Positions 1 to 61,782 of a stretch of 61,782 nucleotides of DNA are shown piece by piece. The stretch is from Negaprion brevirostris. Taxonomy: Eukaryota. How positions within the stretch are numbered: position 1 is the first letter of the stretch; each line of letters opens with the position of its first letter. The translations under genes and the position numbers were made by a program. Below the pieces are notes generated by a model. It worked only from the letters and a program-made list of their open reading frames with translations. It did not search any database and was not told the origin of the DNA. The stretch spans positions 25,688,998-25,750,779 of the forward strand of contig JARDVH010000163.1 of the NCBI GenBank assembly GCA_030324005.1. Reading direction: 5' to 3'.

Positions 1-12900: not shown

Positions 12901-15900
12901 TATCAAGAAATCTTTGAAGCCAGAGAAGATTTGACCAATTTCTGTATCTTGTATTCTGTGCTTTGTAGCTGAATAAACATCTATTTGATGGTGCTGCATG
13001 TTGCTCTGAAATCAGCTTGTTTTCTGTCACCCATGTGAAGTTTAAGTCAATGGTCCAGATTGTGTTGTAGCAGGGCACCTAGTGGTGTTAGACTCGTCTT
13101 GGCACCTTCAACTCAAAATAATTTTGCCCACCAAGTTGCTGAAAGTATGAGCTGATAATGCGCAGTGAAGGAAAATGGCACCTCAAACTTGAGGGTAAGC
13201 AACAACATATCTTCATAATAAATGAGATCTAAGAATTAAGAAATAAATACAGAAAGGGTTGAGAAGGAACATAAACTAAAGTGGGTGAATTCCATGTTAA
13301 ATCAGACACAAAAAGACAAACCAAGAAAGGGAAATAAATTTGATTGAGATGAAGAGAATAAAGAGATAAAGGAAAATTAAAATAAATTTACATTTTTCAT
13401 TTTTGGGACTCTACAGTTGCAGTAGTCAATTGTTGCTGCAATAGAGGTGATTGACAGTTATTAGCGCTTAAATTATTAATTGGGTACTTTTGTTTGTAAT
13501 TGTTAGCCCTAAATATCTGTGGTAAGTTTAATTTGTATTTGCCATACAAACACAGCAGTTTCATAATACGCAATATGTGGCAATTTCTCAAATTAAAATA
13601 ACCAGACAGCAATATTTAGAAATTGATATTTAATCAAGCATTTGCCCAGGCCTGAATTTGTTGTACCATTAACGTACAAATAATGATGAAAACCATTAGC
13701 CTCGCGGTTACTTCAACAGCAATATCTGGCTCATATAAAATTATCTTATTGGTTTGACGGTTTTCTGACATGATGATCATTTGCGGAAAGCAATAATCAA
13801 CAACATGTTGATTTCTTAAGGAATTTGTTGTCACTGCTTTTTTTTAAGAGTTGATATTCATGTTACCTGTTGGCCCAAATTTTGTTGTAGTAGATATTGT
13901 AAATTTTTAGGTTTTTAAATTATTTATGTGGCAGGTTGCTGAAAGAGCACACTGATAATACATCAGTGAGGGAAACAGGGCAGCTGGGACCTGAATAGGA
14001 CAAACAACTGTGTATCTCCTTAATCAATCAAATTGAAGGATTGAAAAATAAACAGTGCATGGGGTAAGAAGGAGGTGTAAATGAAAGTGGGTAAATTCAA
14101 TGTCAAATCAGGTATAGAAAGAGAAATAGAAGGAAAGAAAGATTGGATTAAGAGAGAAGGGAAAAAAAAGTCTCTCCTTTTCTCAATTAACAGTGATAAT
14201 ACTCATCCTCTCCATGAAGCTTCAATTGACCCCTTGTTCACATTTGACTCCCTTCTTTTGCCGATTGTGATGCTCTGAGCTCCTAGTATGCTTCTCATTT
14301 TGTTATTAATGAAATTCTGATTTAAGTTGTGGCTCGTAATTTCTGATCTTGCAAAACTATTTTGGTTTTGTGAATTTCCATCCTGAGTGCGCCGCAGAGC
14401 TTGATCCCAGAGAAGTATTGGGTAGAGTTTGGAAGGTAAAGGCATCTAGCAAAGGCAATTTTTGTGCTAATAAAATGTTTGATGTCCTCTCTTGCTGAAA
14501 ATCCTATAAAATATCAGACTAGATAATATGGCCATAAATCTTTTTACATGACATTATAAAACAACTGCAGAAATATAGTATACTTATTAACTGCATTATA
14601 ACCAAGTACAAAATAATTTGCCTAAATCAGACTTAAAATGATTTATGTTAACACCTGAAGTTTGATTGGAATGTTTTTTTTCACAGGCACATAGAATTTT
14701 TTCATTATTCAACTGCCTGGAATGGAATTTAGTTATCTTTGGTAATAGCAATTACCTGATTTTGAATTCTTAAAAATATTGTTGGTAATCCTCTGAGCTT
14801 ACTTGTAATACTGTCTTTTGATGAACCTCTCACACAATGGCTGAACGCTGACTTTAAATCTAGAACCACACTGGCAGGAGACAGGAGATAAATCGTTCAT
14901 GCCCAATCGAGTGCATATTGTAACAGAATGACTTGCTTTCTGATGCGTGAAATCAGTTGCCAGTCTGTACTTTTACCAGCTGTATTTTTAGTGTCAAGTT
15001 GGAAGGAAAGAGTCATGAATAATACAATGGAAAACATAGCTAATAGGTTTTTAAGTACAATGCAAATATGCTCCTGGACCATATGCCAATTATATTTAAT
15101 TCCATTTTATATTTAACCTGACTTCTCAAGTTTTCATGTAATTTTCTAGCATGTCATAGCTATTGGAAGAAGACATTGCAGTTAAATATATTTTATATTC
15201 AGTGCTTTATTTTTATTTTGAAAAGTAAGGTTTATAGCTTTGCATTTACTTCTGAGTTTATTTTTTAGGAGTGGTAATATGTGATTAATGATATGTTAAA
15301 AAGAGCATTCTTATTGTAATTCAACGACTGTTTGTGTTTTAATGATGGAAATTTACCACATTCCTGGCATTGCGCCAGAATTTTAATATTTAGTATTTAT
15401 GCTAATGTTGTGCATTTTACAATAATTATTCTTTAACCCTTAGTTATGCAGAGTAGCATCATTTATCCAAGCAGCAGCAATTCATGCTTTCATTCAGTTC
15501 ACATTTCTAAAAAAATCATTTAAGAATATGTCTATTTATTACTTTAGAAAAGCAACATTTTTTAACTGTGTACTACTGTTTTTAAGGTACATGAATAAAA
15601 CCATCCAATGCAGAAGGAAGCCATTCAGCCCATCATTTCTACTCTCTGTTTGCTAATTCAATTGAGGATTAATTTTACTGCCTCCCTCTCTCCCTATAGC
15701 TCTTCATGTTTTCTCTGCTTTAAATGTTTATCCACTCTTTCTTTCAGGGAAGACTCTCAGAAGTTATTTTTGTGAGTCTTAACCCTGTAAACCTCAGCAA
15801 AAAATGAAATTGAAACTTTATTTTCAGGCTTCTGGGCTTTAGTGGCAATCAATGGATCATGGTAATGATTGTAATTTCCACACATTTCTGGAGTGCTTTA

Positions 15901-16429
15901 ACTAGAGGAGATGTTTTTCGAATATTAAATTGTAATTGTTTGTCTTTGCCGCCTTCTCCTGAATTTTGTAATGAAATTGTAACAACTTCTGACATAATGG
16001 ATTTCAAATGTTAGTGTGAGTAGTTTTGAATGATTAATACTTTTATACAGTAATTCCCTTCATTCTATCTTTGAACTGAAGTGTCATTATAAATGGCTAC
16101 TCTGTGAAGTTAATAATTCTGCCTATTAATCAGTGGACTAAAGTCTTCAGTGACTTGGTTGTATTATTCACTATTATCTGAAGATTAATATATGTCATGT
16201 GCAGAACAACTAAAATATGTAAGCTTTTCTAATTTTTACTTGAAAATTTTGTCAATATATGTGTCAATACTTAACCAGAGAAATCCTTACAAGTTTATAT
16301 TGAAAGGTCAAGATCTTGTATTGTGCAATGTATGTGAATTGTTATTGTGTGATGTATGTGAATGTTTTACTTGATATGTGTAATAAACAAATAGGTTTTT
16401 ATGGGAGCACATTATAAAAAGTTAAAAAC

Positions 16430-18115
16430 GTAAAAAATAACAGCAGGAATAGACTACATGGACTCTCGAGTCTGCTCCACCATTCAATATGACCAAGGCT
16501 GATCTTCAGCTTTAATTCCTCTTTCTCGCCTATTCTCCATATCCCTTAATTCCCTGCAAGACCAAAAATCTGTCCATCTCTGCCTGAATATATCCCAATG
16601 ATAGAGCTTCCACATGTCTCGGGGTAGAGAATTCTGAAAATTCCCAACTTTTGAACGAATGAAGAAATTCCTCTTCATCTCAGTCTGAAATGATCAGCCC
16701 CTGTCCTGAGACTGAGCTGGATTTGCCATGGGACTGGAAAATCTCACCCTGTGTTCTTGATTCCTAAGTGAGGAGAAAGAATTTTGCAATGTCTTCCCTA
16801 TCATTTCTGTTCAGGAACTTACATGTTCCAATGAGAAGACCTCCCATTCTTCTAAACTCCAGAGAGTTTAGGCTCAATTTGCTCTGTCTCCTGTTATAGG
16901 ATAACCCTCTCATCCTCAGAACTAATCTAGTGAACCTTCGCTGTCTTGTTTCCAAGGTCAGTATCTTTTTCCTTAGACATGGTGAACAAAATTACGCACA
17001 ATACTCCTGGTGTGGTCTCAACAAAGCCCTGTATAATTGCAGCAAGACTTCTTTATTCTTATATTCTAATTCCCCTACAATACAAGCCAGCATGCTATTT
17101 TTATTCCTAATTGCATGCTATTCCTGCATACTAACTTCCTGTATTCCTTGTAGAAGTGTATTCAAGTCTTTCTGTCCATCAATATTTAANNNNNNNNNNN
17201 NNNNNNNNNNNNNNNNNNNNNNNNNNNNNNNNNNNNNNNNNNNNNNNNNNNNNNNNNNNNNNNNNNNNNNNNNNNNNNNNNNNNNNNNNTTAAAGTTTCA
17301 TGCCTTTTAAAAAATATTCTTTTCAATTTTTGCTACCAAGCTGAATAACTTCACACTTTCCCATCCTATACTCCATCTATCTGTATATCTTAGCAGTGTT
17401 TCTGTGATCTCTTCACAGTCTGTATTCTTGTCTAGTTTTGTATCATCAGGAAACTTGGACACATGACCCTTAGACCTTTCATCTGTCGTTAATATTGATT
17501 TTAAATAGCTGAGGTCCTATCACTTGCAGCCCTTCAATTGTCACAGCCTGCCAATTTGAAAATGCCCTGTTTATCCCTTCTAGTATTTGCTTCCTATACA
17601 TTAAGTAATCCCTTATCCATAATAATAAATTAATCCGAACTCCATGAACCCTTCTTGTATATTATTTTTGTCAGACACTTTATTAAATGCTTGCATTTCC
17701 AAAAGATATACAATATTTGTTGGTTTCCCTTTATCTATCCTGCCAGTGACATCCTTAAAACGAATTAATTCATCAACATCATTGTCCTTTTGTAAAACCA
17801 CGTTGACTCTGCCGATCATAATTTGGTTTTCTCAGGACATTGTTAACTTTTCCTCAACAATATATTCCAGAATACCTGGAATGACTGATGCAAGACTGTC
17901 TGGTGTGTAATTCTCTGTGTTTTCTCTCCCTCTTTTGCATAGCGGTGTTACATTTGCTAATTTCCAATCTGCTGTGACTGTTCTAAAATCTAGTGAATTT
18001 TGGGAAATCATTATTGTTATCTCAGCAACTACCTCGTCTAGAACCTAGGATATAAGCCATCAGGTCCTGAGTTTTTGTCAGATTTCAGACCATTCCGATT
18101 TTCCAGTACATTTTT
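16430..18115 (-). mobile_element. CR1 LINE (RT to 3' UTR)
   Basis: QRRFTRLVLRMRGLSY...LNSLEFRRMGG; RNFFIRSKVGNFQNSLP; DKGKPTNIVYL...AFNKV. Confidence 0.85.
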
Positions 18116-18327
18116 CTGATATTAATATTATAATAAAATGGATACTGTTAGCTTTAAAACAAGTCTGTGGCAGTGAATAAATTAAAATTTTTCCTTTTAT
18201 TGAAAGGAAGACAACAATCCAAAGGTATGATAGTCAAATATTTAGTTGATGATTTTTCGAAATGGAAGATAGTTTGGATTTTATATGCACATCACATGAT
18301 CAGTGCTATTCTCTACAAAGAAATGTT

Positions 18328-18680
18328 GGGCTGGATTCTCTGGCCTCACCCACAGCTGGGATTCTCTGGTCCTGCTGCAGTGAATTGACATTTGAGTGAG
18401 CACCAAATTCTCCATCCTTGCTGGCAGCAGTGGTGGGCCAAGAATGGCAGGAGAATTCTGGCCATTGATTCTGTGGTACTCAGCAGATTCTGCATAAATC
18501 TCAGTCTTTATGGCCAAACTTTTCTGGTGATCTCCTGCCCTGGGTTTCCTGGTGGCAGGGAGTGCATTGAATGGGTAACCTGGTTGACAGCAATGGTACC
18601 TAAAGATCCAGCCACCATCCAATAGTTGGCCATCTCCACCTCCCAAAACACAGCGGAGGGCATGGAAAATCCTGCTTTAT
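18328..18680. mobile_element. Two adjacent Harbinger-type MITE-like elements
   Basis: gggctggattctct...ggagaattctggcc (18328-18462) and ggccaaacttttct...ggaaaatcctgc (about 18512-18675) carry inverted termini of the same family. Confidence 0.5.
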
Positions 18681-18789
18681 GGGTTCTGGAGAATCATTTC
18701 AGGACATTGTGGAAATATCTAACCTTGGAAGTTCTATGATGAACCATGCACATTTTCCTCTATTGGGCTTTGTTTTCCAGGCAGGTTGT

Positions 18790-19260
18790 TTGGCTCACCA
18801 TAAAAAGAAGCCAAACCAGCATATTTGGACACAATGATTTGTTTGTACCAACCACTCTACCAATCTTGGTGTCACCTATTAGCTTGCTTATCATCCATAT
18901 CATTCATGTATGTAATAAACAGTAAGGATTCCAGCACTACACCTTGTGGTACACCACTGGACACTAGCCTCTAGCCACTCAAACAGCCTTCTACATGACC
19001 TTTTATGTCCCATTACATAGCCAGTTTCAGATCCACTTTACCAAATTTCCCTGAATTCCAGATGTTTCAACCTTTCAATCAGTCCCCCATATGGGACCTT
19101 GTCAAAGGCTTTGCTGAAATCCATATAAGCTACATCAGCTACACTTCCCTCACCCATCCACTCGATCACATTTTCAAAAAATTCTATCAAATTTGTTTGG
19201 CAGGACCTCCCATTGCAAAGCCATGCTGACTATCCCTAATTAACCCATGCCTTTCTAAGA
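18790..19260 (-). mobile_element. CR1 LINE RT fragment
   Basis: Reverse strand encodes QHGFAMG...CQTNLIEFFE...YMDFSKAFDKVP. Confidence 0.75.
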
Positions 19261-19289
19261 TAACTTTGGATATAGGTGTAAAGTTAACT

Positions 19290-19815
19290 TCAGATGGCAG
19301 AATAGAACACCAAGGTATGTCATTTAAGGTACACCAATGTGCTGACATTGTCTAGGATGTAGAAAAAGTTCCTTATGAGGAAAGGTTGGACAGATTGGGC
19401 CTGTATCCATTGGCGTTCAGAAGAATTAAGATGATCTATTGAAACAGATAGGATCCTGAGGGAACTTGACAGAGTGGGTGCTGAGATGTTATCCTTTGTG
19501 GGAGAGAAGGGAACTCGGGAACACAATTAAAAGAAGGGTCTCCCATTTAAGATGGAGAAGAGGAGGATTTTCTTTTCTTTTAAGAGGATCGTTAGGTTTT
19601 GGAATTTTCTTCACTGAAAAGCAGTGAAAACAGGTTCATTGAATATTTTTAAGGCTTAGTTAGATAGATTCTTGACTGACAAGCAGGTCAAAGTGTATAG
19701 ATCCTAGATGGGAATGTAGAGTTGAGATCACAATCAGATCAGCCATGATTTTATCAAATGGTGGAGCTAACTCAAGAGATCAAATGACCTATTCCTGCTG
19801 CTAATTTATGTCCAT
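19290..19815 (+). mobile_element. CR1 LINE 3' end
   Basis: YEERLDRLGLYPLAFRRI and the 3' UTR caatcagatcagccatgat...cctattcctgct. Confidence 0.75.
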
Positions 19816-19904
19816 ACTGTTCTATGTGGTGATCACATTGTAAATGACACACTTCAGGTTACCCAAGCAGTTGTAGACATTGGGATGATTTTAACCAAAG
19901 AAAG

Positions 19905-21075
19905 GTGTCCCTTGATGTAGTTGATGCAGTTTACATGGATTTCAGCAAAGCCTTTGACATAGTCCCACATGAGAGACTTATTAAGAAGGCTAATGATTTG
20001 ACAAAGTGGATACATAATTGGCTTCGCAGTAGAAGACAGAAGGTGGTATCAGATGGCTGCTTTAGTGACTGGAGGCCAGTGATCAATGGCATACCACAGG
20101 GATCCGTGCTGTTTGTCATTTACATAAATGACATAGTTGACTATGTGAGGGGTAAGATCAATAAGTTTGTTGATGATATAAAGGTTGGTTGGTGGTTAGC
20201 AGTGAGGTTGAGTGTCTTGGGTTACAGGAAGATATAGATGTAATGGTCAAATGGGCGGATGTGGCAGATGGAATTTAACACTGAAAAGTGTGAAGTGATG
20301 CGCTTTGGAAGGAGTGATTTGACAAGGAAGTATACTAGGAAAGGTCTGACACTGCGGAGTTCCAAAGGACACAGGGATCTTGGTGCGTTTATCCATAGAT
20401 CTCTGAAGGCAGAAAGGCAGGTAAATAGGATGGTGAAAAAGGCGAGTGGCACACTCACCTTTATCAATTGGGGTATAGATTACAAAAGCAGAGAGATCAT
20501 GATGGAGTTGTATAGAACTTTGGTGAGGCCACAGCTGGAGTACTGTGTGTCGTTCTGATTGTCCCANNNNNNNNNNNNNNNNNNNNNNNNNNNNNNNNNN
20601 NNNNNNNNNNNNNNNNNNNNNNNNNNNNNNNNNNNNNNNNNNNNNNNNNNNNNNNNNNNNNNNNNNNNNNNNNNNNNNNNNNNNNNNNNNNNNNNNNNNN
20701 NNNNNNNNNNNNNNNNNNNNNNNNNNNNNNNNNNNNNNNNNNNNNNNNNNNNNNNNNNNNNNNNNNNNNNNNNNNNNNNNNNNNNNNNNNNNNNNNNNNN
20801 NNNNNNNNNNNNNNNNNNNNNNNNNNNNNNNNNNNNNNNNNNNNNNNNNNNNNNNNNNNNNNNNNNNNNNNNNNNNNNNNNNNNNNNNNNNNNNNNNNNN
20901 NNNNNNNNNNNNNNNNNNNNNNNNNNNNNNNNNNNNNNNNNNNNNNNNNNNNNNNNNNNNNNNNNNNNNNNNNNNNNNNNNNNNNNNNNNNNNNNNNNNN
21001 NNNNNNNNNNNNNNNNNNNNNNNNNNNNNNNNNNTGGGCCGAAAGGCTCCTTCTGTACTGTAGCATTCTGTGATT
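19905..21075 (+). mobile_element. CR1 LINE RT and C-terminus (contains a ~470-nt N-gap)
   Basis: VDAVYMDFSKAFDIVPH...GIPQGSVLFVIYINDI...KFVDD; WQMEFNTEKCEVM...LYRTLVRPQLEYCV. Confidence 0.9.
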
Positions 21076-22181
21076 CTGTGAAGGTGGGTTTAGGTTGGTT
21101 CATGGGGTTTAATTCTGAAAGCCAGATTCCTAAACCAAACTCATTTCCAACAGGCTCTCAATCTTTAACTGAAGCAGGGAGGTGGGCAAACAATTAATCC
21201 TCTTCAAGGAGGCTGTTGGCATTTTAAATATGATAATGAAGCTGAGTCTTGCAGTCATTCAGTTTTACAAATTTAACTGTTGTCGGCAGGTTTCTTAATC
21301 CAGCTATATCCACACTCCTGCATGACTTTTGAACAGAGATGCACCCTCCCCCACCCCATCCCCTCTATTGGGACTCCAATTCCCACCATTGGGAGGCCTC
21401 CTAATTCTCCAGCCAACCCCCCTTACTTTCCCATTCACCACCCAGACCTCACTGCACAAGACCTATGACCTCCAAACCCAGATGCCCTGCTGCTGCATGG
21501 AACTACCTGACTCTCACTGACCTGTATCCTATCTGACTGGAAGCCAAATCTGTTAAATCAGGCTGGCTTCAGGACAGGAAACTGACTTGATGACATTGTG
21601 CACTCTTCCATAAAGAGTACTCCATGTGTGGAGGCATTTCAACTCTTGGGCCCGCATGTCTTTCCAAAAACCTCTCTCCAGGCAGGTCAGATAAGTTAAA
21701 GCCCAGGCTATTATGTTTGTTTTAAATTTTGAATTGACAGTCATTTAACTATGGAAATTAGGGTTTGACATCTTAGTTTGAGCAGTAACATTGTAAAAAA
21801 AGAAATAGTTTATCCTGGAAATCTGAAATAAAATGGAAATTGCTGCTGCCCCCTGAAGGAGAAAATTTTGATCAACATTTTGAATGCACCTCATGAATAA
21901 AAGCTGGCAAAGGCACTCAGGTAAAATGCCAACCTTTGCCTTCAGGAGTTGATGCCATTAGACTTATTGGGTGGGATTTTATAGTCTCACTTGTGGTTTC
22001 CATTGTTGGATCCTCGTTCATTCTGATTCTGTGGAAGGCGAGGTGCTAGAGTTCTGGCGATTGTGCATTCACAGCATATTTGGTTTTTATCTCAGTTCCA
22101 AGATCCTTTGAATAGACTTCAATCAATATTATGATCTTAGGCTGGATGGCATTTGGTTAGACCCAATCATGTGTTGCTGCT

Positions 22182-22683
22182 TGTTGGATCCATTCATTCG
22201 TTTGAACAGTCAAGGGGACAGCACTTAGTACGAGCTTAAAAATAGTTTTCTTTTGTTGAACAGAACTTAAAAGATTAACATGACAGAAGAAAAAGTGAAT
22301 TTGGAGACTGGCTTCTCAGCCAGATTCAGTACTGAACTTGAACACACTGAACTGGATCTTGAAACAACTGAACACATATTCTGAAATCAAAACATATTCC
22401 AACACTTATTTCACCACTGGAAGTGTTTTCAACAGGCTGTCTCTGTCTTAGTAAAACAATCCTTGCAGCTGCTGTTATACTGTTGTTTGCCTGCATTGTG
22501 TACGCTTCAGGAATGCAGTCAATTTCTAGCTAACCTCTAGCCTTCACATTCTACATGTAAGTTAGTCAAGTTAGTAGTCACTTGTTAAGCTTAGCAGAGT
22601 TAGTTGCATAGGCAGAAATATCTTAAAATGAAGTATTTGCATAGACTGAAGCAAACAGAGCTAAGCATGCACAGGACCTCTTA
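22182..22683 (-). repeat. ERV 3' LTR
   Basis: Direct repeat of 31217-31688. Starts TGTTGG on + and ends ...ggacctctta (terminal CA mutated to TA). Confidence 0.9.
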
Positions 22684-22698
22684 ATTCCTTCCTTTGAT
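22684..22698 (-). promoter_or_regulatory. Polypurine tract (PPT)
   Basis: Minus-strand AAAGGAAGGAAT directly precedes the 3' LTR and follows the env stop. Confidence 0.8.
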
Positions 22699-22718
22699 TC
22701 AAATATATGAAACCTCTT

Positions 22719-24870
22719 TCAGGTGAGAAATGGTTTGTTTCCCTTTCCCTTTGCAGTCATAATCATCATCACTAAGGAATTACCATTCTGTATTGTCATT
22801 AAAAGGTTACACATGCATTTAAGAAGTAAGAGTATGCAGTATATCATTACAGTAATAACAAAGAATAGCACCAATCCTTGCATCATGGAGCTCCCAATTG
22901 AGCCTAGCCATCCAGTTGCCAGCTCCACAAAGTGGAGGATGGGTACTGTTTAAGTTTCTCAGCTTCCTTTTTAATGTATCTAGCCAAATTAGTAATATTT
23001 TTCAAACTGTCGGGAATATATGTGCAGCACTCAGTCCGAGTTAAGGCACATGTGCCTCCTTGTTCAGCCAGGATGTAGTCAAGTGCCATCCTATTCTGCA
23101 TGGTTATGATATGAATGGCTACCATTTCAACTAAGGTTTCAACAGTGCCATTGGCCACCTTTTCCAGGATGGATGCCATGATGATGGACTCTCTTGCCAG
23201 TTTTGCAGTTCCATACCACTGGAGTAGCATAGTGAAGAATCACTCCATTTCTGTAATTGCTCGCCTTATTCTTTGGCAATGAGGTGGCGTGGGCAGGGAG
23301 GTTGTGTGGTGAATATAAAGTATGATATACCCCAGATAACAAGATCCTGTCCAGGATTAGGATAGCCAGGATAGGCCTTGTAGCTGCAAATAAAGTCGGT
23401 ACCATTACAGGCTATAAATTTCCTGAGTTCCCTGGTGAACATCAAATCATTCTCAGATCGCCAAGGGCCCCCACTGGTTTTGTTGAGGATGGATGACAAG
23501 TTCCACATTTCCACTAACTGGAGACCAGGGCTGACCATGGACAGATTAGGGATATCTCTGCAATTGCTATACCTCATCACTTGTTCTCTGATTTGGTTCC
23601 TAACTAGATAGACCAACTCTTGTGGCCTCCCTATCCCAGAGGTATTAGTGAGGACTACGGATGGTGTTTCACAGGTTGTCTTGTAATTGGGCTGATACCA
23701 TCTGACAAATGAGTTCAAGAAGTAGCCTGCCCACTCCCAGTCTTTTCTCCCTGCTCTTCTGCCTGAGGTCGCTACAGTTTACCTATTGGTCCTGTTACTT
23801 CTAATTAGCCATTCCGCTGTTTCAGACTCATTAAAGTGAACAGGTCTCAATGGAATACTGCCCTTGGAATGTAAAGGTATATGTACGCATACCCAATAAC
23901 TGGAGACATCAGCTTTTTTGGCATAGGCCATGTACACAAAGGTTTACCGGTAATTCTTTGGTCACTTGTTTTGGTTCCTCAGGTGCAAGGGACTGGCAGG
24001 CTGGGAATTGTTAAATGCTTGACATACAAAAGGACAACATAATACTGATTTGATTTGATTTATTATTATCACATGTTTTAACATACAGTGAAATGTATTC
24101 TTTCTTGCACATTATACAGACAAGACATACCATTCATAGAGAAGGAAATGAGAGAGAAAGAGCAAAATGTAATGTAACAGCTAGGGTGTAGAGAAAAATC
24201 AACTTAATGCAAGGTAAGTCCACTCAAAAGTCCGACAGTAGCAGGGAAGAAGCTGTTCTACAGTCGGTTGGTACGTGACCTCAGACTTTTGTATATTTTT
24301 CCCGAAGGAAGAAGGTGGAAGAGAGAATGTCCAGGTTGCGTGGGATCCTTAATTATGCTGGCTGCTTTGCCGAGACAGTGGGAAGTGTAGACAGAATCAG
24401 TGGATGGGAGATTGGTTTGCGTGATGAATTGGGCTACATTCACAACCTTTTGTAATTCCTTGCGATCTTGGGCAGAACAGGAGCCCAAGTTGTGATACAA
24501 CCAGAAAGAATGCTTTCTATGGTGCATCTGTAAATGTTGGCGAGAGTCACAGCTGACATGCCAAATTTCCTTAGTCCTCTGAGAAAGTAGAGGCATTAGT
24601 GGGCTTTCTTAACTATAGTGTCGGCATGGGGGGAACCGGACAGGTGTTTGTGATCTGGACACCTAAAAACCTGAAGCTCTCGACCCTTTCTATTTTGTCT
24701 CCATTGATGTAGACAGGGGCATGTTCTCTTTTATGCTTCCTGAAGTTGATGACAATCTCCTTCGTTTTGTTGACATTGAGAGAGAGATTATTGTTGCCAC
24801 ACTAATTTACCAGATCCTCTATCTCATTCCTGTACACTGTTTAAACTAATAAAATGTGGCTATATGTGCA
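22719..24870 (-). pseudogene. env: Retroviral env, gamma-type (frameshifted; 5' part interrupted by Rex1)
   Basis: SU motif YWVC (degenerate CWVC) near 23890; furin site RIRR at 23261-23272; ISD plus CX6CC MQNRMALDYILAEQGGTCALTRTECCTYIPD; hydrophobic membrane anchor GLVLFFVITVMIYCILLLL. Start codon uncertain. Confidence 0.9.
24046..24835 (-). mobile_element. Rex1/Babar non-LTR retrotransposon 3' fragment inserted in env
   Basis: DRKELQKVVNVAQFIT...IIKDPTQPGHSLFHLLPSGKIYKSLRSRTNRL and a short (TGATT)n tail at 24046-24060. Confidence 0.85.
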
Positions 24871-25261
24871 AGAAGTATAAAAGATAAATGTCCTTAGGTG
24901 CTCTGTTGATCTGCGATGAGTGCATCCAGGTGTTCTTTCCCTGGACCTTGAGGCTGCTTGGGGTAATAGTAGCACTTATGAACGTCTTTCCCACTTGGTT
25001 CCCAGAGGTTCTTTGTGTATCTTCCTCACGTACGCTGAGGCTCCTAAGACAATATCATGCTCTCCTTGTTGCTGACACCTAATGGGAAACAGAACAGATA
25101 ACATTTGTCTGGTTTTTACAATACTCTAACCAAGTGTCGCTCATCAAGTGGAAGTCAGCTTTTCAGAAATCAGTGGTTCTAGGCAACAACATTGGTCTTC
25201 CTGTTATTACTTTAAATGGACTCCAATCCATGGTCATCTTTGGGGTTGCTCTAATACTACA

Positions 25262-25545
25262 CAGGGTTTCCTCCGGATGCTCCAGCTTCCTCCCACAGTC
25301 CAAAGCTTTGCAGGTTAGGTCGTTTGGCCATGCTAAAAAATTGCCTCTTAGTGTCCTGAGATGCGTAGGTTAGAGNNNNNNNNNNNNNNNNNNNNNNNNN
25401 NNNNNNNNNNNNNNNNNNNNNNNNNNNNNNNNNNNNNNNNNNNNNNNNNNNNNNNNNNNNNNNNNNNNNNNNNNNGTCGTGGCTCAGTTCCACACTCCCG
25501 CCCTCTCCCCATAACCCTTAATCCCCTCGCCTGTCAAAAACCTAT
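25262..25545 (+). mobile_element. Partial HE1-like SINE plus CR1-tail fragment inserted in integrase (contains an N-gap)
   Basis: GGGTTTCCTCCGG...CCCACAGTCCAAAG SINE core. The integrase sequence stops and resumes on either side. Confidence 0.7.
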
Positions 25546-27596
25546 CTACCCAGTGATGTTTAACAGTCTACAGACCTCCTTGTAGATGGCATCTGTGAAA
25601 CGGGTTCCGTGATCGGCGTCAGTACGGTTCAGGACTTCCCATCTGGGAATGTAGTCCTTATACATAACCTTGGCTTTATGTTTGCCAATGGATTGCCTTG
25701 CTGGGGCAGCCTCCAGCCATCTGGAGAATCTGTCCACAATGACAAAAACATGGAGGGAAAGATATATAGTTGACCTATAAATCCTGGAATGGTCCTGCTG
25801 GTGCAGGGACATTACCGTGATGGGTCCTGGATTGTTTTTCTACCAGACCACACAACAGTCTGTTACCAGCTGGGTGCATTTCTTGAATCCTTGCTCCTAC
25901 CAGCTTTTCTGAAACCGTGCCGTTTTCTGCTGCAGGGACAGGTGTCCCCATGAGTGCATCTGCAGTGCCAGAAAGGGCATCAGTGCCTGGAGTATGACTG
26001 GTTTCTTAATGTCTCTTTGCCTCCATATATCATCTTTCCATAGCTTTATTCCTGCCTCGATCCATGTCCATTTTTTCTTCCCATGTGCATTCATTTTCAC
26101 CTTCTTCAAATCTTGTGTCAGACTAAGCGCTCCCAGTCTGCACATCTGAGTTGATTCTTCCAACCAGGGTAGATTGTGAGGCAGCCTCTTTGGCTGCCTG
26201 GTCATTTCCCTTTGCCATCTCAGTATTTTCCTTCATATGGACTTTGCACTTCAAAATAGACATCCTCTGGTGCAACTATATGGCTTCTAGTAAGTCTCGG
26301 ACATCTCTCCCATTATGGATGGGTCTACCTGCAGCCATGAAGAAACCCCTTCTTTGCCATAGCTGACCAAAGTCGCGGGGGACTCCGAAAGCGTACCATG
26401 AGTCCATATAAGTATTAGCTATTTATCCTTCTGCTAACCGGCAGGCTTCTGCCAAGGTTTGCAGTTTGGCCTGTTGACCTGACATTCCTGGGGGTAGACA
26501 GCCCTTTTCCATAACTTCATGTATGGTTGTAACTGCTCATCCTGCTTTTCTGACACCATTGTCAACATAGGAGGAGTCATCGGTGAAAAGAATGAGATCT
26601 GGGTTGGGTGGGGGGTCTTCCACTGCTAAGGCAACTTCTTCTGTTTCTTTTAGCAGTTCCACACATACTCTTCCTCCTCAGGAAAAGGGAGCATAGTTGC
26701 AGGGTTAACTGGACTAACCCGGACGATTTAGAAATTGTGGGCCTTCAGAACCACTATCCAACTGGTCCATTGGGCTATCGTGATCTGCGATACTCTGTTC
26801 ATTGACAACCAAACATGGACTGTGTGGGGATACTTGACAGTTAGCTTCTGATCCAGAACACCAGGTGTGAGGGCGATTATGGCTCCAAAGATGGCATCCA
26901 TGGCCCTCGGGCAACTTCCTCATCCGAGGGCTACTGTATCCAATTTTGCCGCATAGTAGCTAATAGGCCTTTGTTGGTACCATGTTCCTGTATCAGTATA
27001 GCTGTCATAGATTGTTCCTTTTCATGGACAAACAAGGTGAAGGGCTTCCATTGTTGGGGATTCCTAGTGCTGGTGTAGGGCACAAAGCTGCTGGTGTAGG
27101 GCACAAAGCGTCTTTAACATCCCTGAAAGCCTCTGTTCTTTCATGAAGGGAATAGCCTCCTTTAATGTCCATTTTCCCTTTAAAAGGTCATTCAGTGGTT
27201 GGGTAAACTGTGTGTAAAGTCCACCCAACTTCTGTTAAAGTTGCACAGACCCAAAAAGGATCTCAGTTCTTTGATCATAGTAGGCTGTTTAGTGTGGCCC
27301 TATCCTGGGTAAGTTCTCTCTTTCTCTCTGAAATTTTCTGTCCCAGTTACTCAACCCTTTTTTGGATTCTCTGTGCTTTGTTGATGCTAGCCTTCAGGTG
27401 AAGATGATCCAGCAGGGTGTGTTAGTCCTACGTGTGCTGTTCTTCCACGTTGGAGGCTAACAGGCTATCATCCACACATTGGATAACCTTGGAGGACAAT
27501 GTGGGTAGTTCTCGCAAATGGCTTTGTAAGGCCATATGAAGTACCATAGGGCTATTGTGAAACCCCTGAGGTAGCTGGGTCCAGGTATATTGGACC

Positions 27597-27665
27597 GGCT
27601 AGCATGGGAGCGGAGCAGGCTCGAAGGGCAAAATTGCCTCCTCCTGCTCCTATCTTCTATGTTGT
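27597..27665 (+). mobile_element. Very short 5'-truncated CR1 3'-tail insertion in RT
   Basis: ggagcaggctcgaagggc...cctgctcctatcttctatgtt, flanked by tattggacc / tactggacc (9-bp TSD, 1 mismatch). Confidence 0.75.
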
Positions 27666-27690
27666 TACTGGACCATAAAGGCAAACAATG

Positions 27691-27930
27691 AACAAAGAAG
27701 ATTACAGCACAGGAACAGGCCCATCGGTCCTTGAAGCCTACAGCGACCATGCAGCCTGACTGAACTAAAATCCCCTACCCTCCCGAGGACCATATGCCTC
27801 TATTCCTATCCTATTCATAGATTTGTCAAGATGCCCCTTATAAGTCATTATTTTATTTGCTTCCATATCTTCCCCGCTTGCGAGTTCCAGGCACCCACCA
27901 CCCTCTGTGTAAAAAACTTGCCTCGTACAT
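27691..27930 (-). mobile_element. CR1 3' end insertion in RT
   Basis: Closely similar to 3130-3370 and 54532-54735. It splits the RT motif QP(W)FAF. Confidence 0.85.
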
Positions 27931-29102
27931 CTATGGTTGGACCTCAGGTGATAGTGGCACCAAAATCCAGTGGCCATGTTGGTGACTGAGAAGTACTTAT
28001 GTTCCAGGGTTAAGGTGTTAAAAATGGTGGAGGCGCCTGTGATAAGATGGGCCTTTTGATCAATCCACTGATTGGCCTTTCTGTAGTCTATGGTCAAATG
28101 CCAAGTTCCATTTGATTTATTTACTGATCATACAGGGCTTTTAGATGAGCTGTGTGCCTTGACTAGCATGCCTTGTTTCTCCAGTTGTTGAATAACTGGC
28201 AGGGTGCCGGGCTGATGGGGTACTGCCTGGTACAGGGTTGTGGTGTTCCAGTGAATGAGGCTGGTTCCATCTGGAGTAAGCCGCAATTATTCTTACCTTG
28301 GGCCTATATTGGGAGGTACATGCAGTCTTCCTTTTTCAAAGGATTGATAGACCACGTCACCTTACCCTTTTTAAAACCCAAAAAGGAGTTTAGCTGAACC
28401 AGGATGTCCATTCCAAGTAAGGCTTGTTGTACCAGTTCCATCCAAACTCGGATAGTCACTTCGTGAGGACCAAGGTGAATTCTAGTGGGTTTAGTCTGCT
28501 GGAGTTTTATATTACCTCCACTTGTCACTTGTGCTATTATCAGTTGGTTGTTCATGCAGAAATATCTTTTGTATTTCAGTGTTAGACAGTTTAACTCTAC
28601 TCCGCTGTCCAGGAGACAGTCTATGTCTTGATTGCCCACCCATATCATTATGTATATCACATCTCCCCTCTGTTCCACTAGCACCAGAAGCGGGGCTGTG
28701 AAGACAAGGGCGGGCTCTGCTAATTTTTTGCTGCATCTAGCAACACACCTTGTTGCTCTGTGGTGAGCTGCTTAAACTTCTTCAAACATTCTTCATCTTC
28801 AAACTGATGCTGAGACTGTTGGTATCCCTGACATCCGTTATCTTACTGCTTGGCTTGGCATGTTTTTGCCCTGTGACCTTTTCCGCCTGGTAGGAGAGCC
28901 TGGTAGAATCCTTGGGTTTCCCTCTGTTTGCAGGATGCAGATTTTGGCTCCTGTATCCTGATCTATTTGATTACACCGCTCCAATACTGTTGCGAATGTT
29001 GTTCCGACTTTGTCCCAGTTTGGCGAATGTAACTTTACTATCTTTGCCAATTCTGGCTTTAGGCCAGTGACAAATGCAGCTTTCACGGGTCCAAAAGTAT
29101 TG

Positions 29103-30026
29103 ATATGGAGACGCCGGCACTGGACTGGGGTAAGCACAGTAAAAAGTCTCACAACACCAGGTTAAAGTCTAACAGGTTTATTTGGTAGCACAAGCTTTCG
29201 AAGTGTCACTGCTTCAGGTGAGTTATGAGTTGTGTTCACAAACAGGACACATATAGACACAAACTCAATTTACGAGATAATGGTTGGAATGCGAGTCTTT
29301 GCAGGTAATCAAGTCTTAAAGGTACAGACAATGCAAGTGGAGAGGGGGTTAAGCACAGGTTAAAGAGGTGCGCATTGTCTCCAGTCAGGACAGTTAGTGA
29401 GATTTTGCAAGCCCAGGCAAGTTGTGGGGGTTCCAAGTAGTGTGACATGAACCCAAGAGGGCATCTCCATGTGTGCAGAACTTGGCTATCAGTTTCTGCT
29501 CAGCGATTCTGCATTGTCGTGTGTCATGAAGGCCGCCTTGGAGAATGCTTACCGGAAGATCAGAGGCCGAATGCCTGTGACTGCTGAAGTGTTCCCCAAT
29601 AGGAGGAGAACACTCCTGCCTGGTGATTGCCGAGCAGTGTTCATTCATCCGTTTTCGTAGCGTCTGCATGGTCTCGCCAATGTACCATGCCTCAGGACAT
29701 CCTTTCCTGCAGTGTATCAAGTAGACAATGTTGGCCAGTTCTGTGATTTATCCTAAGTTGCACTAACTGTCCTGGCTGGAGACAATACACCTGTGCTTTA
29801 ACCTGTTCTTAACCCTCTCTCTACTCAGATTGTCTGTACTTTTAAGACTTGATTACCTGTAAAGACTTGCATTCCAACCATTATCTTGTAAATTGTGATT
29901 GTGTCTATATGTGCCCTGTTTGTGAACACAACTCATCACTCACCTGGAGAAGGAATGACACTCCGAAAGCTTGTGCTACCAAATAAATATGTTGGACTTT
30001 ATCCTGCTGTTGTGAGACTTCTTATT
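29103..30026 (-). mobile_element. Penelope-like element (GIY-YIG fragment with inverted pseudo-LTRs) inserted in gag
   Basis: ORF 29394..29720 reads CRKGCPEAWYIGETMQTLRKRMNEH (GIY-YIG). 29138-29400 is the reverse complement of about 29761-30026. TSD of 14 bp, gtccaaaagtattg / gtccaaaggtattg. Confidence 0.9.
29941..29975 (+). ncRNA. Degenerate minimal hammerhead ribozyme in Penelope pLTR
   Basis: cac-CTGGAGA-aGGAatgacacTCC-GAAAGCTT-gtg: CUGANGA core with one mismatch, GAAA box, and palindromic stem III AAGCTT. Confidence 0.6.
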
Positions 30027-31193
30027 GTCCAAAGGTATTGCCATCCATTTCTTCGGCACCGGCATTGTCTATTCCTGAATATTCCGTCCACACAGCCCTA
30101 AACCGTTCATCATACTCCCATACCTCTTCTGTACCTCTCTGCTGATAGGCTGCTATTTTTCCCCAATCTGTTTTGGCGGCACTGAATACATGTAGCCACC
30201 TGTAGCTTTCACTAATGGTTTTACCACCTGCCTTGGCAGCCTCAGACTTGATCTTGACCCGTTTTCTGTTTAATGGTGCGAGTCTTATAACAGAAGTCCC
30301 TTCTGCAATGTTGCTGCACTCGCTAGAGTTGCTAGAGGACCCTGAGTCTGCTTCTAAACCAGCCTCACGCCCTTGCCTGTCTCGCTGTTCTTTTTCTATT
30401 TGTCGCATACTAGGGTAACCTGACCAGGACCCAATACATACTCCTTTAAATGATGTTTGTCCTTTATAAGATGGTTCTTTATAATCTCAGTTCTTAGCTT
30501 TAAAAGTTGTATTTTCAGTCTTAAGTCCCTTATTTTCCACTTCTAACTTTCTAACTTTGTATACTGCTTTTAGTTGGTTCTTTGCATTAGTCAGATCGTG
30601 GTCATGTTGGGAGTTCTTTAACATTTCATTCCTTTGTTGGATCTGGCCCAGGACAGCTAAGGACAAACTTATGAATTCCTTATCCTTCATATGGCTCGTT
30701 TTTCCCAGATCCTCTTTATCTCATTCAAGGATCACTGTCCCTTGGAGATGCCGTACTTCTGTTCAATCTCAGTACAGGTTTTGGGCAAGTCAAATTGATG
30801 TTCGATATGTTCTCTTAGTTGTTGCAGAACTTTATCCTCAAAAACATTGGATGGCGCCTGGCCGCCTCTTACTGTGATCGGTAACTGATTCTGTAGAGGA
30901 GTTTTGGTCTGACTTTTCGTTTCTGTCATGGTGATGGTCGTTATGGGGTTAATGAGTCTTGAGCTGTAGGCAATCCTAGCTGGGTCGGAGTCTTATCACA
31001 GACATCGCCAAAACGAGATATCTCTAAGTGGGGCCTTGCGATATAGGACAGAACATCAGTTTGTCAAGGATTGCGTAAAGGGGAGGACGAGATTTAGATA
31101 ATCGACCAAGGACTTTTAATTAAGAGGAGTTCTTACCTCCAGGGTCACGACATAAGTTCGATGTCCTGAATTCAGTCCAATAGGCCTTCAGCA

Positions 31194-31211
31194 TTCCTGT
31201 TCGTGATGCCA
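31194..31211 (-). promoter_or_regulatory. Primer-binding site, tRNA-Ser(CGA)
   Basis: Minus-strand TGGCATCACGAACAGGAA, 5 nt from the 5' LTR. The + strand TTCCTGTTCGTGATGCCA matches the 3' end of a vertebrate tRNA-Ser(CGA), ATCCTGTTCGTGACGCCA (recalled, not searched), at 16/18. Confidence 0.8.
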
Positions 31212-31216
31212 GAAGC

Positions 31217-31688
31217 TGTTGGGCCCACTCATTCGTTTAAACACTTGGTATGAGTTTAAAAATGGTTTTCTTTTATTGAACAGAACTTGAAAGATTAACA
31301 TGACAGAAGAAAACGTGAACTTGGAGACTGGCTTCTCAGTAGGACTCTACTGAACTTGAACACACTGAACTGGAGCATGAAACACACACTCTGAAACTAA
31401 AACATATTTCAATCCTTATCTCGCCACTGGAAGTGTTTTCCGCAGGCTGTCTCTGTCTTAGAAAAAGAATCCTCGCAGCTGCTGTTATGCTGTTATTTGC
31501 CTGCATTGTGTACTTTTCAGGAATGCAGTCAATTTCTAGCTAACCGTTAACCTTCAGATTCTACATGTGGTCAAGTTAGCAGTCAATTGGTAAGCTTAGC
31601 AGAGTTAGTTGCATAGGCTGAAATACCTTAAAATGAAGTCCTTGCGTAGACTGAAGCAAACAGGGCTAAGCACACATAGGATCTCTCA
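31217..31688 (-). repeat. ERV 5' LTR
   Basis: TG...CA termini and direct repeat of 22182-22683. Minus-strand AATAAA at 31272-31277. Confidence 0.9.
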
Positions 31689-33289
31689 TTGCTGCTCATT
31701 GAGAAGTCAGTTATTCACATTGATTAGCATTGTTGATTCTCCAGTCAGGAATTAGGGTAAAGGATAATTGGCCATGAGCTTGGATGAAAGGAAAGATGTT
31801 TGAGGTTTTTTTTAGATATAAATAGTACTAATTTTTGGATTTTATCTTTGTTCAAAGTATTTCATGATAAGCAACTTATAATCATTTTTGTGCATTGAAT
31901 GTTTAAGCATTGCTGGATTTTGACTATCAGTGTTTCACACACTAGGAATTACATATACTCCAGAGATGATGAAATAAATATTTAGGATCTATTCTCTTAC
32001 CCATATTAAAGTTCCATTGAAAATAATATTACTTTGTCAAAAAATGTGTTTTAGACTTGTCAGCCTTAAACTATACCTAAGAATCACAGTTGTTGCACCT
32101 ACTTTCAGCCAAAATTATTTATCTACACTGGCTCAATGTATACTACAGTCTGGACAGGGAATTCAATGACAAAAAGACTTAGACTGATTATATTCAGGCC
32201 TAGATCTTTGCAACAATGGGAGTCTCTCTTTTATCCTGAAAATGGCAGGAGGAAATAATGAGGGTCAGAGACAGGGAAGAGGGAACCGGTAGTTTGGCAG
32301 GTGGTTGATGGGCACACAGAGGCAGACACGAAGGAGGAGATCAGGCAGGTCGATGAGGTTGGGATATTCAGGAAGGCAGGGAACATACATGTTCACTTGG
32401 ACATTGTAGAAGGAAAAGGGTTTAGGCTGGAGGGTAATGGAAGGGAGGTCAGAGGTGATACCGGGAATTGGTTAATAACAGGGGAATGGGGACAGGAATG
32501 GAGGGGGTTGCTGACCACCATTTTCTGAAATCAAAAGTAAACAGAGCCTTGGATTGGATGCGGACACAGGTGCTGCACGGAGATATAGGTCAGTTGAGAT
32601 TAACAACTGAAAGAAAATTCCAGCAGGCAGCATTGGAAATGCTTGGACAGTGAGATGCATGTGATGGAAGAAGGCTCCACGTGCCTGGGAGAGTTCCTCA
32701 AAGAAGCTCAGAAAGGTTCCCCTACATACATATCTTTTCCTCCAGATTCACTCGTAGTCTGACTGCTACTGGAGAGTGATGCACGGTGAGCATTTGCAAA
32801 GTCTGTAAATGATGCAGAAAGGTCACAACATCACCCATGATTTGGTGATATTTAGTTACTTTTCACTTTATAAATGAATGCTGCTGCCATCACATCCCAG
32901 GCTGGTTTGATGACTGGTGGATCTCCTTTGGTCAGCGGGGTTAAAAGAAAATGCAGCAGCCTTCTACTATGCTGGCAGGTGCTCCAAATATGCGCCACAA
33001 ACTGTGGAGACTGCCATCATCTTTGCTTTCGGGGCCATATGTCACCTGGGGCAGTCCTGGCTTGTAGACATGAAGGACGCTGTGCTCAAGTGCCCTTTAC
33101 ATATGGTACTCAGATGGAGCAAATCCAAGCTCTCCTGCCAGAGATCCAGTGTGTTTTCCATGATTGATTTTTAATGAGGCTGACAATGCTAGGAAGTGAG
33201 CAATATGATGGAGAAGCCTGAATTGTGGCCAGCATGTAAAATGTTTTTTACAACTGTGACCGTACAATCGTGGGACAATTTTGCCATGA

Positions 33290-33440
33290 CTTTTTGCTTT
33301 GTACCATCATCCCTTTTGTCATTTAATCTGTTCTGACTTCTATCCTATCACAAACCTTACCTTTTGTTTTTTCGCCCAACCTTCCTCTTATTCTGAATTT
33401 GCTTAAGACCCACTACTTCTCTAATTTTTTATTGTTCAGA
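33290..33440 (+). mobile_element. Penelope pLTR/3' fragment (continues at 34282-34310)
   Basis: accatcatcccttttgtcatttaatct...cctatcaca...ttgcttaa pattern, like the 3' region of the Penelope at 51.7-51.9 kb. The hammerhead core resumes after the insertion. Confidence 0.5.
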
Positions 33441-33441
33441 C

Positions 33442-34281
33442 TGAGATACACTTAGCCTTTAAGAAATTTATCTAAGTCATGTTTCTTTTGCAGGATCTGA
33501 TTTAGTTGTTTCTTTGTGACCGGCATCCTGTATTGTTACTGTAGTGGCATAATTGATCTTAATTGCAACAATGTTTATTTTAAAATGTACTAATGCAGGG
33601 TTGTTAGTTTTGAGATTTCCCCAGGGGTTTTGCAGAAAAGGACTTGATTAGGTTGGTTGACAGATAAGGTCATGTGATTAGATGAAGCTTACGCAACTTA
33701 CAGCTCACAGAGAATTCAAACTTAGTTGCTATTTAGATGCTACCTGGAGTTGAGAGAGCAGTGTCTGTTTCCACCTCTCTGAAGTTGGAGATTGGAATCT
33801 GCCAGGAGATAAGTTTCTTTCTCTGAGATTCTGCTGTATGAGAATGTTTCTTTCTCAGAGTTGTCGTTTGAGGATATATTGTTCTCTGGAAACTGCTATC
33901 CCGATCTCTGTCCAGAAGTGTTAAAAGATTGGAAATCTAGCAACACATGAGCATACTTGTTTTTGTGCTAATTAATTCTGAAGAAGCATGTATGTCTGTG
34001 GGGACATTGTTTTAAATTGGAACTATAGAAATTGCTCCTTGTTAAAAATTGTACTTTGTCATGTTTAAGTGTTTTAATTGGTAAAAGTTATGCTAATTCA
34101 TTTTGCTATATTCTAACTGTGAGCTTAGAGTTTGTTTTGTCAGACACTTCCTAGTAAGTCAATTGCGGCATGGCTGGAATGAAGTACCTTATGCTCACCC
34201 TACTGTCAAAAATCAAAATAACAGTTGGAGTCCAAGCTAACTTCATAATATACATTGGAATTTCTGATCTGGTTCCTGACA
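33442..34281. mobile_element. Probable solo LTR
   Basis: About 840-bp block with TG...CA termini (tgagat...cctgaca) interrupting a Penelope remnant. The 5' boundary is uncertain. Confidence 0.5.
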
Positions 34282-34489
34282 TGATGAAGGGTCATCATCT
34301 TGAAACATTGGCCAGGATTTTACTATATGCTTCAGAACCTTGAGCTCGGGATCAAATGGTGTTTGGAGCTTGCACTTTTTGGCAGTGGGACTGGATCAAT
34401 AATTTTTTTCTTTATGGCAGCATCTGGCCTTAACAACCAATTATGAATGGTGGACAGGATGTAGGTGCTGCAGCCCTACCAGAGAAGGA

Positions 34490-37400
34490 AGAATTTGTAG
34501 AGCAGGAGCAGTTCATTTGGTCCCAATTCTGCCATTAAATGAGATCATGGCTGAGTGGATTTGTGTTTTAACTCCACTTTCCTGTTTGTGACCTGTAATA
34601 GTTGATTCCTTGTAGATCAAAAATCTATGCAACTTACCCTTGAAAATATTCAGTGACTCAGCTCTCTGAGGTGGAGCATTTCAAAGTTTAAAAACATAGG
34701 GTGGCACAATGGTTAACACTGCTGCCTCACAGCACCAAGGACCCAGGTTCAGTTCTGCTCTTGGATGAATGTGGAGTTTGCACATTTTCCTTGTGTCTGC
34801 ATGGGTTTCCTCCGAGTGCTTTGGTTTTCTTTCACAGTTCAAAAATGTGCAGGGTAGGTTAACTGGCCAAGCTAAATTGCCCCTTAGTGTCAGGGGATCA
34901 ATAGAGTAAATATGTGGGGTTATGGAGATAGAGCCTGGGTGGGATTGTTGTCAATCTAGGTTTAATGGGCCCAATGGCTTCCTTCTGCATGGCAGGGATT
35001 CTATGATTCTACAAGTAAAAAAAATCTTCCTCATTGATGTGCTAAAGGAAGACTCCTAATTTTGAGATTGCTCCTTAGTTCTGACTCCCCCCCAGGAGGG
35101 AAAACATCATTACCTCCTAATCTACCATGCCCCCTCAGAATCTTTATACGTTTCTATATGCCCATGTCTCAGTCTTTCAAACTCCATTGAATATAGACCC
35201 AACCTGCTCAACCATCCCTTTGGAAGGGCAATATTTTCATCCCAGAAATTAACCTAGTGAAACTTCTCTGAACTTCAACACAAGTATATCCCTGCTTAAA
35301 TAAGGAGACCAAAACTGTGCACTATATTAGATGGGAGTCTCAATGCTCTATATGGCTATAGCAAGATTTCAATGTCTTTTTACTACAGCCTCCTTTGAAT
35401 AAATGCTATCATTCCATTCGCCTTCCTAACTACTTATTGTATCTGCATGCTAACTTCATCCATGAGGAACTCAGATTCCGCTGTAAGGCAGCATTTTACT
35501 GTCTCTCTCCATTTAAATAATATTCTGCTTTTCTATTCCTCATGTTAGTGAACAATTCAACATTTTCCCACTTACACCCCAGCTGTCAAATGTTTGCTCA
35601 TTGAGTCAACCTATCTATGCCTTTGCAGACTCTTTGTATCCTCCTCCTAACATGTTTTTCTACCTATCTTCGTATTGTGAGCAAATTTGGCTGCCATACT
35701 GTCATCCAGTATTGATTGTAAATAGTTGAGTTGTCAGCACGAATTCTGTGGCATCCCACTAATTACAGTTGACAACTTGAAAATGACTCATTTATCTCAA
35801 CACTCAATAATGTATAGTTAATCAATCTTCTGTTCATGCTATTATGTTATTCCCATCGCTGTGAGCCTTGTGTACTAATCTTTTATGTGGTCCCTTATTA
35901 GATACCTTTTGAAAACTCAAATATTCTGGGGTGTTCTTACCTTCTTGTTCCACCGGTCGATGAGATCTTACCGGGCCCGGATATCCAGTGAGGTCAGGGG
36001 GCATGAGACTAATCTCAATATTTAAATCCATTAAAATGTGGATTTAAATATTATTAGTGAGCCTGGGTCCAGGCTCACTTGCCTTACCAGCCTTGGTGAT
36101 GAAGGTCCTCACTGGCAAGAATCACGTATGGTCCTCATCAATGGAGTTCTGTTGTGATGACTTTGCTGGTATAACCTGAGGCCATTGAGGACCCCTGGAA
36201 AGTTGGGGGCAGGGAGGCAGTTCCCTTTGGACAGTGTCAGCCTGACACCTTAGCGCTCTGGCAGTGCACACCAGCCCTTGAGGGGGGTAGTGGGTGGAGG
36301 GGGGTGGGGGGTGGGGAGGGTTGGGGGTTGGGGGCATGCTAGAGGGGGGCAAGGCCTAAGGGGAGGTGAATGGATGGAAGCTGCTCACTCTGCAACCAGA
36401 ATCAGCTGAGCAGTGGCAGGAAACAGCGCACTCAGCAACCAGAACTCAACCAGAGGGCAGGGAGCAACTGGGCTGGGGATGGTCAGCTCGGTGGGGAGGG
36501 GTGATCATTCAGGGAGGCGGGCAATCGCAGAGGTAGGTGGAGGGAATGCTGGCGATATCCGGAGGTGCAGGTAACTGACAGATCTCTCTGTTCTGCACAT
36601 AACACAGAGATCTGCACATGTACTACTGCACCATCTACTGTCAGCTGCAGGCTTTCTAGTGAGATTAGGCCCCATCCCCTACTGCTGGGAAACAGATTGT
36701 GCAAACCCAGAATGGCATAACATTAGACTTGTGGTCTTGTCAAAGAAACAAATCTGAAACCCTTCTGTTTTCATCCTGTTCGAGACTTTCAATATTTTTG
36801 GTAAGATCATCCCTACTGTACCTACTGGTTCCCCTTTATCTACTCTGCTTGTTATATCCTCAAAGAATTTTAACAAATTTGTCAACCACGATTTCCCTTT
36901 CACGAGACCACGTGTACTCTGCTTGATTGTATTACAATCTAAATGTCCAGGTACTTCTTGCTTAATCATGGATTTCAGCATTTTCACAATGACACGTATT
37001 CAGCTAACTGGCCTATGGTTTCCTGATTTCTATCTCCTACTCATCTTAAGTAGAAGTCTTACATTTGCTATTTTCCAATCCACTAGGAAATTTACACTAA
37101 TGAACCCACACTCTCTGCAGTCACTTTTTTTAAGACGTTAGGATGCAGGCCATCAGTGAACTTTTCAGCCTTTAGCCCCTTTTGCTTTACTAGTCCTTTC
37201 TTTCTCGTGATCGTGGTTATCTTAAGTTCTTTCCTCCCCTTTGCTTCTTGATTTTCTGTTGTCCTTAGAATGCTTTGTGTCATCTACCATGACGACAAAT
37301 TTAAAATACTTATTCAAAACCTCTGTCATTTCCTTGTTTCCTATTATTAAGTCTCATCTGTTAAGGGACCAACTTTAGCTACTCTCTTCCTTCTTATGTA

Positions 37401-37960
37401 CTTGTAAAAGCTCTTTGTATACTTGGAGAAGGATCATTGTATGTGCAATCAAATTAAAAATAGTGGAAGCCTCCTTTGAAAATAAATGCACATCAGATAA
37501 AAAGTATAAGAAACTAGGAGAAGAATCCTAAGACTCATCCAAAATTCAATCATCTGTGGTGTCCTGTCCTATTTATTGTGGAATCTCTGGATACAGAACA
37601 ATCTTAGCAGTCACCCACATGCTCACCAAAACCCTACCAAACACTCCATATGATGAATACATTTTGCCTCAAAGGATGGACAAGAAAAAGCTCTTACTCT
37701 TTTTTTTATATTTCTTGCTAGTTTATTGTCATATTCTAATTTCTCTCGATTTACTTTTGTCATCCTTTGTAGGCAATCTTCTGGCCAACCACTAATTTTT
37801 GCATGATTGTATGCCTTTTCTTTCAATTTGTTACCATCCTTAACTTCCTTAATTAGGCACTAATAATGCATCCTTCTTGTATAGTCCTTCACTCTTGATA
37901 AATAAATAAATCTCTGTTGAAAGTTATGAAATGTCTCCTTAAATGTCTGCCACAACTTCA
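34490..37960 (-). mobile_element. Long fragmented CR1 LINE with nested SINE and Harbinger-derived pieces
   Basis: GLVKGKSWLTNLLKFFEDITSRVDKGEPV; DGLHPNVLKKV; REKLEYDNKLARNIK; 3' UTR at about 34490-34690. Confidence 0.8.
34699..35010 (+). mobile_element. tRNA-derived SINE (HE1-like)
   Basis: GGTGGCACAATGGTTAACACTGCTGCCTCACAGC head and ggattctatgattct tail. Confidence 0.85.
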
Positions 37961-38129
37961 TTACTGTCAGATACTCTTGAACATTTGGTTCTCTACCTTG
38001 CTCAACTTGCAACTTTGACTCTGTAAATTACTATCAATTACTCATTTATTTTAATTTGTCTATTAATTCATCCACCTTATTATGAATGCTCCATTCATCC
38101 AGATCTAGACCTTTAATTCTGTTTTTTTA

Positions 38130-39068
38130 AACCTTCTCTATAATAGGATAAGCAGAACTGTACACAATATTCCAAATGTGACCTTATTAATGTCTTATAC
38201 AAGTTCAGTAAAATGTACCAACTCCTGTATTCAGTGTTCTGACCAATTAAACCAAGTGTGCCTAATGCCGCCTTCATCAATATGTCCACCTATAACTCCA
38301 CTTTCAAGGAGCTTTGAACCTGTACTCCTAAATCTCTTTGTTCTATAACTCCCCCCAAATGCCCTACCATTAACTGATGCTATGAGGTAGCAGTGCTAAT
38401 CTGATCTACAAAAATGCATCACCTCACATTTATCTAAATTAAACTCCATCTGCCATTCATCGGCCCACTGGCCCAATTGATAAAGATCCCGTTGCAATCC
38501 GGGATAACCATCTTCATTGTCCACTGTGCCACCAATCTTGGTGTCATCTGCAACTTACTAACCATGCCTCCTAAGTTCTCATCCAGATCATTAACATAAA
38601 TAACAATGGATCCAGCGCCAATCCCTGAGGCACACCACTGGTCCGAGGTCTCCAGTTTGAAAACCAATCCTCTACAACCATCCTCTGCCTTGTCTCAAGC
38701 CAAATTTGTATCCAATTGGCTACCTCACCCTGGATCCTGTGAGATTTAACCTTATGCATCAACCTACCATGCAGTACCTTGTCAAAGGCCTTGCTGAACT
38801 CAATGTAGACAACGTTGACTGCACTGCCTTCATCTACCTTCTTGGTTATCCCTTCAAAAAATTCAATCAAATTCGTGAGACATGATTTTCCACTCACAAA
38901 ACCATTCTGACTGTCCCTAATCAGTCGTTGCCCCTCTAAATACCTGTGGATCCTGTCTCTCAGAATACCTTTTAACAGTGTACCCATTACAGACATTAAG
39001 TTCACAGGTCTGTAGTTCCCAGGCTTTTCCCTGCAGCCCTTCTTAAACAAAGGTACAGCATTTGCAAC
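38130..39068 (-). mobile_element. CR1 LINE RT fragment
   Basis: ORF 38571..39086: PLFKKGCREKPGNYRPVNL...GKSCLTNLIEFFE...FSKAFDKV...SGVPQG. Confidence 0.9.
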
Positions 39069-39735
39069 TGAGATGAGGAGGAACATCTTGGTTCAGGAGG
39101 TTGAGACTCTTTGGAATTCTCTACCTCGCAAGGTTTTAGATGTGGAGTTACTGAGTATATTCAAATTTTAGATTAGTAAGATTTTTGAGAATGAAGAGAA
39201 TCCCGGAGAATGAGGATAAGATGGGAAAGTGAATTTAATGTAGAAGTTCAGCCATGATCTTATTGAAGGCTGGGGTAGGCTCCAGGAGACAGACAGCATA
39301 CTCTTGAAGAATTTTATTTAGCTTTGTTACGATCCCAGCTGATGTTACTATTGGACAGTCAGTTGCCAGAGTGAAACCCAGCTCAGCAGATCCTAACTTT
39401 TATATTTTGTTCAGACAAATGGATGAACAGAGTCATAGGACTGCCCTTTAGCTTTTCGCAAAAGAACAAAATATCTATTAAACAAGAAAAGATTAACTAT
39501 ATTACATTACTCCACCCCCATATTTGTATAACTTTACAAATATGCACAGATTTAGAAGGATAACACAGGTTACAAAATCTTATAGTCTAATGTTCTCAGT
39601 AAGTACACATTCCATGTAAACCAATAGGTTAAATGNNNNNNNNNNNNNNNNNNNNNNNNNNNNNNNNNNNNNNNNNNNNNNNNNNNNNNNNNNNNNNNNN
39701 NNNNNNNNNNNNNNNNNNNNNNNNNNNNNNNNNNN

Positions 39736-39866
39736 TCGTTCGTACTGTGGGAGGAATCCCACGCAGACGTGGGGAGAATGTGCAGACTCCGCACAGGCAG
39801 TGAGCCAAGCCAGTAATCGAACCTGGATCCCTGGCACTGTGAGGCAGCAGTGCTAACCACCGTGCC
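39736..39866 (-). mobile_element. tRNA-derived SINE 5' part
   Basis: Reverse complement of GGCACGGTGGTTAGCACTGCTGCCTCACAG...GGTTCGATT. Confidence 0.8.
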
Positions 39867-41053
39867 ATTTTGCCACCCCTCAGGCAGTGGCAAGATCAGC
39901 AATGAGCCTTCCCTGAGAAGCAAGATCTCAGAGGTTGCTATCTTGTGTTCAGCAGCACCTCTGAGGACAGGCACGCAGAGCAAACAAGGCTACGGAGGGA
40001 GCAGGGACAACGGCATTCATGGGGTATGAATCATGGAGAGGTGGGTACAAGAATTAGCAGCGAGGCCGGTGGATGCTTCTTGATGAGCCCAACTCCCTGT
40101 CCAGTGCCTCGATCAGGTACTGAGCGCCTTTGTGCAAAGACCAGATTTGAACCCCCGCACCCTTGGGTTGGTAAGCCGGCTGGACAGGTTTAGCTGTCAT
40201 GTGCATCTCTTGGTGAGTGGGCCAGCTGCAGCTGTGTTAATACTAGTGGCAGGACATTAAAGAACTTAAGTGGTTTTAATTGGTCACTTAAGGGCCTCAA
40301 TAGGTGATGAGGCAGAAAGGTCAACCATGGGCCTTCCCGCCCAAAGCATTAACTCTGGAGGAAGCGGGAAGATGTTGTGTTCCTGTAGCCATCAACCTGT
40401 TAAGTACATACCCTTCCCACTACCAAGCCCACCACCAGTGAGAGCAGAAGATTTGATCCAGTGCCTGCTATACCAGTAGGCTAAGTAATTTTGCAGCAAT
40501 ATTTGAAACAAAACAATTTCAATTCAAATAAGGGGTCACTCAATTAAGACAGAGACAGGAGAACATTTTCCTTTCAGAGGGTAGTGAACTCTCTTCCTCA
40601 GAAGAAGCAGAGTCTTTGAATATTTTTAAGAATTCAATTCAATTCTCAATTTAAAATCCTTTTAAAAGAACATAACCATGACTCCTGCTGCCTTCGGCCT
40701 AGTTTTTTTGTCACTACGCTGACAGACAGCAGTGGGAAATGTGTGTAGTGTTCTACAATGCCAGATTTCCACTCCCCTTTAGTGCTTTCCAACCCTCCAA
40801 CGTGACTTATGGCAGCTGGCACCAGGGTTGGCCCAGTTTCGGATTAGCACGGACAAATGAGGCGAATGTAACGCAGTGGCATATGAAATGATATGAACTG
40901 CAGGATGTCTTGACACATCTCCTTAATTAAACCTGCGCTAGCAGAACAGAATAGAATCCTGACTGTGCTGCAGAAGGCCATTCAGCCCATCAAGTCTGCA
41001 CCGACTCTTCGAAAGGGCATCCCATCCAGGCCCCTGCAATTTAATAGGTTACT

Positions 41054-41350
41054 TAGAATCCCTACAGTACAGAAGGAGGCCATTTAGCCCATCGAGTCTG
41101 CACCAACCACAATCCCACTAAGGCTCTATTCCTGTAAACCCCACACATTTACCCTAGCTAATCCCCCTGACACTAGGGTTAATTTAGCATGGCCAATCAA
41201 CCTAACTCGCAAACCCTTGGAATGTGGGAGGAAACCAGACCACCCGGTGGAAATCTATCCAGATATGGGAAAAATGTACAGACGCCACCCAAGGCCTGAA
41301 TTGAACCTGGGAACCTGGCACTGTAAAATAACAGTGCTAACCACTGTGTC
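41054..41350 (-). mobile_element. tRNA-derived SINE (HE1-like)
   Basis: Full reverse-complement head and tail. Confidence 0.85.
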
Positions 41351-41365
41351 ACCATGCCTCACCAT

Positions 41366-41666
41366 GCACAGTGGTTAGCACTGCTGCCTCACAGCACCAG
41401 GGACCCAGATTCAATTCCCAGCTTGAGTGACTGTCTGTGTGGAGTTTGCACATTCTCCCTGTGTCTGCGTGGGTTTCCTCTGGCTGCTCCGGTTTCCTCC
41501 CACAATCCAAAGATGTGCGAGTTAGGTTGATTGGCCGTGCTAACTTGCGTCTTAGTATGTAGGTTAGCGGGATTAGTGTGGTAAATGTTTGGGGTTGTGG
41601 GAATAGGGGCACAGACTCGATGGACCAAATAGCCTCTTTCTGCACTGTAGAATTCTATGATCTATG
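41366..41666 (+). mobile_element. tRNA-derived SINE (HE1-like), head-to-head with the previous copy
   Basis: GCACAGTGGTTAGCACTGCTGCCTCACAGC head and aattctatgatctatg tail. Confidence 0.85.
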
Positions 41667-41863
41667 CTTGTTACAGAATTGCATAATTGGTCTCACTGTA
41701 ACTCTGTCTTCCATATGAGGGTTTTCAATTATCGCTCTCAAAAGAGCATACCTTGGAATTTTCTTGCAAACGACGCTTCTTCTCTGGTGCCTTCTTCACG
41801 GATCCACATCCAGGATTTCAAGCTCTCTTTTTAGTATTCTTCTTCTCTGGAATATCTTGTGCA

Positions 41864-41985
41864 TTCAAGTTTCCCCATAATCTCCCAGGTATACAGCCAC
41901 GCCAACAGAATACCACTGCTTCCCAGGTTTCCACACAATCTCCCAGGTATCCAGCCACGCCAACAGAATACCACTGCTTACCAGG
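41864..41985. repeat. 58-bp tandem duplication (2 copies)
   Basis: tctcccaggtat(a/c)cagccacgccaacagaataccactgctt at 41881 and 41939. Confidence 0.9.
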
Positions 41986-44900
41986 CTGAATTAAGGTGTC
42001 ACCAATCGTATGATGGCTTCTCATTAGCTGACACCTACAGGTTTTATATTGCAGCCTTGTCTTTTGCTGAGGGCCCCTCTCCCTGCTCCTCACTTCACTG
42101 AACAGAACCTTTTTTTCCAGGTTTCTGTTCCTTTAGCTTCTTGAAAATATCATTACCTGGTTTCTGGGACTTTATGTTCTTTAGCTTCTGGGAGTTGCTT
42201 TGTATCCTTCTTTATTGTCCTGCTTGTACTGGGAGTTGCTATAGAAAGTGTCTTGCTTCTGGGTTACCCGGTTTCAACTGAACTCAAATGCTTTTGCTTT
42301 TCAGTGTGACCTCCGGTGGCTAAGCAAAAACTTATTTTTTTTAAGCCTATAATTGTTTTTACATAATAAAACCTCAATTACAATTAAGGCAAAGTTTAAA
42401 GTGAAACTAAAACTGAAAGACTTGTCACCTTTGTTTAACATGATACTAAATTTAATTTCAACCCTTTTGTAGCAAACAAATATGGACCACAAAGTAAACT
42501 TAAGCATAACTTATTCCTAACACACACAATACAAATTACTTAAACCATCTCCATTTTCTAAAAGCTTTCAAAATATAAAAGATCTAATGTGGCTGTCACT
42601 TCAACATTATTGATTGGAACTCCTACTTATGGTGAAAGCAACACAATATGGTGAATTCAGAAAATGTAACATCAGTTGCAGCATTCTCCTCATGGAACCC
42701 ATGACCTCACAATATAATTATGCTTTTTGCTATTGATCTTAATAGATTGGAGGGAAAGAAATATACCAAGCCAATAAATTAACAGTCTGACAAATGCAAA
42801 TGTGAACTGATGGCTGGTTGTCCTGTAGTCAGCAAATACCTTAAGAAACCATAATCAAAAACTGAACAGCTCAGCTGGCTTCACCGCTGCTGAAAATGCT
42901 CTGTTTTGCAGTCATTGTTTCTAAAAATCTCAAGTTCATCACTCAGTAGAAATATCTGAAGCATCTTCAAGCAAAAATAGAGACGGAGGCTATATAAATG
43001 ATAGCAGACACATTTCAAAGTATCTATGCCTATGTAAATCTGTCACTTCCTGTTTCATTTGCACATGTAACAATATTTTGACTTGCCAGCTATTGTTCTG
43101 CTTTATTGAAACGGAAGTATATGTGAAGAACATTGTAAGATACTTCTGTTCTGCAATTCAAATAGAAAATTTGGATTTAAAGGAAAGTAGACTTTTGAAT
43201 GATTTCCCTGGTGAATGCTGATAGAGTTATCAGGGTGCCTATATGCACAGCCTTGCACTGAGGGAGGAATCAGTTATGCCCAGTTAGTAAGCTGAGATTT
43301 ATGCTTGTGAAACTGGCCCTCAGGAGTTAACTCTTGGCACCATCAGCTTCCTATCTTGCTACATCCAAGACTGAGCCTCAGCTTTCGTTAAGAGGCCTGG
43401 CAGACCAAGTGCTTTGCATAAAAGGGCCAAGCGATTCTTCTCTGTCTAGGATCCCCAGCTCCTGCATTTGTGGGCTGATTGGATCCCCCTTCCCACCTTC
43501 CCAAAGGTCACCTCATTGTGCAAATGTGAGCATCCAGGTGTGACCAGGAAACCCAAGTCCTTCCTGAAAGAGCTGTCAGTGGCCCTAAGCGCATGGGCNN
43601 NNNNNNNNNNNNNNNNNNNNNNNNNNNNNNNNNNNNNNNNNNNNNNNNNNNNNNNNNNNNTGGATGTGTCCCCTTCTGTGTGCTCTGGGGGCTCCCGAGG
43701 GCTACCAGCTCAGGAAATTGGCAATGGAGAATACCTGAGTGCTAGCTGCCTATTCAATACAGGAGAGTGATGATGACTTGCAGATAGGTAAGGATTGTGA
43801 TGCTCTTCAGAGATATTGCTAATGTCTGACTGTCCATCTGATGGCAGCTCTCAAACTCCCTGTGGCTTGGATCATTTCAGAGCAATGATGCATAGTCAGT
43901 CAACGCTCCTGATGCTGTCTCGGGGGACTGGGGTCCAGTTGTAGGATGCCCTGTATCATTACGTAGTCCTGTCAGTGCAAAGGAAACACCTACCTCGTTG
44001 CGAGGCCATTCTTTCTATGTGCTTGGTTTAAATTAGCATTTGGACTGAACTTCAGTTTAATTCAAAGCCATTATACATAGTGCTGCAATAATTCTAGTTA
44101 AAATTCTAACAGGTAATAGACATGAAAATTTACCAATTAACGCCAAACAAAAAACATATTGTTGCACTGTAACACAAGTGGTACCCACATTATATAAAAG
44201 CACCCTTTTCTTACATTTACTAAATTAAATGTAAATCATTAATATTTATATTTAACTAGGCTGAGCCGCTTGATTCTGAAGGAGAAAAAATGCTCCCTCA
44301 TGCTCCATTTAGAAACCTGGGATCTTTCACTTTCAGTGTCAGTATTTCCCTTGAACATCAGCCACTCACCCCCAACACTACCTTTATTTCAGAGACTGAT
44401 CCATTGGGATTCTGGCTACCATGAACTCCCACCCAAGGTCCTGTTGCTGCCAGGAGTCAATCTTGTCAAATGTTAATGAGATAGTAAGTTAAAATGGTGT
44501 GGAGTGGAGAATGAGGAAATGATGGATAATTTGGAGGAGAGGGGAGAGAAATCCTATCACACTGTATTCTGCCTATCCTAAATGCTGTCCAACTCATTGC
44601 CAAGTTAAAATCAGTCCCATCTTGTCTGTAATAGCCACAGATGCAACCAGACCTGCTGAGTGTTGGCAGCATTTTCTAGGCTTTTTCTATTTTAGATTCC
44701 AGCAACTGCTGTTTTTTTTGTATCAACCAATGTTGACTGTTAAAAGGCATCTTGCATAGCTCGCAAGCTTGAACATCATTAATAAAACAGCAATATATTT
44801 TTGCAAATCAAAATCACATCAATAAAACAAAATGTAATATTTTACTCAAGTTAGAAAACAATTTAAAAAGTTCTGTGTCACCTACTGACTGAATCTGTAG

Positions 44901-46607
44901 TAGCCAAGACTCCTTCTTGGAAATATCTGACAGGAGGTACCAACAGACTCAGACTGGTACTGGCAAAACTGGGGGCATTAAAGAAGTCAAACTGAAATCC
45001 TAGCACAAAATCAGTAGCTGCATCCCTCGTGGGACATCAGAAGGTTTCTAAGCAGAAGTCATGGTTGAAGATTAGTTGCAAGCATCAGAGAGAGAGATGT
45101 TGAACTACGTTGCTCCATGGTTTATGGGATGAGGGACATGTACATTCACTCAAATCAACACAGCTGTTGGGAAGAGAACACAGCAATTGAGCAGCAGCTA
45201 TAGCGGGAGTTGTGCAGTGGCCAAGAGAAACCAGTGGCATAATGCAAGAGCATGTAAGCAGGAGTAGTGGCAACCATGGCACACTTGCACCCTTCTCATG
45301 GCACACAGTGTGCCGCAACAAAGCGATTGGAAAGCACTGCTCTACATCCCTAAGTGCATAACATCACCCATGTCCATGTTTTGTGGCTGTAAATTCTGAA
45401 CCCTCCTAATCCCACCACTGTGCCTAGGTGTCTCCACAGGATCCATTTCTAAGATTGAAGCAGCCTACTGTCTGCCATGCCCTGCTGCCTGAGATGACAT
45501 TGGTAGGTGTCCTCAGAAGGACTGGGACCTTGAGGGCCCCGGCTGACTTGAACATCATAACTTAAACTTTGGGATTAATTTCAAAATAATCTTTTTATAA
45601 TTGCAAAAATATGAATGTGAGATCTCCAGAGCCTAGGCATAGTAATATCAGAATACCCATTTTCAAATATACTTAATAGTGTTGTAGCGTGACCCTGTTG
45701 TGTCTGCTGGGCTGGATGCACCTCCGTCCCTGGAAGGAGTGAGTCAGATGGACTGGACACTCCCAGGATCTCCTGCTTGTCTGCGGGTCAATAGTTCCTT
45801 CCTCTCCTCCAAAGCACCCAACATTCATGTCAGGGAACCTTCTGTGAATTTTGCAGTTGGCATTCTTGTTGCATCCTCTTAGCTGGACTGTGAGCAAGTG
45901 CTGTGGAGCCGTTGAAATGCAGCACTGCTCAGATGACTCCAGGACATCAGTTCTGACATTATTCCATGCGTGCTACACAGCTCCCATTTTTAAAAAAAAA
46001 ATTCAATTGTCTAACAATTCCAGTCTCGATTGTGCCAATGGAGTCACTTGGATTCTTGTGTCAAAAATGACATGTAGCCAAATTTTGGGAAGATTCTACC
46101 CTTTGTGTCCTGCACCTTTGCTTCAAGATGTTCACCAGAAAATTACTGGGCCCAGGTGGTGCAAATAGAAATAGGGAGAGGCAGTAAAAAAAGTGGGATG
46201 CTGTTAGACATGGTCCCCTGATGCAGTACTTCCAGTGGGAAAATGGATCTGCTGTCTGCTTCAAGCAGGCAGGCAGTGGATTTGCATAGTTAAAGACTTT
46301 CAATATCTATTTTTTGAGTTGCTGATGTTTTGTCAAGAGTGGGGCAGCACTCTGATACTTGGGAAAGCTGCCTGCTTAATGGAGGTAGCATCCCTATAGC
46401 AGCTGGGAGGGCCACGGGAGCCAGAAGCTCCATGGCCCACAGAGGGGGTCATGGGGAGGGAAAGTTGACTCTGCCAACTCAACGATCCCCCCCCCCAAGG
46501 GGGGAATTTATCCTTGTGCAACAACCAACCATGCGATATCTTGTCAAAGGCCTTGCCAAAGTTTTATGTAGACAACATCCCTGCAGCCACAAATCTTTAA
46601 GGGCGCT

Positions 46608-47000
46608 CTAGCTGATCTATGATCACTGAAAGTAGATCTTGCATGTTTGTATCAGGTACCCTGGGACCTCGCATGGCTCTTACAACTTGAGTCAGTCCCT
46701 CAGCCATGAATCTTTAAGGGCACTCAACGCATAAAAGGTTGTCTCCTCAAAGATAAGGGAAAAGATGTGGCGAATGAAACCCATTTGTCATCCATAAAGT
46801 GCTTTGGAGGAGGGACACAATGCAGCACATTCAGCTGCAGGATCTTTAATATCGCAAACTATTGACATCTGAAAAATGCGCTTCAGTTGTTTGGATTGAT
46901 CACATGGGGCTCTTCATTACATAGAGGATGCCCTATATTGTTGTTGTTTGGTGTGCCTTGCACAACCTAGCGCTGCAAAGAGTGTGAAATGGAGGCAGGG
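46608..47000 (+). pseudogene. Harbinger (HARBI1-like) DDE transposase remnant
   Basis: LIYDH..ILHVCIRYPGTSHGSY, CLLKDKG, KMRFSCLD*SHGALHY and VVWCALHNLALQR match the consensus ARYPGS.HD, LLGDKGY, RFRCLD.SGG.LQY and C.LHN. Confidence 0.8.
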
Positions 47001-48420
47001 ATGAGTTATACTTCACCTTGGTTGAGGAGGACATAGAACGGGATAAATCTGAAGAGGGTGGTGATGCAGACTCACTGCTTGAGAATGCCATTGCACAGGC
47101 ATGATGCAGCAGATGTGCCCGTGACATCCTCATAGTGACAAGATTCTAGGAGGAGTAAGGTGAAGACAAGCTGATATGAGCACAGTTCTCCTGTTTCTTG
47201 ATGTCTCCTTGTTTTTTTGAGGCAGCGGAGACATCAAGACCTTCTTTGTCATCATGGACATTTCAGTCAATGTCATAAATTTCCAAAGCAATAGTAATCT
47301 TCAAGGCTAATGATAGGTTCATTTTTGAAAGGTTGAGCGCCCTAAGGAGCATGAAGCCATTGTGCAGTGAAATAAGCACTCATTCGGTCTCATTCTGAAT
47401 AGCTAACATTGTGCAGTCTTTTTCTACCATGATTTGAAAATTTCACTGGCTCAGGTAGCCATCATGGGACAGAAACGCAACTGCAAGCATTTTTTCACTC
47501 ATGGAAGTATGATAGAAGCTTAGTTGGGTGGTTGTAGGAGTAAGGTTAATGGTTGTTGCATGAACATCTGAAGACAGTTAAATCTGCATCGCAATGGCTC
47601 TCAAAATGCCAGCTCTCATGCATAATTAATAGTGGAATCACTTGATACTAAGCCCCAGGATGCCATGGCTCCTCAAGACGCCGAGAGTTGATTTTCTGCG
47701 ACAGTGAGTGGGCCAAATGAGTGGCTCTTCTTCATCTCAGTGGGCTGTAAGATTGAAATCAGGCTTGCTGACTAACCATGATTTTTTGAATAAGATTGAA
47801 TACATGTTGAATATTTCATAACAAATTGTAGAAAATGCTGAATCATTGATATATTTATAGAATTATCATCAACTTCAAATGGTGAAAACAAAAGAAATAT
47901 TTGCACTTCGGACACAGAAGGAGTGCACGGTTCTCATAGTCAGTGTTGTGTGCCGTCAGCATGCACCTCACAGTGATTGTCCGCATGTGCCAAGGAGTTG
48001 AGGTTGCATCCTTGCTGGCTTACTTGGGGAGGCCAATCTTGCCTATTGCACATAACTGATCCCCATTCTTTCTAGCCATTTCCCTGCCTCCTCAGAGTTG
48101 GAGAGGTTGTGCAAATCTGGCATGTCTGTCCCCAGGTGGGCTCTCTCCCTCCTGTTGTGGATTGTCTTGTCCTGCATAAAGGCTGATGGATGAATTGCGA
48201 GCACAATGGATGAAAGGAGTGTTCAGAAGTATACATGCCTGCTGTGTTTGCTGAGCGCTTCATAGCATGGGTTGAAATTGTCTTTTGTGCAGGATGTTGT
48301 ATGAGATGGTGATGCTAAAGTGGCTGACAGGTATGCAGTACCAATAGTGTGTGAGATCCCCGTGGACCCTAACCCAGCCTGATGCTCTTATGAGAATGTG
48401 AGTTTGGAATGAGAAGGCTC

Positions 48421-48650
48421 ACTTACCTTGGTGGAGCGGATTAGATAATTCATTTTCTCCCTCCGCTGCATTGCGGACTTTTTTTTTTCCCATGAGCATC
48501 AACCTCTCTGGTGACCTCCTCCCAGGCCACTGAGGTCAGGTGGGTGGTCCTTCTGTTCCCATCCCTCAGAAAGATGTCTCGTCTTCTTAGATTAACCTGG
48601 AGGAGAATCACCAGGAGGGCTTGCTGAACCATGGAATTGCTGGCTTGGAA
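48421..48650 (-). pseudogene. Harbinger Myb/SANT-like DNA-binding protein exon remnant
   Basis: RRRDIFLRDGNRRTTHLTSVAWEEVTREVDAH...QC, followed by a consensus donor AAG|GTAAGT at 48421-48426. Confidence 0.7.

Positions 48651-61782: not shown

What the first reader, a model, noticed from the sequence alone, without database searches (positions are those of the whole stretch)
22182..31688. Complete elasmobranch ERV with a mosaic class III-like / class I-like architecture
Seen: after removing five nested insertions, the whole provirus can be read. The N-terminal RT has SPV*SVNKSNGTWHLTIDYRKAN and YFSVTNMATGFW. These resemble ERV-L/S (WRMTVDYR.LN) and foamy (DLANGFW) motifs more than gamma/epsilon (YR.VQDLR.VN, DLKDAFF). 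Distal RT (QYTW..LPQGF.NSP, Q(Y)VDD, KAS..KAQ...V.(Y)LG), tether (RPISYYAAKLD.VA.G), RNase H, integrase (IVDRFSRW.EA...IPRW) and Env (CWVC-like SU, ISD, CX6CC) all look gamma/epsilon-like. The PBS is tRNA-Ser, as in the class III HERV-S. The predicted Gag start lacks an N-terminal Gly. Inference: either an ancient recombinant with a crossover inside RT, or a deep, poorly sampled lineage of cartilaginous-fish retroviruses. I cannot tell from sequence alone whether the family is already catalogued.
Basis: partly seen in the sequence, partly recalled or inferred. Interest (0 to 1): 0.8.

Follow-up and report, generated by a model that had tools for sequence, protein, structure and literature searches.

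The report
Shark retrovirus fossil with frameshift junction
This is a long-dead retrovirus fixed in what is likely a shark genome; it is not a hybrid of two virus classes but one member of a little-studied fish lineage that likely sits next to the gamma/epsilon retroviruses, and unlike its bony-fish relative it likely made its enzymes by a ribosomal frameshift rather than by reading through a stop codon.

Summary
The provirus is real: minus strand, LTRs 31217-31688 and 22182-22683 (K2P 0.129), tRNA-Ser(CGA) primer site, all genes broken, four insertion intervals. The proposed crossover inside RT is not supported. All six pol domains have the same nearest relatives, intact teleost and gar Pol proteins, and both RT halves fall in that lineage (100/97, 100/99). 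The 'class III' RT motifs are ancestral states also found in gypsy-like and SnRV-like RTs. The lineage was already sampled by Xu et al. 2018 (gar le_oc_ERV2, carp cy_ca_ERV4, listed in their Huo block). My trees place it sister to class I (100/94 to 100/98), but lack foamy and class II rows. It mixes a 5-bp target duplication and unmyristoylated Gag with a CCHC knuckle, class I-like tether and RNase H, and a gamma-type TM. One teleost relative has in-frame UGA-CUA at the same place. The frameshift is inferred, and no stimulatory RNA structure was found.

The parts
31217..31688 (-). 5' LTR, 472 nt, TG...CA, AATAAA near its 3' end
31194..31211 (-). Primer-binding site for tRNA-Ser(CGA), 5 nt after the LTR
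   Evidence: 16 of 18 bases match the own-genome tRNA in L048
28720..30929 (-). gag, broken; starts MTETK (no Gly2); coiled region; degraded CCHC knuckle; about 270 nt shorter than other copies near 30200
29103..30026 (.). Insertion in gag, Penelope-like (GIY-YIG piece, inverted arms)
28720..28729 (-). gag-pro junction: A AAA AAT heptamer (28729-28723) followed at once by the gag TAG; pro in the -1 frame
28307..28719 (-). Protease region (LLDSG)
27933..28306 (-). RT, N-terminal half, broken
27593..27932 (.). Insertion in RT (repeat also found elsewhere in the window; looks composite)
26674..27592 (-). RT C-terminal half, thumb and tether, broken; 21-nt tandem duplication at 27068-27109
26180..26665 (-). 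RNase H, class I-like, broken
24896..26118 (-). Integrase with C-terminal MLVIN_C-like piece, broken
25266..25543 (.). Insertion in integrase (SINE-like, partly N)
24048..24838 (.). Insertion at the start of env (repeat shared with window 3-145)
22722..24900 (-). env, broken: SU with YWVC, furin-like KIRRR, gamma-type TM with NGT, QNRMALD ISD and CX6CC; start not fixed
22684..22696 (-). Polypurine tract
22182..22683 (-). 3' LTR, 502 nt
22174..22181 (-). Target-site copy; AGCAGCAA stands on both sides (31689-31696), read as the family's 5-bp duplication with one mismatch in an AGC repeat, or as an irregular 8-bp one

Best explanation
The element is a broken, fixed provirus of a non-recombinant fish retrovirus lineage that is likely the sister group of the class I (gamma/epsilon) retroviruses, and its shark branch likely expressed Pro-Pol by a -1 ribosomal frameshift at A AAA AAY just before the gag stop. 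[quoted passage not shown] Inferred: the N-terminal RT motifs (DYR.xN, D..NGFW) are retained ancestral states, not imported sequence; the virus primed reverse transcription with tRNA-Ser, entered by a gamma-type covalent SU-TM envelope, spread to tens of proviral and many solo-LTR sites, and then decayed neutrally while SINE/LINE/Penelope pieces inserted.
For: Same nearest relatives in 6 of 6 pol domains; 17 of 17 windows by mean identity, 15 of 17 by best single row. Window RT-N and RT-C both inside the lineage, 100/97 and 100/99. Lineage monophyletic in RT, tether, RNase H and IN trees. Sister to class I: 100/94 in RT under LG+C20, 100/98 in RT+tether+IN; a single clade of all non-class I, non-loki rows including this lineage is rejected (p-AU 0.002 RT, 8e-9 concatenated); lineage + ERV-L/S-like rejected on the concatenation (p-AU 0.0145). 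DYR and D..GYW/GFW motifs occur in gypsy-like, SnRV-like and ERV-L-like rows. Junction: of 16 loci found by flanking DNA, 13 cover it; pro is -1 in 10 of 12 with both anchors, A AAA AA[ACT] in 8 of 13, TAG right behind in 10 of 13 (window included); two divergent subfamilies show the same heptamer and phase. Control: 3 of 3 class I-like ERVs of this genome seen with a CCHC knuckle run in frame through one stop. TSD: mean match 0.76 at 5 bp against 0.23 at 4 and 0.20 at 6 in 10 of 18 LTR loci that could be scored. Contigs bridge flank and 3' LTR in organisms B, C and D at 2-3% difference.
Against: No named SnRV, SSSV, ZFERV, WDSV, foamy or class II sequence was in any tree; group labels rest on motifs, Pfam domains and source names. 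Xu et al. 2018 list the same lineage among the Huo tips (read from tip order only). AU tests on RT alone or its halves do not reject lineage + ERV-L/S-like (p 0.18 whole RT, 0.24 RT-N, 0.44 RT-C; window + ERV-L/S-like in RT-N p 0.067). In RNase H and IN the lineage sits in an unresolved group with class I, and tether support for the sister pair is 91/60. No stimulatory RNA structure: z from -1.2 to +0.4 in six copies folded singly. The one teleost member with DNA has an in-frame TGA CTA junction, so the frameshift is not lineage-wide. This copy's own flanks match over 8 bp, not 5.
Confidence: 0.7

Rival explanations
1. An ordinary member of clade Huo (SnRV-related, class III in the wide sense) with a gamma-type envelope, as already described for XtERV-S and for anamniote ERVs; the closeness to class I in my trees is a sampling or model effect.
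For: Gar and carp members lie in the Huo block of Xu et al. S2 Fig; 5-bp TSD, no Gly2 and Ser PBS match XtERV-S; RT alone does not reject grouping with ERV-L/S-like rows; class II and foamy rows are missing from my trees.
Against: Huo as one clade including this lineage is rejected; YVDD not YIDD, no dUTPase, CCHC present, tether and RNase H closer to class I; a relative scores 401 bits to MLV RT against 201 to foamy RT.
Confidence: 0.2
2. A recombinant with a crossover inside RT: class III or foamy-like N-terminal RT joined to a class I remainder, in this copy or in the ancestor of the lineage.
For: Window RT-N hits foamy RT best in the PDB, weakly (E 0.0045); one 30-residue window is nearer ERV-L/S-like (0.39) than class I (0.29) rows; AU on RT-N does not formally reject an ERV-L/S link.
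Against: That window is still nearest the fish lineage (0.51); RT-N places the lineage with class I at least as well as RT-C does; the motifs are shared with gypsy-like outgroups.
Confidence: 0.05
3. The -1 phase of pro is not a programmed frameshift: the family descends from a defective master copy mobilised in trans, or made Pol from a spliced RNA or an internal start.
For: No RNA stimulator found; all copies are degraded; a teleost relative uses an in-frame stop.
Against: A canonical X XXY YYZ heptamer in the right phase directly before the gag stop, kept in two divergent subfamilies as well; the -1 frame is open and homologous to the teleost LE.P sequence from the heptamer on.
Confidence: 0.2

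Closest known systems
le_oc_ERV2 (spotted gar) and cy_ca_ERV4 (carp), Xu et al. 2018, PMC6001957 (first two parts of the text, passages, S2 Fig text and cut S2 Data entries seen)
   Same: Same RT motifs and same clade: P0198 (gar, W5NLS4) matches the le_oc_ERV2 entry and groups with the window
   Different: Xu et al. list them in the Huo block and the text I saw does not describe them; the cartilaginous-fish tips in their figure lie in other blocks; my trees put the lineage beside class I; the gag-pro junction is not discussed in what I read
XtERV-S, Yedavalli et al. 2021, PMC8278194 (parts 1-3 of 8 read)
   Same: Ser PBS, 5-bp TSD, no myristoylation signal, DYR-type RT motif, gamma-type TM with ISD, CX6CC and a glycosylation site in the heptad
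   Different: XtERV-S is ERV-L-related: YIDD, dUTPase, no CCHC, in-frame TGA, tRNA-Ser(AGA/TGA); here (Y)VDD, no dUTPase, one CCHC in family copies, -1 junction, Ser(CGA)
Class I ERVs (gamma/epsilon; MLV, WDSV, SSSV, ZFERV)
   Same: Tether, RNase H, IN C-terminal GPY-like motif, single CCHC, gamma-type TM; nearest group in my trees
   Different: Class I has the DLR / DLKDAFF RT motifs, a 4-bp TSD (Chong et al. 2014, PMC4299795, passages) and stop-codon readthrough (PMC13517186, passages); a relative is only 33-36% identical to the best viral structures
SnRV-like, Ovex1-like and CmiERV lineage I elements (Han 2015, PMC4422223, part 1 of 2; Carre-Eusebe 2009, PMC2717909, passages)
   Same: Same N-terminal and distal RT motifs; unmyristoylated Gag with one zinc finger in SnRV; Chong et al. 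note GPY/F and zinc-finger motifs in these unclassified groups
   Different: They branch further from class I in my trees and have a Ty3-like tether; SnRV and Ovex1 use in-frame readthrough
Class II retroviruses (alpha, beta, delta, lenti)
   Same: Works like them at one point: -1 frameshift between gag and pro (PMC13517186); that A AAA AAC is the MMTV/HTLV gag-pro site is recalled
   Different: Pol is only 17-24% identical to class II structures; envelope, TSD and tether are not class II

Membership tests
Endogenous retrovirus (Retroviridae) | [quoted passage not shown] | tested here: met
Endogenous retrovirus (Retroviridae) | Tether plus second RNase H; env TM | tested here: met
Fish lineage of le_oc_ERV2 / cy_ca_ERV4 | RT groups with these sequences in both halves | tested here: met
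   100/97 and 100/99
Fish lineage of le_oc_ERV2 / cy_ca_ERV4 | Same gag-pol expression signal as teleost members | tested here: inconclusive
   -1 phase in shark copies; in-frame TGA in the one teleost contig; no DNA for gar, carp, zebrafish
Class I (gamma/epsilon, ERV1) | RT inside the class I clade | tested here: not met
   Sister to it, class I closed at 100/99 without it
Class I (gamma/epsilon, ERV1) | 4-bp TSD | tested here: not met
   5 bp in solo LTRs
Class I (gamma/epsilon, ERV1) | In-frame gag stop readthrough | tested here: not met
   -1 phase in 10 of 12 copies
Class I (gamma/epsilon, ERV1) | 1-2 CCHC knuckles and GPY/F-like IN motif | tested here: met
   CCHC in L012, L049, L052; MLVIN_C in relatives, weak in the window
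Class III in the narrow sense (ERV-L/ERV-S, XtERV-S) | RT groups with ERV-L/S | tested here: not met
   Not in any free tree; rejected on the concatenation, not rejected on RT alone
Class III in the narrow sense (ERV-L/ERV-S, XtERV-S) | YIDD, no zinc knuckle, dUTPase in many | tested here: not met
Class III in the narrow sense (ERV-L/ERV-S, XtERV-S) | 5-bp TSD | tested here: met
Clade Huo (Xu et al. 2018) | RT inside one clade with SnRV and ERV-L/S | tested here: inconclusive
   Listed there by Xu et al.; rejected with my panel, which lacks SnRV itself, foamy and class II rows
Foamy viruses (clade Tu) | No CCHC, foamy Env, RT grouping with foamy viruses | tested here: not met
   CCHC and gamma-type TM present; relative scores half as well to foamy as to MLV RT; no foamy row for a tree
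Lokiretrovirus | Env related to paramyxovirus F; RT sister to all retroviruses | tested here: not met
   TM is TLV_coat/syncytin-like; Wang and Han PMC7947760, parts 1-2 of 4 read
Repbase/Dfam family | Near-identical catalogued consensus | not testable with these tools
   No such library on hand

The most novel reading that the evidence does not exclude
An undescribed sister lineage of all class I retroviruses, spread over sharks, gar and teleosts, that keeps ancestral traits (RT motifs, 5-bp TSD, unmyristoylated Gag) and has switched between -1 frameshifting (shark branch, A AAA AAC UAG) and UGA-CUA readthrough (a teleost branch) at the very same gag-pro position: a natural record of how one recoding mechanism turns into the other, outside class II.
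Probability: 0.45. Interest if true: 0.72.

Novelty: new variant of a known kind. Interest (0 to 1): 0.5.

Why it matters
Gag-pol recoding is treated as a class marker: readthrough for gamma, epsilon and the known fish viruses, frameshift for class II. A fish lineage next to class I that shows both signals at one homologous site would break that rule and make the direction and mechanism of the switch testable with short natural fragments. It would also mean that part of clade Huo is a grade leading to class I. As a locus it is a neutral fossil, useful as an orthologous marker across at least four related organisms.

Tried and rejected
Crossover inside RT: rejected. Lokiretrovirus or foamy identity: rejected on envelope and scores. 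Viral-contig scans found no relative. No foamy protease match in the own genome, and the control rang nowhere, so no foamy row was obtained; P0254 and P0226 are not clearly foamy. ESM Atlas gave only generic RT clusters and did not hold the SU piece, so SU relatives are untested. ARAGORN found no tRNA in the window or in L048, which is partly N; Rfam did. The junction pattern search (90 matches against 16 in the control) selects on the motif and was not counted; the unbiased set was used. Gag of the zebrafish relative aligns to the window only weakly (best E 5e-4), so no Gag tree was made; no PR or TM tree was made either. No RNA holder listed. Paper searches showed no paper describing this lineage in elasmobranchs or a frameshift junction in it; only listings were seen for most hits, subscription papers are missing, and the supplements of the bioRxiv anamniote Env paper (10.1101/2021.11.23.469661; passages and section 8 read), which covers six cartilaginous fishes, could not be seen and may already hold this family. 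PMC10435555 and PMC5210030 were searched for passages and PMC4977317 read in parts 1-2 of 4, without a bearing result. Dating is loose: K2P 0.129 gives about 290 My at Han's assumed 2.2e-10 and about 65 My at 1e-9; the shark rate is unknown.
Full report
Observation. The stretch 22182-31688 holds a provirus on the minus strand. The LTRs are 31217-31688 and 22182-22683, begin TG (TA in the 3' copy) and end CA, and differ at 55 of 472 aligned sites, K2P 0.129. A primer site follows the 5' LTR after 5 nt and matches the genome's own tRNA with anticodon CGA at 16 of 18 bases; 5 of 14 other leader-bearing loci show a match of 13 to 16 bases at the same place, the rest none above chance. A purine tract precedes the 3' LTR. 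gag, pro, pol and env are recognisable in order, all broken by stops and frame changes. Against other copies four intervals are insertions, 24048-24838, 25266-25543, 27593-27932 and 29103-30026, and about 270 nt of gag are missing near 30200.

Family. The genome holds related pol copies at 65-82% DNA identity (44 matches from 40 of 457 candidates scored, some of them matches to a repeat at the query's edge) and many LTR copies at 75-86% (41 matches from 40 of 1161 candidates). Those fetched are degraded. Copy L002 has the same N-terminal RT motifs as the window, so the motif mix is a family trait. Solo LTRs give a 5-bp target duplication: mean match 0.76 at 5 bp, 0.23 at 4 and 0.20 at 6, in 10 of 18 loci; 8 could not be scored. 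The window's own flanks agree over 8 bp inside an AGC repeat, or 4 of 5 at 5 bp. Single contigs bridge the flank and the 3' LTR in coded organisms B, C and D at 2-3% difference, so the insertion is older than their split.

No crossover. A search with a natural open piece of L002 found intact Pol proteins. They are collinear with the window from protease to integrase and carry both the 'class III' and the 'class I' motifs in one frame. Named members come from Astyanax and piranhas, carp, zebrafish, anchovy, alewife, cod and gar. In 6 of 6 domains the window's best-scoring relative among 32 to 56 panel proteins belongs to this lineage. In 17 of 17 windows of 30 residues its mean identity is highest to this lineage; by best single row, 15 of 17. 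Both RT halves of the window fall inside the lineage, 100/97 and 100/99. The same motifs occur in gypsy-like, loki-like and SnRV-like rows, so they are best read as ancestral. The distal motifs are not class I markers either: foamy RT and the SnRV-like ca_mi_ERV1 have them.

Where the lineage sits. The supplement of Xu et al. 2018 (PMC6001957) already holds two members, cy_ca_ERV4 and le_oc_ERV2, and its S2 Fig lists them among the tips between clades Shui and Tu, that is in Huo; I saw tip order only, not branches. My trees, rooted on gypsy-like rows, put the lineage sister to class I: 100/97, 100/94 under LG+C20 with ERV-L/S-like rows added, 100/98 on RT+tether+IN, with eel and other shark lineages branching just outside. 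Tether agrees weakly (91/60); RNase H and IN leave it in an unresolved group with class I. One clade of all Huo-like rows with this lineage is rejected (p-AU 0.002 and 8e-9). Lineage plus ERV-L/S-like is rejected on the concatenation (0.0145) but not on RT or its halves (0.18, 0.24, 0.44). The panel has no named SnRV, SSSV, ZFERV, WDSV, foamy or class II sequence; labels rest on motifs, on Pfam (dUTPase and YIDD for ERV-L-like rows) and on identity of motifs to MLV RT. A fold search with a relative gave at best 33-36% identity to any viral protein, so no known exogenous virus is close; reading Q2VF30 as SSSV and Q88285 as SnRV is recalled.

Other traits. Gag starts MTETK without Gly2, as do the copies shown. 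A single CCHC knuckle is present in L012, L049 and L052 and degraded in the window. TM has QNRMALD, CX6CC and an NGT site and is nearest syncytin-1 among solved structures. A class III-like pol with a gamma-type TM and a Ser primer is known from XtERV-S (PMC8278194), and Pol-Env incongruence is common in anamniotes (10.1101/2021.11.23.469661), so the envelope adds little novelty. XtERV-S differs in YIDD, dUTPase, lack of CCHC and an in-frame stop.

The gag-pro junction. In the window gag ends AAKN* and the protease frame begins KKLAEP in the -1 phase; the bases read A AAA AAT TAG. In an unbiased set of 16 loci found by flanking DNA, 13 cover the junction; pro is in the -1 phase in 10 of 12 with both anchors, the heptamer is A AAA AA[ACT] in 8 of 13 and TAG follows at once in 10 of 13 (window included). 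Two divergent subfamilies show the same heptamer and phase. Three class I-like ERVs of the same genome run in frame through one stop. PMC13517186 states that gamma and epsilon retroviruses, SSSV, ZFERV and SnRV have readthrough stops and class II viruses frameshift, and lists UGA CUA as a readthrough context in alphaviruses. The only teleost member for which I had DNA, a metagenome contig 79% identical to the cod-cluster protein, has GAT TGA CTA GAA in frame at the homologous place. So the shark branch most likely used -1 frameshifting and at least one teleost branch readthrough. Against this: single-copy folds downstream of the heptamer are no more stable than shuffles (z -1.2 to +0.4, six copies), the teleost case rests on one contig, and nothing was assayed.

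Verdict. A real, dead, old ERV. Not a class III/class I recombinant. A shark member of a fish lineage that was sampled in 2018 but, in what I could read, not described; probably the nearest relative of class I, with a likely -1 frameshift junction that its class I neighbours lack. New variant of a known kind, interest 0.5.

Noticed in passing
L082:2915-2923 and L083 (metagenome contigs): A deeper-branching retroviral element has gag and pol in frame across TAG CAA TTA, the same context that PMC13517186 lists for tobacco mosaic virus readthrough; both frames are long and open.
   Followed up: no
P0002 cluster: Pol of this lineage is at least 90% identical between Astyanax and three piranha-family genera; recent cross-species spread or a domesticated gene.
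   Followed up: no
P0009 cluster: One carp-like Pol cluster of the lineage has 3937 member sequences, which suggests a recent, very large expansion or many assemblies of one host.
   Followed up: no
L013, L014 (G000:C2000, C14776): The genome holds a second DYR-type ERV lineage, grouping with Mustelus and Heterodontus proteins just outside the lineage described here.
   Followed up: partly
L015, L017, L018: Class I-like ERV families in the same genome with in-frame gag stops; used only as a control.
   Followed up: partly
window:29103-30026: Penelope-like insertion with a GIY-YIG piece and inverted arms about 90% complementary; similar inverted pairs occur in L005, L051 and L052.
   Followed up: no
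window:31212-31216: The primer site lies 5 nt after the LTR end here and 4-5 nt in other copies, a longer spacer than I recall for most retroviruses.
   Followed up: partly
window:27068-27109: Perfect 21-nt tandem duplication inside the RT connection region.
   Followed up: no
P0181 (zebrafish XP_073791153): The annotated Gag-Pol fusion reads EKKL at the junction, like the shark -1 frame KKL; the gene model may hide a frameshift site. No DNA was available.
   Followed up: no

What the first reader, a model, noticed from the sequence alone, without database searches (positions are those of the whole stretch)
28666..28729. -1 ribosomal frameshift signal at gag-pro junction (A AAA AAT + stop + hairpin)
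Seen: the minus strand reads GCA AAA AAT TAG. This is an X XXY YYZ heptamer (28723-28729) directly before the gag stop. The -1 frame (AAA AAA TTA GCA GAG ... LVEQRGD...LLDSG) is the protease frame. About 12 nt downstream, CCCTTGTCTTCACAGC can pair imperfectly with GCTAGTGGAACAGAGGG, giving a ~45-nt hairpin (28666-28710). Established: gamma- and epsilonretroviruses make Gag-Pol by in-frame stop readthrough, foamy viruses by a spliced pol mRNA, and alpha/beta/delta/lentiviruses by -1 frameshift. Frameshifting in an element with class I-like RNase H, IN and Env is unexpected.
Basis: partly seen in the sequence, partly recalled or inferred. Interest (0 to 1): 0.72.

Follow-up and report, generated by a model that had tools for sequence, protein, structure and literature searches.

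The report
Fish retroviruses switching frameshift and readthrough
An old retrovirus insertion in a shark-type genome carries a conserved slippery signal that likely made ribosomes shift frame to produce the viral enzymes, in a branch of fish retroviruses whose neighbours keep those genes in frame behind a likely leaky stop codon, so the two strategies appear to have been swapped at one site.

Summary
The site is real and family-wide. In this genome 16 of 25 related junctions keep a heptamer followed by the gag stop, with protease in the -1 frame. Twelve of the 16 are perfect heptamers (A AAA AAC, A AAA AAT, one G GGA AAC). None of the 25 has an in-frame stop. Gag and Pro proteins of intact teleost relatives fit only a -1 shift on A AAA AAY.

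The element belongs to a shark/teleost clade (100/99) with gamma-like RNase H, integrase tail and Env, lying just outside gamma+epsilon. A tree joining it to the frameshifting class II viruses is rejected (AU p=0.02). Its neighbours (snakehead retrovirus, SSSV, walleye viruses, a second shark family) have in-frame stops. One nested member has in-frame UGA CUA G at the homologous spot, sharing the letters CUAG with the shark junction.

Frameshifting itself is untested, the readthrough member is one contig, and independent gain versus ancient gain with losses is unresolved. Ten literature searches found no description.

The parts
31242..31686 (-). 5' LTR (aligned core; by eye it extends to about 31217)
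   Evidence: 86% identical to the 3' LTR over 460 columns, K2P 0.12
31194..31211 (-). primer-binding site, likely tRNA-Ser(CGA)
   Evidence: 16 of 18 letters complementary to the 3' end (+CCA) of a tRNA-like gene with anticodon CGA, read by eye in L196; ARAGORN did not call that N-truncated gene
28720..30929 (-). gag, broken by stops, indels and an insertion at about 29230-29750; ends ..LLDAAKN*
   Evidence: weak tblastn match to teleost Gag P0050, E=4e-4
28723..28729 (-). slippery heptamer A AAA AAT
28720..28722 (-). gag stop codon TAG, directly after the heptamer
28705..28715 (-). 5' arm of the likely stimulatory long-range helix (7-nt spacer)
28634..28644 (-). 3' arm of the long-range helix
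28304..28771 (-). protease frame, -1 to gag; DSG codons at 28601-28609
24896..28303 (-). pol (RT, tether, RNase H, integrase), in many pieces, with a repeat inserted at about 27690-27960; starts in the protease frame
   Evidence: tblastn with P0002 and P0005; rve hit
22904..23778 (-). env pieces; transmembrane part with immunosuppressive-domain-like MQNRMALDYILA and C-X6-CC
   Evidence: TLV_coat E=3e-5; best tblastx to the SSSV-like contig L085, none to SnRV-like, foamy, lenti or beta contigs tested; motif names recalled
22222..22681 (-). 3' LTR (aligned core)

Best explanation
The site is the gag-pro junction of a decayed provirus from a distinct shark/teleost retrovirus clade, and it is likely a programmed -1 ribosomal frameshift signal by which the ancestral virus would have made Gag-Pro-Pol. 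Most ribosomes would stop at the UAG just after A AAA AAY and release Gag. A minority, paused by a long helix starting 7-9 nt downstream, would slip back one base and read a single Pro-Pol frame (lentivirus-like layout). Shown: the heptamer, the stop, the -1 offset across lineages, a single Pro-Pol ORF in intact relatives, and the clade's position. Inferred: slippage itself and the helix as stimulator. Neighbouring lineages and one nested member have an in-frame stop at the same place, so recoding mode has changed at least three times on these trees (twice around and inside this clade, plus class II).
For: Shark loci: of 25 examined, 16 keep heptamer position + gag stop + -1 protease; 12 of the 16 are perfect X XXY YYZ (8 A AAA AAC, 3 A AAA AAT, 1 G GGA AAC) and 4 differ by one letter; 0 of 25 have an in-frame stop (automatic frame scoring gave -1 in 17, +1 in 5, 0 in 3). 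These span proteases 30-71% identical to the window's. Teleost relatives: three Gag proteins end QQDQEKN, Pro ORFs begin STTRPGKKL, and all 12 codon solutions need a -1 shift over A AAA AAY + stop; no +1 solution was found. A zebrafish RefSeq model reads QEQE-KK-LIV, and a Heterodontus model carries the same -1-frame peptide CSKKLAEP. Astyanax Pro-Pol has FFKLI at the same distance from DTG, compatible with U UUA AAC UAA (inferred from protein only). A AAA AAC and G GGA AAC are listed for MMTV and MPMV/JSRV/HERV-K in PMC3835772. The 95 nt after the site fold better than flanks (mean z -0.57, n=18, versus +0.23, n=70; p=0.003). The long helix lies in one codon register in both shark subfamilies: 153 of 191 cells paired versus 76-93 when slid; one pair of third-codon positions is C-G/U-G in 11 rows and U-A in 8. 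No Met is conserved between site and active site: none in the 8 far-subfamily rows in the stretch that aligns to the near subfamily's Met.
Against: No translation data. All shark copies are decayed; 6 of 25 junctions have local length changes giving other offsets and 3 of 25 cannot be called. For L036 the gag frame is weakly assigned. Teleost junction DNA was not seen; the Gag and Pro proteins come from sequence clusters, not from proven single loci. The helix was picked by eye from these sequences, so the slid control is biased. Shuffle support is modest (109 of 500, 3 of 500, 237 of 5000). RNAalifold did not recover it (-0.2 to -4.3 kcal/mol, other registers). Several copies, among them L036, do not fold it.
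Confidence: 0.85

Rival explanations
1. The offset is a post-integration or founder indel in an A-run of an in-frame readthrough element.
For: The A-run changes length in some copies (L005, L032). One clade member and all neighbours with DNA seen are in frame.
Against: The same offset holds in two shark subfamilies and in intact, high-copy teleost elements (3,937-member cluster). The heptamer changes to another canonical type. The six length-changed junctions each carry a different lesion.
Confidence: 0.03
2. Pro-Pol is made from its own spliced or internally initiated mRNA, as in foamy viruses, and the heptamer is incidental.
For: The RT scores about equally against foamy (80 bits) and MLV (77 bits) structures, and one RT-only tree leaves the clade unresolved with foamy viruses. 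Astyanax has a Met upstream in the Pro frame.
Against: No conserved Met in the Pro frame. Three canonical heptamer types sit at one site directly before the stop. Gag has a zinc knuckle, and RNase H matches only MLV/XMRV.
Confidence: 0.06
3. Polymerase slippage on the A-run adds a base to some transcripts, giving the fusion without ribosomal slippage.
For: Six or seven A's at most junctions; a zebrafish gene model reads through the site.
Against: A G GGA AAC junction and a likely U UUA AAC junction lack the long A-run; the downstream helix sits at ribosomal spacing. That RNA polymerase II needs longer runs is recalled, not tested.
Confidence: 0.04
4. On history only: frameshifting was gained once, before this clade, class I and class II split, and was lost in gamma/epsilon and in the cod/herring-type subclade, rather than gained independently here.
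For: With class II included, class II groups with class I (98/97) and this clade lies just outside. One gain plus two losses needs the same three changes as two gains plus one reversal (my count on that tree).
Against: SnRV-like and the next shark family are in frame. Class II sits on long branches and moved between trees. Clade + class II as an exclusive group is rejected, which does not exclude this rival.
Confidence: 0.3

Closest known systems
Epsilonretroviruses and epsilon-like fish viruses (WDSV, WEHV1, SSSV, ZFERV; class I, clade Mu)
   Same: Fish hosts; MLV-like RNase H; MLV-type integrase C-terminal domain; TLV_coat Env; one Gag zinc knuckle; pro and pol in one frame.
   Different: Their gag and pro are in frame behind TAG/TGA; this clade lies outside their group and mostly has a -1 junction.
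Gag-Pro(-Pol) -1 frameshift sites of beta-, delta- and lentiviruses (MMTV A AAA AAC, MPMV/JSRV G GGA AAC, HIV single shift)
   Same: Same heptamer types, spacer range and downstream structure logic; single-shift layout as in lentiviruses.
   Different: Class II RT is distant (32-44 bits versus 77-80), and a shared exclusive clade is rejected. The stimulator looks like a long stem, not a compact pseudoknot (pseudoknots not tested).
Snakehead retrovirus and SnRV-like/class III ERVs (XtERV-S, OVEX1; clade Huo)
   Same: Central position in the RT tree; fish and shark hosts.
   Different: In-frame stop; branch deeper than this clade; the window's Env gave no match to the SnRV-like contig.
Elephant-shark CmiERV lineages I-III (PMC4422223)
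   Same: Shark ERVs placed with SnRV or epsilon viruses.
   Different: The part read says nothing on the gag-pro junction; their sequences were not compared, so overlap with this clade is open.

Membership tests
Programmed -1 frameshift signal | X XXY YYZ heptamer in the upstream frame | tested here: met
   12 of 16 intact junctions perfect, 4 one letter off
Programmed -1 frameshift signal | Downstream ORF in -1 frame, conserved | tested here: met
   16 of 25 shark junctions; teleost two-frame fit
Programmed -1 frameshift signal | Stimulatory structure about 6-9 nt downstream | tested here: inconclusive
   Long helix at 7-9 nt, 80% of cells paired, modest covariation; RNAalifold does not recover it
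Programmed -1 frameshift signal | Measured -1 slippage or transframe protein | not testable with these tools
   Needs reporter assay, ribosome profiling or proteomics
Class I ERV (gamma/epsilon) | Pol falls inside the gamma+epsilon group | tested here: not met
   Separate clade (100/99) beside a gamma+epsilon group of 100/99
Class I ERV (gamma/epsilon) | gag and pro in frame with a leaky stop | tested here: not met
   0 of 25 shark junctions; met only in L067
Class I ERV (gamma/epsilon) | 1-2 Gag zinc fingers, GPY/F-type integrase tail, no dUTPase, gamma-type Env | tested here: met
   zf-CCHC, MLVIN_C, TLV_coat, no dUTPase hit in the 4 relatives scanned; feature list from PMC4299795 table 1
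Class I ERV (gamma/epsilon) | 4-bp target-site duplication | not tested
   LTR outer ends were not resolved
Class II retroviruses (alpha/beta/delta/lenti) | Pol groups with class II | tested here: not met
   AU p=0.022
Spumaviruses / ERV3 / ERV4 | No Gag zinc finger, no GPY/F tail; foamy: separately initiated Pol | tested here: not met
   Zinc knuckle and MLVIN_C present; no conserved Met
SnRV-like clade | Pol groups with SnRV | tested here: not met
   SnRV-like contig branches outside
Lokiretroviruses (Bhikhari) | Pol groups with Loki elements | tested here: inconclusive
   No named Loki reference was available; the rows I took for Loki-like (P0191, P0203; label recalled) are far away

The most novel reading that the evidence does not exclude
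A retrovirus clade of sharks and bony fish, with recently active high-copy members, evolved -1 frameshifting independently of class II viruses and has switched between frameshifting and readthrough at one site. The letters CUAG serve as the last heptamer base plus gag stop (A AAA AAC UAG) in one state and as the leaky-stop context (UGA CUA G) in the other, so a few changes just upstream convert one mechanism into the other. Recoding mode is then a labile trait, not a deep marker of retroviral branches.
Probability: 0.5. Interest if true: 0.82.

Novelty: new variant of a known kind. Interest (0 to 1): 0.68.

Why it matters
Reviews treat Gag-Pol strategy as fixed by branch: readthrough for gamma, epsilon and the fish viruses, frameshifting for the class II branch (PMC13517186). 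PMC1224870 proposes it as a 'global' taxonomic marker. A clade on the gamma side with a canonical -1 site breaks that rule. Having both modes among close relatives at one homologous position gives natural material for asking how a virus changes recoding mode while keeping its Gag:Pol ratio. It also shows that gene models and ERV annotation tools will misread this junction (fused zebrafish and horn-shark models). The window copy itself is a dead fossil.

Tried and rejected
The paper on SSSV (PMC1395439) was not held; its junction is taken from a review and from contig L085. Scans for DNA of clade members found only L067: metagenomes gave L067 and an unrelated retrotransposon; viral contigs gave nothing with P0002 or P0050 and only the SnRV-like genome with alignment A2; prokaryote genomes gave nothing. 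RNAalifold found only weak consensus folds. Its 8-pair helix was 96% paired (22 of 500 shuffles); it competes with the long helix and was not excluded. Pseudoknots were not tested. The careful mixture tree of 40 rows did not finish; its quick version left lentiviruses unresolved with class I and this clade. Considered and dropped: sister group to class II, Bhikhari/Loki identity, ERV4. No RNA holder was listed for the window stretch. The protein atlas gave only generic RT/RNase H clusters. Searches of earlier findings returned nothing. No age is given: K2P 0.12 depends on an unknown shark rate.

Full report
Setting. The finding lies in a 9.5-kb provirus on the minus strand, bounded by LTRs at about 31242-31686 and 22222-22681 that are 86% identical, K2P 0.12. 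It has gag, pro, pol and env, all broken by stops, indels and inserted repeats. The host is a 2.7-Gb genome. That it is a shark is my inference: a Heterodontus gene model is the best protease hit, and a family whose cluster includes a Mustelus protein is abundant in it.

Observation. The sequence is as reported. The frame ending LLDAAKN* carries the zinc-knuckle tail; the protease frame is -1 to it. Heptamer plus stop occurs 31 times in 123,564 positions of the window's two strands. Contigs from four studies span the site without a gap or listed change in it; one may be the assembly's source.

Family-wide offset. DNA and protein searches of the genome gave 21 and 28 matches. I examined 25 loci that reach the junction region, leaving out L016 and L017 (do not span it), L018 and L020 (protease only) and duplicates; loci fetched later were not added. 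Automatic frame scoring gave -1 in 17, +1 in 5 and 0 in 3. Read by eye at the junction, 16 keep heptamer position, gag stop and -1 protease; 6 carry different small length changes at or near the A-run; 3 lack the site. None has an in-frame stop before an open protease. Of the 16, eight read A AAA AAC, three A AAA AAT, one G GGA AAC (L036, gag frame weakly assigned) and four differ by one letter. In one subfamily a codon lies between heptamer and stop.

Intact relatives. An open RT stretch found Pro-Pol proteins 57-64% identical, with cluster members named from carp, Astyanax and piranhas. A second search added Coilia, Alosa, cod and zebrafish relatives and an unnamed 3,937-member cluster. Pro and Pol form one ORF of about 1,166 aa. 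Three Gag proteins of the large cluster end QQDQEKN; Pro ORFs of that family begin STTRPGKKL. All 12 codon solutions for both peptides require a -1 shift across A AAA AAY and a stop; none was found for +1. The zebrafish model XP_073791153 reads QEQEKKLIV through the site, and the Heterodontus model has CSKKLAEP. Teleost junction DNA of this type was not seen.

Stimulator. The 95 nt after the site fold better than flanks across 18 copies (p=0.003). In the window an 82-nt stem-loop closed by 28708-28715 with 28634-28641 has z -2.9. A helix in the same codon register is seen in both subfamilies: 89% of cells paired in 12 near copies (109 of 500 shuffles as high), 76% for two helices in 8 far copies with 7 doubly changed pairs (3 and 9 of 500), and 153 of 191 pooled (237 of 5000). 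Against it: I chose the helix by eye, RNAalifold did not find it, a shorter competing helix scores as well, and several copies do not fold it. I rate it likely, not shown.

Position in the tree. RT scored 80 bits against foamy and 77 against MLV structures but 32-44 against lentiviral and other class II chains; RNase H matched only MLV/XMRV. References came from public viral contigs. L069 matches SnRV by length (10,688 nt) and junction UAGGGC, and L085 matches SSSV by UGAAGA; L070 is identical to WEHV1; other labels are recalled from lengths and motifs. In RT-to-RNase H trees the shark and teleost rows form one clade (100; 100/99) beside gamma+epsilon, with a second shark family and then SnRV outside. 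In a careful RT-only tree with ten class II rows, class II joined class I (98/97) and this clade stayed outside, unresolved with foamy viruses. Clade plus class II was rejected, AU p=0.022. Rows were subsampled for run time, and shark rows were read with X at breaks.

Two modes at one site. SnRV-like, WDSV-like, SSSV-like and Xen1-like contigs and 10 of the 12 gamma-type contigs scanned have in-frame stops (two showed another stop first). The next shark family has CAA GAY TGA, mostly followed by CGG, in 17 of 20 fetched loci. L067, a 2-kb metagenome contig 79% identical to the cod-type member, has open gag and pro in frame with GAT GAT TGA CTA GAA ACC, where shark copies have AAA AAA CTA GAA GAG in the -1 frame. 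That UGA-CUAG is a strong readthrough context agrees with the review passages read. L067 nests with Coilia, Alosa and the cod-type row (100/100). A tree placing that group outside all other members was rejected, p=0.016 under the simpler model. Two changes are needed among the labelled rows, three with class II. Two gains plus a reversal, three gains, or one ancient gain plus two losses fit equally by count. L067 is a single contig, and no stable fold follows its stop (z +0.65).

Literature. Ten searches found no paper describing a -1 gag-pro site in fish or shark ERVs. I saw passages of PMC3835772, PMC13517186, PMC1224870, PMC12193657, PMC2717909, PMC5512871, PMC8278194, bioRxiv 2024.07.05.601823, PMC6001957, PMC12067270, PMC5009743, PMC5210030, PMC4724089 and PMC4299795, and the first of two parts of PMC4422223. 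They give readthrough or in-frame layouts for gamma, epsilon, SSSV, ZFERV, SnRV, XtERV-S, OVEX1 and the frog ERVs that have Pro. Minority -1 calls among decayed class I ERVs are reported (17%; 380 of 1,803); the first of these papers notes post-integration indels as a source of error. Subscription papers, Repbase entries and supplements (CmiERV sequences, the 2018 phylogenomic set) were not seen and may already hold this clade; how MuERV-L makes Pol was not established.

Verdict. A real, conserved -1 frameshift-type junction in a distinct fish/shark retrovirus clade next to class I, with an in-frame leaky-stop member inside it. Confidence in programmed frameshifting 0.85; new variant of a known kind; interest 0.68.

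Noticed in passing
G000, loci L103-L122: A second, younger and far more numerous shark ERV family (155 matches, up to 86% identity to P0103) with an in-frame GAY TGA CGG junction and apparently two Gag zinc knuckles; it branches between SnRV and class I.
   Followed up: partly
window 29230-29750 (-): Insertion inside gag with an open stretch (..PEAWYIGETMQTLRKRMNEH..) that resembles a GIY-YIG endonuclease fragment of a Penelope-type element (label recalled, not scanned).
   Followed up: no
window 27690-27960 and 24250-24800: Host repeats inserted in RT and between pol and env; the first has copies at 3129, 54529 and 61443, the second looks like a LINE fragment.
   Followed up: no
P0001 (Heterodontus francisci model): A 'zinc finger protein 850-like' gene model splices pieces of an ERV of this clade between C2H2 arrays; probably an annotation artefact.
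   Followed up: partly
P0029 cluster: 3,937 member sequences with many full-length Gag and Pro-Pol ORFs suggest recent amplification in a fish close to zebrafish relatives; host unnamed.
   Followed up: partly
window 31194-31211 and L196: The primer-binding site matches a tRNA-Ser(CGA)-like gene of the same genome.
   Followed up: partly
P0160: An unnamed Logan protein is nearly identical to the SnRV-like reference over RT-RNase H.
   Followed up: no
L068 189-5255: Intact 1,688-aa single-ORF retrotransposon with a chromodomain-like tail in a metagenome contig; unrelated to this clade.
   Followed up: no
one search matches across G000: At least 40 matches to the LTR end, most without the leader: many solo LTRs of this family.
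   Followed up: no
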